A stretch of 64,000 nt of DNA from Candidatus Bathyarchaeia archaeon (lineage in GTDB: Archaea; Thermoproteota; Bathyarchaeia; 40CM-2-53-6): positions 96,001-160,000 of the forward strand of contig JBEKSC010000002.1 of the NCBI GenBank assembly GCA_049517415.1. Direction: 5' to 3'. The notes under the pieces were generated by a model. That model saw only the letters and a list, made by a program, of their open reading frames with translations. It searched no databases and was not told the DNA's origin. This document shows, piece after piece, positions 1 through 64,000 of the stretch (positions are counted from its first letter, which is position 1; each line of letters opens with the position of its first letter). The position numbers and the translations under genes were made by a program.

Positions 1-1587
1 GGCTTTGCATGGTCGCCTTCAGGCAAGGAGATAGCGTTTCTGATGTATGATCCAGAGACGGAGGAAGATAGGGCGAGGATGGAAAAGTCTGGAGGCGCAA
101 TTGAATTCGAGAAGTTTCACAAATTCTGCAGAATCTGGACGGTAGACATCCAAGATAAATCTCTTAGGAAGGTCACGGGAGATTACCAGGTCTGGGAATT
201 TTGCTGGTGCCCGGATGGTAGTTGCTTTGCTGCTATTGTAGCAGATGAACCCTACGAATGGTCGTGGCATATAGCACGCTTGGCTGTAATACCCCTCAAT
301 ACAGGCGAACCCTACGTTCTGTATGATGCGAAACCGAAGCAACTGGGCGGGCTGTTGTGGTCACAAGACGGGCGGTCGATCTATTTCTTGTCAGCAACAT
401 TGAGTGACAGGCCGCTCGTAGGCGGTGACTTATTCAGGATATCTGCGTCGGGTAGTGAAAGGGAACCGACAAATCTTACGAACGACAACCTGGGTTCAGT
501 TCACTACGCGAAATGGAATTCAACGAACAGACTAATCGTTCTTAGCGTAAACAACGCGAAGACGATATTCACGTTAGTGAACCTTTCAGGGCCAAAGCAA
601 GTAGAGTTCACTACCCTGTATGAGGGAGAAGTAGGAGTAATTGGCGGAATGTTGTTCACCTCACAGCCAATGTTTTCCTGCGCGGACAACGGATCAATCG
701 CAATAGTTAGGGAAGACCTGTACTCGCCGCAGGAAATCTGGTACGGCAAAATGTCGGAGGCAAGTATTTCTTGGAAACAGCTTACGGATCTCAACAAGCC
801 GTTGAAGATGTACTCGAACATTCGCGCGGAAATGGTCGAATGGAAATCTTTTGATGGTCTGAACATACAGGGATTTCTGTACTATCCTCCCGGGCAAGAA
901 AATGAGCCTCTCCCACTTGTTGTTCGTCCTCATGGAGGACCATCGTTGGGTTACGGTTGCAGATTCGAAATGGAAGCGCGATATTATGCTTCTCATGGAT
1001 ATGCTGTTCTCTTGCCCAACCCGCGAGGGAGCATGGGAAGAGGAGTCAAATTCCTAGAGATGAACAGGGGCAACATAGAAGGCAAGGATTTCAAAGATAT
1101 CATGGCAGGAGTGGATTATTGCATAGAACAGCAATGGGCCGACCCAAAGAACCTCTTTGTTTATGGAGGAAGCTACGGTGGCTACCTCGTAGCTTGGACG
1201 GTTTCACAAACTCAGAGGTTCAATGCCGCCGTAATGGACTATGGAATATGTAATTTACTAAGCTGCCACGGAGGCGAATGGAACACGTATTGGGAAGTAT
1301 TCCAATTCGACATCGACCCCTACAACCAATCAGACTTATTCAACAAGAAATCTCCAATCTACTACGCGCGAAATGTAAAAACTCCGACTTTGATAATACA
1401 TGGAAAAGAAGACCCATGTGTCCCAGTAGAACAAGCGCACGAATTCTTTCGAGCTCTCAAAGGGCTAGGCGTACAGACCGAGCTGGTTGTTTATCCGCGA
1501 GAGGGGCACGGATACCAAGAGAAGGCCCACATGATCGATTCCTTCCAACGACACCTAAACTGGTTCAACGAACACATGAAACACTAG
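1..1587 (+). CDS. S9 family peptidase (acylaminoacyl/prolyl oligopeptidase), 5'-partial
   Basis: GGSYGG nucleophile motif, IHGKED, EGH; propeller WSPxG repeats; frame is open from base 1 (GFAWSPSGKEIAF). Confidence 0.92.
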   Translation, partial: GFAWSPSGKEIAFLMYDPETEEDRARMEKSGGAIEFEKFHKFCRIWTVDIQDKSLRKVTGDYQVWEFCWCPDGSCFAAIVADEPYEWSWHIARLAVIPLNTGEPYVLYDAKPKQLGGLLWSQDGRSIYFLSATLSDRPLVGGDLFRISASGSEREPTNLTNDNLGSVHYAKWNSTNRLIVLSVNNAKTIFTLVNLSGPKQVEFTTLYEGEVGVIGGMLFTSQPMFSCADNGSIAIVREDLYSPQEIWYGKMSEASISWKQLTDLNKPLKMYSNIRAEMVEWKSFDGLNIQGFLYYPPGQENEPLPLVVRPHGGPSLGYGCRFEMEARYYASHGYAVLLPNPRGSMGRGVKFLEMNRGNIEGKDFKDIMAGVDYCIEQQWADPKNLFVYGGSYGGYLVAWTVSQTQRFNAAVMDYGICNLLSCHGGEWNTYWEVFQFDIDPYNQSDLFNKKSPIYYARNVKTPTLIIHGKEDPCVPVEQAHEFFRALKGLGVQTELVVYPREGHGYQEKAHMIDSFQRHLNWFNEHMKH

Positions 1588-1679
1588 GAGTCATAACCCC
1601 GTAAAAGTTCACATTGAAATCACGAACCCAATCGGCCCAGAGATTGGGGACGACCTAGGGCTGCTCAGAGGCTGTCTTC

Positions 1680-1826
1680 TTACGTGTATGATAACCTAGT
1701 CGAGGGTTTTGCGCCAAGCAATGTGAGCGCGGTGCCTCCGACCGCGATGAGAGTGATCTTTCTCCCCAGCTCCTTGTCCACTTCTTCCAGGAAACCCAGC
1801 AGCACTCTGCTACCTAATCGCGCCAT
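1680..1826 (-). pseudogene. Truncated DUF6036-like nucleotidyltransferase (N-terminus only)
   Basis: Own translation MARLGSRVLLGFLEEVDKELGRKITLIAVGGTALTLLGAKPSTRLSYT*; breaks off where DxD is expected; overlaps the stop of the 362-aa gene. Confidence 0.65.
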
Positions 1827-2898
1827 ACAACCTCATTTTCTCCTCTATGCTCTTATTGTTCGCTCTGATCTCCTTGGGTTTCAGGGATTCGAGGATTCCT
1901 ATCGTAACACCAGTCTCCTTCGAGGGCTTAATCTTGTCTAGCGCTTTCAACAGTCCAATGAGCCTGCCAGACAGTCCGTATTTCTCTGAAAGGAAAATGA
2001 GGAGGCTGTGATTCGCCTTGTTTTTTGCCAGCAGTATCGGTATCGCCTCGATGCGCCTGGCGTCACCCTTCATCATGATGGAAGCGATGATGTATTCGAT
2101 GCATATCCTCTGCCCTTCCCTCAGCTCGGGTCCGATCTCCTTGTAGCCGAACCTTGCTAGATTGAAGGTCAAGTCCTTCTCGGGTATCTTCGCCGGGTTC
2201 GTCTCCGCCTCCAGTAGCGCGATTCTGTATCCTTTGGCCACCGCTGCGGCGATATGGGACCAGAAGTCTTGCGGTCCATGGAGCGTTATCTTGTCGTACA
2301 GCATCTCTTTCAAAGGGTTGATTTCATCCGATGTTAGGAGTTCTAGGAACTCATCCGTTGTCAAGATGAGAGGGTCTATCTTGATTGTGGCGAACGCCTG
2401 CAGGTCTCGCGCGGTTGCATGTATGCGGATTATCTCGCGTTGGAGCAGGTTGCCTTTCGGATCGTGCAGTAAAAACAGTAGCTCCGCCCTGTTGAGCTTC
2501 AGGTTCCTCTCGGCGTTTATCGCTGATATCGATTCTATGGAACGGATCTCCTCGCAGCGTTCCTCGGCGTTCTTGAAAAGCATCTGCAATTCTTTGGATT
2601 CAGCCAGCAGGTCACGTTTTCTTCTGAGATCCACCTCTGTGAGCAAGTCAATGAGCAGGTAATTCGCGAAGTTCAGGCTTGCGAGTGAAGACCTTCCGGC
2701 CTTGGTGAGAGTTATCGTTCCCTCAGCAGCCAGCGCACGCGTCTTCTCGTAAATGTTGGAGTAAAACGCGGTGCCGTGGGAGCGCCTTATCTTGGAGGTT
2801 AGTTCGTGTATAGAGATGGGCCTGCCAGTTTCCTTCCAGAGAGTGTCCAGTACCCTGTAAGTAGTGTCGTCCATTGCTGCACCGACTGATATCTGCAT
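1810..2898 (-). CDS. Winged-HTH protein with degenerate nucleotidyltransferase-like middle domain (possible antitoxin/regulator)
   Basis: 362-aa ORF; N-terminal wHTH-like segment; coupled to the truncated NTase gene. Confidence 0.55.
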   Translation of the reverse strand: MQISVGAAMDDTTYRVLDTLWKETGRPISIHELTSKIRRSHGTAFYSNIYEKTRALAAEGTITLTKAGRSSLASLNFANYLLIDLLTEVDLRRKRDLLAESKELQMLFKNAEERCEEIRSIESISAINAERNLKLNRAELLFLLHDPKGNLLQREIIRIHATARDLQAFATIKIDPLILTTDEFLELLTSDEINPLKEMLYDKITLHGPQDFWSHIAAAVAKGYRIALLEAETNPAKIPEKDLTFNLARFGYKEIGPELREGQRICIEYIIASIMMKGDARRIEAIPILLAKNKANHSLLIFLSEKYGLSGRLIGLLKALDKIKPSKETGVTIGILESLKPKEIRANNKSIEEKMRLYGAIR

Positions 2899-3145
2899 TA
2901 TAGCATATACACGATAATATTAAGGCATCATAACTATATAAGTGCATGAATGACAACGGTCTGCCAGCCGATGCCACAACTGCGACACACTGCCTTACCT
3001 CTCAGAGCCATGACACCAACCAGCAGCGGAGATTCGTGGTAATAATTATTCTTCTCAGCTAGGCGCTGCCAGATGTCTTGTTATTGGCCCTAAGTTTTCT
3101 ACTTCCTAGAATGCCTTATCTCTGATACTGTCCCTGCTTTAGTGC

Positions 3146-3511
3146 ATGCCGATTGAAGACCTTGTCGGGAATACGGAGCTTCTAAAGCGAGTCTTAGAAC
3201 ACTACAGATACCGACTGGACAACTTCACGAGTGATGAAGAGGTCAAGCCGCTGATAAGCGGGCCCGTCAGACGATACCTTACCTTTGGCCAATTGAAGTC
3301 ACTGGTTTCCGAAGCGCTGATCGAATTAACCAAAGACAGAGACACTGCAAACCTAAAGCTACCGTTGTACAGCGACCTTCTGAGGTCTGCGGCTCGACAA
3401 TACGTAAAAGACCTGGAACGAATTAAAGAGAAAACCAGCCAAGAGCTGCCAGACAGCAAACTGAGAGAAATGGAGTTGGACATAGAAGCCGCGAAGGAGT
3501 GCCTTCGCTAA
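3146..3511 (+). CDS. Hypothetical helical protein
   Basis: 121-aa ORF with ATG start, protein-like composition, upstream TTATCT box. Confidence 0.6.
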   Translation: MPIEDLVGNTELLKRVLEHYRYRLDNFTSDEEVKPLISGPVRRYLTFGQLKSLVSEALIELTKDRDTANLKLPLYSDLLRSAARQYVKDLERIKEKTSQELPDSKLREMELDIEAAKECLR

Positions 3512-3658
3512 ACGGTCTCCGCCAGGTTGGAAAGACCTCACTGGGACGCTGAAGGCAGTAAGAAGATGGCGGTCATTCATGCTTTCGGTGAGCTGCAACG
3601 CAAAGCCAAGGCGCGCGCAATCAAGGGCGAGCATGCCGATTCTTTGCACTCGTTCAAC

Positions 3659-3814
3659 CTATCTTAGGCCTAGATCACAGTGAAGACAAGGGGTATAATC
3701 GGGGGATGCGCATCGCGAGCAGCGTTCACAGATGCGATTCCAATACTCATAGCAGCTATAGCAGCGGAAATCCAGTTCGCCGTTTCTTCCGAAGGATCCA
3801 CGCGGCTGGGCCAT
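3659..3814 (-). CDS. Putative small Cys-rich (Zn-finger) protein
   Basis: Own translation: 51 aa with CxxC, CxxCxxC, CxxC; GGAGGTGA upstream. Confidence 0.35.
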   Translation of the reverse strand: MAQPRGSFGRNGELDFRCYSCYEYWNRICERCSRCASPDYTPCLHCDLGLR

Positions 3815-4469
3815 GTCTTCAAGCGTCGGCGAGGCCGCGCCTTTGCCACTAATCAGAAGAACTCACCTCCTTTCCATGAGGCGTGTTTCAAAATACTCTT
3901 CGCCTTCGACCGCTCTACTAAGCATGGCTTTCCTTCGGCACCGATCCCCAGTACGATTCAGGTTAACTTACTCTAGGCTTGGAAGGATCCTTACTGAAGA
4001 AGTTTGAGGGTCTTCGTACCACGAGGAACCGACCACAATCTTGGCAGATGTAATGTTTCGAGTAAGTCCCACCGGAGTAGAAAGTCATTTTCTCACCGCA
4101 GCTTGGGCAGTTTGGATTACCTATCTTCATACGCTCGCGTCCACCAACTACTTCTGTCTCCTCAGAATTGGGTTTTTTGGTGCTCTACTAGGCGGGAGTC
4201 CAAAGGCGCGGACAGGCGAGGTGCGAACCGGTGGTTCGGCAAAGACCGGCGAATAGGTATAGGAGGCCAACGCAAAAGATGCCGAGGAAAGCTTCCGGCA
4301 AGATCAGACGAACGCCACCATCAACTTGACATGACTTTCTAGTTTGCCCAAGTTCGAAGTTCGTGGTCACGATTATTCTTCTTCTTGATTTCCTCTTCCG
4401 AGCTTCTCTTAAGCGAGCTGTGCGGTCCAAATTTGCACGTTTATTAGCAGAGCTTCCCGTTGCAGGGAG

Positions 4470-5525
4470 GTGACTTTTGTGGCTAGGCAATCTCGTCTTC
4501 CTATACGCATAAATCGGAAAGCACCTTCTGCCGCCCTTCTGCCGTTTACAGACTATTTCAAAGGGTTCGATAATGTCGGCGCGATGCGGGGCGTCTTTGG
4601 AGAGAAGACTGACTCAGTCTTGGACAACCTGAAAGTTGGATTCGTTTCTAATCGCCGCATGTACATGGGCATAAGAGACAAAGACGGAAACATTGCCGTC
4701 AGCACTTTTCATCTCAAGCACAGCGACCAGAGGACACTGTATCTTGACGTAGTTCACGAGCTGTTCCATGTCAAGCAATTCATAGAGAATAGAAAGTACT
4801 TCCGAGAAGAGCATCAGAAGTTCATGGGAAACCGGTCTTTGTATTACGTGAGCCCGATAGAAGTCCCGGCCTACAAGCACACAGTTAAGGAGGCCAAACG
4901 AATTGGCATGTCCTTCAACGAGATAGCAGAATATCTGAAGATGGGACCAGTTCCCCCGAAGGTGTTCAACAAGTTCTTGAAAACCGTGAATCTTGAACGA
5001 GGCGGGAACACCTCAAAGAATCGGGCAAGGTTAGCCGTTCGAATAAACCGCTACGCATCGATACGAGTCTTCCCGTTTACCGACTATTTCAAGGGCTTTG
5101 AGAAGTCTTCGGCGGTAAGGGCCCTGTTCGGAAACAAGACGGAGAAGATCTTAGGCAAGCTTAAAGTTGAGTTCGCCGATTCCCCATTTCGAACAATATT
5201 TCCAAGCGATGAGGATGGCCACCTCATGGTGAGCCTAGACTACTTCAGGAAAGGCGACGTGAATTCACTGTATCTTAACGTTCTATTGTGCCTCAATATC
5301 CTGAAACGCCTGTCCGAAGATAAGCTACTTCTCGAATCCAACGATCAGGAGTTCGGTGAGAGCCCCGTCATTTTGGAATCGTACAAGTCGATGTTGGCAG
5401 AATCAAGGCGGATCGGGATGTCTGATAAGAAGATCTTGGAAAGCATGCAGCTTCCGCGTTTCATGATGAGCCCCGCAGGTTACATCAGATTTGTGCGAAA
5501 GTTGGGGCTTTTGGACTCAGGTTAG
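4470..5525 (+). CDS. Protein with two tandem zincin-like domains (first has HExxH)
   Basis: PFTDYFKGF occurs twice; VVHELFH...EVPAY in first copy only. Confidence 0.7.
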   Translation: MTFVARQSRLPIRINRKAPSAALLPFTDYFKGFDNVGAMRGVFGEKTDSVLDNLKVGFVSNRRMYMGIRDKDGNIAVSTFHLKHSDQRTLYLDVVHELFHVKQFIENRKYFREEHQKFMGNRSLYYVSPIEVPAYKHTVKEAKRIGMSFNEIAEYLKMGPVPPKVFNKFLKTVNLERGGNTSKNRARLAVRINRYASIRVFPFTDYFKGFEKSSAVRALFGNKTEKILGKLKVEFADSPFRTIFPSDEDGHLMVSLDYFRKGDVNSLYLNVLLCLNILKRLSEDKLLLESNDQEFGESPVILESYKSMLAESRRIGMSDKKILESMQLPRFMMSPAGYIRFVRKLGLLDSG

Positions 5526-5599
5526 AACGGATAACGCATACTGTGGCGACGAGAAAGAAAAAGGAGGAATAAGCATGTTAGTCCTCGGGTGCCAAATCC

Positions 5600-5979
5600 C
5601 ATCACGAACAACCGCTCCTATGTGGCAGGCGCCTTTCCTTTTACCTTCGACGCGGTCGACCTTTCACTCGGAGAACACGCATTTTCGAAGGATACGATTC
5701 AAAAGTTCAACTTTAATATCCAAAAAACTGAATCACGGTCGCTGAGACATCTCGGATGTAATTTCGCCCTCTCTAAACTCCCTCAACCTGCTGAGAAACT
5801 CCAGTCGCAGCATGCTGTGATTCCGTCTCTGTCATGAGGCCGAGGTCATATTCGCAAGCGATATCCTTGCAGATTAGGAACTTTGATGGCCTTAGATCCC
5901 GTAATACGTTATAGTACCATGACAGCCTTTCCCTTATCGCCGGGTCACGCCAAGTGTCGCCGGTGTAGTGCCTGAGCAT
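5600..5979 (-). pseudogene. Remnant of PflX-like radical SAM (PFL-activating enzyme-like) gene
   Basis: WRDPAIRERLSWYY..RDLRPSKFLICK, then after a frameshift FLDIKVELLNRILRKCVFSE*KVDRVEGKRKGACH; internal stops; boundaries approximate. Confidence 0.6.
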
Positions 5980-6082
5980 CCTTCCCAAGAAACCTGTCTT
6001 CGGACCGGGTACTTTGGCCTGGCCCACTTTCGCTTCGAATGGGTACGATACGCCTGAGACGGTTGGTTTGGCGCAGGATTTC

Positions 6083-6151
6083 CGCAGCGCACTTGCGCGG
6101 AGGCCTTAGGACTCTCCCGTAGGGGTTCATGGGTTCGAATCCGGCGCTGCG
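6083..6151 (+). pseudogene. Degenerate tRNA-Leu-like sequence lacking a D-arm
   Basis: 6115-6142 matches the variable arm + T-arm of the tRNA half at 26.85 kb in 27/28 positions; CTTAGGA loop; CGCAGCGC/GCGCTGCG flanking stem. Confidence 0.5.
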
Positions 6152-6388
6152 TACTTTTTGATGGACCTTGGGTACTCGTTTCCACTGGAGAAAATCGCGG
6201 ATATTGAGGGTTCGCATCTCATTGGGCCCCCCCACGATAAGGAAGGCTCTAGGAGATTGGCCTAGTGTTCTGCCGCTTGCCTTTTCTCAAGCTTCTCGAG
6301 TGTAGTCGCCCAATTCACAAAGCAGCCCCAGAGCAATGAACTTTCGGCATTATCCTTTTCGTTGGAATCTGGTTTGTTCACGATTCGC

Positions 6389-7189
6389 TCACTTTAGATT
6401 TTTGTTAAAGAAAGCAACTGAGCTTTCCCAAGCGTCACTGGCAGCTTCCTTGTTGTAAGACGGTCTGGTCTCGTTGAAAAAGGAGTGCTGCGCTCCCTTG
6501 TAGATTTTCAATGAAAATTGTTTCTTGTACTTTACCATTGCTTCAACTAGAGATGGAACACCTGCGTTGATTCGCTCGTCTTCTCCAGCGTAAAAAGCAA
6601 GTATGGGGCCAGAAATGTTCTCAACAGATCCTAGCGGCTTTGGGTTCGCCCCGTAAAAAGGGACGGATGCGCTGAAGGGATACACCGTTGAAAGCTGATA
6701 GGTCAGGCCTCCGCCCATACAAAACCCCATGATGCCTAATTTTTCGTTGACAACAAAATCGAGGCTCTGAAGATAGCTCCTGCAATCCAAGAGATCTTTG
6801 GCCATTTGCTTTTCCATCTCCTCCCTCCCAAGAAAGAAGATGTTCGCGACTTTCCTTTCAGTTTCGGACATTTTGCTCATGAGTTCCTGAATCGTATCTG
6901 GGGCGCTTCTCTTGTCTGGCGGCACTGTCCACATGTATCTCATCGTAGATTCGATGTTCTTCTCGTTCATAACATCGCCGTTCCTTGTGAAGAGGTTTGG
7001 AGCAATTGTGGCGTAACCTTCCTTAGCGTACCTCTTTGCAACACCCCTGATCTGCTCATTCAATCCAAAGGCCTCGTGGATCACAATTATTCCCGGGAAC
7101 TCTCCGTCCTTGGGTCTAGAGATGAAAGCGGACATCATGGTTCCATCAGCGCAGTTGAATGTGGTATCTTGATCCTTAGTCTCCATCAC
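6389..7189 (-). CDS. Dienelactone hydrolase family protein
   Basis: IHEAFGL, GFCMGG, GEDERI, AQHSF motifs. Confidence 0.92.
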   Translation of the reverse strand: MMETKDQDTTFNCADGTMMSAFISRPKDGEFPGIIVIHEAFGLNEQIRGVAKRYAKEGYATIAPNLFTRNGDVMNEKNIESTMRYMWTVPPDKRSAPDTIQELMSKMSETERKVANIFFLGREEMEKQMAKDLLDCRSYLQSLDFVVNEKLGIMGFCMGGGLTYQLSTVYPFSASVPFYGANPKPLGSVENISGPILAFYAGEDERINAGVPSLVEAMVKYKKQFSLKIYKGAQHSFFNETRPSYNKEAASDAWESSVAFFNKNLK

Positions 7190-7481
7190 TTTGCAACACC
7201 AGTCCGTCTCTCAAGCAAAATTCACTCATTTCCTGAAACAGTAAGCTGTGACTAATAGACCTATTATGAAAGCTATCGCACCAGCTACCTCCCAAAATTA
7301 TGAACCACTCATCATACACTTGATCCTACAACTATTCAACGTCAGCTAAACGGTTCAGAGTCAGATACGCATTAGATCAGATTATGGCCTTACCGCTGCC
7401 TTAGTCAAGGCTCGCAGTTATCCAGTGGAAAGAGAAGTAGCGAAACTACTTCGTACGTTGGTCGAGAAGTGCCTTCAGCCA

Positions 7482-8054
7482 TTAGTCGAACATGTATTTG
7501 CCCATTTCCTGGTAACCCTTTGTGTTTAGGTGAAGTCCATCGGCAGAGTAATCCTCTGAGAGTCTGTTGTTCTGCGGGTCAGCAGTTGCCGCGAAGAAGT
7601 CCACGAATCGTATGTCTCTCTTCTCTGCTTCCATACGGATCAGTCTGTTAAGCTGGAGTCTGGGAGGGATAAGCGCGTCGAATCCAAGAATCGATGGCAC
7701 CGAGCATGCCACGGACACAATGCCCTTGCTCAGAGCAGCATCGTATAGGGTAGTCAAGTTGTGGGCGATCGTTGCCGGATCAAAACCCCAACCTAAGTCA
7801 TTGGCTCCTCCAAGTATGACCACGTAATCCGCTTTCTCATCCACCACGTCCCTCGAGAACCTTTCAAGCATACCCGAGGTCAGATCACCGTTAATTCCCC
7901 TGTTCAGCACATTGACCTCCAAACCTGATCGGAGACTGGTCAAATATTGTTTAGCAAGAGTCTCTAGATATTTCGGGTAAGAGGCGGATTCATCAGAATC
8001 AGAGAACCCGGTTTCTCCAACCGTCAAACTGTCCCCGAGAGCCACAATCTTCAT
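7482..8054 (-). CDS. SGNH/GDSL hydrolase
   Basis: GDSLT, GING, GGAND, DGLH blocks. Confidence 0.92.
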   Translation of the reverse strand: MKIVALGDSLTVGETGFSDSDESASYPKYLETLAKQYLTSLRSGLEVNVLNRGINGDLTSGMLERFSRDVVDEKADYVVILGGANDLGWGFDPATIAHNLTTLYDAALSKGIVSVACSVPSILGFDALIPPRLQLNRLIRMEAEKRDIRFVDFFAATADPQNNRLSEDYSADGLHLNTKGYQEMGKYMFD

Positions 8055-8207
8055 GGATTAAGCCTCAAGCCCAGACTCAGTCTCGCGAGTCCTACAGCTT
8101 AGAGATTGTTTCCATCGCCATTCTCTCAGTCATAGGTTCGACGATTTCTACGTTCTTGATCCTGTTTTCCAACGGCTTGAGTCGTTTCCTAACATGATTA
8201 GCCTTGG

Positions 8208-8224
8208 GTTTGGTGCGGGGGAGG
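8208..8224 (-). repeat. att site (copy of tRNA-Leu 3' end)
   Basis: 17 bp identical to 26834-26850; reverse complement CCTCCCCCGCACCA-AAC. Confidence 0.85.
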
Positions 8225-8316
8225 AAACATGAAATATAGGTTCGAATTGCCCAGCGTTCTAGATTTCCTACTTCGTTTTTCGGTCATTCTTAACTTACGG
8301 TACTCTTACACCGTGT

Positions 8317-8553
8317 ATGGGCCGTCTGGGGAATCATGCGGAGGATGGCCCAATGGAACAAATATCTACACCTCTAATCGATGAGGAACTCAGAAGACGA
8401 ACAGTAGCTAAGATACTGCTCCGGTTACAGCGATATGTTAGAGGCTACCTCCCAGATCTCCACATCGAGACAGATGAAGACTTCTCCAAGAACCCAGCGG
8501 AAGTAAAGATTAGAGTCTGGTGGAAAGATGAAAAGAGATCTGCTTCTATTTGA
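8317..8553 (+). CDS. Small hypothetical protein (likely start 8353)
   Basis: A diverged paralogous copy at 10141-10287 supports coding status. Confidence 0.6.
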   Translation: MGRLGNHAEDGPMEQISTPLIDEELRRRTVAKILLRLQRYVRGYLPDLHIETDEDFSKNPAEVKIRVWWKDEKRSASI

Positions 8554-9277
8554 CACTTAGGGCTTTGGCATATTTGTCGAATTCAATTGCAGGAACGGTT
8601 CCCAGTATCTGAAGCCGAGAAAGAAGAGTGAGGAAGAGAAAGATCAGAGAAGACTCTGGAGAACTGATTCCAATTTTGGGGCTTGAATCGGAATAATCGA
8701 TATCAAAGCTCCCGTGACGTAGCGCGCAACCGAAGTCAATTCGTTCCTCTTTCTTAAGTGCACTAACCGCACCTTGAAACTTTTCACCAAACGGTGGGTT
8801 CCAATCACTTTCCAGTGCAACAACGCCGGCAGGTATTTCGAAAAGCTCTCGGGGTGCAAAAACCCCCCCGGCGTGAGGTATTTTTGCGCTCGTACGTCGA
8901 AGCCGTCTTACAGAAGCCGCCTTTTTGCCTGCATATTCAATGTAGGCCTTATCCAGTTTTGGTTTGACTTCGATTATACTGTAGACGCTCTCAGCGGAAA
9001 CGTACAATGCTCCTTCATGGTTTAGCAGAAACGGGGAATACTGAGAATCGAAGATTACAATGTCGATTTGCTCGCTCAGCTGGCTATCCGAGTCCACTAC
9101 GAAGGCCTTCTCTACTTGGTACCTCTTTGGAAGATACTTCTTTAGCATGTCTATCCAACTCATCTCAGTGGCTTCGCCTTTACCAGTGGGATGAGGAATC
9201 TCTTGGGTTGTCGAGAGAGAGGCTTCCATCTCTTTCTGCAGTTTCAAGAATAGTGCACGTAAATCAACGGTTGGCAT
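8546..9277 (-). CDS. nucC: CBASS effector endonuclease NucC
   Basis: HPTGKGEATE..W..ML..YLPKRY, SEQIDIVIFD, AESVY..IEVK, ASVRRLRRTS.KIPHAGG closely follow NucC. Confidence 0.92.
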   Translation of the reverse strand: MPTVDLRALFLKLQKEMEASLSTTQEIPHPTGKGEATEMSWIDMLKKYLPKRYQVEKAFVVDSDSQLSEQIDIVIFDSQYSPFLLNHEGALYVSAESVYSIIEVKPKLDKAYIEYAGKKAASVRRLRRTSAKIPHAGGVFAPRELFEIPAGVVALESDWNPPFGEKFQGAVSALKKEERIDFGCALRHGSFDIDYSDSSPKIGISSPESSLIFLFLTLLSRLQILGTVPAIEFDKYAKALSVK

Positions 9278-9282
9278 TCATT

Positions 9283-10044
9283 TCACCGAATAATCTGGTT
9301 CCAGTTTGTGCTCCTCAAAGCTGTTCGAGCAGCATTCGCAATAGTAGTTTTCTCTGTCGAGGTTATGTCGTCAGAAACCGCGTTATTTGAATTGGCTGGA
9401 TCTACAAGACGCGCACTCGGGAAGGTGTTGACAAAGTAATCAAAAACGCTGAAGACATTCGCAGCAACTTGATTCCTGTTGTATCCATGCAGAGCCTCCA
9501 AAACGGCCAATTCAAGAAGGAGGGATGGAAATTCCAGATTATTCAAGTTACGCCAAATCTTTAGGGCTTTGATTTCATCGATCCTGCCGGAGTTACTGAT
9601 TAGGTTGATGTGCGTTTGAACATTCGTCTGTGTCCATGTTTGTGTCCTGTTTCTGAAAAGGCTGTGGTCATTAGTATTGCCACTCTGCTTTCTTGCAGGA
9701 ATTAGATCCACAGAAATCCCAGAGTATCGTACATTTATTGACACGTTTTGCTTGTGCGGTGAAAGATTTTGGTTGGTCAAGAAATTAAACAAGTGGTCAT
9801 AGATTTCTTTCAGGGTCCCTGGTGTGCTTGGATCCAACGAAATGAAGAGATCAACATCAGTAGTTCCTCTGATTCCCGTATTCTTGGCATATGAGCCTGA
9901 GAAGGAAACGTCGAGAAGCGCTTTTCCTGCCCACGTTTGGATTATCGGATATACTTGTTGCGCAACTCTATAAGATGGAGAACTAGGACCGGTCGAAACG
10001 CTGTAATTTGAGATAACTGACAACACATATTCGTCAGGGGTCAA
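9283..10044 (-). CDS. CBASS cGAS/DncV-like nucleotidyltransferase (CD-NTase)
   Basis: SGSYAKNT..GTTDVDL, VDLIPA, LKIWR, PSLLLEL, LVDPANSNN; probable TTG start at 10044 (ORF track start 10170). Confidence 0.88.
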   Translation of the reverse strand: MTPDEYVLSVISNYSVSTGPSSPSYRVAQQVYPIIQTWAGKALLDVSFSGSYAKNTGIRGTTDVDLFISLDPSTPGTLKEIYDHLFNFLTNQNLSPHKQNVSINVRYSGISVDLIPARKQSGNTNDHSLFRNRTQTWTQTNVQTHINLISNSGRIDEIKALKIWRNLNNLEFPSLLLELAVLEALHGYNRNQVAANVFSVFDYFVNTFPSARLVDPANSNNAVSDDITSTEKTTIANAARTALRSTNWNQIIR

Positions 10045-10140
10045 GAGATTGCAACTCTGTTCAGTCTCTAATTGTGCGACGACTGCATTTGGCTCTTTTG
10101 TAATCTTGAAGGGTATACAACTACCAAGCGGTTCTTCTCC

Positions 10141-10287
10141 TTGAGAAGACGAGAAGTTGTTAGAATACATCTCCGACTCCAGCGGTGTGTTGGAGACTAT
10201 CTGCCAGACGCCAGGAACGAAACGGTTGAGGACTTCTCGAAGAATTCAGCGGAAGTTAAGATCAGAGTCTCCTGAAAGGATGAGAGA
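10141..10287 (+). pseudogene. Decayed second copy of the small gene at 8317-8553
   Basis: 34/49 identical residues by manual alignment; TGA in place of a Trp codon; no evident start. Confidence 0.65.
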
Positions 10288-10309
10288 CAATAGCGGTTCT
10301 CAGATTCTG

Positions 10310-10921
10310 CTAGTAGGCCTTTTGTGAGAGCTCTTCCAAAGTTTTATGGAAACTCTGGTATTCTTGCATGCCTTTTTGATATAGACGCTTGCTGATCTCT
10401 TCTGTAATCTCCTCGCCCGCATTTTTCCTAATGAGGCATAAGTCGAGCAGAGTATGAAGCCACGGACGCATGAATACTTCAACCAAATTGTCCAGGCGTT
10501 GATGCGCGTCCTTACCGCTGCGAACGGAGCTACATACTAGAGCAGGAAGAGATGCTGCAAGAATCATGACATAAGCCCTGATCGCTTTTCTTTCTAGCTC
10601 AGCGGACTCATTCCCTACTCGAAGTGAATTGAAATGAGGTTTGAAGGATTCTGCTTCGTGATATAGTAACATAGAATGAACGATTTGATGATAGAGGGTT
10701 TGATATGGTTCCTTGTATGCGGCGTACTTCCTGTCAGTCTCCTTGTGATAGATCCAATCGCTTTTTTGCAGATCACGTAAGTACTGCGAAAGGATGGTTG
10801 CTGAGAAACCTGTTTCACGCTTCAACTCACCCCATGTCGCTTCCTTTTCTAGCAAAATTTGATAGATCTTAATGGCCCCTCTCCAAAGACCTTGTGCGCT
10901 CTTCTGGACCATGTGCCGCAT
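10310..10921 (-). CDS. Winged-HTH transcriptional regulator
   Basis: ATWGELKRETGFSATILSQYLRDL HTH. Confidence 0.75.
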   Translation of the reverse strand: MRHMVQKSAQGLWRGAIKIYQILLEKEATWGELKRETGFSATILSQYLRDLQKSDWIYHKETDRKYAAYKEPYQTLYHQIVHSMLLYHEAESFKPHFNSLRVGNESAELERKAIRAYVMILAASLPALVCSSVRSGKDAHQRLDNLVEVFMRPWLHTLLDLCLIRKNAGEEITEEISKRLYQKGMQEYQSFHKTLEELSQKAY

Positions 10922-10925
10922 CCCT

Positions 10926-10955
10926 AGATAAGTTACTAAACTAACTAGCTTATCT
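10926..10955. promoter_or_regulatory. Divergent promoter/operator between wHTH and RHH genes
   Basis: Inverted repeat AGATAAGTT...AGCTTATCT gives a TTATCT box on each strand. Confidence 0.5.
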
Positions 10956-10956
10956 C

Positions 10957-11196
10957 ATGCATAAGCGTTGCGCATCTGTTGTTCAGGCGAGATGTAAGGT
11001 GTCCAGAACCAAACATTTGGTCTACTGGAATGTTCCAGTACCAAAGCCGCTTGACAAAGCTGTAGAAGACGCAGTCGAATATGATTCGCACGTTTCAAAA
11101 AGCGACTTGATCCGCGAAGCTGTCAGAGAGAAGCTCGAGAAAATGGGGGTCAAAGTGGTTGTCATCCAAGCTTCTGGAGGGGAGAAGCGTCAGTGA
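10957..11196 (+). CDS. Ribbon-helix-helix (CopG-like) protein; likely GTG start at 10999
   Basis: WNVPVPKPLDKAVE...SKSDLIREAVREKL. Confidence 0.8.
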   Translation: MHKRCASVVQARCKVSRTKHLVYWNVPVPKPLDKAVEDAVEYDSHVSKSDLIREAVREKLEKMGVKVVVIQASGGEKRQ

Positions 11197-11368
11197 AGAG
11201 GTGTACGACCATTTGCCTCGATGGCGCCGTATCGTTCACGATTTGGCCGTCGAAGCTGGCCTCAAAAAATTCGTGAAGCCATCAGACAGTGACATTGGTA
11301 AATCAAGCGGTAGTTCCGACTCTTCTGCTTCCGAAAACCAACCTGACGGCACGGAGAGTGCGACATGA
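11159..11368 (+). CDS. Small hypothetical protein
   Basis: One of a tightly packed run of small co-oriented ORFs. Confidence 0.4.
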   Translation: MSSKLLEGRSVSEEVYDHLPRWRRIVHDLAVEAGLKKFVKPSDSDIGKSSGSSDSSASENQPDGTESAT

Positions 11369-11614
11369 TTGCATAAGAAAGGACAAGAGAGTACGCGTCC
11401 ATCGATCAATCACTACTTGAAAGGCAACGTAATGCTGACCAGAAAAGCCGTTCTTAGACCCTATGAGAGTTGCACGGTGAGTTTGATGTTAGAATTCGCC
11501 CTGAATGAGTCCGATCACGTCACAGAGAGTCAGAAGCTGATGAATTTGATCGACCAGATCGTTGGGATGGCGAAGGAAAAATGGGGTCCAGAAACAAGGC
11601 TAGCATTTCGATGA
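11369..11614 (+). CDS. Small hypothetical protein
   Basis: Abuts neighbours in the run of small ORFs. Confidence 0.45.
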   Translation: MHKKGQESTRPSINHYLKGNVMLTRKAVLRPYESCTVSLMLEFALNESDHVTESQKLMNLIDQIVGMAKEKWGPETRLAFR

Positions 11615-11769
11615 CGTTCACAAAATACACAGGCAGACACGCGAAAATGGAAAGAACAGTGCAAGTCAGATTCAGTGCTGACAAGTCTTCGTTCATCGAG
11701 ATCGCCTCAAGGGCGATTAAGATTCTCAACGACTACGTCACATATGCGAGACTAAGGCGCAGACGCTGA
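11581..11769 (+). CDS. Small hypothetical protein
   Basis: ATGA overlap with the previous gene at 11611. Confidence 0.4.
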   Translation: MGSRNKASISMTFTKYTGRHAKMERTVQVRFSADKSSFIEIASRAIKILNDYVTYARLRRRR

Positions 11770-11790
11770 TGAAAGACTGAGTGCAGGATC

Positions 11791-12972
11791 TTGGCGAAGA
11801 ATAGACGGTCAAAATGCCGTCCGAAGAGGGTTACAAATCTAAATCGATATAGAGGGAACGCAGAGGAAACAGCGGGAAAGGCAGAGGGTCGAACCAACAA
11901 TCCTTGGCCTGAAGTGGGCGAACCGCTCGACTACGATTCTGATGAGTACTTATACCGAAAGGTTCGCGATTTCATCCATAATCATATCGATATTGCCAAC
12001 GAATCATGGTACGATGTCCTATCGTGCTTTGTGATGGAGACTTGGATATATTACAGGTTCAATACGGCTCCTTACGTAGCCTTCATAGGCGAAGTGGAAA
12101 CCGGCAAGACAGATGCCTTGATGACTCTGAGTCGGCTATGTCGAAAGGGCATCGTTATCGATCGTCCTACGAGCGGCAGCTTATCCAGGCTTACGTCAAA
12201 AGAAGAACCGACGATACTTCTCGACAACGTTGACAAAATCACGAAGGGAGATCAAATTGACATAGCCTCTATTCTCGAGTCCGGATACAAGAAAGGAATC
12301 AAGATACCGAGAACGGTCGGTTGGCAGAGTGCAGACTACGGTTTGCTCATGCTAAATATATTCGGTCCAAGGGCTTTCGCTGCAAATAGAGAGTTCACGG
12401 AGAAATCAATGCAGAGCCGATGTCTTACGATACCCATGAGCAAGAACGTGAGAAAAGTAGAACGCCCAATTAATGAACAAAGCGCGCATGAACTCAGACG
12501 CATGCTGCTTATGTGATCTCAAAGACACAGAAATGATCACTTCTCACAACCTGATTTCACGCGCTTCAAGAGCAGCAGGCTTTGCGAGATAATGCACCCG
12601 CTGTTTTCCGTCGCCCCTACCGACGCAGCGAAATGAGCCCTAGCAAAGATTGGCGAGAGTGAGGATACCGAACGCGAATCTGAATCTGGAAACAGTCTGG
12701 ACAGTGACACCGTCAAGGCGATTGTTCAGCTTGCCGGAATTGAGAGCGAAAAGTCGTTCACTATCCAAGATGTAAGAAGACCTTTACAGGCTCAAGGTTA
12801 CGCAAACGACATAATCAATGACCAAAAAATCGGCCGAATGCTTAAGGAATTGGGGTGCATGCGCGTTCGCAAGGGTTCAGGTAGCAATAGGAGACGTTCC
12901 TACATACTCCCGAAAAGGAACCGTAGAAGGCTGATTTTCGCCTACGGAATCAGAGACTCGGATGCAGCTTAA
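11791..12972 (+). pseudogene. Element replication ATPase/helicase-like gene (DUF3631-like) with two nonsense codons
   Basis: Walker A GEVETGKT, Walker B ILLDN, QSRC; frame continues past TGA 12514-16 and TGA 12634-36 to wHTH-like IGRMLKELG and TAA at 12972. Confidence 0.7.
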
Positions 12973-13060
12973 CTGTTCCATAAAGAAATGCTAACTAGGG
13001 CTGAAAGGCTCAACTCCATTCGCAAAGACTTTGCCATCCAAGGTGGATACCTACCTTAAG

Positions 13061-13490
13061 GACGTCCATGACGTCCAAGATGTCCACGATTCAAGAGAAT
13101 AGCCCGCTCAAGGTAACAACACCGTGTCAAAATATGAGATCCCCCATCATGAAATCCACCATTTTGAACCGCCTTGCCGCTCGCCGCCTGTTTTGGGCTG
13201 AAGATTAAGCTGCTGTTTAACGGCTGTTGCTGTTTTGGTTCGTAGGCATAACCTAACTTCCGAGACCGCGGGTATCGCGGCGAGCTAGGATTAGTTTTAA
13301 TTTTAAGATTAACCGCTAGTCTAAATTGTAATATCAAGCCGCCGAGTAATCTCTTACTTCAAATCAGAAACAGTAGCCAGTCACAGGCGGCGAAGGCGAG
13401 CGGCGGTGCAGGCATGGGGATTTCGGAACTGGGATTCGCTATTTCAGAAGCTATGGGCAATGGGCCAGTATCATGGACATCGTGGACATC
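13061..13490. repeat. Nested inverted repeats with 9-bp-period GAYGTCCA units around an AT-rich core (putative origin)
   Basis: Units at 13061, 13070, 13079 and inverted at 13474, 13483; further arms 13176-13191 vs 13383-13404. Confidence 0.65.
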
Positions 13491-13721
13491 GCGGGCGGTA
13501 AGTCACACCAAAGATAATATCCAAAGTGTGTCAGCAACAGCAAGCAATCTCGCTCCTTCCCGAAGTCTTCTCCGCTAAACCCAAGCAATGTAATGGTGGG
13601 GCAGCTGGGATTTGAACTACAGATGCTAACCATGGCAACTGAAGCGCCTTCTCCAAAAGGCTCCACAGTCTAGCCCACATCTTTATGTGCAGTTGCCACG
13701 AACCCCTCCCCGGGACATGCG

Positions 13722-15698
13722 TTGTCAAAACAGCAGTCTCTGACCACGCCTTGGGATCCGCTGTCAGAAGAGGTAGACCAAGAAATATATGGTGCCACCC
13801 TTAAGCGTGAAATCAAGAACATCATCAAATCCTACACTGGATGGTTCGATCCTCTATCCGAGCTTATCCAAAATGCACTTGACGCGGTCGATGAACGCAA
13901 GCGTATCGAGAAGGACTTCTTGCCTAAGCTGTGGATAGAAATCAATTTGAAAGACAATTACGTGTGCGTAACCGATAACGGAATAGGTTTCACTGAGACA
14001 CAATTTAGGAGCTTCCTCCGCCCCAATGTATCCTTCAAGGGTGGTGGTACTCGCGGAGACAAGGGAGTAGGTGTAACTTATCTTGCATATGGATTTAATT
14101 CTCTTCAATTAGGAACGAAAACAAGTGACTTTTCGTACGTCGGAGATATCAAGGGTGGAAGAGAATGGGTAGAGGATGAAAAGAACATTAAACCGCGCCC
14201 AACAGTGCGCGCTTCCACGCCTATTCACAGCGCTTTCGGAGGAATCGATCGCGGCTCCACTTTCTGCCTGAGACTGACGGGAGATTACATTCGACCAAGT
14301 AATCTAACTTGGTCAGGAGCCGAAACTTGTGATCAATGGGAGACGATTCTTAGGATCAAGACTCCTCTAGGCGGCACATATCTTGATCGACCGAAGACTG
14401 AGACTGTTTGCGTCCTGAAGGTCGTCAACACAGGTGGAACGTATCAGGAGAAGACTGTCAAGAATTGTGAATACTATTACCCACACACTGTAGTCAGCAC
14501 GTGTGTTGATTTGAGAGACATCATAAGAACTCAAACAGAACTTACCGCGAAGGGAAAGAGCGTTACCAAACTGCCCGAACACTTTTACAAGCTTAATGGC
14601 ATTTACTCGTTTTGGAGTAATGCCGATCTCGTCAGCGGAAAAGGTCTCCCGCTTAATTTGAAGGACCCCGAGAAAGAACTGATCAAGAAATACGGCATTT
14701 CAGCGTACGGATTCTTCACATACACTGTTGACGTGTGGGACGAATTCAACGACAATATCGTTAAACTGAGAAAAGGCATGAGAATCATGCGCGGCGGATT
14801 ACAACTAGCAACGAACGGGATGCCACAAGGCGAATTGATTCTAATACCGCTCACTCGAAACATTGGATATCAACACAACTCGCATGTACTTGTCCACTTT
14901 GCTCTCGCTGAACCAGATCTTGGCAGAAAAGGGTTCCAACCTGAACTTGAAGAGTTGGCCGAAAGAATTGCGGTATCTATCGTTGAGCTTCTCCTAGACT
15001 GGAAATCCCATCTAAAGTCAACTACTGGCGTCACCCCCCAAATCACTCAAGACAAAGAGATTCACACTTGGAAATCCGAAATGGAACAACATGAGAAGAC
15101 CTCGCCTCTGATAATCAATAGAAAAGACATCTTTCTCCCGACGAATGAGGTTGCTCTCACAGCTACACCGATGGTCGAACAAGACGTTGTCTCGCTTTTC
15201 AATCAGCTTCTAGCGGGAGGTGTGATAAGAGGAATAAAGCTGATGTCAGCGAGCCAGCATAAGCAATACGATGGCCTGTGGAAGGGCTATATGAAGAAAC
15301 CATTTGAGCATTACCTGTTTGATAAGGGAAAGAATCCCCTAGGTGTCGACCAAGCAACTCCGACCGAATTTGAGTCGCCCCCTTACGTCTTGGAGTACAA
15401 ATACAACTTCGACGCTTTGCTCGAAGAGATCGAACAGGGCGAAAAAGATCCATCAGCAATCGGCCTAGTCGTCTGCTGGGAGATGGGAGACAGTTGGAAG
15501 AAGAAATACAGTGTCACACCGCTCCTTCACTTCTCGAATCTTCAGCATAGGGACGTTCACGGAGTAACACATTTGATCCAAGATGCGGCGACAGGGAAGT
15601 ACACTATTCGAGCAGTCATTTTGAAAGAACTCATTGAATTCCTCAACGATCCTGACGGTGTGCAGGATTATCAGAAGCAGAAATACATGGAAGATTAA
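13722..15698 (+). CDS. GHKL (MORC/Hsp90-like) ATPase with putative C-terminal PD-(D/E)xK nuclease domain
   Basis: ELIQNALDA, DNGIGF, GDKGVG, GSTF; C-terminal EQDVV..YDG..LEYK..VVCWE. Confidence 0.75.
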   Translation: MSKQQSLTTPWDPLSEEVDQEIYGATLKREIKNIIKSYTGWFDPLSELIQNALDAVDERKRIEKDFLPKLWIEINLKDNYVCVTDNGIGFTETQFRSFLRPNVSFKGGGTRGDKGVGVTYLAYGFNSLQLGTKTSDFSYVGDIKGGREWVEDEKNIKPRPTVRASTPIHSAFGGIDRGSTFCLRLTGDYIRPSNLTWSGAETCDQWETILRIKTPLGGTYLDRPKTETVCVLKVVNTGGTYQEKTVKNCEYYYPHTVVSTCVDLRDIIRTQTELTAKGKSVTKLPEHFYKLNGIYSFWSNADLVSGKGLPLNLKDPEKELIKKYGISAYGFFTYTVDVWDEFNDNIVKLRKGMRIMRGGLQLATNGMPQGELILIPLTRNIGYQHNSHVLVHFALAEPDLGRKGFQPELEELAERIAVSIVELLLDWKSHLKSTTGVTPQITQDKEIHTWKSEMEQHEKTSPLIINRKDIFLPTNEVALTATPMVEQDVVSLFNQLLAGGVIRGIKLMSASQHKQYDGLWKGYMKKPFEHYLFDKGKNPLGVDQATPTEFESPPYVLEYKYNFDALLEEIEQGEKDPSAIGLVVCWEMGDSWKKKYSVTPLLHFSNLQHRDVHGVTHLIQDAATGKYTIRAVILKELIEFLNDPDGVQDYQKQKYMED

Positions 15699-15967
15699 GT
15701 TCTAAAATCGTGCGTGCCTCTGAAGTGTTCGTCGCAGTAAAAAACCTCCGATATGTAGAGTTTCAGCCTAGCGACTTTTCGTTCGCAATCTCGGAAATCA
15801 CAGAATTTCATGAATTAGAAAGGGGATTTGTAAGAAGAAAAATCTCGGGAGCTCGTAGGCTCCTTGCGCTACATATGCTAGCAGTAGCAAAATTGATTTA
15901 GTGATCTGATGAATTCTCTAGCTCACAGAGGATTACTAGATATTGCCATTGTAATGGGTGCGGACAT

Positions 15968-16933
15968 ATGAGAGCACTTGACCTTTTTTGTGGTGCAGGT
16001 GGTCTCTCTTTGGGATTCAAGAAGGCCAAGTTTGAAGTAACAGGCGTGGACGTAAATAATGCAGCCAAAGAGACATTCGAACTGAATAGGATTGGCAAGT
16101 TTATCACAGCGGACCTTTCAAGCGAAACAATCGATGGGGATTATGACATAATATTAGGCGGACCACCGTGCAAACCTTGGGCAACAATTAACACAACACG
16201 AAGGGGCAGTTATCATCCGGATTACAAGCTCCTGACTCGGTTCTTTGATCATGTCATAGCTGCAAAGCCGCGCGCATTTCTGATGGAGAACGTCCCCACT
16301 CTGCGGAACCAACTGATCCTCAAGAGACAACTAGAAAGAGTCCGTGAAGTTGGGTACACATTTGTCAGTCAGTCAATAAGATATAGTGAATTCGGCGCAC
16401 CAACGAGTAGACGTCGCCTAATGATTTTCGGAGCGAGAAAGGGAGATAGGAAATGTAATGGCCAGATGAACAAAGCAGAACGTTTCTTCAAGAATCTTAC
16501 GTCGCAGCAGACTGACCCAACAACTGTACGGAATGCGATCTGGTACCTTCGCAACAAAGGCAAGAATGAAGCACCAGATCATCAATGGCCGGACCTGAAA
16601 ACTATTGACAAATACCGTAAGTTTTATGAGACGGGTAAGTACGGCTGGTACATTCTCAAATGGAACGAACCCTCGCATTCATTTGGTAATGTTCTGAAGA
16701 CATACGTTCTTCATCCTGATTCCTTCAACGGAGGAATTACGCGAGTAATTTCTGTAAGAGAAGCCTGGCGGCTGCTAGGATTCAACAAAGGTTTCAGATT
16801 GCCACAGAAAATAGGAATGGAAATGAAGTACCAACTGGCGGTCGACGCAGTCAGTCCCTGTTTCTCTTGGCGGGCAGCAAGAGCTGCCAAGGAGGTGCTG
16901 AATCCAGATGACTCGAGGGATGACTTCAACTAA
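15968..16933 (+). CDS. DNA (cytosine-5) methyltransferase, DrmMII-like position
   Basis: DLFCGAGG, GGPPC, ENV, RRRL, SVREA motifs. Confidence 0.92.
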   Translation: MRALDLFCGAGGLSLGFKKAKFEVTGVDVNNAAKETFELNRIGKFITADLSSETIDGDYDIILGGPPCKPWATINTTRRGSYHPDYKLLTRFFDHVIAAKPRAFLMENVPTLRNQLILKRQLERVREVGYTFVSQSIRYSEFGAPTSRRRLMIFGARKGDRKCNGQMNKAERFFKNLTSQQTDPTTVRNAIWYLRNKGKNEAPDHQWPDLKTIDKYRKFYETGKYGWYILKWNEPSHSFGNVLKTYVLHPDSFNGGITRVISVREAWRLLGFNKGFRLPQKIGMEMKYQLAVDAVSPCFSWRAARAAKEVLNPDDSRDDFN

Positions 16934-17582
16934 GCGTGCTGAGTTTAGAGAAAAACTTCTGGTATGGTGGAAAGATAATAGGAGAAATTATCCATGGAGA
17001 GATACTCGGAACCCGTACAGAATACTCGTATCTGAGATTTTCCTGCATCGCACGAGAGCAGATCAAGTAGCTCCTGTTTACACTGAGTTCATCAAAGAGT
17101 TTCCGACTGTTCAACATCTGTCGAAGGCAAGACAAGCCCAAGTGACGAGAATACTTCGTCCTCTTGGGCTGATCTGGAGAAACAAACTCCTCAAACCACT
17201 GGCCAGGGAAATTGTTTCTTCTCACAATGGCAGGATTCCTTCCACAACATCGCAGCTGGAATCACTGCCTGGAGTCAGCAAGTACATAGCGGCTGCCGTG
17301 AGTTGTTTTGCTTTCGGGAATGTGGAACCACTACTGGATACAAACACCGTGAGAATTCTGGGAAGAATGTTCGGTTTAATCGTCAATGACGGCTCGAGAA
17401 GGAGCGACAAGTTCTCAGAAATTTATACGTCACTGATTAAAGTCGACGAACCTCGATACTTCAATTATGCAATGGTCGATTTGGGTGCTCTCGTCTGCTC
17501 AGCGAGAGACCCCGCATGTCAAATTTGTCCGGTGAACGATATGTGCAATTACGGAATATCAAGGTTAGGTAGATCCAAGTGA
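16908..17582 (+). CDS. HhH-GPD Fe-S DNA glycosylase, Mig-like (T/G mismatch)
   Basis: SEIFLHRT (Arg where MutY has Gln), LPGVSKY, DTN, C-x6-C-x2-C-x5-C; no MutY C-terminal domain. Confidence 0.8.
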   Translation: MTRGMTSTKRAEFREKLLVWWKDNRRNYPWRDTRNPYRILVSEIFLHRTRADQVAPVYTEFIKEFPTVQHLSKARQAQVTRILRPLGLIWRNKLLKPLAREIVSSHNGRIPSTTSQLESLPGVSKYIAAAVSCFAFGNVEPLLDTNTVRILGRMFGLIVNDGSRRSDKFSEIYTSLIKVDEPRYFNYAMVDLGALVCSARDPACQICPVNDMCNYGISRLGRSK

Positions 17583-20500
17583 GAGAGATATTCTTCACAG
17601 AGCTCGTTAGACAGGTCCTAGGCCCGAGCACTGGACCCACTGAATCAATGGACAAAGATCCACGCAACGAGTATGTGACAGGTATACTTGAGCCCAGGGA
17701 TTACGACAGAGGACACTTGGAAAACTACGGCAACGCAGACATCGGCATGTTCATCCCTGAAGAGGAACACGAGGAAGACGACTCTGATGTCGCAAATGAT
17801 TTCGGCGGCATTCCGACGAACCTTGACCCCTACGCGTTTCCCAAGAGTATGGGTGTTTCATTTGTTGTGTGCTCCGAAAGCAAGCCGATGGTTGATTTCT
17901 GTGTAACTTGGGCGCGCTATAACAGAGAGAACAATCTTTGGCGAAGAAAACCCGACAAATTGATCGAGCATGGTTTCGATATTTCGCAAACAGAGCCCAA
18001 GCGATGGGTACCATCGTCCGGGGTCCAAGTCGTTCTACGCAGCAAGCAGCAAAGTAATAATGCATGGCACGTGTCTATTTTTATCATCAACACCACGAAA
18101 GTCAAAGAAAAATTCCTTGATACGTCCGAACTGATTTTTCAACCACAGATTCGCGTCCATTTTCACGACGATGTGATGTCTCTACCCGTGGACAGAAGGC
18201 GATTCTCAGAGGACGAAGAAGGACAGCTGGAGCTGCTTTACGCCAATTTGCAGTGCCTCGCCAGAGGACATATGTGTGGTGCTACATGGCGGCAGATCGA
18301 CCCGGAGAGACCATTCGCAGGGAACGCTGGAGACTCCGCATTTCTCCCCGAAGACATAAAACAACTTCCACCAATAGAACGTACATTATTTGTCAATCCA
18401 GACGTTCGAAGCGAATTCCTGCCTTCATACACCGTTACACAAACAACTATGGAGGCACAAGAGATCAGCGAATTGAAAAAGGATGCAGATGCGTCTCTGC
18501 TTTCTGAAATGTGGGATTTCACGCAACTGTCGAAACCCCTGAAGGCGATAGCGGATGAGTATGAGAGATGGATTGAGAAGCAGAAAACAACTGGTATCGG
18601 ACTCGACAAGCCTTCGCGCAATATCGCAGAAACAAATCTCGTCAAATGTGATACGTCACTGAAGCGCATGCGTGAAGGTATTGAGCTGCTGCAGAAAGAT
18701 GATGTCAGACTAGCTTTCTGCTTCATGAACCAGGCCATGAATATCCAATCAAACTGGACTAGATCCCAGAATCTGATTTGGAGGCCGTTTCAGCTTGCAT
18801 TTATTCTGCAATGCATTCCGAGCCTCGAATCGAAAACTCACCGCGATAGAAGAGTCTGCGATCTCCTGTGGTATCCTACAGGAGGGGGGAAAACCGAGGC
18901 ATATCTGGGCCTGATGATCTTCACACTCGCGCTTCGCAGGATCAGAAACACCCAGAGCCCACTCGCAGGAGGTGGAACTGCGATCTTCTCTAGGTATACT
19001 CTGAGACTTCTCACGATTCAACAGTTCAGGCGAACGCTTGCCGTGATAACCGCGTGTGAATATTTGAGAACGCTCAACTGGAAGCCGTCCGGAACGATGT
19101 CTGAACAGAAGAACCTCTGGGGTGGACAGAGGTTTTCAGTCGGCCTCTGGGTTGGAGCTAATGTCACACCCAACAACATCGTGGACAGAAGTGGCTGGGA
19201 TAACCGATTGAACCTCAACAGGAGGTATATCGGAGCGGTTGGTATTCTCAAGTACGCGCACAAAAAGGCGGGAGGACCGAGCGAGCAAATAATCTATCAG
19301 GGTGAAGAACCTGCTCAGGCTCTCAAGTGTCCAAGTTGCGCGACAGTTCTCGCAGTGCCATCAATCGGCCTTACCGGAAAGGAGCACGAAATATACTGGG
19401 TAATCCGGGCCAGCTCGAAACCACCAGAAGATTCGGCTGCTCTTAGCTACAAGCAGTTCAGCGTCAAACAGGTAACGGTGAGAAATCTCCCTCAACCAGG
19501 ATTCTTTGTCCTACACGTCAAGTTTTCCATATCTTCCAACAGGCTGGTAGATGACAGTCTCAATGAATGGAGATTCCATGTCGAGAAGACACTGCAGTGC
19601 AAGTTTGAGTGCTCAGTTGCCAGCAGACCAGGATATTTCATTCGACCCGCGCCGGACGTTTACAAACGCCCTGTCGATTTCGAGATACGCTGCCCGAATC
19701 CAGATTGCAAGCTCAATTCAGTGAATTGGCAGGAGATGGTTCCATCTGCTGCTGGTACGGCGTTCTGCGTCCCACTTGAGCCTTTCGCAATCCCCGGGAA
19801 CGGAAATGCTTCGCACGGGATACCCATTCCTGCCTATACAGTGGACGCTCAGATCTACGCCCGATGCCCTTCCATAATCATAGCTACGGTAGACAAGTTC
19901 GCCAGACTGCCCTTCGAGCCACGCGCTTCTTCTCTCTTTGGCAATGTTAACAAATACGATTCGCTGTGGGGATATAACAGAGACGTGTCACCTCCTGATA
20001 CGGGAAAAGCGAAACCCGGGAAATCAGTTCCTGTTGGCCGGTTCGACCCTCCTGAACTCATCGTACAGGATGAACTTCACCTCATTGAGGGACCTCTCGG
20101 CAGCATGGTTGGGCTATATGAGACCGCTGTCGACACTCTGGCAACGAGTTGGAAAGACGGGGCACCTGTCATTCCAAAGTACATAGCATCCACAGCAACA
20201 ACAAAACAGGCACTCACTCAGATTATGTCATTGTTCAACAGGGGATTGCATCAGTTTCCTCCTGCTGGTCTAAACGCACTGGACAACTTTTTCGCAAGTG
20301 GTGAGGAAGGGCACCCACTTGATGATAAGGCAGGAAGGCTCTACGTCGGAGTTTGCTGTCCCGGAAAAGGGCCACAGACTCCTACTGTCAGAATCTGGTC
20401 CAGTTTGTTGCAGGGAGCAGAACGAATCAAGAAATCGCCGGGTGATTTATCCGAACTTCAGCATTACTGGACAGTTGTTGGATACTTCAACGCTATCCGT

Positions 20501-21400
20501 GAACTCGCTGCTGCAAGAGCGCTGTACAGGCAAGACATTCCCGACTGGATAAAACAAATGGACGGTGCGGCAAATGCACGCTCAATCGATGATACGAACA
20601 TGCTAGAGCTTCACAGCAATGTTGGATCAGCAGAGGTCTCCGCGGTGCTTGAAAGATTAGAAAAGGAAGCGACGATTGATGCTGTCATGGCAACTTCGAT
20701 GTTCGGCACTGGCGTGGACATCGACAGGCTTTCGTTGATGATTGTGCATGGTCAACCAAAGACAACTGCGAGCTACATTCAGGCCACAGGGCGTGTAGGA
20801 AGAAAAAAAGCCGGCCTTGTTGTCACGTTTCTGAGGTCAACTCGCCCACGGGACCTTGACCACTACGAGTTTTTCACAGGCTACCATCGTGCTCTTCACA
20901 AGTACGTCGAGCCCGTTACAGTCGCACCATTCTCCACGCGAGCGTGTGATCGAGCGCTCGGTCCAGTAGCCGTCGCAATACTTCGCAATGGAATATTGGT
21001 TGAGACAGTAGGCATCGATCCATCGTGGGCGCCAGAAAGCGAATACTGGAAGAAGGCTACGAGTCAAAGTGGTTCCAGATTGATGAGAACCAACAAAAAC
21101 GCGCCGGAGCTTCACATTATTGCCGGGAATTTCGATACTCGCGCGGAGAACCAGCCAGGGAGCAGGAAAAGGGCAAAGAACGCTACTAAGAATGATATTG
21201 AGTCTTTCTATGAAAAATGGGAGAATGTGGCGAAGATGGAGCCGAACCTGTTGTACTCTGAACCCTCTTTCAATTATGTACCCGACAATGCTGTGGTTCT
21301 CGGAGATGAGCAGCACCTGCAACACAAGAAGCGCGTTGTAGCCGAGAACACCCCGCAGTCAATGCGAGAGATGGAGTCAACAACGAGGTTCAGTGGTTAG
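17579..21400 (+). CDS. drmA: DISARM helicase DrmA
   Basis: WRPFQLAF, PTGGGKTEAY, RYTLRLLTIQQF, QDELHLI, ATSMFGTGVDI, YIQATGRVGR. Confidence 0.9.
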   Translation: MREIFFTELVRQVLGPSTGPTESMDKDPRNEYVTGILEPRDYDRGHLENYGNADIGMFIPEEEHEEDDSDVANDFGGIPTNLDPYAFPKSMGVSFVVCSESKPMVDFCVTWARYNRENNLWRRKPDKLIEHGFDISQTEPKRWVPSSGVQVVLRSKQQSNNAWHVSIFIINTTKVKEKFLDTSELIFQPQIRVHFHDDVMSLPVDRRRFSEDEEGQLELLYANLQCLARGHMCGATWRQIDPERPFAGNAGDSAFLPEDIKQLPPIERTLFVNPDVRSEFLPSYTVTQTTMEAQEISELKKDADASLLSEMWDFTQLSKPLKAIADEYERWIEKQKTTGIGLDKPSRNIAETNLVKCDTSLKRMREGIELLQKDDVRLAFCFMNQAMNIQSNWTRSQNLIWRPFQLAFILQCIPSLESKTHRDRRVCDLLWYPTGGGKTEAYLGLMIFTLALRRIRNTQSPLAGGGTAIFSRYTLRLLTIQQFRRTLAVITACEYLRTLNWKPSGTMSEQKNLWGGQRFSVGLWVGANVTPNNIVDRSGWDNRLNLNRRYIGAVGILKYAHKKAGGPSEQIIYQGEEPAQALKCPSCATVLAVPSIGLTGKEHEIYWVIRASSKPPEDSAALSYKQFSVKQVTVRNLPQPGFFVLHVKFSISSNRLVDDSLNEWRFHVEKTLQCKFECSVASRPGYFIRPAPDVYKRPVDFEIRCPNPDCKLNSVNWQEMVPSAAGTAFCVPLEPFAIPGNGNASHGIPIPAYTVDAQIYARCPSIIIATVDKFARLPFEPRASSLFGNVNKYDSLWGYNRDVSPPDTGKAKPGKSVPVGRFDPPELIVQDELHLIEGPLGSMVGLYETAVDTLATSWKDGAPVIPKYIASTATTKQALTQIMSLFNRGLHQFPPAGLNALDNFFASGEEGHPLDDKAGRLYVGVCCPGKGPQTPTVRIWSSLLQGAERIKKSPGDLSELQHYWTVVGYFNAIRELAAARALYRQDIPDWIKQMDGAANARSIDDTNMLELHSNVGSAEVSAVLERLEKEATIDAVMATSMFGTGVDIDRLSLMIVHGQPKTTASYIQATGRVGRKKAGLVVTFLRSTRPRDLDHYEFFTGYHRALHKYVEPVTVAPFSTRACDRALGPVAVAILRNGILVETVGIDPSWAPESEYWKKATSQSGSRLMRTNKNAPELHIIAGNFDTRAENQPGSRKRAKNATKNDIESFYEKWENVAKMEPNLLYSEPSFNYVPDNAVVLGDEQHLQHKKRVVAENTPQSMREMESTTRFSG

Positions 21401-21402
21401 AT

Positions 21403-23133
21403 ATGCCAGGACAGGCTCTCAGGCCATCGCAGTTCATCTACACTTTTGGAGTTGGCAGCATAATTGAAGCTCCAGGAGGCCCGAGGCTTGTCCCTGCTTT
21501 TGAGAAATGGGGGAGAGTGTTTGGTCCAGGTAGAACTCCTCCCGTTTCCATGTTTGCTATTCCAGATAGCACAAGTTCTTCACTCATTGATGACGGCCTG
21601 ATCTTTCGGATTCCCACTAACGTCGATCTGAACGAGCCAGAGAATGTGCAGGTCTTCTTTACAGAGCGTTTTCCGGAGTGGGCACTCTGCGTCCCCCACG
21701 GGTACCTCTTTCAACTTCCTAAGGATGACAGAACAAGGTGCCCCGACTGCCTGAACTCTGGTTCAACAAAATCTGCGCGACCGAAAGCAATTCGCTTCGT
21801 CAGGGCATGCCCGGAGGGTCATCTCGACGATGTGGACTGGTACGGAATCATCCATTCGTTTGGGAAAAGTTGCAACAGTACGGTTTATCGCTGGAATTCG
21901 GAGGGTGGGTCATTGCGAGATGTCGAGATTTCCTGTACATGCGGCGCAAGAAAGACCCTGCAGGATATTTACAGGGAAACAAAGCACTGCACTGGCCGAT
22001 TTCCGGAAAGTGGTACAGCTTTTTCAAGCTGTTCGAAGGAAGCAAAGGTCACACTGCGGGGTTCTTCGAGCCTTCGGATTCCCGAAGTCTTCACAACCAT
22101 CACAATCCCTCAGTTCGCATCACGACTTCATAGAATTCTAGATAGCTATCAAATGAGAACAATACTCGCAACACGAAAGGCCTGGACCAAAGCAGATTTG
22201 GTTGACGCACTGAAGAATATGTCTGAGCTCGATCCGAATCTTTTCGACCCAAGAACTATTGACGAAGTGAACACACAGACTGAGGAACGATTACTCAAGA
22301 GTATTGATGACCTGAGGCGGTTTGCACTTAACAGGCCAACAACACTTTCAGCAGTACGCGAGATGGAATTCAACGCTCTTCAAGATGCTGCGGAGAACGG
22401 CCATCCTCCTGATCCAACTTCCGAGAGCCCAGAATTCCAAGTGAACAAGTTCAAAGTAAGGAAAGACGTTCCGTTCTCGTCTCACAACTACAGAATCGCG
22501 CCGGTGGAGAGGCTCCGAGTTGTAACCGTTCAAAGAGGCTACAGGAGACTCGGAACAAACCCAGATTCCAACAAGCTGGTAAAAACCTTCTACTTTGATG
22601 GAAACAGGAAGTGGTTTCCTGGACTGGAGCAAATTGGCGAAGGGATATTCATTGACTTCGGAAAGAACAAACCGAAATTGACCTCTGAGGAGTGGAACAA
22701 CGAGTATCAAAATCGCATGGACCTGCAGTTCCATCCTGTTTTTGTTTGGTGGCATTCGCTTTCACACAGGATCATTACGGCACTCTCAATTGATTCTGGT
22801 TACTCATCTGCTGCGATAAGAGAGAGTGTCTACACAATGAAAGACCCCCGGACAGGAGACGTTTCTGGAGGCGTCCTATTCTATACCACTCAGACAGGCA
22901 CTGACGGGAGTCTGGGCGGGCTCATTTCACTTGTTCCCGAGTTCGAGACTGTTCTTTCAGCCGCCATGCGAAATTTGGATGTCTGCTCAAATGATCCACT
23001 GTGCAGCGAGATGTCAGTCAAAACCCGTGGCATCAACGGCGCTGCATGTTACGCATGCCTCCTGCTGTCAGAGACATCCTGCTCGAACAGGAATATGTTT
23101 CTGGACAGAAATCTGTTGAGAGGAAATATCTAA
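21403..23133 (+). CDS. drmB: DISARM DUF1998 protein DrmB
   Basis: RPSQFIYTFGVG, RFVRACPEGHLDD, HSLSH, CSNDPLC, ACYACLLLSETSC. Confidence 0.92.
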   Translation: MPGQALRPSQFIYTFGVGSIIEAPGGPRLVPAFEKWGRVFGPGRTPPVSMFAIPDSTSSSLIDDGLIFRIPTNVDLNEPENVQVFFTERFPEWALCVPHGYLFQLPKDDRTRCPDCLNSGSTKSARPKAIRFVRACPEGHLDDVDWYGIIHSFGKSCNSTVYRWNSEGGSLRDVEISCTCGARKTLQDIYRETKHCTGRFPESGTAFSSCSKEAKVTLRGSSSLRIPEVFTTITIPQFASRLHRILDSYQMRTILATRKAWTKADLVDALKNMSELDPNLFDPRTIDEVNTQTEERLLKSIDDLRRFALNRPTTLSAVREMEFNALQDAAENGHPPDPTSESPEFQVNKFKVRKDVPFSSHNYRIAPVERLRVVTVQRGYRRLGTNPDSNKLVKTFYFDGNRKWFPGLEQIGEGIFIDFGKNKPKLTSEEWNNEYQNRMDLQFHPVFVWWHSLSHRIITALSIDSGYSSAAIRESVYTMKDPRTGDVSGGVLFYTTQTGTDGSLGGLISLVPEFETVLSAAMRNLDVCSNDPLCSEMSVKTRGINGAACYACLLLSETSCSNRNMFLDRNLLRGNI

Positions 23134-23657
23134 TGTCTACCGAAGATCTGGGCCCCGAGGTCGCGGTTACAGGAGACTTCTGGCTTGGCAGAGGTCTCAG
23201 GTCAATCTGGACACTTGTTAGAGACTGCATTTCCAAGGCCGAAAGTGAAATTCAGATCGCAGCGTATGCAATAGGAGAGAATTCCGACGAGTATGAATTC
23301 TTCGAATTGCTGAGAGGTGTGCTAGCGCGAGGAATTCGAGTACTGATGATTGTAAATAGGTTTTCCAATCAGCGTGGTTCTGTTCGAGATGCTCTTCTCG
23401 AACTTGCAGGGAAATATCCCAGTTTTGCGCTCAAAAGTTTCAACCCACGGGACAAAAGAGAAGACCTCCACGCCAAGCTTATTGTGGTAGATCACACGAT
23501 CGCTCTTGTCGGTTCGGCCAATCTGTCGTTCAAAGGAATGGTCGCGAATCATGAAGTAATGGTAAAGCTGTCTGGGAAGACTGCTTATTCTGTCGGTGAA
23601 CTTCTTGACAGATTATCTGCGAATTCTGAGACCATCCAAGAAGCCATAGGCAGGTGA
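23133..23657 (+). CDS. drmC: DISARM phospholipase D-family nuclease DrmC
   Basis: Single HAKLIVVD...GSANL motif; ATG at 23133 overlaps the drmB stop (ORF track start 23001). Confidence 0.88.
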   Translation: MSTEDLGPEVAVTGDFWLGRGLRSIWTLVRDCISKAESEIQIAAYAIGENSDEYEFFELLRGVLARGIRVLMIVNRFSNQRGSVRDALLELAGKYPSFALKSFNPRDKREDLHAKLIVVDHTIALVGSANLSFKGMVANHEVMVKLSGKTAYSVGELLDRLSANSETIQEAIGR

Positions 23658-23661
23658 CGCG

Positions 23662-25110
23662 ATGGAGGGTGGAAATGAACAACACCTTGCACTCCTTCTG
23701 AAGAAATTCAACCAGAAAATGTATCTCGATTATGTCGCCAAAACTGAACAGATTATCAAGAGTTGTGACGACTCATCACGGTTTACTGACCTTGAGGTAA
23801 TAAAAACCCCTGATAAAGCAGGCGACCTCGCCTTCAGAGCTGATTTCGAATTCCCCATTCACATCATGCTATCCCATCCAATCTGCACGTTCAAGTCCCA
23901 CAGGAATTATCCTGTCGGCAACAAAATGTACATAGCAAACCTCGGGCTCGTTCCGGTGTTTTTTTCCAGCGTGAACCTGATGAGCGTCCTGAAATTATGG
24001 GGCGAACGTGCGACAGGGTTCTTTAATCCCACAAATACGCCTCTTGCTGACTCCGATGCGATTTGCTGGGAGCTACCCCGCGCGTCCAAACCCGCGCAAT
24101 TCTCCAGCATGAATTTCATTTTACAAAATGGAGCAGATCCGCAGGTTGTGGACCCAACCCTGACCACTATTTTCGAGAAGTACTTTCGACTATTGTACTG
24201 GACGTTTCCGCATCAAGGTTTCTCGCCGTCCACTCACTTTCTACATGGAAATTCGAGGATCAGCTCACAGGTGAAAATATCAAAGAGTCTGTACATCGTC
24301 GAGGAGGTGAGAAACCCTTACAGATTTTCCCTCGAAGGAAAGATGATTGAAGGAACATATGTCATGCTCAGAGGGCTTAACTTAGATGGTGATAAGTTCC
24401 TCTTTCAGTCGTTTCCGGCTGTGCTGGATTCCGAATTGGCGGAACAAGTGCTTGCTCGACGGAACCTCGAATCAAGTTTCATCAACGGAGTTGTGGCTGA
24501 GGTCTCACAGCAAACGGCGAATGAACAGCAGTTCACCAAACATTCTCTTCTCACAGTGGTATCTGATTACGGAGAATCGTATTACGACATTATTTCGGCG
24601 CTAACGGGAATGATTGCTGACTCCAAGTTTGCATGCTCAGATTCGCTCAGCGAAATCGGACCCTTAGAAGACATCTCTTTGCAGGTCACCGACGCATACC
24701 GGATTATCTATAGGATGCTCAAAGTTGAGAGGTCGTTGTCCGAGGACATTAACAATGTGTTCGAGCTCGTAATCGACCAGATGTTTCCGGCACTCGTAGA
24801 AGACAATGGATTGTTGTTTTATGTTCACCCACTGGCATGGGGACTTCTAAAGAAGTGGAATTTGATCAGTTCTGAGAAAAACAAGCAGAAAGATGTTCTT
24901 CTGCATCTCATACGGCTCTTGCAGATATCGGAAACCAGCTCCTCCATGAAGGTGTATTTGGACAAAAGCTCTGACTACTTTCAGAGACTCGCTGTAAGCA
25001 AACGGGAACTCACTAGATCAGTGTATCAGCTTGCAAATGCAATTCGTCTCCTAAAAGTGATGAGAAAGATCTGGACGACAAGCCCTCAGCCGAGCATACA
25101 TCTACCTTAA
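23662..25110 (+). CDS. Hypothetical 482-aa protein, last gene of DISARM-like operon
   Basis: Long ORF 4 bp after drmC; no recognised motif. Confidence 0.8.
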   Translation: MEGGNEQHLALLLKKFNQKMYLDYVAKTEQIIKSCDDSSRFTDLEVIKTPDKAGDLAFRADFEFPIHIMLSHPICTFKSHRNYPVGNKMYIANLGLVPVFFSSVNLMSVLKLWGERATGFFNPTNTPLADSDAICWELPRASKPAQFSSMNFILQNGADPQVVDPTLTTIFEKYFRLLYWTFPHQGFSPSTHFLHGNSRISSQVKISKSLYIVEEVRNPYRFSLEGKMIEGTYVMLRGLNLDGDKFLFQSFPAVLDSELAEQVLARRNLESSFINGVVAEVSQQTANEQQFTKHSLLTVVSDYGESYYDIISALTGMIADSKFACSDSLSEIGPLEDISLQVTDAYRIIYRMLKVERSLSEDINNVFELVIDQMFPALVEDNGLLFYVHPLAWGLLKKWNLISSEKNKQKDVLLHLIRLLQISETSSSMKVYLDKSSDYFQRLAVSKRELTRSVYQLANAIRLLKVMRKIWTTSPQPSIHLP

Positions 25111-25182
25111 TCGTGAAAGGCCCGTCTTGGCTCGTAACGTCCATTCCTCTTGGATTCTCACTTTTGGAAAGATCTTGTTTTG

Positions 25183-25557
25183 TCAAGCAGGGACATGCCG
25201 AATGTCAATACCTAACTCTTTTGCAACCTTCCCGTATTTGCTTGCGATAAACCTGCGATATACCACTCGGTTAGTCAGCACGAGAATTCTCTTTCTTGCT
25301 TTAGTCCCTAGTAAGAGCAAGCAGTCTCTTGAAATGTCCCCGAGCGTAGCCGTACGTAGAGCCTTACTTGATAGTTTCTGCTTGTTTGGTTCCGAGGTCT
25401 TGATCTCGCCCACGATCCTTCCGTCTGCGGAAACAAAGTCGCATTCGTGTTCCTCGCCGCCTGCAAGTTTCATCTTTCTTTTCGTGAGGGGACCAAAATT
25501 TCTGCTAAGTCTCGACCTTACATCTGCTTCCTTCTTGAGCCTTTGTTGATAGTTCAA
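25183..25557 (-). CDS. Small PD-(D/E)xK nuclease-fold protein
   Basis: E...ECDFVSADGRIVGEIKT pattern. Confidence 0.6.
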   Translation of the reverse strand: MNYQQRLKKEADVRSRLSRNFGPLTKRKMKLAGGEEHECDFVSADGRIVGEIKTSEPNKQKLSSKALRTATLGDISRDCLLLLGTKARKRILVLTNRVVYRRFIASKYGKVAKELGIDIRHVPA

Positions 25558-25566
25558 TTTCTCACC

Positions 25567-26779
25567 TCACAGAGCCACAGTCAACGCCATGGCCTTTAGC
25601 TTCGATCTCACAAACTCCTTGAACTCTGGATCGACAGCAAGCCTATCCATTACGTAATCGGTCTTCGACTCCTCATCATGCATTAGCATCGCTGTTCTCA
25701 CGTCCAGTGGACAGCCACAACGAGAGCAGAAACCACTAGTAGGCGAATTGACTTCCTGACAACGCGAACACGTCTTGATTCTCAACGTATGTTCTTCGCT
25801 GTTCACTTCATCTTCGGTCTTGATACCATTCAGCTTCAGCAATGCATTGTCAATATTCCGGCCTGATAGATGCACGTAGGTTGAAGCCATTCTTGAGTCA
25901 CCAACCCATCCTAGGTACTCCTTCATTTGAGCCTCAGTTAGGACGTTGGCGAGGTTTGAGGCTCTCGCATGTCTGAAGGAGTGAGGATTAACACGTTTGC
26001 CTATCTTAGCTCTTGAGGCTGTGACAGACAGCATCTTTCTGAACGCGTAGTATTCGAGTGGCTTTGTTGACCCAGCAGATTCGAAGCTGGTCCACAAAGG
26101 CGATTCGGGATCAAGTCTTGATGGATGATGGTTCAACCAATCCGACAGTGCCTTCGCTGAGAAGATTATTCGCACCCTACGTGGACCCGTTTTCCCCTTC
26201 ACAATCATGACCGCTCCGTGCGTGTCGAATTGTACGTCATCGACTTTCAGGGTGAGTATCTCTCCCACTCTGCATCCTGTCTCGTACAGAACGAGTATTA
26301 GCGCCCGGTCTCGCTGGTTCTGACAGATCTCAGCCAATTTCTTGACTTCGTCCTCTGTTAGAAGATGTTCGGGCAGGACCTTGTGATTATTGTTCCGCCT
26401 TGCTCTTATCCATTTTACTTCAACCGGATAATCGTCTTCAGAGTTTCGTAGCCATTTGTAGAATCTTGATGCATTGCTTTTCAGACAGTTTCGTATCGTA
26501 TGCTGTGTCTTGTTTCTCGAGGTCGGATATTACTCGGATCATGTCAGTTTTGGTTGTGCGTCTGAATTCTTTGCTTAGTAGGCTGGAGAGTTTCCTGAGC
26601 ACGTAGGTGCACCTTACCTGTGTAGGTGTGCTTAGTCCTTCGGCTCGTATGTATTCTAGAAATTGTTTGATTTTCTTGCGGTTGCTCTCGAGAACTTTCT
26701 TGTCATTTTCGAGGTTTGACAGCGCCGCTGTTAGTCTTTGATCGTAGTGGTGAATATCGAAGGCTACCTGCTGGTTCAT
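25567..26779 (-). pseudogene. Tyrosine recombinase/integrase with C-terminal Zn ribbon, frameshifted near 26465
   Basis: ETGCRVGE, KGKTG, HSFRH, LGW, TYVHL, CxxC..CxxC; N-terminal ORF 26438-26779 joins FYKWLR...LLTEDEV in another frame. Confidence 0.85.
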
Positions 26780-26836
26780 GGCTGAAAATTCTTAGAAGGG
26801 CCGATATAAGTAAGGAAGCGAACTGAATCTTAAGTT

Positions 26837-26884
<48 letters not shown>

Positions 26885-27042
26885 CTCCTAACATCCAAGC
26901 AAACTAGCTCCGAAGGAACCTGCTGAGTAAAGGGGGCTTTAGTCCTTGAGGATCCCGTGGGGGTCAACTTTTCCCATCCTGTTCCATATTTCCTCTGTGT
27001 CAATTTCTCGGTGCAGGATCATTTTCACTCAGCACTCGATGA

Positions 27043-27699
27043 ATGCTCGTAATCTCACAATCCAATAGGGTCCCGCTACCCTCGAAACCTGAGGCGGGTA
27101 GGAGGGAGTTGAAGGATTCTTTCGGCGGTAAGGTCGAGAACGAAAATTCCTGTAATATGCATAGCTTTTCGGTTCAGCTTCCAGCTAAAGTAGCGGACTG
27201 GGTGGAGAAGGCTGCGCTTGGGAAAGAGAAAACGCCCGAGCAGTTCCTGCGGGAACTGGTAATCACAAACGTAGAGGAAGAAGCTACGCCTCTAACGCTT
27301 CGGCTTCAACGGCTCGACGAACTCGTCAAGAAAATGCAGGTAACAGTAAAGAAGACGCCTATGCAGGAACAGAAGGACGCCAAAACGACGGTCCACTCTT
27401 TAGAGGAACGGGCGAAGAAACGGGACCACCTAATCGAATTAGGATTGGAAGCCTACGACGAACTGAGGAAGATCGCAGCATCGGAACAGGCTTCTAAGAA
27501 ATCGGAGGCCCGCCTCCAAGCATTCGCAGTGATGGCTCGCATCGGCACATTCAATGCTGCCGTAATCCGCGACGCCGAAAACGATGAACTAGGCCACATC
27601 TTAGCGGAACTGGAGGAGACAGACGAGCGTCTCAAAGAACAGCTGAATAAACAAGAGAAAAAGGAAGCAGAGGAGAGAGAACGCTATCGACATAGCTAG
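27043..27699 (+). CDS. Hypothetical coiled-coil protein with RHH-like N-terminus (start uncertain)
   Basis: FSVQLPAKVADWVE..FLRELV followed by charged helices. Confidence 0.55.
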   Translation: MLVISQSNRVPLPSKPEAGRRELKDSFGGKVENENSCNMHSFSVQLPAKVADWVEKAALGKEKTPEQFLRELVITNVEEEATPLTLRLQRLDELVKKMQVTVKKTPMQEQKDAKTTVHSLEERAKKRDHLIELGLEAYDELRKIAASEQASKKSEARLQAFAVMARIGTFNAAVIRDAENDELGHILAELEETDERLKEQLNKQEKKEAEERERYRHS

Positions 27700-27787
27700 C
27701 GCCGAATCCGCAAGAAACCAACCGAGGCGCCTCAAACTAAAGCGTTATCGAAGCGTTCAGGTTAACTTCAGGGTCAGCAGCAAATGG

Positions 27788-28006
27788 TTGAACATAGTCA
27801 ACCTATTAGCCAAGCTGGAAGGCCGCAGCAGCAGCGCCCTAATGCGTGAACTCCTCAACCTCGGCCTCGCCCAATACGTCAACATCCACTACCGCACACC
27901 CCAACTCATCAGGCAACAACAACTCCAGTCCATGATCAACAAACAACCACCCGAAGCCGCATCCCGAGCCAAGGCAGCCCAGAAAAAAGTTTCTGGTAGG
28001 TTTTAG
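27788..28006 (+). CDS. Small RHH-like protein (start probably upstream)
   Basis: LAKLEGRSSSALMRELL preceded in frame by VQVNFRV. Confidence 0.5.
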   Translation: MNIVNLLAKLEGRSSSALMRELLNLGLAQYVNIHYRTPQLIRQQQLQSMINKQPPEAASRAKAAQKKVSGRF

Positions 28007-28021
28007 TATCTCTCGTAGGCG

Positions 28022-28294
28022 TTATTCGTATCCTCTCCCTCTGTGGAAGAGGTCGGTTATGTACACTACGTTGCCTTCGACCGCGTATATCGCCCGGTAA
28101 TCGCCAATTCTTAGACGAAAGAGGTCGTGTCTTCCTCTAGTTCCTCCCAACCTCATTATGTCCGCGCTCGATCTTGATTCGTATGGGTTTGCTTCTAGTG
28201 CACGTAGCCCATCTTTGATCCGTGCTTTCATTTTGGGTTCCATTCTCGATAGGGCTTTAGCAACTGTTCTGTGCAGCTTAACCTTGTATTGCAA
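28022..28294 (-). CDS. RelE/ParE family toxin
   Basis: FRLRIGDYRAIY, HRGRGY. Confidence 0.9.
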   Translation of the reverse strand: MQYKVKLHRTVAKALSRMEPKMKARIKDGLRALEANPYESRSSADIMRLGGTRGRHDLFRLRIGDYRAIYAVEGNVVYITDLFHRGRGYE

Positions 28295-28483
28295 TCATAG
28301 CTCATCCAGAGAGACAAACGCCTTTTTGTCTTTGAGGCGTTCGTATTGCCTTTCCATGAACTCTTCGTACACGGCCGACGACATCAACCGATTAAGGATC
28401 TGAGTGTACGTTTCGCCTTTCTTTCCCAGCGATCGCAAACGGTCCCTGGTCTCCTTTTCAACAGGAATAGTCGTAGTTGCCAT
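28295..28483 (-). CDS. Antitoxin for the RelE toxin
   Basis: TTIPVEKETRDRL..LGKKGETY..IL.RL; acidic tail VSLDEL; abuts toxin. Confidence 0.85.
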   Translation of the reverse strand: MATTTIPVEKETRDRLRSLGKKGETYTQILNRLMSSAVYEEFMERQYERLKDKKAFVSLDEL

Positions 28484-28619
28484 TAGGATCCATCAGGGAG
28501 GCGTTGGGTTATGAGTAACTATTAAAACTATAAGCAGTTTATAGCCCAGAAAAACGTCTAGAATTGGTTATAGAGAATAGGGATATCATTCCCGAAACGT
28601 TTCTCTCACTTAGGTTTCC

Positions 28620-28685
28620 TCGTTGAGCGTAGGGTATGGTTGACGAAGCCAGAGACCAGGCGTTAGTGTCTAGAACGAGTTTCGG
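28620..28685 (-). pseudogene. PIN toxin N-terminal remnant
   Basis: KLVLDTN then LVSGFV after a frameshift, overlapping the AbrB stop; boundaries approximate. Confidence 0.5.
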
Positions 28686-28926
28686 TCTTCGCTTCCTCGA
28701 TGAGTTCGCCTACTTCTTTTCCCGAGAGGCCCATTTCTTTGACGGCCCGCCAGATCGGTCTCGCTACCTCTTCAAAGGTCACCGAGGCCAGTTTCTTCAT
28801 GACTATGACGTCACCTATGGCGACCACAAGCAACTGCTCTCCCTCACGTACCTTCACAGCCCGCCGAACAGGCTCCGGAATCACAACCTGGCCACGGCAT
28901 GAAAGCCGCGTCGTGCCCGCAATCAT
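28663..28926 (-). CDS. AbrB/MazE/SpoVT family DNA-binding protein
   Basis: RGQVVIPEPVRRAVKVREGE. Confidence 0.9.
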   Translation of the reverse strand: MIAGTTRLSCRGQVVIPEPVRRAVKVREGEQLLVVAIGDVIVMKKLASVTFEEVARPIWRAVKEMGLSGKEVGELIEEAKTETRSRH

Positions 28927-28933
28927 AAGTCAT

Positions 28934-28953
28934 AAGTAAGATTAATCTTACTT
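28934..28953. promoter_or_regulatory. Perfect 20-bp palindrome, probable operator of the AbrB gene
   Basis: AAGTAAGATTAATCTTACTT just upstream of the start codon. Confidence 0.65.
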
Positions 28954-29365
28954 TAATACTTCCCTCAAACCATCCCAGAAAAAGGATGTCTAGCATGTGT
29001 AATACACACCTAGCGGGTGAAAATATGGGACATCTACAAGCGGCTCTAAGCGTTTTCTCGCGTGTTCGCTTCATATTCTTACTCGGTTTGAATGAAAATG
29101 CTTGCAGAGGACATTAGAAGTTTCTTTAGAAAACTGCGACGTGATTCCTAGCGACTGATCTGCCGAAGAATTCTACTTGGTGGAACGAGGCTTCTGGCCC
29201 ACATGCACAGGTAAGACCATCTCGCCTAGTTAGCCGCTTCTCTGTAGTCCTGCACATCAACGTTCGCTACTCGGACGAACGACAAACAGCCACAACCGAA
29301 CAGAGCTCCCGAGAGGTTACATTGAAATGTTAATGTTTCATATGGACGGTTAGGGTGTAGTTATC

Positions 29366-30199
29366 TTGCGAATTTCCCCTGGTTTCCCTACAAGGTTTGT
29401 TTTTGTTCTCTCGGCGTTAAGCGGGGTCCTGTTCTTTTTGCTGTTCTCCCCGGTGGTCAGCCTCATTGGGTCAAGTAGTGTGGCAGGAGTAGTTCTCGCC
29501 ATGGGCAATAGCGAAGCGGTTTCAGCTATCGTGTTAACGGTTTACGCGTCTGGACTCACAGCTTTGGTAGCAGTGCTCTTGGGTGTTCCTCTCGGCTATC
29601 TGCTTGGGAAGTACCAATTTCCCGGAAGGTCGCTGATCGATTCAGTAATCGAGATTCCCCTCATGATTCCGCACACAGTTGCCGGAATCGCACTCATCAC
29701 GATATTCGGTTCAGCGGAACTCGTCGGGTCATTCTTCAGTGGATATGGAATCAAAATGACAAACAACATTCTCGGCATCGTTCTGACACTTGTCTTCGTC
29801 AGCGCCACCTACACCGTGAAGCAAGTTGAGGAGGCGATTAGATCCATGGACCCTAAACTGGAACTTGTTTCCCGAAGCCTAGGCGCATCTTCAACCTTCA
29901 CCTTTGTCAAGGTCACGTTGCCTAACATCTGGCGTTCAGTCGTTTCCGGCGCAATTTTGACATGGGCTAGGGCTTCGAGTGAGGTGGGCGCCCTATTCAT
30001 TATGGCATATTACCCACCCGTTGCTTCAATCTTGATTTGGAACCTCTACGCGGGTTACGGTCTCCACGAATCCATCTCAAACGGCGTTGTGCTCAGCCCA
30101 GGAGCAATCAACGTGGCGGCACTGATGATTTTCATCAACTTAGCGATCTTCGTCCTCTTCAAACTAATTCAAAGAAAGAGGGAGAAACGAAATGAGTGA
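29366..30199 (+). CDS. Molybdate/tungstate ABC transporter permease (WtpB/ModB-like)
   Basis: IPHTVAGIAL, EAA-like loop SRSLGAS, WARASSEVGA. Confidence 0.85.
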   Translation: MRISPGFPTRFVFVLSALSGVLFFLLFSPVVSLIGSSSVAGVVLAMGNSEAVSAIVLTVYASGLTALVAVLLGVPLGYLLGKYQFPGRSLIDSVIEIPLMIPHTVAGIALITIFGSAELVGSFFSGYGIKMTNNILGIVLTLVFVSATYTVKQVEEAIRSMDPKLELVSRSLGASSTFTFVKVTLPNIWRSVVSGAILTWARASSEVGALFIMAYYPPVASILIWNLYAGYGLHESISNGVVLSPGAINVAALMIFINLAIFVLFKLIQRKREKRNE

Positions 30200-31247
30200 C
30201 GGAGTTGCGGTCCAGAACCTGTCACATTCATGGGGCCATTTCGCACTAACGAACATTAACCTCTCCGTCGCCCAAGGAAGCTACTTTGTCTTGCTCGGGC
30301 CTACAGGTTCCGGTAAGACCTTGCTCCTTGAGGCGATTGTAGGCGCCTACCGCCCTAGGGAAGGAAACATAATTGTGGACGGAGAAGACGTTTCCAGCCT
30401 CCCACCAGAGAAGCGCAAGATCAGTTACGCGCCGCAGAACTACCTCCTCTTTGATAATATGACCGTGCGAGGGAACGTTGAATTCGGCCTGCACGCCAAG
30501 GGGATCGCGGAAGAAGATCGCAAGAATCGCACAAAGCATCTACTAGACTTACTCGGAATCTCGCATCTCGCGAACCGTTTCCCGAGAAACTTGAGTGGCG
30601 GCGAGAGGCAGAGGGTTTCGCTGGCTCGTGCGCTAGTTGTGGAACCTCGCGCGGTTTTGCTCGATGAACCACTTTCTGCAGTGGACGCTGCGACGAAGAG
30701 TTCGATCCTTGATTATCTACGCCGCGTTCACAAGGAAACCGGTGTCACCGTCATCCACGTAACGCACGATCAGATAGAAGCTGCGACGGTTGCAGACAGA
30801 ATTGGTGTGATAAAGGACGGGAAAATGGTTCAAGTCGGCGCGCCAACAGATGTTATTGAGAGCCCTTCGACTGAGGTTGCATCAATGTTCAGGTCGGAGA
30901 ATTTGTTCGCCGGCAATGTAACACGAAAGGAGGCTAGCCTTGCTTTGGTCGAGATAGGCGACGGGAAGATCATTGAGGCTGTGACAGACCGGACAGGGCC
31001 GGTTATGCTTCACATTAGGCCTGAGGAGGTTGTGGTTTCCAAACATGCCGTCGACTCGAGCGCCCGCAATAGACTCTCGGGGACAGTGGCTGAGGTTACT
31101 GATCTAGGGCCGACTGTTAGACTGCGAATTTCGGGCGAGAAACGCATCATGGCAATAATCACCCGACGGTCGTTCTTTGAAATGCAGCTCAATATCGGGT
31201 CCGAAGTCCATGCCATCTTCAAGGCGACGTCAGTAGAAGTTCTTTGA
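30192..31247 (+). CDS. Molybdate/tungstate ABC ATPase with TOBE domain (WtpC-like)
   Basis: GPTGSGKT, LSGGE, LLDEP, SSARN, FKA. Confidence 0.9.
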   Translation: MSDGVAVQNLSHSWGHFALTNINLSVAQGSYFVLLGPTGSGKTLLLEAIVGAYRPREGNIIVDGEDVSSLPPEKRKISYAPQNYLLFDNMTVRGNVEFGLHAKGIAEEDRKNRTKHLLDLLGISHLANRFPRNLSGGERQRVSLARALVVEPRAVLLDEPLSAVDAATKSSILDYLRRVHKETGVTVIHVTHDQIEAATVADRIGVIKDGKMVQVGAPTDVIESPSTEVASMFRSENLFAGNVTRKEASLALVEIGDGKIIEAVTDRTGPVMLHIRPEEVVVSKHAVDSSARNRLSGTVAEVTDLGPTVRLRISGEKRIMAIITRRSFFEMQLNIGSEVHAIFKATSVEVL

Positions 31248-31394
31248 AAGAGAAAGGAACATACGAAACACTCCTAACTGACGCGATTACCTTTGACGAG
31301 TTAAATGCACTCACCCGGCCGAGAAAATTCGCGAAGTGAGTCCAAGAAACACCACATTAATAGCGCCTGCGAGCGGATACTTTGCTGATGGCTG

Positions 31395-31864
31395 TTGGCT
31401 GTCGATATTCGGGTTAAACGGGCTCCCGCATACAGAGTAGCCTCTATGCTCCGAGTCGGGCCATACGACAGGAACATGCTCCGGGCTGAATTTAGCCAGC
31501 TTGTAAAATGGGCGAAGAAGAGAAAGCTTGGAACTGGGAAATGGATGTTGTATTTCATCGATGAGCCTGGTGGGCGTAGGCCCGCGAACAAGCTTCGGTC
31601 AGAAGCCTGCCTCCAAATCAAGGGCAGGGCGGAGAGCGAGGGGAAGATTAAGGTGAAGAAGCTTCCCGCACAAAAGGTCACCAGTGTCACGTTCAACCCT
31701 GACAAAGTCTCTCCCCGCTTAGTCTACTCGGGAATCTATGGATGGTTGAAGTGGGGGGGTTCAAGGACACGGTCACGGGCCGAGAAGTATACGTCGGAAA
31801 CCCTTGGCGCAACCCTCGTGCTTGGGTGAACACGGAAATTCAGGTTCCCGTGAAAAGAAAATAG
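31395..31864 (+). pseudogene. GyrI-like ligand-binding protein, frameshifted at a G7 tract
   Basis: C-terminus GREVYVGNP..NTEIQVPVKRK* lies in another frame after 31753-31759. Confidence 0.7.
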
Positions 31865-31943
31865 AGACAGCTTACTCAAATCCCAATCCGACGCTGCACC
31901 CAGCCGCCCAGTCTGGCCCATAGGGCGTGAGCTGAGTCAGTGA

Positions 31944-32510
31944 TTACGGGCGCGTGTTTGATGCCTGCATTAGTGTCTCTAGCAGCTCGGTTACATCCGC
32001 TTGCTTCGCTCTTTTTCTGAGGTAGGAATAGTCGAGTCTGCCCTGTTGCATCGCCAGAACTGAGACGGCGTCCTGCTCATCTTGGACTCCTCGGTCTCTT
32101 CTGGCAAGTTTGTTTACAATGAAGTCTTCAGGGCCAATTGCGAACATTTCGAAACGGTCAGCGAACGGGCGCACTTTCACACGCCGACGTAGAGTCTCCC
32201 TATCGAAAACAACGCCGTCAGGTTTCGTCCACATTTCGACTTCCAACATTTCTTTAAGGTCCGTCACAAAGAAGAGCGCTGCGTCAGGGTGAGGCTCTGG
32301 TGCCAGCTGGTAACCCAATTTCTGTAGACGGCCTTGAAGTTCGATGCTCTTCTCGTAACTCGCTGCGATGGCCAAATCCACATCTTGGGTGGCTCGAATT
32401 TGACCATACGCTGCTAGGGCAAATCCTCCGATGAGCATATGCTGTATGGACAGCTTATCGAGCGCGTTGGTTAACTTTCGCAGTGCTCGCGATGTTCCGG
32501 GCAAGTTCAT
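31944..32510 (-). CDS. Nucleotidyltransferase (DUF6036/AbiEii-like)
   Basis: IGGFALAAYG..RATQDVDL, PEDFIVNKL, QDEQD. Confidence 0.85.
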   Translation of the reverse strand: MNLPGTSRALRKLTNALDKLSIQHMLIGGFALAAYGQIRATQDVDLAIAASYEKSIELQGRLQKLGYQLAPEPHPDAALFFVTDLKEMLEVEMWTKPDGVVFDRETLRRRVKVRPFADRFEMFAIGPEDFIVNKLARRDRGVQDEQDAVSVLAMQQGRLDYSYLRKRAKQADVTELLETLMQASNTRP

Positions 32511-32871
32511 TTACCTCTTGGAATCTTTCATACGGCGATATACCGCTCTCAACTAGCCTTCTTGCAAGCCCCGCCTGATGCAGCGCCTTTTTGATATCAT
32601 TCTCATTGCTCCGAAGAGACAAATCACGAAGGCGGTTGTATTGTCTCACGAACTGTTTGCCAATCGGCGTAGCACGGAGGATTTGTCTTGGTCGGCCCAC
32701 ACCTTGTTTTCTTGAGACTTCCGGCAACAGGAGGCTACGTGCTCTGAGCTCTTTGACCAGCGCCATAGTTCTATCGTGGCTCCCGCCCATCTTCTCCGCC
32801 AGCTCCGACACAGACAACTCCCCTTGGGAGCAATGAGAGAGAATGCTCGCAGCTAAGTCGATTCGCAGCAT
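32455..32871 (-). CDS. Winged-HTH protein coupled to the nucleotidyltransferase
   Basis: LSVSELAEKMG..., GRPR wing; overlaps NTase start. Confidence 0.75.
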   Translation of the reverse strand: MLRIDLAASILSHCSQGELSVSELAEKMGGSHDRTMALVKELRARSLLLPEVSRKQGVGRPRQILRATPIGKQFVRQYNRLRDLSLRSNENDIKKALHQAGLARRLVESGISPYERFQEVNELARNIASTAKVNQRAR

Positions 32872-33158
32872 TCACCTCACCGCATTTATTCCTATTTTCA
32901 GGAGTAAATTAGGCTCGTGCCGACATATAAAGACAGAAGCAACGTAGTCTGCTCGTATACAGCCGACGCCCAACCCCTTAGAAATCTTGAGGACTTGCCT
33001 TCAACTGATGACCTGCTCACCATGGTCGAGAAATTTCGCGAACTGAGTTCAAGAAACACTAGTGGGCGTGAAGAGCCTCGCACGGGAAAATATCGTTACC
33101 GGGAAACATTGGGAAGGTTGTGAGAAAATTGTCGACTGTTCGATCGCTAAATGTTCTG

Positions 33159-34184
33159 TTATAACGGGTTGCCGGTTGATGAATCGTCAATGTAGATTGG
33201 GGGTACCGATGTCACTTGGATTTGGTTATGGTTGACGTTATTGTTGTTGGAATTTTGCAGCAAATCCATTCCCGTACTATAGGGTGGGAGGGTGCTTCCT
33301 CCTTTGACCTGGTTGTTGTCGATGACGTTGTTGCTTGAACCAAATAGAACTATTCCGCCGTATCTGTTGTTGGTTAGCTGGTCGCTATCGATCTGCGTGT
33401 TGTTGGCTAGAAGAGCGATTCCGATATCGTTGCCGGTAAGGTTATTGTGATCGACCTCAGTGCTGCTTCCGGCTAGATATAGCAAAATGCCCGCGGATTG
33501 TTCGACGTTTACAAGATCGGGTCCGCAAGCGGTTGTGTTGTTGCATTCATTTTCTGACACATTGTTATGGTCGACTTCGCTAACGGCTCCGAACCCAATC
33601 TGTATACCTGCCGCAGCATTATTCGATGGAGCACCCGTGCCATCAACTACGTTATAGTTAACCATCACCTTTGAACCGAGGCAATTTACCGCGATTCCAC
33701 CGTTCTGATAGTTGTATATGGAGTTGTGGTCAACGTCCCCCAATGTGGACCCAATAATACAAGACGGCTGACTAGACGGAGACCCTGCATCGGTCGTTGC
33801 ATAATAGACCGCTACACCGTGCTGTGCTCCATCACGCGGGTGGTCGCCAATATCATGAATTGTGCTATGATTCAGATCAACACTTGCCTGATGAACTAGA
33901 ACGCCAAAGTACCGAGCGTCATGAATGTTTGCGTTGACAACTGAACCACTTGAACCGGGTGCAAAGTACACGCCAATGTCGCATCCAAATGCGTTAAGCT
34001 CACCACTGATCTTAGCTGTGGCGGTCACGATGATACTCGCAGTTAGATTGACGCCATCCCTGAAGTAACCCGTCGCCGTACAGGAAGTTGCGAATGACGG
34101 AGCAGCTGCTACCGTTGCTCCGAATAATATGAACAGTACAATCGTCAGTTCCTTACCCTTCAAGAAGTCAAATTCTCCTTTCAC
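33159..34184 (-). CDS. Secreted right-handed beta-helix repeat protein
   Basis: Signal peptide; Asn/Gly-rich repeats (VDHNNV, GIALL, IDNNQV). Confidence 0.8.
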   Translation of the reverse strand: MKGEFDFLKGKELTIVLFILFGATVAAAPSFATSCTATGYFRDGVNLTASIIVTATAKISGELNAFGCDIGVYFAPGSSGSVVNANIHDARYFGVLVHQASVDLNHSTIHDIGDHPRDGAQHGVAVYYATTDAGSPSSQPSCIIGSTLGDVDHNSIYNYQNGGIAVNCLGSKVMVNYNVVDGTGAPSNNAAAGIQIGFGAVSEVDHNNVSENECNNTTACGPDLVNVEQSAGILLYLAGSSTEVDHNNLTGNDIGIALLANNTQIDSDQLTNNRYGGIVLFGSSNNVIDNNQVKGGSTLPPYSTGMDLLQNSNNNNVNHNQIQVTSVPPIYIDDSSTGNPL

Positions 34185-34703
34185 GTTGGGTATCGGTCAA
34201 GGTAGGAACGGATTTGTCCATTTAAGGCGAGGGAACCAAGTGACTAAATTGTGTCAGTTTGGTGCAAGCGTGTCATTGGTCTTTGATATTTCCAAACGGA
34301 GCGTGCCATCACCGTGAACGTGGCTCTCGGAAACATAATTCATGTGAGAATTGACCCGATTACGCGTAGAACCCTACAGAAAGCGCGGGGGAGGCCGTAA
34401 CGTCAAGGAACGTATAATGACCGGGGCATCATTTACTCCTGCTTGCGATAGATGGGTCAAGGACTTGGCCTGCAAATAGTAACGCTTTTCAAAAGCAGTA
34501 AAACGGGCGACGTTTGACTCAGAAAACTGAGTCACCCCCCTGAGGAGTCTCTTCAAGCGTGCGCGCACCATTGGGTCCGAATGGGGGCTCGGCAGTAGGG
34601 CGAGAAAAGAGATGCCTAGCATATGTTATACACTAGGTAAGGAATACAGTACGCCTCCAGGAGCGCTAGGTCATAATTTTCCATTGACCACCATGATGCA
34701 CTA

Positions 34704-36149
34704 TTGCTTTCGATGATGAATCGATGGTGTGGGGACCTGCAGCCAGCAAATCGTAACCCTTCTCCGAAGCTTTTCGGGACTTCTGGCATCAGAGGGTCAG
34801 CAAGCGGATTCTTCACTACAGATTTTGCGGAGAGGCTTGGCCATACATTTGCGACGTTTCTCGAGAGTCGTGGAACCGTCTACGTTGGTCGTGATGTAAG
34901 GTTGCATTCAAAACCAATCCAAGGCGCTTTGATGAACGGCCTCCTAGCGGGGGGAGTGGATGTTATGGATTGCGGGCTTGTGCCAACACCAGCTTTACTC
35001 TTCGCGATGAAGGAGGCTGAATCCGCGGGGGGTGTTATGGTTACGGGAAGCCACACGCCACCTGAAATTGCGGGCGTATTGTTCTTTCTCAGTGATACTG
35101 GGGAGATGGATCCGCGCGGAGAGAGGTTATTTGAAGGGATCTACGCGTCCGCACCGTGGCGGCAACATCCCTCCGGCAGAAAGGGTTCGATGGGTTCCCT
35201 CGGAATTCTTGACGCCTATACCAAGACGCTCGAGGCGAGTATAGGTTACATCGGCGGGTACAAGGTTGTCGTCGACCCCGGTAACGGGGCTACGTGCGCA
35301 ACGCTAGGCCGCGTTCTGGAAAGGTTAGGATGCAAAGTTGAGACTATAAACGGTAATCCTGACGGGCGATTTCCCGGCCGCCCCCCGAACCCTCAGCCTT
35401 CTACACTTACCCAGCTCTCGAGAGCCGTGAAGAAGACGAACGCAGACCTAGGGGTCGGAACTGATAGTGACGGTGACCGAGCCCTATTCGCAACGGAACA
35501 GGGGCGAGTGTTATGGGCCGACCTAACAGGCGCAATTTTCGCGAAAAACGAATTGAAGAGCCATGCTGGCGGAACAGTGATCAGCACAGTGAACACGTCA
35601 AGCATCATCAAGCTTCTATGTCAGGAATACGAAGGGAACCTCACCGTCACTAAGGTTGGGCCTCCGGCAATCGCTGAAGCGTTGCGTACCACTGAGAACG
35701 TGATATTTGCAACCGAGGAGTCTGGGAAGCACATCTGGCCAAGTATCATACTCTACGGGGACGCGGCTTTCTCATCGGGCAAGCTGCTACAGATTATGAA
35801 GTCTGAAGGAATGAAATTAGAGCAACTTCAGGGCGACCTCCCGAAGTTTCACCAGTCCAAATCAACAATCCCGTGCCCAGACCAATTGAAAACTGAGGTG
35901 ATGAAGTTTGTCACACTCTCGTGGAAGGCACGGTCGCGAGATGGGCGAACGCAAACCTCAACTATCGACGGCTTAAAGGTCGAGTACCCGGACTCATCGT
36001 GGTTTCTAGTGAGAACTTCCGGCACTGAGCCTCTACTGAGATGTAATGCTGAGGCCCGAAGCCTGCGACGTGCGCAGGAACTTCTAGGGAGAGCAACTAA
36101 ACTAGCACTACGAGGTATTAGGATGGCAGGGGAAACGCAAGGAACTTGA
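34704..36149 (+). CDS. Alpha-D-phosphohexomutase family protein (possible phosphopentomutase)
   Basis: LFGTSGIRG, TGSHTP, DSDGDR, EESG, RTSGTEP; true start likely a few codons downstream. Confidence 0.88.
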   Translation: MLSMMNRWCGDLQPANRNPSPKLFGTSGIRGSASGFFTTDFAERLGHTFATFLESRGTVYVGRDVRLHSKPIQGALMNGLLAGGVDVMDCGLVPTPALLFAMKEAESAGGVMVTGSHTPPEIAGVLFFLSDTGEMDPRGERLFEGIYASAPWRQHPSGRKGSMGSLGILDAYTKTLEASIGYIGGYKVVVDPGNGATCATLGRVLERLGCKVETINGNPDGRFPGRPPNPQPSTLTQLSRAVKKTNADLGVGTDSDGDRALFATEQGRVLWADLTGAIFAKNELKSHAGGTVISTVNTSSIIKLLCQEYEGNLTVTKVGPPAIAEALRTTENVIFATEESGKHIWPSIILYGDAAFSSGKLLQIMKSEGMKLEQLQGDLPKFHQSKSTIPCPDQLKTEVMKFVTLSWKARSRDGRTQTSTIDGLKVEYPDSSWFLVRTSGTEPLLRCNAEARSLRRAQELLGRATKLALRGIRMAGETQGT

Positions 36150-36820
36150 TATCCCGCACGCAACTGGCCGGTATGATAGATCACTCGGTGCTGCGTCCTG
36201 ACTCGACCGAGGAGGATGTAAAGAATGGGTGCAAGTTGGCGGTTGACCTTGGTTTGGCCGCGGTTGTAGTCAACCCAGCACATGTTCCAATAGCGGCAAC
36301 TTACCTCAAGAATTCAGCCGTGAAGACTTGTAGCGTCATCTCTTTTCCGTTCGGCCTTTCCACGACGGAAGCGAAAGTCGCCGAAACAAAAGGCGTTCTG
36401 GCCGAAGGGGCAGAGGAAGTGGATATGGTTTTGAACTTCAGTGCCCTCCGCTCAGGCCGCGAGGGATACGTCTTGAATGAGGTAAAGAGCGTTGTAGGGT
36501 TGGCTAAGACTTACACGAAGAAAGTGGCTGTCAAGGTTATTCTTGAAACATGCTACCTGAATGATGCTGAGAAGGAGAAGGTGTGCCTATTGGCAGTTGA
36601 GGGGGGTGCCGATTTTGTAAAGACCTCCACAGGATTCGGCTCAGCCGGAGCCACTGTTGGTGACATTCGGCTGATGAGACGAACTGTTGGTTCGAGAGTG
36701 GGTGTGAAGGCAGCGGGTGGCATAAGAACCACCGACCAGGCGCTGCAAATGGTGGAGGCGGGGGCGAACAGAATAGGAACTAGCTCAAGCCTTTCCATTC
36801 TTGAAGGAATGACACGCTAA
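36146..36820 (+). CDS. deoC: Deoxyribose-phosphate aldolase
   Basis: IDHSVLRP, EVDMV, KVILET, FVKTSTGF, KAAGGIR, RIGTSS. Confidence 0.95.
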   Translation: MISRTQLAGMIDHSVLRPDSTEEDVKNGCKLAVDLGLAAVVVNPAHVPIAATYLKNSAVKTCSVISFPFGLSTTEAKVAETKGVLAEGAEEVDMVLNFSALRSGREGYVLNEVKSVVGLAKTYTKKVAVKVILETCYLNDAEKEKVCLLAVEGGADFVKTSTGFGSAGATVGDIRLMRRTVGSRVGVKAAGGIRTTDQALQMVEAGANRIGTSSSLSILEGMTR

Positions 36821-36893
36821 GATACGCTCATTTATGATTGAAAAATCATCTTTGCGAAATCTTATATCGGCCTCGGACAGCGATTGTTAGTTC

Positions 36894-38447
36894 ATGTCGA
36901 AGCCAACGGTCTTCGTTAGACAAGCTACGGGCCTCGTGAAGAGCGTTAGCCCGTGGGCGCTATTCTTCGCGATGCTTGGCGAGATAGGGTTCGGAACCGG
37001 CCTGCTGTTGGTGAACGTCGCGAACTCTTTCTTCTCGGACGGCAACCCGGGCGGTAACGGCGTTGATGCGACGCTGCTGCTTCTGTTTTTCGTAATTTTT
37101 GAGTCCTTCATCTTCTATCACGTTGTTCGTTCGGTTGGAAGGACGGGTGGGGATTACGTTTGGATGAGCAGGAATATTGGGCCCGTACTGGGCGGTGCGC
37201 TCATCCTCGGTTTCGTCTTCACTGGTATGCCGTTCTTGGCTGTGTCGGCGAACTGGTTCGTCACATTCTCACTCGCACCCAGCATATCTACAATCGCTGC
37301 GGTGTCAGGGAACAGCGGCCTGACTTCCTTCTCAGCGATGCTAACTACTTCGACGGCGTTGATAGTCATGGGATTGTCTTTGATTGCGGTATTAACAGCA
37401 GTTGACATAGTATCGCCCAGGTCCGGATTTCAACTGCTTGCAGCCCTAACCATAATACCGCTCATAGGCACATTCATTATGGCAGGCGTCTTCTTGGGTT
37501 TCGGCCCAGCTGGCATACAGGCTTCCGTCTCAAACTTTCTTTCACAAAACGGCGGTTCATACACGCAGATAGCGTCTCAATACGTTGGCCCCGGTGCGTC
37601 ACTTTCCGGCGTAGTGCTTCTCATTCCCTGGCTTTTCTTCACTCTGCCATGGGTTAACAACGCAGCAGCATTTTCAGGGGAGTTGAAGAATCTAAAGAGG
37701 TCGGCGTGGATAGGCACAGCGCTTCCCGGCGTTTTCAGCGGTCTGATGTTAGCCGGGTTCATCGCGTTGTTCAATTGGGGTTTGGGTTTCAATTTCGCAA
37801 TGCAAGCCCCGATCTCGTGGCCGGGTTCGTTGTATGCCATGGGCGTTGTCCCGAACATGCTAACAATCGCGACCATTGCGATTCGTGATAATCCGACTCT
37901 GATGTGGGTGATGAACGTGACCTTTGCCGTCTGGTACCTAGCTTCCCTTCAGCAGACGATTCTTTCGGTTTCGCGCTATATTCTTGGGATGAGTTTTGAT
38001 AGGCTGATACCCGTTCAACTCGCGCATGTTAGTGATAGGTTCCATTCGCCAACCGCAGCCCTATTGTTGTGTTTCGTGGTTGCGATTCCAATGGTATTCA
38101 TAGTTTCCTTAACAAACTGGACATCGCTTTACACTACGAGCGCTCTTGGGAGCGTGTTCTTTGCCTTCATCGGAATAACCGCGATAATCTATGGGTGGAG
38201 GAAGAGAAAGCAACTCGGGGGGACTGGGCCCGCTCTCATAGTATCCGGCTTGCTAATCGCCCCATTCTTCCTGTACGTTACATACCAGTTCCTGGCCCTA
38301 CCCTTCTACGGCATCAACAACATCTCATGGGGAATCATGCTCTTCTTCTGGGTTCTGGGCGCGCTGCTCTACCCCATAGGTAAATGGTACTACGGAAGGA
38401 AAGGGTTAGACCTAAGCCTAGTCTTCAAAGAACTTCCACCCGAATGA
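36894..38447 (+). CDS. APC family amino-acid permease
   Basis: VFVRQATGLVK, TGGDYVWMSR, FDRLIP, FKELPPE; many TM segments. Confidence 0.9.
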   Translation: MSKPTVFVRQATGLVKSVSPWALFFAMLGEIGFGTGLLLVNVANSFFSDGNPGGNGVDATLLLLFFVIFESFIFYHVVRSVGRTGGDYVWMSRNIGPVLGGALILGFVFTGMPFLAVSANWFVTFSLAPSISTIAAVSGNSGLTSFSAMLTTSTALIVMGLSLIAVLTAVDIVSPRSGFQLLAALTIIPLIGTFIMAGVFLGFGPAGIQASVSNFLSQNGGSYTQIASQYVGPGASLSGVVLLIPWLFFTLPWVNNAAAFSGELKNLKRSAWIGTALPGVFSGLMLAGFIALFNWGLGFNFAMQAPISWPGSLYAMGVVPNMLTIATIAIRDNPTLMWVMNVTFAVWYLASLQQTILSVSRYILGMSFDRLIPVQLAHVSDRFHSPTAALLLCFVVAIPMVFIVSLTNWTSLYTTSALGSVFFAFIGITAIIYGWRKRKQLGGTGPALIVSGLLIAPFFLYVTYQFLALPFYGINNISWGIMLFFWVLGALLYPIGKWYYGRKGLDLSLVFKELPPE

Positions 38448-38728
38448 ACCCCTGAATAACACAGGCCACCTCATCTGCGTCGTTAACAGGAAAACCAAAT
38501 CCCGTCGTTTGATCGACTCCACCCGGCACGAACGCCGACGACGCCATCGCTGAATACCTCTACGTAGAATGGATCACAAGAAAAGAGCATGCAAGGCTCC
38601 TGAAAACGCTGGGAATATTCGCTAACCCACCATAGAACTACTTCTTCTCCAAGTATTTGAGAACAAAAATTAGGGTTAATATTTTATACTAGAAACATCC
38701 TATTCTAGGGTTTGAGGCAGTCAGAGCC

Positions 38729-39046
38729 TTGAAACCAGTCCTTAACACGAAGGATGGAACTCTGAGCGTCGAAGGCTCTCGGTTCCTAGCTCCAAGGATA
38801 ACCGTGTCCTCGGAGATAACTAACCCCATAGGCCCTCTTAGTTTTTTGGGGCCAGTCGAACCGGAATACACCCCTGCGATTCCGGTAGAGTGCAAGTGCC
38901 ACGGAAGATGCAAAGTGGCTTTGAAACCTAAGTGCGTATGCCGATGCCACGGTAAAGGCCATAGCGAAGCAATAAGAAAAGTAAACCATACCATTGAGGA
39001 ATATGGGGAACACAATTCCCCTATTCTGAGGTATATCTATGCCTAA
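38729..39046 (+). CDS. Small Cys/His-rich protein
   Basis: CKCHGRC...KCVCRCHGKGH; overlaps integrase start. Confidence 0.55.
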   Translation: MKPVLNTKDGTLSVEGSRFLAPRITVSSEITNPIGPLSFLGPVEPEYTPAIPVECKCHGRCKVALKPKCVCRCHGKGHSEAIRKVNHTIEEYGEHNSPILRYIYA

Positions 39047-40241
39047 AGGAATACATCTAATTAACCCTAAACTAACCGCCTTCCGTCAAGACGCTAATAT
39101 CAAGAAGTGGCTGGATAGCCTGCATAAGAATACTAGGGCTGGTTATGAGTCATGCCTGTTTCAGCTATGCGACCAATTAGCCTTAACGGGATCGCAGGTA
39201 AAGGATCTAGCAAAAGATAACCCAATTGAGCTGTCTCTAAGAGTAAAGGTCGTAGTGAAGAGGCTTCAAAATACGCGTGAAGTTTCAGACAGGACCATAG
39301 GCTATCGACTAGCGGCATTAACTAACTACCTGAACCTGTTCGAATTAGAGGCCCCCAGACTGTTGGGGCTGAAAATTAAAAGAGGCAAGTCTGCCACGCA
39401 CCCGCTGATAAGCTGGGAACTAGCGAATAAGATAATTTCCCTAACCCCTGAGAAATATCAACCTGTCTTTAAGCTGATGCAATGGGGCCTAGACCTGGAA
39501 CGCATATGCCAAATCAACGTAAACCCATACGTCAAATCAATAGAGAAGAAAATTATGGACAGCGTTAAGGAGCAATTAGAGAACCCTAAGAATGATTTAA
39601 TCCGGTTAGACGTAGATGGCAGGAAGGGTAACGCTGATCCATATTACATAGTGTTGCCCAGAGAAGTAGCTGGCTTGCTGCCAGTCAGGACTATTAGATA
39701 TTCTGACATTATCAGTAAGGATGCGGTTAGGCGTAGTTGGCGTGTCGGACTGAAAAGAGCTGGCCTGCCGATAGATAGTAAACACGGCCCACATAATTTA
39801 CGCTCTTGCTGGCTGACCGAAGCCACAAAGAGGGGACTGGAACCGGTGCTCCGAGAATTCCAGCTCGGCCACTCAGTTGACAGCCTGAATTATCAGAGAA
39901 TCACGCAAGATTATGATTGGGTTTTAACCCAGTTCCGCAAGTCCTGGGCTATGAATGAACCTTCAGCAACGAGGAAGGAACTTGGTGAGCGAGATAAGAA
40001 AATTAGCGAACTAGAAAACCACAACGAGGAGCTTCGGCGGATTATCGGTGAAGACCTGTTGGAGCAGCAGTTGAAGCTACAAGACCAGATATTGCAGTTA
40101 CTTAAGGAACGGGGCCTCCGCACGCAGATGCCCATTTCAGAGTACCCGCCCGACATCAAGGAATTACAGGATCAACTAAACAGAACCACAGAACGGCTGC
40201 TTAGATTAGGATTAATTAAACCAGGGGACGAGTTCGGGTAA
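39039..40241 (+). CDS. Tyrosine recombinase/integrase with C-terminal coiled coil
   Basis: GRKGN, HNLR, LGH, NY motifs; first catalytic box reads GLDLER. Confidence 0.8.
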   Translation: MPKGIHLINPKLTAFRQDANIKKWLDSLHKNTRAGYESCLFQLCDQLALTGSQVKDLAKDNPIELSLRVKVVVKRLQNTREVSDRTIGYRLAALTNYLNLFELEAPRLLGLKIKRGKSATHPLISWELANKIISLTPEKYQPVFKLMQWGLDLERICQINVNPYVKSIEKKIMDSVKEQLENPKNDLIRLDVDGRKGNADPYYIVLPREVAGLLPVRTIRYSDIISKDAVRRSWRVGLKRAGLPIDSKHGPHNLRSCWLTEATKRGLEPVLREFQLGHSVDSLNYQRITQDYDWVLTQFRKSWAMNEPSATRKELGERDKKISELENHNEELRRIIGEDLLEQQLKLQDQILQLLKERGLRTQMPISEYPPDIKELQDQLNRTTERLLRLGLIKPGDEFG

Positions 40242-40434
40242 ATCACCGCCCCCCGCACTTCCATATTGTCTAGTTCCGCAATTTATGTTCTAATAGTCAT
40301 AATATATTCTCGACTATAACCTTAGTTATGGGTAGACTGTTACCGTAGGTAAGGATGAAAACCGATAAGTTTATATAGGTATATATTATAAGGGCTAAGC
40401 AAGGAGATACTTAAAAAGTATTTGGTGCTTAATA

Positions 40435-40629
40435 ATGAAGCAAATGAAGCGAAATATGCTAAGGGTGCAGGAAAGCCACCCGAACGTGAATCACAAGGAC
40501 TACTCGCAATTCAAAATCACGATTCCCGTTAACGAAGCTAGATTACTGAAACTGAGTCAGGGAGACTTACTCATAGCAACTATTCAGAACGATAAGCTCG
40601 TCTACAGTAAACTAGCAGGAGGGAATTAG
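40435..40629 (+). CDS. AbrB-like DNA-binding protein
   Basis: QFKITIP..ARLLKLSQGD.L. Confidence 0.75.
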   Translation: MKQMKRNMLRVQESHPNVNHKDYSQFKITIPVNEARLLKLSQGDLLIATIQNDKLVYSKLAGGN

Positions 40630-40633
40630 AATT

Positions 40634-41197
40634 ATGAAAAATGAAAAGAAAATTGAGCCGTGGATGCAAAACGCGGCGAATCGATTAGCGTCAACGACGA
40701 TTAAGGTAACGAGTCATGAATTCAAAGGAATTCCGTTCGGGGAACTCGTACTAAGATTAACGGATGGCAAAACAGTTCCATTCAACAAACTAACGGAAAT
40801 CCAGCTTAACTACTATAAAGAGAACGTATTACCGAACAGTCAAGGTAACCCCGCTAGGCAAGGAACACCTAGCGGAAGAAGCAGCAACCAAACAGGCAGT
40901 GGAAGTGGCAGTCAACTTGGTTCCCCAAGCCTAGATGATTCAAACGTATCAATGGACGATTTTCCGCAAAGCGAAGAACCAATTTGGATCAGGCAACCCG
41001 GACTAGGCTGCCGAGTAATTATAGTCGGAAGCAAAGACGAATTAGCGCAACTGAAAGCGGTAGGCGGCTTAACTGGTTGGGGTGTCGCCGGATATTATGA
41101 CGCAGGCGTGAGCCACCAGGGCGCATACTTCGTTTACTTGATACCTGACTCAGCCGCCGCGGATATTGATACAGGCTTAGGACACCAACCCAGTTGA
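40634..41197 (+). CDS. Hypothetical protein
   Basis: 187-aa ORF, GGAGG upstream, Ser/Gly linker. Confidence 0.65.
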   Translation: MKNEKKIEPWMQNAANRLASTTIKVTSHEFKGIPFGELVLRLTDGKTVPFNKLTEIQLNYYKENVLPNSQGNPARQGTPSGRSSNQTGSGSGSQLGSPSLDDSNVSMDDFPQSEEPIWIRQPGLGCRVIIVGSKDELAQLKAVGGLTGWGVAGYYDAGVSHQGAYFVYLIPDSAAADIDTGLGHQPS

Positions 41198-41209
41198 GGT
41201 AAGCAAGCG

Positions 41210-41599
41210 ATGTCAATTTTGACTGGGCCAGAAACCCCAAAGAAGATGTGCCCCATATGTGGGATCAGTTACAGTTACGAAATTCGGTTCAGAGAAATGC
41301 TCGGGTTGCGAGTCTGTCAGAAATGTTTTGATTCTCAGGGCATCGCTGACCAAATTCGGCAACTGAAAGCTCGGGCGCAGGGTGAACGTGAAGCACTAGA
41401 ACGAGCTATTGCTAAAGACAAAGCAGACCAAGCAGCTAATCAGAATCCAGCACCTAGCATCATGGGCAACTGCTATGAATGTGGGCTTCCGTCTGTCAAA
41501 CTCACCAAACTAAGTAATGGGCATTCCTATTGTCGTAGGTGCGCTGAACCCCGCAACAGAAGCGCAATGGGGTTAGTTGAAAGAAACCTGGCGCAGTAA
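41210..41599 (+). CDS. Double Zn-finger protein
   Basis: Four CxxC motifs around a helical linker. Confidence 0.7.
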   Translation: MSILTGPETPKKMCPICGISYSYEIRFREMLGLRVCQKCFDSQGIADQIRQLKARAQGEREALERAIAKDKADQAANQNPAPSIMGNCYECGLPSVKLTKLSNGHSYCRRCAEPRNRSAMGLVERNLAQ

Positions 41600-41759
41600 C
41601 GTGAAGCCTACTCCTCCTTTACCTAAAGTTCCTCGACCTCCACGACCCACGATTAAGATTCAATGCGCTAATTGTGGCCTAGAGAAAGAGGCGCTTCTTC
41701 CGCGCTACTGCCTCGACTGCAGCCGAGCCTATCACATGAGGCTAACTAAAGGCGAATGA
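41577..41759 (+). CDS. Small Zn-finger protein
   Basis: CANC...CLDC. Confidence 0.6.
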   Translation: MKETWRSNVKPTPPLPKVPRPPRPTIKIQCANCGLEKEALLPRYCLDCSRAYHMRLTKGE

Positions 41760-41762
41760 CTA

Positions 41763-42029
41763 ATGACTAACCCTAACCTGAAACCTCCTGAAACCTACCG
41801 GAAAAAACCAGTTAAAGTAACGTCAGCGGAATGCGTTGAATGTCACGCCACGTTCACGCCCCGCTTCAAGGTGCTAATCTACGAACCAATCTTTTGTGAC
41901 GCGTGTATTTCTAGGCTGGTGATTCTGGGAGTGAAGGCGATGCTGGACCGGCGAGGCAAAATCACCCATTACGAACAAGTCGCATCGAAGAAAGAAGAGC
42001 CGATCATGGAGGCCGCTGTTTACGTGTAG
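41763..42029 (+). CDS. Small Zn-finger protein
   Basis: CVEC...CDAC. Confidence 0.65.
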   Translation: MTNPNLKPPETYRKKPVKVTSAECVECHATFTPRFKVLIYEPIFCDACISRLVILGVKAMLDRRGKITHYEQVASKKEEPIMEAAVYV

Positions 42030-42123
42030 GTACAAAGCAGACGCCAGTAAAATTCATCCTGCAACCCCCCGAAATGAAAGGAGAAGAATCGGCATAATTT
42101 ACCAATCCCACAAATTCAACGAC

Positions 42124-42825
42124 TTGACCGCTAACCTAGAAGCCTTGAAACAACACGGCACCATAGCGGACTACCAAATCACCCAGTACGTAAGCGACAT
42201 TAACGAACCGGACATCATAATCGAATTAGCCCTCCTGGACGGACGAACAGTAAGAGTCGCCACAGAATGTAAGAATTGGAACCCGTACACAAGCAAAGGA
42301 GTACCCTATACCCTCAACTCAACGAACTACCAGCATGAAGTACGACCTAAGTTCTTTGAGAACGGCGCAAAGAAACCCTTCGATTACAGCCTAGCATTAT
42401 TCCATAATCCACTAGACCACACCCAAGCCGACTATCCACTAAACCGAGACGGCGTAAGATACGTGGACGACGAAGACCTATTCAGCACCCTGCTAGGCAT
42501 CCTCGAAGAAGAATACGGCCCTGAAGCATGGTCATGTATCTATAATGGGTATGCTATGCCTAGACGTGGGTTTAGTTATAGTGTAAGTAAGGGTAATTGG
42601 ATTAGTGGTTGTTCTAATGAATCTAATTTAGTGGGTTCAGTTGCGGCACCCCGAGCCCCGTTAGCTTCATGCGAGGGCGAGGCATTTGTCCGTGGGCCTG
42701 AGCCTTGTCCTCGTTGCGGCTGTGTGTTTTGTGGTTGCAGTAGCGCAATAACTAGTTCACATGTGACAGGTACGGCGTCCTCACGGACGCTTTACTATGG
42801 AGATAGTGTTTTTGGAGGACATTAA
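42124..42825 (+). CDS. PD-(D/E)xK (Mrr-like) nuclease-fold protein
   Basis: EPDIII...ATECKNW; Cys cluster near C-terminus. Confidence 0.6.
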   Translation: MTANLEALKQHGTIADYQITQYVSDINEPDIIIELALLDGRTVRVATECKNWNPYTSKGVPYTLNSTNYQHEVRPKFFENGAKKPFDYSLALFHNPLDHTQADYPLNRDGVRYVDDEDLFSTLLGILEEEYGPEAWSCIYNGYAMPRRGFSYSVSKGNWISGCSNESNLVGSVAAPRAPLASCEGEAFVRGPEPCPRCGCVFCGCSSAITSSHVTGTASSRTLYYGDSVFGGH

Positions 42826-43145
42826 GCAGCGTCAAAGGGGAAGCTCCCACAGGGGCGACGCTGAAGTCAACTCCAAACGCCTTCGTGGTAGTAGGCGACG
42901 AGCTCATTATCTCCATTCCCCAAAATATTCCTACATTACAACGCCTTCCTCGTTACGCCGACTGTGCTGGCGGTCGGCTAACTTGCTTGTTGGGGTCTCC
43001 GGACCCAAATGAAAACCCATTTCTCGGAGCCACAGAAATGTGGGTGACGGTCAAGCCTCCCCAACAATCCAACTTACCTTACAGCCCAAATTTTGCCGTA
43101 TGGTAATTTTTCCCCTATAACAAACCAGTTGGTGCGTAGTTCTCT

Positions 43146-43757
43146 TTGTTGCCCGATACCTCAGTTGTGATAGCTCTTATAGTAATGGAACTTCTTATAC
43201 TGCTGAATCTTGCGATGTCGAGTGATGAGGACGCAGTTGTAGTAGGCATCATGAGCCTAGGGGTCGTGGCTGCCCTTGGTATCTTGGAAGCCCCAGCTTA
43301 TGTTCCTTTGTCGTTAAAGGTTATTTGGTTAATTTGCGACGCTGCCCTAATCGTTCTTCTCTGTTATTGGTACATTTCGACGAAGCGTGCTGAGAGATTT
43401 CTTTTTGTGATTAAACCAACCCTTGCTCAATGGGCTAAAATGGTCGTCAACTATGCGAGTGGAAGGATTGTCATAGTTCAAGCTGGGATACCATCGAATG
43501 GGCGTTACCATGTCGTCCAAGAATTGTCTCATTTTGCTGAAGCCAAAGAATACTTGGAGCGGCGTTACAAAGATATCTATGGTAAGTGGACTGAAGCCAA
43601 TTCAGATGTTAAGAATTACAATGATTTGATTGACCGTGGCGAACAGGATACAGCATTATCTGCTCGGTATAAGTTGGGAGCTGTTGAAAGGTTAGACGCT
43701 TTTCGTAGAGACTTAACGACCCTATTGGAGAGGATAGATCTCGGTAAGGAGAGTTGA
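43146..43757 (+). CDS. Membrane protein (about 3 N-terminal TM helices)
   Basis: Hydrophobic N-terminus followed by a soluble helical domain. Confidence 0.65.
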   Translation: MLPDTSVVIALIVMELLILLNLAMSSDEDAVVVGIMSLGVVAALGILEAPAYVPLSLKVIWLICDAALIVLLCYWYISTKRAERFLFVIKPTLAQWAKMVVNYASGRIVIVQAGIPSNGRYHVVQELSHFAEAKEYLERRYKDIYGKWTEANSDVKNYNDLIDRGEQDTALSARYKLGAVERLDAFRRDLTTLLERIDLGKES

Positions 43758-44501
43758 AGTTAGGTGATGGGCTCAACATACACGGCTTAATACTTGCTTT
43801 CTGTATGATTGTCAACCACTTGTCCTTGCCAAAATCAGGGTTACCTTACAGATTATAGCCCAATAAATTCGGCTACGTAGGAGTAGGAATTATCTATCAT
43901 CGTAGTAGTAATAGTAATTCGATCGTTATTTCTTTACTGTGGGTTTAGGTTAATGGGTTACTGTGACTCGTTTCTTGTGTACTTGCCGTTTACGGTTAGT
44001 ATTGGTTGCTACATGTGTACCTGGACTGGTCTGAGTTAGTCGTGTTCCTCGTGAGGGCTGTTAACTTACTGGTATGCGACTTCCGAATGGTGAGAATTCT
44101 GCAGTAATCAAGTTAAGAGTAGTACCTGGCCTCGCCGCTGTGAGGCTTCCTTTCTTTTCTTCATGCGACCTCAAACAGCCCGTAATCAAACCTCTAATCT
44201 AACCCGCATAAGTATCGAATCGATATAGATTACCATAACTTATGGGAGTGCGTAGACTGATAGAGATGGTCAACCGATCCTAAGCACGGTTAATTATATG
44301 GCGTCGAATCGGAGCTTAATTCAGGTCGTTAGCGTTTAATTTACCCGTAAGTTTCCTGTTGGGGATGCCGTTTGCTAGCTTAACTCTGAAGGGGATGCCG
44401 CAAGGCTCCGGAAGCCTCCCCCCATTAGACGTTTAACTTAGGGATGTTTGGCGTTACCGCAATCTTAGAACGTTAGTTATGGAGTAATAAGTACTTGAAC
44501 G

Positions 44502-45011
44502 TTGGAAGCCTACACCATGAGTAAACGAGTCATAATTCTCCTGTTAGTTACGTTAATTGGTTTAACGATTAGCGACTTTACGCCTGCTTATGGGCAATTC
44601 AATGGTTACCCTCAAACCAGCCCCGCAAACCCGACAGCTAATCAACCAATTACTTTCAGTGTGACAATCTCGAACTCAGAAGTATACCTGGTTACATTTT
44701 CCATCTACCCTAACGCGTCCTTGAACTTATGTGATACTGGAGACTGGCTCCAGCTTAGTCCGTCCCTAACGCTTCATGCTTCGCCTAATAGTGAAAATGT
44801 TTGGAGCGCCACCTCAACGGCGGGCCTGCCTGCTGGGCTATACGGCCTTGTAGTCTACGCTTACTATGCTAATGTTGGTAGCCCAATGTGCACCGTCTTT
44901 AGGGTAGCGAAGCCGACGCTTCCCGTCCCTGAATCTAATGCAATCCAAATCGTAGCGTTCATGGCGCTCGCAGCTTCGCTATACTTACTACGACGCAGGA
45001 GGAACGAGTAA
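44502..45011 (+). CDS. Surface protein with PEF-CTERM-like sorting signal
   Basis: Signal peptide; VPES-TM-RRRR tail; likely ATG start at 44517. Confidence 0.75.
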   Translation: MEAYTMSKRVIILLLVTLIGLTISDFTPAYGQFNGYPQTSPANPTANQPITFSVTISNSEVYLVTFSIYPNASLNLCDTGDWLQLSPSLTLHASPNSENVWSATSTAGLPAGLYGLVVYAYYANVGSPMCTVFRVAKPTLPVPESNAIQIVAFMALAASLYLLRRRRNE

Positions 45012-45484
45012 TGCGGAATGCATGGATAATCGTCGTCACCGTCTTCCTTCTATTCACGCCTCTAGCGGTTAGTGTGGCGTACGGACAGCAGTTCAGCATA
45101 ACGACTTCCCCGCCAGTTCCTGTGGCCGGTCAATCTTTTACGTTTCATGTGGTAAGTGTTCCGCTTAGTCAGAATATGCTTATGTACCAAATACTGACTA
45201 CGGGCTGTCCGCAAATCCAGTGGAATACCACACCTCTTTCTCCTGTCGTTTCGAGTGATAAGAACGGTGACTTCGATTACACGCTAAGCTCAGGGTTGCC
45301 AGCAGGTTTCTACTGCATTCTCCTAATGTCGGACAATGGGAAGAACAATGGGGATTTCTCTGAAGTTTTCGGCATGTCAATAGTGGTTTCGCCTGCCAAG
45401 CCCGTGCCTGAGTTCAGCGCAACCGAAATCGTAGCGTTCACGGCCCTTGCAGCTTCCCTAATCGTTCTACGGCGGAGACACTAA
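45011..45484 (+). CDS. Surface protein with PEF-CTERM-like sorting signal (paralog of previous)
   Basis: Signal peptide; VPEF-TM-RRR tail; shared TSP..P.A.Q..TF.V and GLPAG.Y. Confidence 0.8.
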   Translation: MRNAWIIVVTVFLLFTPLAVSVAYGQQFSITTSPPVPVAGQSFTFHVVSVPLSQNMLMYQILTTGCPQIQWNTTPLSPVVSSDKNGDFDYTLSSGLPAGFYCILLMSDNGKNNGDFSEVFGMSIVVSPAKPVPEFSATEIVAFTALAASLIVLRRRH

Positions 45485-45514
45485 GACCCTAACGCTTGTA
45501 TGAGTAATAATAAC

Positions 45515-45952
45515 TCATTTTTGGGTTGATTTTCCGTGTTTCTTAATTAAAATGAATTTCTGAACAAAAATCCTCGTGTACTCCTCTAAATCCAACTTCA
45601 AAGCTTCTTCAGGTTTAACCCAAACGTAATCCTGCAGCTCCCGCCCATCCAACTTCACCTTAGAACTCTTCGCTTTCAGAACATAGTCCATGAAGATGAA
45701 GTGTTCGTGCTTGTGAAAGCCCTTCGGGTAAATTGCCTGCTGAACGATCAGCAGTTCAACCGGTTCGGCCTCCAAGCCTGTCTCCTCCTTCACCTCTCGC
45801 CTAATCGCATCCTCCGACCGTTCTCCAAGCTCAATATGGCCGCCTGGGACGGTGTACTTGTCGCCCCACTTGTGCGAGCGAACAATGAGAACCTCGCCCT
45901 TCTCGTTTACGACGAGGGCGCCGACTGTGGCTTCAGGGTAAGTTTGGGTCAA
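45515..45952 (-). CDS. Nudix hydrolase (C-terminus supplied by the element)
   Basis: Nudix box GGHIELGERSEDAIRREVKEETG. Confidence 0.93.
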   Translation of the reverse strand: MTQTYPEATVGALVVNEKGEVLIVRSHKWGDKYTVPGGHIELGERSEDAIRREVKEETGLEAEPVELLIVQQAIYPKGFHKHEHFIFMDYVLKAKSSKVKLDGRELQDYVWVKPEEALKLDLEEYTRIFVQKFILIKKHGKSTQK

Positions 45953-46003
45953 AGTAACACTTTCTCGGAAGGAAGCGTCTTAGGTCACTCCAGTTGCTGG
46001 GCT

Positions 46004-46192
46004 CTAGCTCCTGCCCATCATCGTACCGATAACTCCAACGACAGAGATCAGGCCCCCAACTATCAAAATGAGGGGCTCCTGTGTTCTTAGGTAGACTAGG
46101 CCTGTGAAGACGATCAGTGCCATTAGGCCTGTGACGTTGACCATGGCTACTCTTGTTTGCGGCCTCAAGCCCGTGCACCAACTAGCAATCAA
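46004..46192 (-). CDS. Small 2-TM membrane protein
   Basis: Two hydrophobic stretches; start uncertain. Confidence 0.45.
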   Translation of the reverse strand: MIASWCTGLRPQTRVAMVNVTGLMALIVFTGLVYLRTQEPLILIVGGLISVVGVIGTMMGRS

Positions 46193-46377
46193 TCAAGAGC
46201 TCCCCGTAGCCATCTATATTTCTATTCTTCCAAGGGAATCTAATAACAAGGCAAACCGCATTTAGAGGGAAGGCGGCGCAGTTCATCTTGAGTACGACAC
46301 CGAAACGTACTACGCGCAACTTGCGCTGACTAAAGCGGATGAAGACAGCTGGAGGCTGAGTCACGCCAACAACTCCT

Positions 46378-47544
46378 TTGATCCCTGTTCTGAACAGGTT
46401 CTCCGCGGACGTAGTCAAACTCACGGAGGAAGTGTATGCCACCGAAACGCTTGCCGTACTTGAGGCACTAACGAAACCCGTTGGAACATATTATGTCCGC
46501 TGCAACACCTCCAAGCTCTCAGCAAAAGAACTTCTGAACAGCCTTCAGCAGAGGGGCCTCAAAGTCATCCAACATCCACTAGTCCCCGAAGCCCTAGGCA
46601 TTCAAGTGGAAGGCCCCTTCGAGATTCCACCCGCCGAACGAAGGGTTGTTGTGGATAAGCATACTGCTGAGTCGGTCTTGCAAGGCGCGAACGTTTACGC
46701 CCCAGGAATTCTAAACTGCGAGGGCCTTAGGTTCGGGGAGGATGTTGCTGTCGTCTCTGAGCTAGGGGATGAGCTTGCAACCGGTGCGGCGAACATGAGC
46801 GCGAACGACATCCTAACCTTCAGGAAGGGCCTGGCTGTTCAGGTAAAGCACAGGCGTTACACGGCCCCTCAGGTGAGGGATTTACCAGAATTCTCGGAGG
46901 GTCTGCTCTACCCGCAGTCGCTCGCGGCCATGGTAACAGCCCACGCGCTCGACCCTCAAGAGGGCGAGACCGTTGTTGATATGAACTGCTCGCCAGGCGG
47001 AAAACTATCCCACCTCAGTCAGTTGACGCATAATTCTGGAAAAATTTTCGGCTTCGATAGAAACATAGAGAAGGTAGGGCAGGCTCGTCAGACGCTAACG
47101 CGTTTGGGCTGTAGGAATGTTACACTTTCGATTCGTGATACCAGGTACTTGCACCTAGACTTGGCTGATTTGCAATCCGACCGCACCTTGATCGACCCGC
47201 CATGCAGCGCTCTCGGCCTCAGGCCCAAAGTCTACGACTTCTCGACCATAGACCGCGTGAATAACTTAGCAAATTATCAGAAACAATTCATCAAAGCTGG
47301 AAGCAAGGTAACAAAACCAGGGGGAATTATCGTCTATAGCGTCTGCACCTACACAACACAGGAATGCGAGCGAGCAGTCGAATTCGCCGAGCACGACTGC
47401 GGGCTCAGTGTAGTGGAACAAAAGCTATTCCTTGGTTCAAAAGGCCTCGCGGCGCTCACGCCATCCGCCAGCAGTTGTCAAAGATTCAACCCAAACGTAG
47501 ATGAAATCGGATACTTCATCGCAAAATTCCAACGCCAAGCATGA
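46378..47544 (+). CDS. RsmB/NOP2-family m5C RNA methyltransferase with PUA domain
   Basis: GANVYAPG, DMNCSPGGK, DPPCS, YSVCT. Confidence 0.92.
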   Translation: MIPVLNRFSADVVKLTEEVYATETLAVLEALTKPVGTYYVRCNTSKLSAKELLNSLQQRGLKVIQHPLVPEALGIQVEGPFEIPPAERRVVVDKHTAESVLQGANVYAPGILNCEGLRFGEDVAVVSELGDELATGAANMSANDILTFRKGLAVQVKHRRYTAPQVRDLPEFSEGLLYPQSLAAMVTAHALDPQEGETVVDMNCSPGGKLSHLSQLTHNSGKIFGFDRNIEKVGQARQTLTRLGCRNVTLSIRDTRYLHLDLADLQSDRTLIDPPCSALGLRPKVYDFSTIDRVNNLANYQKQFIKAGSKVTKPGGIIVYSVCTYTTQECERAVEFAEHDCGLSVVEQKLFLGSKGLAALTPSASSCQRFNPNVDEIGYFIAKFQRQA

Positions 47545-47588
47545 AGTTTTAACGCCCAACTCTCCCGAATAATGGACAGGGAAATTAG

Positions 47589-47879
47589 TTGGAGTTGCCC
47601 GAGAACGTTCTGACGAAAGGGAAGGCTGGAAAACTTGAGGTTAGGGCCCTCGACTCACGCGGGAGGTATGTGATGTGCAAGTACCTCGACGCGAAGACAA
47701 TGAAACCCGCCGATAAGAAGCGCAAGCTCATGCTTAAGGACCAGAATGGGAATGTGCTCGAATATTTCATCATCCCGATAAAGGACCCCAAGCGCGCGCT
47801 TCTCCTAACCGCAAGTTCTGAAGAGAAGGAACGTCAAGTCTGGAACGAAAGCCAAGGAAAAGCTGAGGATATCTGGTAA
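47589..47879 (+). CDS. Hypothetical protein
   Basis: 96-aa ORF with protein-like composition filling the gap. Confidence 0.7.
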   Translation: MELPENVLTKGKAGKLEVRALDSRGRYVMCKYLDAKTMKPADKKRKLMLKDQNGNVLEYFIIPIKDPKRALLLTASSEEKERQVWNESQGKAEDIW

Positions 47880-47889
47880 CACAATCCGC

Positions 47890-48498
47890 CTAGGGCGCGA
47901 CGGGCAAGATTTGAATTAAAGACTTCAATGGGACGCCATCAATCTTCGTCTTACCACTCTTATTGACCAAGACAAGAACGCCTACAGGCTTGGCCTTCGC
48001 CTTTCGCAAAGTCTGTATCGCTGCCCTATGAGTCTGACCGGCCCGTAGAACGGCGTCTACAATCAGCACCTTCTTTCCGGCAACTTTGTGAAACGAGGGG
48101 TTGACCAAACCTGGCAGTTTCTTATGTGCTACACGTGGGGGGCGAACGGCCGCGAATGGCTTGTCGAGTTCTTTGGCTATAGCCACGCTGAGAACCATCC
48201 CACTCCCTTCAACCGCAACAATCACGTCAGGTTCACCAAACTCCAATGCACGAACCGATTCCCGAATTAAATCCGCTAACGCCGAAGCAACAGCAGCCAT
48301 TCGCTTTCCATGCGCGCCTATAGTGCTCCAGTCAACGAAAACGTCATGGGGCGGAGGTCTCGAAGCTCGCTCCTTACCTTTCAACAGTAACCAGACGACT
48401 GTGTCTGGCTGAACCTTCAATTCGTCGGCTATCTCATACGTTGACAGCCCTCTGGACTTTAGTTCCTGCGTCCGTTTGACCAATTCACGCGAGGCCAT
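47890..48498 (-). CDS. PyrE-like (orotate PRTase-like, GfcR-type) protein with N-terminal HTH
   Basis: GLSTYEIADELKV..TVVWLL, DVFVDWS.IG, degenerate PRPP loop. Confidence 0.85.
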   Translation of the reverse strand: MASRELVKRTQELKSRGLSTYEIADELKVQPDTVVWLLLKGKERASRPPPHDVFVDWSTIGAHGKRMAAVASALADLIRESVRALEFGEPDVIVAVEGSGMVLSVAIAKELDKPFAAVRPPRVAHKKLPGLVNPSFHKVAGKKVLIVDAVLRAGQTHRAAIQTLRKAKAKPVGVLVLVNKSGKTKIDGVPLKSLIQILPVAP

Positions 48499-48548
48499 TC
48501 AGTCGAACCCACACCACGCTATCATTGACCGAGGTCTTATAAGAGGTA

Positions 48549-49583
48549 ATGAGCCACTCAACTCCTTCGCAACACCCCCGCGCAGTCACCGAAGGAAAGA
48601 TGTCGTTGGTCGAAACTTCCCCCACAGCTAATACAGCTCAGAAGGATTCATTCGAAATTTCACGTCAAGAAGTTCGCGGGCCAATGAATTTGCAGGAAAC
48701 GGTCCTGAGCGCCCAAACCTCAGAACCTGAATGGGTAAGGGAAGGCGCGTCCTTTGTTGACATCGAAGAGTTGGATGGCACACCCGTCAAGTACACCTTA
48801 AGCCAGGTGGGGGGCGTGGATGATTTCAAACTCAATGTGAACGCAATTTCGCAAACGCACAATGAGCGAATGGCCGCTGGCCTACGGTCGCATTTGAAGC
48901 GTGTTCTCGGTTTAAGCGACAACTTGGAGTCATTCTACGATAAATTTACTCATGAAGCCGAACCGCTTCAGTCAACTTTCGCGCACCTTAGGGGCCTTCG
49001 CCTCATGCGCGGAACCAACCTCTATGAAAGCCTGATCTGCTCCATCCTCTCACAGAATAACTCAGCACTACTCTGGAACCGAACCGCGAGGCTTCTCATG
49101 CGCCTCTATGGCCACAGAGTTCATTTCTCCGACGGGACCACATCGTTCCTATTTCCGAGACCAGAAGCTATGGCTGCACTGAAGCCAAGAGAACTTCGCT
49201 CGAAGACATCCATGGGGTACAGGGCGAAGCCTGTCGTTCAGGTCTCCCGTTTGGTTGCCGCCGGGAAATTACCCCTCGATAACTTCCTTACGCAGCATTA
49301 TGACAAGGCTATGGAGGCACTCATTGACCTTCCCGGTGTTGGCCCTAAAGTTGCGGATTGCTTCCTACTATACGGGGCAGGTCGACTCGAAGCCGCCCCC
49401 GTCGACGTCTGGATTCATAGAGTAGTCACAAAGCTGTACTTTAGGGGGAGAAAGGTTAGCAGGCTCAAGACCGCACGGTTTCTGCGCGACCGCTTCGGAG
49501 AATGGGCGGGGTACGCGCAATTGTACCTCTTCGACTTCGCACGCCGCGGCGGCATCGGCAAGGCAACTAAAGCTAGCAAGTAG
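48549..49583 (+). CDS. 8-oxoguanine/AlkA-type HhH-GPD DNA glycosylase
   Basis: ILSQNN, GYRA, LPGVGPKVADC, PVDVW, AGYAQLYLF. Confidence 0.88.
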   Translation: MSHSTPSQHPRAVTEGKMSLVETSPTANTAQKDSFEISRQEVRGPMNLQETVLSAQTSEPEWVREGASFVDIEELDGTPVKYTLSQVGGVDDFKLNVNAISQTHNERMAAGLRSHLKRVLGLSDNLESFYDKFTHEAEPLQSTFAHLRGLRLMRGTNLYESLICSILSQNNSALLWNRTARLLMRLYGHRVHFSDGTTSFLFPRPEAMAALKPRELRSKTSMGYRAKPVVQVSRLVAAGKLPLDNFLTQHYDKAMEALIDLPGVGPKVADCFLLYGAGRLEAAPVDVWIHRVVTKLYFRGRKVSRLKTARFLRDRFGEWAGYAQLYLFDFARRGGIGKATKASK

Positions 49584-49596
49584 ATGATGGCGGTCT

Positions 49597-50124
49597 CTAG
49601 GCGTGGCGCCCCTTTGCGGCCTGTTTCTGTACAGGTTTTCGTTTCAACTTGGTTCCGCAGACTAAGCAGACCTGAGAATCTGCTTGAGCGTACCGCCTAT
49701 AGCAAGCGGGGCAATAGTAAGTCCAACTGAACTTCTCTCGGATTCCTAACGTGGCCAAGGGCTGGTAGGCTATACCAATCCCTTCCGCAACATTTTGCAC
49801 AGCATAATCGTCGCTCACAATGACAGGCGTCTTCCCCTCACTACGAAGTTCAAGTGCCAAGGCCAAGACGCCCGTATCCGCTTTCGAAAGCACCACTCTA
49901 TCCCCGAGTACCCTTGCCTTCTCAGCGACCTCCTCCAATGAAGCTGAGGTTGGACTCCGAATCCTAAGCTTCCCAGAAGACTTGGAAATCGCCAGCCTGT
50001 ATGACGGGCCGGTTTGTTCTCGCAATTCATCTGTAACCTCGGGAACCGAATAGCTTTCAAAATCAAGCCCAAGAGGGTCGAGGCCCATGATTAGGGCCGA
50101 AGTGTCTAGAACTAGAACTTTCAG
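49597..50124 (-). CDS. nob1: Nob1 rRNA-processing endonuclease (PIN + Zn ribbon)
   Basis: VLVLDTSA lies upstream of the track's ATG (50088); LSKAD, SDDYAVQN, CPAC..CLVCG; inferred CTG start. Confidence 0.88.
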   Translation of the reverse strand: MKVLVLDTSALIMGLDPLGLDFESYSVPEVTDELREQTGPSYRLAISKSSGKLRIRSPTSASLEEVAEKARVLGDRVVLSKADTGVLALALELRSEGKTPVIVSDDYAVQNVAEGIGIAYQPLATLGIREKFSWTYYCPACYRRYAQADSQVCLVCGTKLKRKPVQKQAAKGRHA

Positions 50125-50987
50125 AAACCTGCTCGCTCCATCTCGTGAAGGCGAGTTAGGCTTCCCAAGGGTGGGACGGGGCTTAACCGCACGAACACGG
50201 AGTAATGCTTAGCCTTGCGAACCGCCAACTTGACATCCTGGGAAAGCTCCCTTTGAAACCGCCCATCAGCGACGACGAGGGCCCTTAATTTTGGATTCGC
50301 CATTTGAATTGAAACAGACCTCTCCATCGACAGAACCGTCGGCCTCAAGAATTCAAGAGGGCAGATGAAAGTGACAACGAACGCATCCACCGTTGAATCA
50401 ACTACGGGCCCACCCGCTGAAAGAGCGTAAGCCGTGGATCCTGTAGCGGTCGAGACGATGAGCCCGTCTCCCCTGAACTGCAGAAAAGGCTCAGAATCAA
50501 CAGCAAGCCGGAGATCAAGCATCTTCGAGGGGCTTCCCGACGATACCACGAGCTCATTGAGCGCGTCGACCACGTGTGTTCCGTTTAGGTCGACGGCGAG
50601 TTTTGCGCGTTTTTCTAGCCTGCATTTGCCCTTAGCGAAGAGTTCTATGGCATGCTGAGCTTTAGTCGGTTCAACTTCAGTCAGGTAGCCGCGCCTTCCC
50701 ATGTTCACAGCTAGAATTGGTGTCTCCGGTTCGGGGATGGTCATTGTTGTTTTGAGGACTGTTCCGTCTCCTCCCACGGTTACGATAAGGTCTGCTTTGA
50801 GATCCGACAAGTCCTTACCGCCGCCTAGTCGGCCTCGTTTTGCCAATTCCAGTTCAGCTGTGACCGCTATACCCTTCTTCCTCAGCTGCTTAGCGAGGGT
50901 TGCCGCCACTTCAACGGCCTGCGGTTCATCGAGCCTAGAAACGAGGCCGACCTTCAAAGCCAATTTCGCTTCTCCGAGGGGAGACAC
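50121..50987 (-). CDS. nadK: NAD kinase
   Basis: GGDGT, LNE, GDG..STATGSTAYALSAGGP. Confidence 0.93.
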   Translation of the reverse strand: MSPLGEAKLALKVGLVSRLDEPQAVEVAATLAKQLRKKGIAVTAELELAKRGRLGGGKDLSDLKADLIVTVGGDGTVLKTTMTIPEPETPILAVNMGRRGYLTEVEPTKAQHAIELFAKGKCRLEKRAKLAVDLNGTHVVDALNELVVSSGSPSKMLDLRLAVDSEPFLQFRGDGLIVSTATGSTAYALSAGGPVVDSTVDAFVVTFICPLEFLRPTVLSMERSVSIQMANPKLRALVVADGRFQRELSQDVKLAVRKAKHYSVFVRLSPVPPLGSLTRLHEMERAGF

Positions 50988-51138
50988 TACCTGTCGTGAG
51001 GATAATTAAGTAATCCACTCAGGCCAAGGTTAGGTTTGGTTTCGCGAAACTTTGCGCGAAGGGCTGAATGACCAGACAAGCTTTTAGACGTAGAGGAGGC
51101 GTTAGGTGCTTTCGAGCTTAGCTTAAGGGCGAAGAAAA

Positions 51139-51534
51139 CTGAGCAAACCTGTAGACGTTGGGACCCTAAAGATCGGCCACTACGTAGTTGTGGATGGGGA
51201 ACCTTGCAAGATTGTTGAATATGAAAAATCAAAACCAGGCAAACACGGAGCCGCGAAGGCTAGAATTGTAGCCATCAGTGTTACAACTGGAACAAAGAAG
51301 AACGTAATCAGCCCTGTAGACGCACGCATTGAAGTTCCAATGATAGAGAAGAAAACGGGACAGGTACTCGCTTTCATGGGCAACAACGTTCAGATCATGG
51401 ACATGCAGTCCTACGAGACCTTCGAAACTCCAATGCCGGAGGAAGAGGAGATTAAAGCGAAACTGGCTCCAGGCGTCGAAGTTGAGTACTGGCAAATGCT
51501 GGGACAGAATAAGATAATGCGAACGAAGGGCTAA
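51139..51534 (+). CDS. eif5a: Translation factor aIF5A
   Basis: [12 protein letters not shown] hypusine site; homology extends upstream of 51190 to a CTG at 51139. Confidence 0.95.
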
Positions 51535-51569
51535 TTCTCCCGTTCCCACGCGCCTTAGGAGGCCCCCCG

Positions 51570-52499
51570 ATGCCTTTAGTCTCGCACATCAAACTGACGA
51601 AACGCATGTCACTTTCCGGCATTGCAAGGCAGATGGAATCGGTTAAAGTCCTTGGGCCCGGCCGTTTCGGGAAGGCAGTAACTATCCTTGGAGGCCTGTT
51701 TAGAGACGACGAGTGCGTCAAGCTGATTTCTCTTGCTGGCCCAATTGTCCCCGGAGGCCTTAGAACAATCATCGCAGACCTGATTGACGATGGCCTGCTA
51801 AATGGGGTCGTCACAACTGGCGCAAACGTAACACATGACATACTCGAAGCCCTAGGACATCGGCACATAGCGGGAACGGAACTGGCGGATGATAACAAAC
51901 TGAAACGTCAAGGGCTATCCAGAATCTACGACCTTCTAGTCACCCAGAAAGCAATCGAACACCTAGAGAAAGCAACTCACCGCATGCTCAACCGCATCCC
52001 AGAAACAAGACGCCGCAACATAGCCAGCTACGAGTTACTATGGGAATTCGGCAAGCAGATCAGGGACAGACGCTCGATTCTTCATATCGCATGGAAACGT
52101 AAAGTCCCCATCTTCTGCCCCGGCATTTTTGATTCAATGCTCGGGCTGAACCTGTGGACCTACAGCCGATTCAAGCCGCTCTTCATTAACCCGTTCAAGG
52201 ATTTCTCAAGGCTTGTTGACCTAACTTACGAGAGAAAGAGAGTTGGGGCAATAATCCTTGGTGGCGGAATGCCGAAACACCATGTCCTAATCGCAAACTC
52301 ATACAGGGGCGGCGTGGATGCAGCGATTCAAATAACACTCGACCGCCCCGAGGGTGGCGGTGCAAGCGGTGCACCTCTCGAAGAGGCGATTAGTTGGGGC
52401 AAAATCAAGACTCCTAATAGAATAGTCACGATCGTTGGAGACGCTACGGTGATATTCCCTTTGCTTACTCTAGCGGCCCTAGAGAGGATGGGGAAGTAG
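51570..52499 (+). CDS. dys: Deoxyhypusine synthase
   Basis: TTGANVTHD, GGGMPKH, SGAPLEEAISWGK; next to aIF5A. Confidence 0.92.
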   Translation: MPLVSHIKLTKRMSLSGIARQMESVKVLGPGRFGKAVTILGGLFRDDECVKLISLAGPIVPGGLRTIIADLIDDGLLNGVVTTGANVTHDILEALGHRHIAGTELADDNKLKRQGLSRIYDLLVTQKAIEHLEKATHRMLNRIPETRRRNIASYELLWEFGKQIRDRRSILHIAWKRKVPIFCPGIFDSMLGLNLWTYSRFKPLFINPFKDFSRLVDLTYERKRVGAIILGGGMPKHHVLIANSYRGGVDAAIQITLDRPEGGGASGAPLEEAISWGKIKTPNRIVTIVGDATVIFPLLTLAALERMGK

Positions 52500-52501
52500 G
52501 C

Positions 52502-52864
52502 TCATCTTAACCGTGGGATGTGGACTTCAAGGACGCCCCGTTTGAACCTCGTGGTAATTCTTTTCTCGTCAACGGAGACGGGCATGCGAATTCTGGCACG
52601 ATAACATGTGAATTCCCCATGCCTGTGCTTGGCGCCGAGGTCCCTGAACGTGATCTTCTTGTTGGTCTCCGCATAAACTTCTAAGGAATCATCCGTCGGG
52701 CAGTGCAGCTTAACCTGTTTGTGGTCCACGTATGGTAAATCGACGGTTAGAACGACCTCGTTGGCCGCCACGTACAGATTGTATAGAGGTTGGATGCATG
52801 CGGTGGCAGCGTTCCATCCTGACCCATGGGTGGAGAATTCGCCTTTCGGTTCAGAACTCATCAT
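52502..52864 (-). CDS. Hsp20/alpha-crystallin family protein
   Basis: VDLP, FKRGVLEVHIP. Confidence 0.85.
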   Translation of the reverse strand: MMSSEPKGEFSTHGSGWNAATACIQPLYNLYVAANEVVLTVDLPYVDHKQVKLHCPTDDSLEVYAETNKKITFRDLGAKHRHGEFTCYRARIRMPVSVDEKRITTRFKRGVLEVHIPRLR

Positions 52865-52867
52865 GAT

Positions 52868-53629
52868 TCACCCGTACATTGGCGGGAGATCGTATTCATG
52901 AGACTTGTCCATTTTGAGCATCTCTTCGTGGGTACGGTGCATCATATCCTTACTTTTCAAGCGTATTTCTTCCCCTCTCTTCAGAAGGTCGGAAACGTCA
53001 ACATTCAGACCGAGTATCTTGTTGACCGCGTTTATCGCAACCGCGGCTGCTTCAGGGTCGGGGTAGTTGTAGTAGGATTGGGTTAGCAGCGTGATTGCGG
53101 GAACGGATGCTTCAGCACATTTTTGGAGGATTAGCCCGTAAACGCCAACTATGTAACCTTCCTCTAAGACTTCAGCCGCCCCGCGAAGCCTCGACTCCAA
53201 CTCCTTACTTGAAAGCGCGGCAAACACTTTTGGAGCATCTATGTCCTGGCGGTTCGCAACAGCCATTCCACCCAAGGAGAGCATCAGCTTAGTGCTCTTT
53301 GTTCGAGCCCAGTCAACGATATCAGCCGCAAGTGGCCTGATGAGGCGGACTGGGATCGTTGTCTCAGAGATTAGGACAACCAAAGAGTTGTCTGCGAATA
53401 TGCGGATAGGTGCTTTCGGAAGGCCGCCGTGCAGAACGATCATTGGTGGAAGAAGGTCAGACTCGATAGCGCCCACCTCCTTTAACTTCAATTCACTAAT
53501 GATATGAGAAGCCGCCAGCAACCCGACAAGCCCTACATCGGGAAGGCCGTTCACAATGACCGCCCCCTTAGGAATCGAAGCGGATTCCAAAATGCGCAAA
53601 CCGTCTTTCCCAGATAGGCTATTGGACAT
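52868..53629 (-). CDS. PAC2 family proteasome assembly chaperone
   Basis: GLPDVGLVG, PIRIF, PDPEAA, C-terminal MYG. Confidence 0.9.
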   Translation of the reverse strand: MSNSLSGKDGLRILESASIPKGAVIVNGLPDVGLVGLLAASHIISELKLKEVGAIESDLLPPMIVLHGGLPKAPIRIFADNSLVVLISETTIPVRLIRPLAADIVDWARTKSTKLMLSLGGMAVANRQDIDAPKVFAALSSKELESRLRGAAEVLEEGYIVGVYGLILQKCAEASVPAITLLTQSYYNYPDPEAAAVAINAVNKILGLNVDVSDLLKRGEEIRLKSKDMMHRTHEEMLKMDKSHEYDLPPMYG

Positions 53630-53758
53630 CTCAAGACCCTTTTATGAAAACTGTGAGCTGAAGCCAGAGCAAGATTAGGGAGTAATTAAACGGTTCGCAG
53701 AAGTTACAAGAACTTTTAGGATGCATCAACCAACGCATCAACCGCATCGTGAAAATGC

Positions 53759-55099
53759 ATGAGTGCACTCGAAGGCCTAGGCAAATCGCTTAGCGACGCA
53801 ATGAAGAAACTACTGCGAATGGCGGTTGTTGACGAAAAAGCAGTCAAGGAACTTGTCCGCGACCTTCAACGGGCCCTCCTTCAATCTGACGTTAACGTTA
53901 ACCTGGTTATGCAGATCTCTCAAGCCGTCGAGAAGCGTTCACTCGAAGAAAAGCTGCCGCCTGGAATCTCACGCCGCGAACACGTCGTTAAGGTTCTCTA
54001 TGAGGAACTGACCCGATTCCTCGGCGAGGAACCGAGCAAACTCACTGTCGAACCCGGCAAAACCCAAGTTATCATGCTCGTTGGAATTCAGGGTACCGGG
54101 AAAACAACAGCCGCAGTGAAACTTTCACGCTTCTATCAAAAACGCGGTCTGCGCCCCGCGATAATCTGCGCCGACACCTACCGGCCAGGCGCCTTCGACC
54201 AGTTGAAGCAACTTGCTGACAAAGTTACCGTACCCGTTTACGGTGAACCGAATTCTAAGGATACGTTGAAAATAGTGAAAAAGGGCATGGAGCAATTCTC
54301 AAACCAAAAGTACGACCTGATCATCGTGGACACGGCAGGGCGTCACAAGGATGAAAAAGAACTGATGTCCGAGATGCGTGACCTAGCCAAACAGATTCAG
54401 CCCAACGAAATAATCCTCGCGATTGACGGCTCAATCGGCCAAGCTGCAATGTCCCAGGCGGCCGCCTTCAATGAGAGCACAAAGATCGGCTCGATTCTAG
54501 TAACAAAACTTGACGGGACGGCCAAAGGAGGAGGCGCACTCTCAGCCGTTGCCGCAACCCACGCCAAAATCAAATTTGTTGGAACGGGAGAAAAAATCGA
54601 TGACATTGAGCAGTTCATCCCATCGAGTTTTGTGGGACGCCTCCTCGGAATGGGCGACATCAAAGCATTGGTCGACAGGGTTCGTGAAGCAGAAATCGTC
54701 GTACCGCCGAAGAAAGCAAGGGCCTTCCTGGAGGGCAAGTTCACGTTGAAGGACATGTACGAGCAAATGGTCGCAGTTCGAAAAATGGGCCCCCTGAAGA
54801 AACTGGTTGGCATGATGCCTGGCGGAATGAACATACCCGACGACGCTATGGAGAACGCTGAGAAGAAACTCGACGCTTGGCGGGTCATCATCCAATCTAT
54901 GACGAAGGGTGAGATTGAGGACCCGAAACTCGTCGATTCCTCACGGGCGAGGAGAATCGCACATGGCTCAGGTACATCCGACAAGGACGTGAAAGAAATG
55001 GTGAATCAATACTTCATGATGAGGAAGATGATGAAGAGCATGAAGCGTCGCGGCGGCGCTTTCGGAAGGGGTAAAATGCCATTCCCAACACGGCCCTGA
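53759..55099 (+). CDS. srp54: Signal recognition particle protein SRP54
   Basis: GIQGTGKTT, DTAGR, TKLDGTAKGGG, Met-rich M domain. Confidence 0.97.
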   Translation: MSALEGLGKSLSDAMKKLLRMAVVDEKAVKELVRDLQRALLQSDVNVNLVMQISQAVEKRSLEEKLPPGISRREHVVKVLYEELTRFLGEEPSKLTVEPGKTQVIMLVGIQGTGKTTAAVKLSRFYQKRGLRPAIICADTYRPGAFDQLKQLADKVTVPVYGEPNSKDTLKIVKKGMEQFSNQKYDLIIVDTAGRHKDEKELMSEMRDLAKQIQPNEIILAIDGSIGQAAMSQAAAFNESTKIGSILVTKLDGTAKGGGALSAVAATHAKIKFVGTGEKIDDIEQFIPSSFVGRLLGMGDIKALVDRVREAEIVVPPKKARAFLEGKFTLKDMYEQMVAVRKMGPLKKLVGMMPGGMNIPDDAMENAEKKLDAWRVIIQSMTKGEIEDPKLVDSSRARRIAHGSGTSDKDVKEMVNQYFMMRKMMKSMKRRGGAFGRGKMPFPTRP

Positions 55100-55172
55100 A
55101 GGACGCGGAAAATATTCCAAGAAAGTTAATTAGCGTCCCTTCAGTCTCCTAGCAAATTTCAGGTCATGTCTC

Positions 55173-55466
55173 ATGGTAAGGCGCTCAAAGGGCTACCGCT
55201 CGAGGACGCGGAGCCTACTCCGGAAGAGACCTCGGGAGCGAGGAAAAATCGGCCTCAGCCGCATCCTCCGTACCTATAGCCCAGGCGAGAAAGTCACCAT
55301 CATGATTGAACCCTCCGTACACAAGGGCATGCCCCACAGACGCTATCATGGAAGGGTTGGAGTAATTCATGCCAGACGCGGAAAGTCATATGTGGTTCAT
55401 GTCACGATGGGTCGTCAGACGAAACAAATTATCGCCCGACCTGAACACATCACCCCCGTACGTTGA
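55173..55466 (+). CDS. rpl21e: 50S ribosomal protein L21e
   Basis: SKGYRSRTR, KGMPHRRYHG, RPEH. Confidence 0.96.
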   Translation: MVRRSKGYRSRTRSLLRKRPRERGKIGLSRILRTYSPGEKVTIMIEPSVHKGMPHRRYHGRVGVIHARRGKSYVVHVTMGRQTKQIIARPEHITPVR

Positions 55467-55811
55467 GTGAACCATTTGCCTAGGAAAATCATCGATTCTA
55501 AGCCCGCCACTACCTCCGAAGCAAAAAGAACCCTGGAACGCGCGAAGGAAGATGAGCTAGGAGAATTTCAGAGGCGCACACTTGACTACGCATCCAAGTT
55601 CGCCAGGATCTCACCCGCTAAAGCCGAGAAGCTTGTAAAGGAATTGGGAGAGAAGCATCAACTCGAGCGGAAGGATGCAATTCAGATTGCCAACACAATG
55701 CCAAGGTATACCGAAGAATTACGAACCATTCTTACGGTCAAAGGGCGAATAATCACGGGTACCCAATTGGAAGACATTCTGAAACTTCTCAACAGCTATC
55801 GAGAAGATTAG
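55467..55811 (+). CDS. rpoF: RNA polymerase subunit F (Rpo4)
   Basis: QRRTLDYASKF, IANTMP..EELRTIL; follows rpl21e. Confidence 0.9.
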   Translation: MNHLPRKIIDSKPATTSEAKRTLERAKEDELGEFQRRTLDYASKFARISPAKAEKLVKELGEKHQLERKDAIQIANTMPRYTEELRTILTVKGRIITGTQLEDILKLLNSYRED

Positions 55812-56013
55812 CCCACAACTAATTCTCGCTCTTAATTCCGGCGCATAAGGCAGGAAAACCTTTTTTCCCTCCGAACCCACACGTCCTAGTGGATATGCTG
55901 AACGTTGCCTGATTCCGGCGATTCCACATTTACCGTGATTGAAAAGGCACAGAGGCCAAACACCTACTTCCTTTAACGCGAAATCTTGTGCACCTACTTC
56001 TGGTGGAACAAAG

Positions 56014-56670
56014 ATGAGTGTGAATACAAAGAGTCCAGATGAGAATCGGGGCACCAGTTCGACTCACTCAGGGTTTAGGCCAACTACTGGAGGCGGTGGG
56101 GAGGGTGGCGTTCCACCGCGGCTTTACGAGGAGTACGCATACGTGCTGGATTTCTTGCAATTCGGCCGGCCTGGAACGGACAAGCCTAGGCACCTTGCCC
56201 TTCCAACGGTGCAGGTTATCGGTGAAACATACTTCACGCTTCTCGAGGCCGAAATCCGTGTAGGAACACAGGCAAACATTCACGAGCGCGTTTACATTGG
56301 AAAAGAGCGGCGAGAGAAAATTAACCGTATCATCGGAAGAATCAGCTACAACGACCTCACTGCGAATGCGAAGGCGGAGTTGCTTCCGGTGCTAGAAGAC
56401 CTGATCGCTAACCAAGAGCAAAGGTTCGTTTCCTTTTTCAATAATTCCCAAGCCATAACACCACGCATGCATGCACTGGAGCTGCTCCCGGGAATCGGAA
56501 AAAAATCGATGTGGCAAATAATAAACGCCAGGGAGAAAAACCCCTTCACCAGCTTCAAGGACGTTCAGGAGCGAACGAACGTAGGGGACCCCGTCAAGGT
56601 CGTCGCTAAACGAGTCTTGGACGAATTGGGCGGGGAAGAAAAGTACCGGGTTTTCTCGAGAGCGCTTTAG
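56014..56670 (+). CDS. DUF655 family RNA-binding protein
   Basis: EEYAYVLDFL, FTLLE, RMHALELLPGIGKK; ATG 56014 preferred over 55939. Confidence 0.9.
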   Translation: MSVNTKSPDENRGTSSTHSGFRPTTGGGGEGGVPPRLYEEYAYVLDFLQFGRPGTDKPRHLALPTVQVIGETYFTLLEAEIRVGTQANIHERVYIGKERREKINRIIGRISYNDLTANAKAELLPVLEDLIANQEQRFVSFFNNSQAITPRMHALELLPGIGKKSMWQIINAREKNPFTSFKDVQERTNVGDPVKVVAKRVLDELGGEEKYRVFSRAL

Positions 56671-56702
56671 ATACGACGTATGAATACTCCGAGAGAGCTG
56701 GT

Positions 56703-57803
56703 TTGCCCAACCGGGTAATCATGCACGTAGACCTCGACTACTTCTACGCCCAGTGTGAAGAGAACAAAAACCCAGATGTACGGGGAAAACCCGTCGTGGT
56801 TTGCGTTTACTCCGGCAGGACCGAGGATAGTGGTGTAGTCAGCACGTCCAATTACCTTGCCCGGAAATATGGGGTAAAGGCCGGCATACCCATCGCCCGC
56901 GCGAAGAAGATTCTTGAATCCTCGGGCGCGATTTTCTTTCCAATGAACCGCCCGCTATACGAACAAGTATCCGAGGGGGTAATGGAAATCTTGCGGGAAC
57001 ACGCTGACGCATTTGAAAAAGGGGGAATTGATGAGGCTTACCTAGAAATTTCAACTAGAACGAACGGCAAATTCGATCAGGCTGAAAACATCGCGAATGA
57101 AATTAAGCGGCAGATACTCACTGAAGAACAGATAACTTGTTCAATTGGAATCGCACCCAACAAACTCGTAGCCAAGATTGCATCCGACGAGAGAAAACCC
57201 GATGGACTCACCATGGTGAAGCCGGAAGAAGTCAGCAGTTTCTTGTCCGAATTGCCAGCCTCGAGGATACCTGGGGTAGGGAAGAAAGTAGAAGATAAAC
57301 TGAACCAAATGCAAGTCAAGACGATAGCTCAACTTTCTACAATCAGTCCCCCGATCTTGGTTGAAACCTTCGGGGAAAATTTAGGGGGGTATCTTTTCCA
57401 GGCCGCCCGAGGAGAGGACGACGAGCCGGTAAAGGAAAGGGAACAACCAACCCAGCTAAGCCGAATCGCTACCTTGAAGCGAAATACTCGAGAGCTACCA
57501 GAAATGCTCCCCCTCCTAAGCGAACTCGCAAATGCAACAACCGCCAAACTGAAAGAAAGAAGTATGATGTGCAAGTCGGTAGCAATCATAGCTATACTAA
57601 ACGACCTCTCTATTCACACAAAATCGAAAACATTGGAACAACCAACCGCAGACGAAAAAACCATTGTGAACGCTGCAGAGGAACTGATGAAGGAATTCTT
57701 GGAATCAATGCCCAGTGCTATCGTGCGAAGGACAGGAGTAAAGGTTTCCACATTGTCGAAGCTAACCGGGCAGACAGATATGTCTAATTTCCTGAAGGTG
57801 TAG
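56703..57803 (+). CDS. dinB: DNA polymerase IV (Dpo4/DinB)
   Basis: HVDLDYFYAQ, NYLAR, IDEAY, KPDG. Confidence 0.95.
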   Translation: MPNRVIMHVDLDYFYAQCEENKNPDVRGKPVVVCVYSGRTEDSGVVSTSNYLARKYGVKAGIPIARAKKILESSGAIFFPMNRPLYEQVSEGVMEILREHADAFEKGGIDEAYLEISTRTNGKFDQAENIANEIKRQILTEEQITCSIGIAPNKLVAKIASDERKPDGLTMVKPEEVSSFLSELPASRIPGVGKKVEDKLNQMQVKTIAQLSTISPPILVETFGENLGGYLFQAARGEDDEPVKEREQPTQLSRIATLKRNTRELPEMLPLLSELANATTAKLKERSMMCKSVAIIAILNDLSIHTKSKTLEQPTADEKTIVNAAEELMKEFLESMPSAIVRRTGVKVSTLSKLTGQTDMSNFLKV

Positions 57804-57848
57804 CTCCAAGGAAAGTCTACTACTCATCGCACCGTTGAGGAATTTGCC

Positions 57849-58673
57849 GTGGCCTGGGTTCGACGTGAACTTGACTCGATAGGCATCCCTCCGCTCAAGA
57901 GGTTCGGACAACATTTTCTAATTGACAAAGAGGTACGCGAGCGCCTAGTCGAGCTGGCTGAACTAACCCTTAATGATACAGTCCTCGAGGTGGGCCCTGG
58001 CCTCGGTTTCTTGACGGTAGCGTTGATAGGGAGAGCAGGACGCACAATAGCGATCGAAAAAGATCGGACACTCGCTGCATATCTGAAAGAGAAATTCTCA
58101 AAGCAACAGAATTTGACAGTTGTTCAAGCTGACGCGCTAACTGTCCAGATCCCAGAAGGTTCGAAAGTCGTTTCCAGCCCCCCCTACAACATTTCGTCAA
58201 AGCTCATACTTCTAATCATGAACAGTCGATTTCGACTGGCGGCACTGTTGATGCAAGAGGAATTTGTCCGAAGGTTAACAGCCTCCAGTGGGTCTCGCGA
58301 ATACGGACGGATCAGTGTGATGCTACAATCCAAGGCCACAGCCAAACTTGACATGAAAGTCCCGCGGGACGCATTCTACCCGAAACCTAGAGTTGACTCC
58401 GCCCTCGTTACAATTAGGCCTAGCATCGAAAAGCCTCAGGCCCAGAATCAGCAGTTATTCATCGACATGGTACGAGCGCTGTTCACCCAGCGCCGCCGAA
58501 AACTGAGAGGAGTCTTGGCGAGATATCTGAAAGCCCGATACCCAACGCTAAGTGACAAGATAATTCAACAAATACCGCTAATTGACAAGCGAATCTACGA
58601 ACTCAACCCAAACGAGTTAATCGTATTGTCAAACCAGATCGCTGAGGCAACCACGGAATCTGGAAGTGAGTGA
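57849..58673 (+). CDS. rsmA: 16S rRNA adenine dimethyltransferase
   Basis: GQHFL, EVGPGLG, PPYNIS, FYPKPRVDS. Confidence 0.95.
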   Translation: MAWVRRELDSIGIPPLKRFGQHFLIDKEVRERLVELAELTLNDTVLEVGPGLGFLTVALIGRAGRTIAIEKDRTLAAYLKEKFSKQQNLTVVQADALTVQIPEGSKVVSSPPYNISSKLILLIMNSRFRLAALLMQEEFVRRLTASSGSREYGRISVMLQSKATAKLDMKVPRDAFYPKPRVDSALVTIRPSIEKPQAQNQQLFIDMVRALFTQRRRKLRGVLARYLKARYPTLSDKIIQQIPLIDKRIYELNPNELIVLSNQIAEATTESGSE

Positions 58674-59370
58674 ATCGCCGATTAGGGTAATTCTCCTAGA
58701 ACCCGAAACAGGGGGAAACATTGGCTCCATAGCTCGATCAATGAAGAACTTCCAACTCAAGGATCTCTGGATAGTGAACCCGCAAACCCCTATCAATGAC
58801 GAGGCAAGGGCATTTGCAATGGGCGGCCTCGATGTTCTCAAATCGGCTAACGTCGTCAGCACCTTCAGAAAAGCGCTGAAGGGAGTTAACTTGGTTGTAG
58901 GAACCAGTTCTGTGGCTGCAACAAGCACATCCAACCTTTCCAGAGTATCAATCAAACCAGCCGAACTCGCTAAGAAAGTTCAGGCAGTCAAAGGGACTAT
59001 TGCAATCGTCTTCGGAAGAGAGAGCTCCGGATTAAGCAACCGAGAGGTAGAAGGATGCGACTTCATGGTTACAATACCTGCAAGCCGCGAATACAACGTA
59101 CTTAACATAGCCACCGCCGCCTCAATCATCTTCTACGAAATCTTTCACCAAAGAATAAGAGGACGAAGCTTTGAGTTGGCCTCAAGACCTGTCATGGAAA
59201 GGCTCCTCCGGCAATTTGACGGCCTACTGAAACGAAGTAACATGGCACCACATAGGCGTAGACTCGCCCATCGAGCATTCCGCAACCTGACCTCACGCGC
59301 TTTTGTTTCAAAGCGCGAAGCCTCGCTCCTCCTCGGACTATTTAGGAAGCTACAAACAGAGCTGACGTAA
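58666..59370 (+). CDS. TrmJ-like SPOUT RNA methyltransferase
   Basis: NIGSIARSMKNF, FGRESSGL, YNVLNIA. Confidence 0.9.
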   Translation: MSESPIRVILLEPETGGNIGSIARSMKNFQLKDLWIVNPQTPINDEARAFAMGGLDVLKSANVVSTFRKALKGVNLVVGTSSVAATSTSNLSRVSIKPAELAKKVQAVKGTIAIVFGRESSGLSNREVEGCDFMVTIPASREYNVLNIATAASIIFYEIFHQRIRGRSFELASRPVMERLLRQFDGLLKRSNMAPHRRRLAHRAFRNLTSRAFVSKREASLLLGLFRKLQTELT

Positions 59371-59400
59371 GCCATCCTGAAGAGCAGGCAGTGTTAGACC

Positions 59401-59982
59401 ATGAGAATTCTAGTTCTCGCTACTCTTTTGATAATTCTTGTCTGCGTGTCACCAGCTGCAGCCACCGGATCTGGAACTGGCTCGGTAATAGTCCAAATTC
59501 AAGGATATGGAACAGTTCAGGGCCAGTTACAGAACGCGCTCATACAGTCAAACAATAACGTCACGATGTCGATGGTTGTGAACGATCAAATCCAGACCCC
59601 TCAGGGCTCCTTCCCCATCCAAGCGACCGGCGACTGGAAAGGAGTTCTGAACAATTCAACGCTATCGGGAACAATCGATAACGTTCAAGGAAAAATCCAG
59701 GTCTGCATAATTCTCTCATGCAACGACGTCGACTTTAACGGCCACGGGACTTGGACGGGGCAACTTCAAACCACATCGTCTGGAAGTGGAAACTACACTG
59801 GAACAATAACTATCACGAACTCTCCGTACCCGCAGATTCAAAAAGGCCAAACAATTCCCATTTATGGCTCATGGGCCTCGAACTTTGCATCCGCCGTCCC
59901 TGAGTTCAATTACTCCATCAGTCTACTGCTTGTAACTCTAACGGCCGCAATTATCCTGACGCATAGAAGACGAAGAACGTAG
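59401..59982 (+). CDS. Surface protein with PEF-CTERM-like sorting signal
   Basis: Signal peptide, G/T/S/N-rich body, VPEF-TM-RRRR. Confidence 0.8.
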   Translation: MRILVLATLLIILVCVSPAAATGSGTGSVIVQIQGYGTVQGQLQNALIQSNNNVTMSMVVNDQIQTPQGSFPIQATGDWKGVLNNSTLSGTIDNVQGKIQVCIILSCNDVDFNGHGTWTGQLQTTSSGSGNYTGTITITNSPYPQIQKGQTIPIYGSWASNFASAVPEFNYSISLLLVTLTAAIILTHRRRRT

Positions 59983-60116
59983 GTCTGCCTGCCACGCCAA
60001 GATTGCGCGCGAGAGCAGGACATCAGGGACCGAGGTGGTCGAGAGCTTCGAGATGAGAGCATGTAAGCTTAAGTAACACTCGATGCAATCTCGCTAAACT
60101 CCCTAGTGGATTAGAC

Positions 60117-60641
60117 ATGAAGGGTAGAAACTACAGGCAAATCAAAGGCCAGCCATACACTAGGGGAAAATATATTCACGGCACTCCGCCGCCGAAGATA
60201 TCGAAGTTCATGATGGGAGACACGAAGGCACATTTCGAATATCGAATATCTTTGGTAGCACAAAGCCCAGAACAGATCAGGCATAATGCACTCGAAGCAG
60301 CACGCGTTGCAGCAAACAAGGTGTTGTTCGACGCGTTGGGCGAAACGGGTTACAAGATTCATCTTCGAGTTTACCCCCACATCATCCTTCGAGAGAACCG
60401 AATGATCGCAACCGCAGGCGCCGACAGGCTACAAGAGGGAATGCGAAGAGCCTTCGGTAAACCGAGCGGAAGAGCCGCTAGGGTGAAGACGGGACAGTCA
60501 ATCCTCGACCTTTACGTTAACAGCAATGCGATCGACGCTGCGAAGAAGGCAATGCGGGTCGCGTCTACAAAACTTGCGGTCGCTTGCATTGTGACCCAAG
60601 AGACGTTGGCACCGGCTGCCGTCCCTGTCTTGGCAAAATAA
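60117..60641 (+). CDS. rpl10e: 50S ribosomal protein L10e (uL16)
   Basis: ALEAAR, LRENRM..GADRLQEGMRRAFGKP. Confidence 0.96.
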   Translation: MKGRNYRQIKGQPYTRGKYIHGTPPPKISKFMMGDTKAHFEYRISLVAQSPEQIRHNALEAARVAANKVLFDALGETGYKIHLRVYPHIILRENRMIATAGADRLQEGMRRAFGKPSGRAARVKTGQSILDLYVNSNAIDAAKKAMRVASTKLAVACIVTQETLAPAAVPVLAK

Positions 60642-60658
60642 GACGTTTTTTGCGATCC

Positions 60659-61390
60659 TTACTTTTGGCCACAGACTAACGCGACCACACCTAAGGGCAT
60701 CTTTCCAGAAAGTGTACGCTGAAACCCGGCACCGAGAAGTGCCTCCGAGGTTTCATTCGCCGTTGAGGATTTCAATATCGTATTTGCAAGATAGATGAGG
60801 GTACGCTTCCAATAGCCAGAAACAAGGCCACCAATAGCTGGAAGGACGTGAAAGATGTGGAAGTTGTAGAGCCGCCACACGAAAAGCCCTTCTGGCCTAA
60901 CGAAGTCGACTGAGAGAAACCAACCAGAGTGAATTAAGACTCTCAGCGAGTCCCGGAACATGGCCGGTTTATCAGCAAAATTACGCAACGCCAAACCGAT
61001 TGTTACATACCCGAAAGTTGCGTCGCGTAATGGAGGATATTCTCCTACGGCCCTTACAAAATCGACCTTACATTCACCCTGAAACATGTGCTTTTTCCGG
61101 TTCGCTATGCTCAGCATCGCAGGGCTCAGATCTAGACCAACAATCAAACCACCATCCCTAATCGTACGACTTAGCTCGAAAGTGACAGGCCCTGTCCCGC
61201 AGGCTAAATCCAACACCATAACCTCTCCAGAGAAATCCATCTTTGCGAACATGCGCCTCCTCCAAACCCAGTCGAATGAAAGAGTCATCAGGTGCAGCAG
61301 GACGTCGTACTCTTTCTCAACGTCCGTGAAGATAGCCCTGACGAATCTTGCTTTGTCAACGAACCTAGTTGGGATTTCCATCTGAGCCAT
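60659..61390 (-). CDS. UbiE/MenG family methyltransferase
   Basis: YD..L..M..D..WRR, LDLACGTG, LRNF, YLANTI. Confidence 0.85.
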   Translation of the reverse strand: MAQMEIPTRFVDKARFVRAIFTDVEKEYDVLLHLMTLSFDWVWRRRMFAKMDFSGEVMVLDLACGTGPVTFELSRTIRDGGLIVGLDLSPAMLSIANRKKHMFQGECKVDFVRAVGEYPPLRDATFGYVTIGLALRNFADKPAMFRDSLRVLIHSGWFLSVDFVRPEGLFVWRLYNFHIFHVLPAIGGLVSGYWKRTLIYLANTILKSSTANETSEALLGAGFQRTLSGKMPLGVVALVCGQK

Positions 61391-61460
61391 ATGCTTGGGT
61401 GCCTCTCACGCAAAGGAACGGTTAAGTTGCGCAGTCAGCCTGCTACACCGATGTCTGGCC

Positions 61461-62471
61461 ATGTACCAACTAGAAGAAGATAGCATAATAGATGAGATAA
61501 GAAGGCGCGGTTCGAAGAGAATTCTCCTCCAAATGCCTGAAGGCCTGAAACCAACCGGATTTAGACTGGCAAAGTTGCTTGAGAAGGAAACGAAAGCCGA
61601 AGTTTTCGTCTCAGGTGACCCTTGTTACGGTGCCTGTGACCTTGCGTTCTACCCGAAGAAGCACATCGACGCTGACTTACTCGTTCATCTTGGGCACGCG
61701 GAGATTCCGGGCGAATTCCCCGACGAGAACGTTTTGTATGTTGAAGCACGGGCGGACGTGCCAATACTCGAACCAATGATTCAGGCCTTGAAGATGTTAG
61801 AGAAGGAGCAAGTGATCGGACTCGCTTCAAACGTTCAGCATATTCATCAGATCGATAAGGCCAAAGAAATTCTGGAAGGCCACGGAAAGAAGGTGCTGAT
61901 TGGTCGCCCATCGGGGTGGCTAAAGTATCCGGGGCAGGTTCTCGGATGTGACTACGGTAGCGTAAGGGCAATTGCTGAGAAAATTGACGCCATCATTATT
62001 TTGAGCGGAGGAGATTTCCACGCCCTCGGAATTCCGTTGGCAACAGGCAAACGGACCATCGTCGTCGACCCATTTCAACAAACAGCGAAAGACATGACCG
62101 AAGTGTGTCGAAAACTCCTCCGCAAGAGGTGGATCAATATTGAAAAATTCAAACAAGCCAAGAGGATCGGAATCATTGTTGGCCTAAAGAGTAGTCAAAT
62201 GAATATTTCTCTTGCGCGTCGGCTCAAGGAGCTCTTGGAAGATAGGCAGTATTCAAGTATCTTAATTTGCGCAACCGAGGTGATTCCTGAGACCCTAGGC
62301 TCCTTCACAGACTTAGACGCCTACGTCGAAATCTCATGCCCACGAATAAGCACCGACGACCAAGAACGTTATCGCAAACCCATCCTTAACCCGGAAGAGG
62401 TCATGATAGCATTAGGGAAGAAGAGCTGGGAAGATTACACAAAAGGAATGACGTTAGAAGAATGGCATTAG
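61461..62471 (+). CDS. dph2: Diphthamide biosynthesis enzyme Dph2
   Basis: QMPEGLK, CYGACD, GQVLGC, SCPR; ATG 61461 preferred over 61395. Confidence 0.93.
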   Translation: MYQLEEDSIIDEIRRRGSKRILLQMPEGLKPTGFRLAKLLEKETKAEVFVSGDPCYGACDLAFYPKKHIDADLLVHLGHAEIPGEFPDENVLYVEARADVPILEPMIQALKMLEKEQVIGLASNVQHIHQIDKAKEILEGHGKKVLIGRPSGWLKYPGQVLGCDYGSVRAIAEKIDAIIILSGGDFHALGIPLATGKRTIVVDPFQQTAKDMTEVCRKLLRKRWINIEKFKQAKRIGIIVGLKSSQMNISLARRLKELLEDRQYSSILICATEVIPETLGSFTDLDAYVEISCPRISTDDQERYRKPILNPEEVMIALGKKSWEDYTKGMTLEEWH

Positions 62472-62484
62472 ACCCGACCAAGGG

Positions 62485-63123
62485 TTGAAGGCTCTTATCT
62501 TGCACTCCCGACCCGTCCTGATTCGAAAGCGCGACCTAACCATCAAACTGCAGCAGGCAATGTCTCACCCCGAACCCCAAGTTGCCCTCGAGCAGTACAC
62601 TATCCCAGCCGACCTAGCGGCAGACATCCTGTTCGAAGCATGCTACGTATACGGGGACATCGAAAATAAATCGGTGGCAGACCTCGGCACAGGAACGGGA
62701 AGACTCGCCCTAGGCGCTTCAATCCTCGGTGCGGGATACGTAGTCGGAATCGACCTAGACCCCACCAGCCTTCGCGTAGCCTCAAGGAACGCCAAACTGC
62801 TGGGGATACATCCAGATTGGGTATGCGGTGTCGTAGAAGGCCTAAGGGGAAGGGTTGATACAGTTCTAATGAACCCGCCATTTGGGACCAAGCAACCGCA
62901 CGCCGATATTCACTTTCTTCAGACCGCCCTAGCCTTGGGGACAACCGTCTACAGTATCCACAAATCTTCCACTCGCGAATATCTCACTCGCTGGTTACAG
63001 GGACGAGCAAACAAGACCGAAAGAATTCTGAGTACAAAAATGGAAATTCCACATCAGTTCTCCTTCCACACAAAGCGAAGCCGCAAAGTCGAAGTCGACG
63101 TATTCAGGATTCGGCCGAGTTAG
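62485..63123 (+). CDS. METTL5-like N6-adenine RNA methyltransferase
   Basis: LEQY, DLGTGTG, NPPFG, YSIHK, FH. Confidence 0.9.
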   Translation: MKALILHSRPVLIRKRDLTIKLQQAMSHPEPQVALEQYTIPADLAADILFEACYVYGDIENKSVADLGTGTGRLALGASILGAGYVVGIDLDPTSLRVASRNAKLLGIHPDWVCGVVEGLRGRVDTVLMNPPFGTKQPHADIHFLQTALALGTTVYSIHKSSTREYLTRWLQGRANKTERILSTKMEIPHQFSFHTKRSRKVEVDVFRIRPS

Positions 63124-63260
63124 TTCGATTTGCGCCTGCCCTTATATACAGGGCTGCAATCTAACGCACACAAATCTGCGCAACTGTTGGAGAAATATCT
63201 TTCAGAGTCACTGACTCGGCGAAGAAATCTAGGTCTCGATTACAACTCTGGTGGTAAGAA

Positions 63261-63830
63261 TTGAGTAAGGTACGTGAAATGGTTCAACCCGTCCTTCCCG
63301 GAGACAAATTAGGAGTCGTGGAACAATTCCTTCCTGGCGTTGGCACCTACGAAAAGGAAGGTGTGATTTACGCAAATTTCACCGGGAACGCTAACATTGA
63401 CCTGAAGAACAAGCGCGTGACCGTGGTTCCAACCACGAGGGTACCCAAACTTCCCAAGGAAGGAGCTACAGTCATTGCATCGGTGATACATGCACAGGAG
63501 AAGATGGCGACCGTGAATATCTGGAAGATAGATGACAAACTGCTGCACAACCCATTCACAGCAATACTTCACATCTCCTCATCGAGCCCCCGATATGAGA
63601 GAAACATGTCAGATGTATGCAAGTCAGGTGATATACTCCGCGCAAGAATCATCGATATGACTAACAGAATTCCACAACTGACAACAGCGGGTCGCGGTCT
63701 AGGAGTCGTTAAAGCCTTCTGTTCCAACTGTGGAGCTGTATTGGAGTTTAAAGACAGAAAACTCCAGTGTCCATCATGCGGAAACCTTGAGAGCAGGAGG
63801 CTCGCAGAAGATTACGAACAAGCTGCGTAA
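63261..63830 (+). CDS. csl4: Exosome RNA-binding protein Csl4
   Basis: VLPGD, S1 domain, LGVVKAFCSNCG..CPSCG. Confidence 0.93.
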   Translation: MSKVREMVQPVLPGDKLGVVEQFLPGVGTYEKEGVIYANFTGNANIDLKNKRVTVVPTTRVPKLPKEGATVIASVIHAQEKMATVNIWKIDDKLLHNPFTAILHISSSSPRYERNMSDVCKSGDILRARIIDMTNRIPQLTTAGRGLGVVKAFCSNCGAVLEFKDRKLQCPSCGNLESRRLAEDYEQAA

Positions 63831-63838
63831 AGGTGCGA

Positions 63839-64000
63839 ATGATGGAAGTCAAGGTTCTATCAAAATCGAAGAACGACCTTAAGCTCGAAATAGTTGGCGA
63901 GGACCATACCTTCTGCAACCTACTTCAGAGCCTCTTACTTGAGGACAAGAACGTAGAGATTGCAGGTTACGACCAACCCCACCCGCTAATCAGGTCAAGC
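63839..64000 (+). CDS. rpoL: RNA polymerase subunit L (Rpo11), 3'-partial
   Basis: Own translation EIVGEDHTFCNLLQ..AGYDQPHPL. Confidence 0.92.
   Translation, partial: MMEVKVLSKSKNDLKLEIVGEDHTFCNLLQSLLLEDKNVEIAGYDQPHPLIRSS

Follow-up and report, generated by a model that had tools for sequence, protein, structure and literature searches.

In an uncultured Candidatus Bathyarchaeia archaeon (Thermoproteota; Bathyarchaeia; 40CM-2-53-6; genome size 2.65 Mb), a 6,901-bp element has inserted into a Nudix hydrolase gene, within its last codons, and has given it a new tail (Table 1); the window, that is, the whole stretch of DNA analysed, is 64,000 nt long (GCA_049517415.1, contig JBEKSC010000002.1, positions 96,001-160,000 of the forward strand; all coordinates are window positions). 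Our data support an archaeal element that integrated site-specifically at the 3' end of a protein-coding gene. A tyrosine recombinase gene lies at one of its ends, and its excision would restore the native tail. The best explanation overall, and a highly probable one, is a non-viral integrated element placed by its own recombinase. The kind is known (a cryptic integrated element, CIE), and the element is one more example; the weight lies in its integrase family, which lacks the first catalytic arginine (Arg-I) and is mostly missed by standard annotation.

The attachment core (GAACAAAAAT) is found, as an earlier note on this DNA had claimed, in two copies, one at each end of the element, and nowhere else in the window; nine copies are present genome-wide (2.65 Mb, both strands). 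By itself the 10-bp repeat is not beyond chance: 31 of 400 random zones of 1,320 nt contain a 10-mer that also occurs in the terminal 76 nt of the Nudix gene. It is the empty site in the closest Nudix ortholog (G014; 93% amino acid identity; C-terminus YTRNFVLKYLEKK and stop) that settles the insertion. This locus aligns with window positions 45562-46265 and 38534-38667 as two blocks that overlap in one copy of the core, and the empty site is also uninterrupted in G021 and G018; the insertion is confirmed. The reading frames that the note had traced across both core copies are as it described, and its proposal that excision would restore a natural gene end agrees with the G014 ortholog, which ends in the same FVLKYLEKK.

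Table 1. Features of the integrated element and its target gene (window positions).
Feature	Positions	Strand	Basis
Convergent host gene, last 33 codons only (38534-38632); host flank outside the element	38534..38635	+	G014 alignment, synteny
Displaced native 3' end of Nudix gene, LKYLEKK and stop	38638..38660	-	Same peptide ends G014 ortholog
Left attachment core, 10 bp	38661..38670	.	Repeat search and empty-site alignment
105-aa Cys/His-rich ORF, overlaps integrase start by 8 nt	38729..39046	+	Sister-element homologs
Tyrosine recombinase, 400 aa, C-terminal coiled coil	39039..40241	+	Profile, model and fold searches
64-aa AbrB/MazE-like small regulator (weak)	40435..40629	+	NCBIfam MazE-type model, E 0.06, far below cut-off
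187-aa orphan ORF	40634..41197	+	No relative found
Three small CxxC zinc-finger-like ORFs (129, 60, 88 aa), overlapping or abutting	41210..42029	+	Sequence; sub-threshold Pfam zinc-finger matches only
233-aa orphan with PD...ECK motif; frame open 63 codons further upstream	42124..42825	+	Motif; Atlas feature scores
203-aa predicted membrane protein, hydrophobic N-terminal half	43146..43757	+	Sequence
Two paralogous predicted secreted proteins (169, 157 aa), PVPE-transmembrane-basic C-termini, PEF-CTERM-like cargo	44502..45484	+	77-nt repeat D1
New C-terminus and stop of Nudix gene, element-supplied (QKFILIKKHGKSTQK)	45515..45561	-	Sequence; ortholog comparison
Right attachment core, 10 bp; codons I-F-V on minus strand	45562..45571	.	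Repeat search and empty-site alignment
Host Nudix hydrolase gene (target)	45515..45952	-	PF00293, E 8e-24; orthologs

We propose that the resident integrase made the insertion via a circular intermediate: it would have recombined the core carried by that circle with the I-F-V codons close to the Nudix gene's end. The last seven host codons now lie beyond the opposite end of the element, which itself provides a 15-residue tail and a stop, so the Nudix domain (residues 8-132, wholly upstream of the swap) stays whole. The element has a GC content of 46.5% (50.1% for the genome). In relatives, the usual neighbour after the Nudix gene is the convergent gene (16 of 20 loci); the loss of the rest of that gene at our locus is a separate rearrangement. 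The APC permease neighbourhood claimed for the gene does not recur in relatives; among 20 loci, a single one includes a paralog (24%), at a distance of 10 kb. Inverted symmetry around the core reaches at best 8 of 12 matches, which 93 of 500 shuffles equal, and is significant at none of 12 mapped or candidate sites. Rfam gave no match over 38400-45700 (E up to 1), and promoter and terminator scans with sigma-70-type models, which are unsuited to archaea, stayed at chance level.

The main ORFs of the element all lie on the + strand, as claimed. Scans of 12 ORFs with Pfam, NCBIfam and PHROG, which report recognisable families only, recognised no virion, conjugation or casposon genes, nor any gene for a Rep protein, primase, helicase or relaxase, though the small ORFs are orphans; the earlier note had likewise recognised no Rep, capsid or relaxase. 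PADLOC (nine proteins) gave one weak TniQ zinc-finger match, which we disregarded. Homologs of the 105-aa ORF lie directly upstream of the integrase in the sister elements C18 (62% amino acid identity) and C5 (36%) and also in L083 and L100; it has no Pfam, NCBIfam or PHROG match of weight and one homolog in a protein search, and it is a candidate accessory or directionality factor that may aid excision. For the 187-aa ORF, neither viral contigs nor the order's 104 other genomes contain a relative; the structure search proposed for it was run and was uninformative, as a single-sequence model with a pLDDT of 37 makes the lack of a viral fold match under E 0.001 meaningless. The 233-aa ORF has Atlas feature scores of 0.80-0.84 to restriction-endonuclease-like clusters (under the 0.9 bar) and could, as a lead only, be a PD-(D/E)xK nuclease; a protein search and 105 genomes returned only the ORF itself, viral contigs contained no relative, and the ECKNW protein of the C5 element gave a weak pairwise match (E 0.005). 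No family in Pfam, NCBIfam, PHROG or PADLOC matches the 203-aa ORF. In the region of the secreted proteins, 591 bp are 91% identical to the C18 element, whose paralog matches TIGR03024 with E 0.024, below the cut-off.

This gene content bears on the alternative of a small provirus or satellite with virion or replication genes too divergent to recognise. The run of small zinc-finger ORFs after an AbrB-like gene, together with the membrane proteins, recalls the genomes of small archaeal viruses; viral clusters are among the language-model neighbours of the integrase, and Prim-Pol, Cdc6 or ParB genes lie near some family integrases (L090, L087, L084). However, none of the 12 ORFs has a PHROG match under E 0.009, and the match at that value belongs to the integrase; the integrase and the 187-aa and 233-aa ORFs have no relatives in viral contigs (short patterns found none for the integrase there or in named genome contigs, the family alignment being too divergent for the pattern tool); apart from the integrase, the sister elements, down to one of 4.2 kb (L083), have hardly any genes in common; and contigs read through the left end at uniform depth. 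We consider a provirus or satellite unlikely. The earlier note had left the choice between satellite, provirus and tyrosine-recombinase transposon; the recombinase part stands, the provirus and satellite find no support, and the label that fits best is a non-viral tyrosine-recombinase element. Such an element would lack replication and transfer genes of its own and would spread passively or with a helper.

The Nudix site has been hit repeatedly, with insertions at the same two codons in three species. The G013 locus has an 89-bp insertion with an 8-bp duplication, and the first 14 nt of the insertion match the end of our element at 12 of 14 positions (4-9 of 14 in the other 19 loci). In G015 the insertion is 562 bp long, contains a cargo gene and has displaced a tail of the native type. 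G013 also has a 14-bp repeat 8.2 kb downstream, but this falls within the end of an unrelated gene and was treated as chance. Two further loci (G010, G006) show a wider gap and a tail like that of the element (VHFILY), yet a displaced tail could not be recognised in either, which is suggestive only.

The host genome encodes four full family integrases, that is, those of our element and of three sisters (~35 kb in total), and each of the four is located at an end of its element; all these elements have direct repeats of 8-14 bp as their borders, and relatives show the empty site. The sisters occupy the 3' end of an Lrp/AsnC gene (C18), the 5' end of an LLM oxidoreductase gene (a site occupied in two species) and an intergenic site. 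In one sister, a stub of our element's integrase lies behind a 27%-identical integrase, a sequence arrangement that suggests retargeting through an integrase swap. Our count of targets leaves out L080, L082, L085 and L086 (candidate cores, empty site unverified) and also L079, L081, L084, L088, L090, L091, L092 and L094, in which a core was sought and none found. The missing Arg-I, the repeat hits at the site and the three sisters are all features absent from the earlier note.

These sites also argue against a low-specificity Tn916- or Tn554-like transposon that met the Nudix gene by chance. The short AT-rich core would suit such a transposon, as would the nearest integrases found (46-50% identical; L079, L098), which adjoin other genes; but the same two Nudix codons are hit in three species, the LLM-gene site is filled in two, each site holds one copy, and the host genome contains no second copy of our element. 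We consider chance targeting quite improbable.

The 400-aa ORF is a tyrosine recombinase with the fold of a core-binding and a catalytic domain, as judged from its model (pLDDT 88.5). A Pfam scan gave no match, and only 1 of 25 family members scanned passes the Pfam integrase cut-off; the family profile, however, matches XerA (4a8e, E 3.5e-9), the top Foldseek and VIA rows are all tyrosine recombinases, and the SSV1 catalytic domain superposes with Z 13.4 and rmsd 2.8 over 152 residues. K196, H252-x-x-R255, H278 and Y285 are present, but Asp152 occupies the Arg-I position; in box I, GLRVSEL of XerA aligns with GLDAERF of the family profile. None of 146 aligned relatives has an arginine in the box-I column, and all 146 have one at column 195 or 196, in the hairpin of the catalytic lysine (here R195, beside the lysine). 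In a quick tree, Arg-I loss and hairpin-arginine gain fall on one branch (SH-aLRT 85), so their match counts as one event, not many. From this pattern we infer that Arg195 in the beta-hairpin may replace the missing arginine and do its job.

An integrase without Arg-I might be catalytically dead or only a DNA-binding repressor, with the element mobilised by another recombinase, e.g., the host XerA. In the survey of Smyshlyaev et al. (2021, PMC8138268), only the IntCTnDOT and IntDes subgroups depart from a strict preservation of Arg-I; recombinase-fold repressors are among the fold matches (at lower Z), and no excised form occurs in contigs. Against this, the lysine, His-x-x-Arg, histidine and tyrosine are kept in 134, 143/141, 143 and 142 of the 146 relatives; every family member is placed at the end of an element, and each element has a core sequence of its own, different from the others, which a single host enzyme would not explain; and elements with related integrases (C1 and L093) use a common site. 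Since all four full members lie at the end of an element with an empty site in relatives, the family has been active without Arg-I, and a dead integrase is very unlikely. The circular junction that the earlier note had suggested seeking in reads was absent from the contigs of four runs; contigs drop rare forms, so the missing circle is not evidence of inactivity.

A separate contig from a metagenome (L097) contains the element and its left flank as an identical stretch of 11,828 bp, and single contigs span 36500-44615 without differences in three of the four runs. An empty-site joint (38664 to 45571) is also present in contigs of three of the four runs, with five differing letters between its sides; it matches a co-occurring relative and not the host strain, for which contigs of the four runs gave no empty site. 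The matches in random zones and the missing permease neighbour would allow a chance 10-bp match, with the region an artefact of assembly or a variable island of the ordinary sort. The contigs also speak against this reading, which is refuted by the G014 native tail and the base-exact two-block alignment and has practically no probability left.

Taken jointly, the observations allow a broader reading that we offer tentatively, as somewhat less than probable: in a large, mostly unannotated archaeal family of tyrosine recombinases, the first catalytic arginine would have shifted into the beta-hairpin; in this Bathyarchaeia family the enzyme would drive elements that keep away from tRNA genes and use protein-gene ends and promoters; targets would change by integrase swap in a shared backbone; and decay scars would fix new N- and C-termini of host proteins across a genus. 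If true, the termini of host proteins throughout a genus are being remodelled by a mobile element. The scars at the same codons in other species already show one way in which host proteins can acquire new ends. As so few family members pass the Pfam cut-off, Pfam-based surveys put the mobilome too low in an archaeal class that is abundant in sediment and peat. The family is a direct test of active-site flexibility in tyrosine recombinases, with one predicted substitute residue, and its 8-14-bp cores in varied host genes, with the apparent integrase swap, provide natural material on target change that bears on engineering site-specific integrases.

We found no paper that describes archaeal Arg-I-less integrases or such Bathyarchaeia elements, in a search that most subscription journals lie outside. 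The closest known systems are the thaumarchaeal CIEs as described by Krupovic et al. (2019, PMC6563490): few-kb tyrosine-recombinase elements with short cores (typically 8-26 bp), the integrase as sole signature gene and, in many, no recognisable replication gene. Our element likewise has an integrase, direct repeats with an empty site, and no recognisable virion, conjugation or casposon genes. The earlier note's protein-gene target stands, although its unusualness was overstated, since 14 of 68 mapped thaumarchaeal elements are in protein genes; NitEve-E2 in particular replaces a gene end by 3'-distal insertion with a new, element-supplied stop, and an AsnC-family gene is targeted both there and by C18. 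The differences are the bathyarchaeal host, an integrase without Arg-I (not mentioned in that CIE account, compared by description), the 5' gene ends replaced by sisters, the evidence for integrase swap, and the small scars at the same site.

Integrated elements of Atabeyarchaeia such as Yucahu-i (PMC11529989) are ~10-kb wetland-archaeon elements with an 11-bp AT-rich core, the integrase first and a nuclease-type cargo gene (only a lead in ours); Yucahu-i encodes an SF3 helicase and its circle was observed, whereas we recognised no helicase and our contigs contained no circle. Streptococcal ICEs in mutT (PMC4701971) share a Nudix target, but these are conjugative, use serine-integrase triplets and disrupt the gene. 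The archaeal integrases reviewed by Badel et al. (2021, PMC8371274), i.e., SSV1/pTN3, pNOB8, SNJ2, XerA and fam30-08, share the fold of ours; in SNJ2, small helper ORFs form an operon with the integrase gene, and fam30-08 has no Pfam matches and some Bathyarchaeota proteins (the rows examined, compared by accessions and organisms only, are mostly Thermoplasmatales). The consensus of these families begins with Arg-I, unlike ours; a suicidal integrase of the SSV1/pTN3 type was rejected, as our integrase ORF is intact and not split by the att site, the core being 369 bp upstream. A missing Arg-I has parallels in the bacterial IntDOT/IntCTnDOT and IntDes subgroups, in which the first arginine of the RKHRH pentad is absent or shifted; a downstream arginine substitutes for it in IntDOT, the arginine used varies, and our sequence pattern fits (PMC8138268). 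Those enzymes have an N-terminal arm-binding domain, whereas our model starts with core-binding helices at about residue 10 (fold matches with core-binding domains start at residues 9-18, which leaves no room for such a domain upstream) and ends in a coiled coil. Arg-I is absent from every aligned relative here; its loss in this family and in those subgroups is probably convergent.

The earlier note had proposed that an integrative element with a decamer at both ends interrupts the last codons of a Nudix gene, that is, a protein-coding gene rather than a tRNA gene. Both copies of the decamer, GAACAAAAAT, are present and unique to these places within the window (two of the nine copies in the genome); as that note had read them, the Nudix frame crosses the right copy and terminates QKFILIKKHGKSTQK, and LKYLEKK with a stop codon follows in frame after the left copy. 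A 10-bp repeat of this kind alone is not rare: of 400 random 1,320-nt zones, 31 have a 10-mer in common with the terminal 76 nt of the Nudix gene. The reality of the insertion is settled by the native tail and the empty site in relatives. The closest of 27 Nudix orthologs from other genomes (L002–L028) is that of G014 (93% identity), which terminates YTRNFVLKYLEKK, and most of the others have a similar xKYL tail. When aligned to G014, window positions 45562–46265 and 38534–38667 become adjacent blocks that share a single core copy; this empty site bears out the proposed integration into a protein-coding gene. By analogy with other tyrosine recombinases, the integrase most likely recombined a circular form of the element with the host site via the short core; the insertion leaves the Nudix hydrolase domain whole, with a new tail of 15 residues.

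Locations and targets of the features (C18, C1 and C5 are contigs of G000, the genome of the window; G014, G018 and G021 are compared genomes)
Feature	Location	Length; repeat	Target or description
Window element	core copies at window 38661-70 and 45562-71	6,901 bp (GC 46.5% vs 50.1% for the genome); 10-bp core	3' end of Nudix gene
Nudix gene	window 45952-45515 (-)		PF00293, E 8e-24, residues 8-132
Integrase ORF	window 39039-40241	400 aa	
105-aa ORF	window 38729-39046 (+)		overlaps integrase start
Window element cargo			weak AbrB/MazE-like ORF; 187-aa orphan; three small CxxC ORFs; membrane ORF; two PEF-CTERM-like secreted proteins
Frame upstream of 233-aa ORF	window 41935-42123	63 codons	open, into 88-aa ORF
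Convergent host gene remnant and break	window 38450-38635		last 33 codons
C18 element (L108)	C18:25726-36538	10,799 bp; 14-bp core	3' end of Lrp/AsnC gene
C1 element (L109)	C1:180125-189831	9,699 bp; 8-bp core	5' end of LLM-class F420 oxidoreductase gene
C5 element (L110)	C5:60329-67621	7,282 bp; 11-bp core	upstream of, and close to, a gene presumably encoding ribosomal protein L40e; contiguous in G014, G018, G021
L083 element		4,223 bp; 13-bp core	immediately after a stop codon; empty site in G000
L087 element		10,262 bp; 12-bp core	promoter region; empty site in G000
L089 element (G003)		8,534 bp; 11 bp	5' end of a gene we take to be proS (probable prolyl-tRNA synthetase); integrase frameshifted
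L093 element		8,149 bp; 25 bp	LLM site shared with C1, different species
Intergenic repeat	L110:12826-12908	~45 bp	at least 10 copies per genome in G014, G018, G021

The metagenome runs containing window DNA are from peat, wetland, and soil, and the source name of P0006, an integrase 46% identical to that of the window, places the host in Bathyarchaeia. Single contigs span 36500–44615 without differences in three of the four runs compared with the region, and an independent metagenome contig (L097) is identical across 11,828 bp. The empty-site joint is found in three of the four runs, but with five differing letters, fitting a co-occurring relative; the circular junction suggested in the earlier note is not listed among the contigs of these four runs.

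The integrase has no Pfam match (E up to 0.5), and its other matches are faint (XerA, E 0.004; phage integrase family, E 0.009). A 27-sequence integrase profile matches archaeal XerA structures (E 3.5e-9), and the predicted model (mean pLDDT 88.5) has fold matches to the XerA, XerH, Brujita, lambda, and IntI4 integrases; in a PF00589 scan of 25 members of its family, four match at E up to 0.001, and only one passes the cut-off of the model. Lys196, His252-x-x-Arg255, His278, and Tyr285 are present, and the box-I arginine (Arg-I) is absent (GLDAERF in the profile aligns with GLRVSEL in XerA; the window protein has Asp152). We collected 163 relatives and aligned those with 250 aa or more (146 proteins); the matches are the best 150 of 1,846, so this alignment does not reach the edge of the family. 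Within this alignment, the Arg-I column contains no Arg (Gly in 98, Asp in 43, other residues in 5), and each of the 146 proteins carries an Arg adjoining the hairpin Lys, at column 195 in 136 and at column 196 in 10.

Of 301 genomes searched from the phylum, 71 contain matches. Among the 30 best loci (window gene included), 17 lack Arg-I, and every one of these carries an Arg one or two positions N-terminal to the Lys; of the 13 with Arg-I, ten have no Arg there and three are poorly aligned. Because a single branch (support 85) separates the two groups in a quick tree, the loss of Arg-I and the gain of the hairpin Arg are one evolutionary event. Arg195 may substitute for Arg-I in the window integrase; IntDOT provides a precedent, with a downstream arginine that takes this role (PMC8138268). 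In L081 (G026) the family integrase lies inside an 859-codon open frame, apparently continuous with the host gene upstream, and L080 (G079) encodes an Arg-I-less integrase, another protein that matches a Pfam integrase model, and a 1,020-aa ORF without assigned family.

A profile search of G000 identified four full family members; each lies at the edge of an inserted segment whose empty site is present in relatives. The C18 element is organized like the window element, in that its integrase adjoins the displaced tail and runs antisense to the target gene; the occupied Lrp/AsnC gene ends HMFG, and that of G014 ends HMFQIGFKG. The LLM gene begins MKRVALYLQDKH, unbroken, in G014, G018, and G021, and takes a new start from the C1 element in G000; at this site the C1 and L093 elements, from two species, supply the N-terminus and leave the old start beside the integrase. 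The element-supplied frame just upstream of the L089 target has no ATG. The C5 integrase has His-x-x-Val instead of His-x-x-Arg, and from its sequence is possibly inactive; the C5 element also encodes another ECKNW-motif protein. ARAGORN found a single tRNA in 22 loci, distant from the element end; a tRNA gene is nearby in 6 of the 17 Arg-I-less loci of the phylum search, so tRNA avoidance is not group-wide. The closest integrases found with genomic context (L079 and L098, 46–50% identical) adjoin genes other than Nudix, which suggests that targets change quickly.

The Nudix codons have received insertions repeatedly. In G013 (L064), the F-V codons contain an 8-bp word that recurs 89 bp later, with native-type KYLE after the second copy; the gene terminates FVQEFIL..., and 12 of the first 14 nt past the core are identical to the window element end (4–9 in the other 19 loci). 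In G015 (L067), a displaced FVSKYLSSRY is set apart from the Nudix gene by a 562-bp insert that carries one zinc-ribbon membrane gene. Neither has an integrase nearby. In G010 and G006, the Nudix gene has the ending VHFILY... and the gap is longer, without a clear displaced tail. Because no family integrase lies downstream of the Nudix gene in any of the 20 loci, we infer that inserts of the G013 and G015 type are decayed remnants that fixed a new Nudix tail.

Relatives usually have a convergent gene next to the Nudix gene (16 of 20 loci); here that gene is broken 127 bp from the left core, and its truncation is a second rearrangement. Phosphomutase, deoC, and APC permease genes form a block beyond this break that is not adjacent in relatives, contrary to the permease neighborhood that the earlier note had envisaged for orthologs.

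The window and C18 elements share the 105-aa ORF (73% nucleotide identity across 312 bp) as well as one gene for a surface protein (91% across 591 bp), and their integrases are only 27% identical. The 59 bp directly after the C18 integrase stop match the final 18 codons of the window integrase at 90% identity; the C-terminus of a related protein (P0002) is homologous, so this stub is integrase DNA. On these alignments, the simplest reading is that the C18 element would formerly have had a window-type integrase, swapped it, and gained a new target. The C18 element also carries an RNase H-like gene, and three of the 11 ORFs in the genome with a VPE/IPE-transmembrane-basic C-terminal motif are in these two elements.

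Family scans, which detect recognizable families, found no Rep, primase, relaxase, or capsid in the window element, in agreement with the earlier note (the 187-aa model is unusable); protein, genome, and viral-contig searches found no relatives of the 187-aa and 233-aa orphans. The latter has a PD...ECK motif that provides a nuclease lead only (Atlas 0.80–0.84); its upstream frame has no common start codon, and a frameshift fusion with the 88-aa ORF or an unusual start is possible. Family loci have mixed gene content, with Cdc6, Prim-Pol, or ParB genes in a few.

Our literature search found no archaeal integrase family without Arg-I and no such elements in Bathyarchaeia. The published integrases of cryptic integrated elements (CIEs) and the archaeal integrase family fam30-08 (PMC8371274) may overlap with this family. 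Of 68 mapped thaumarchaeal CIEs, 14 use the 3' ends of protein genes, including an AsnC gene, and NitEve-E2 provides a new stop codon to its target (PMC6563490). The window element is alike in both respects, that is, the 3' end of a protein gene and an element-supplied stop; gene-end replacement by integrated elements is a known habit.
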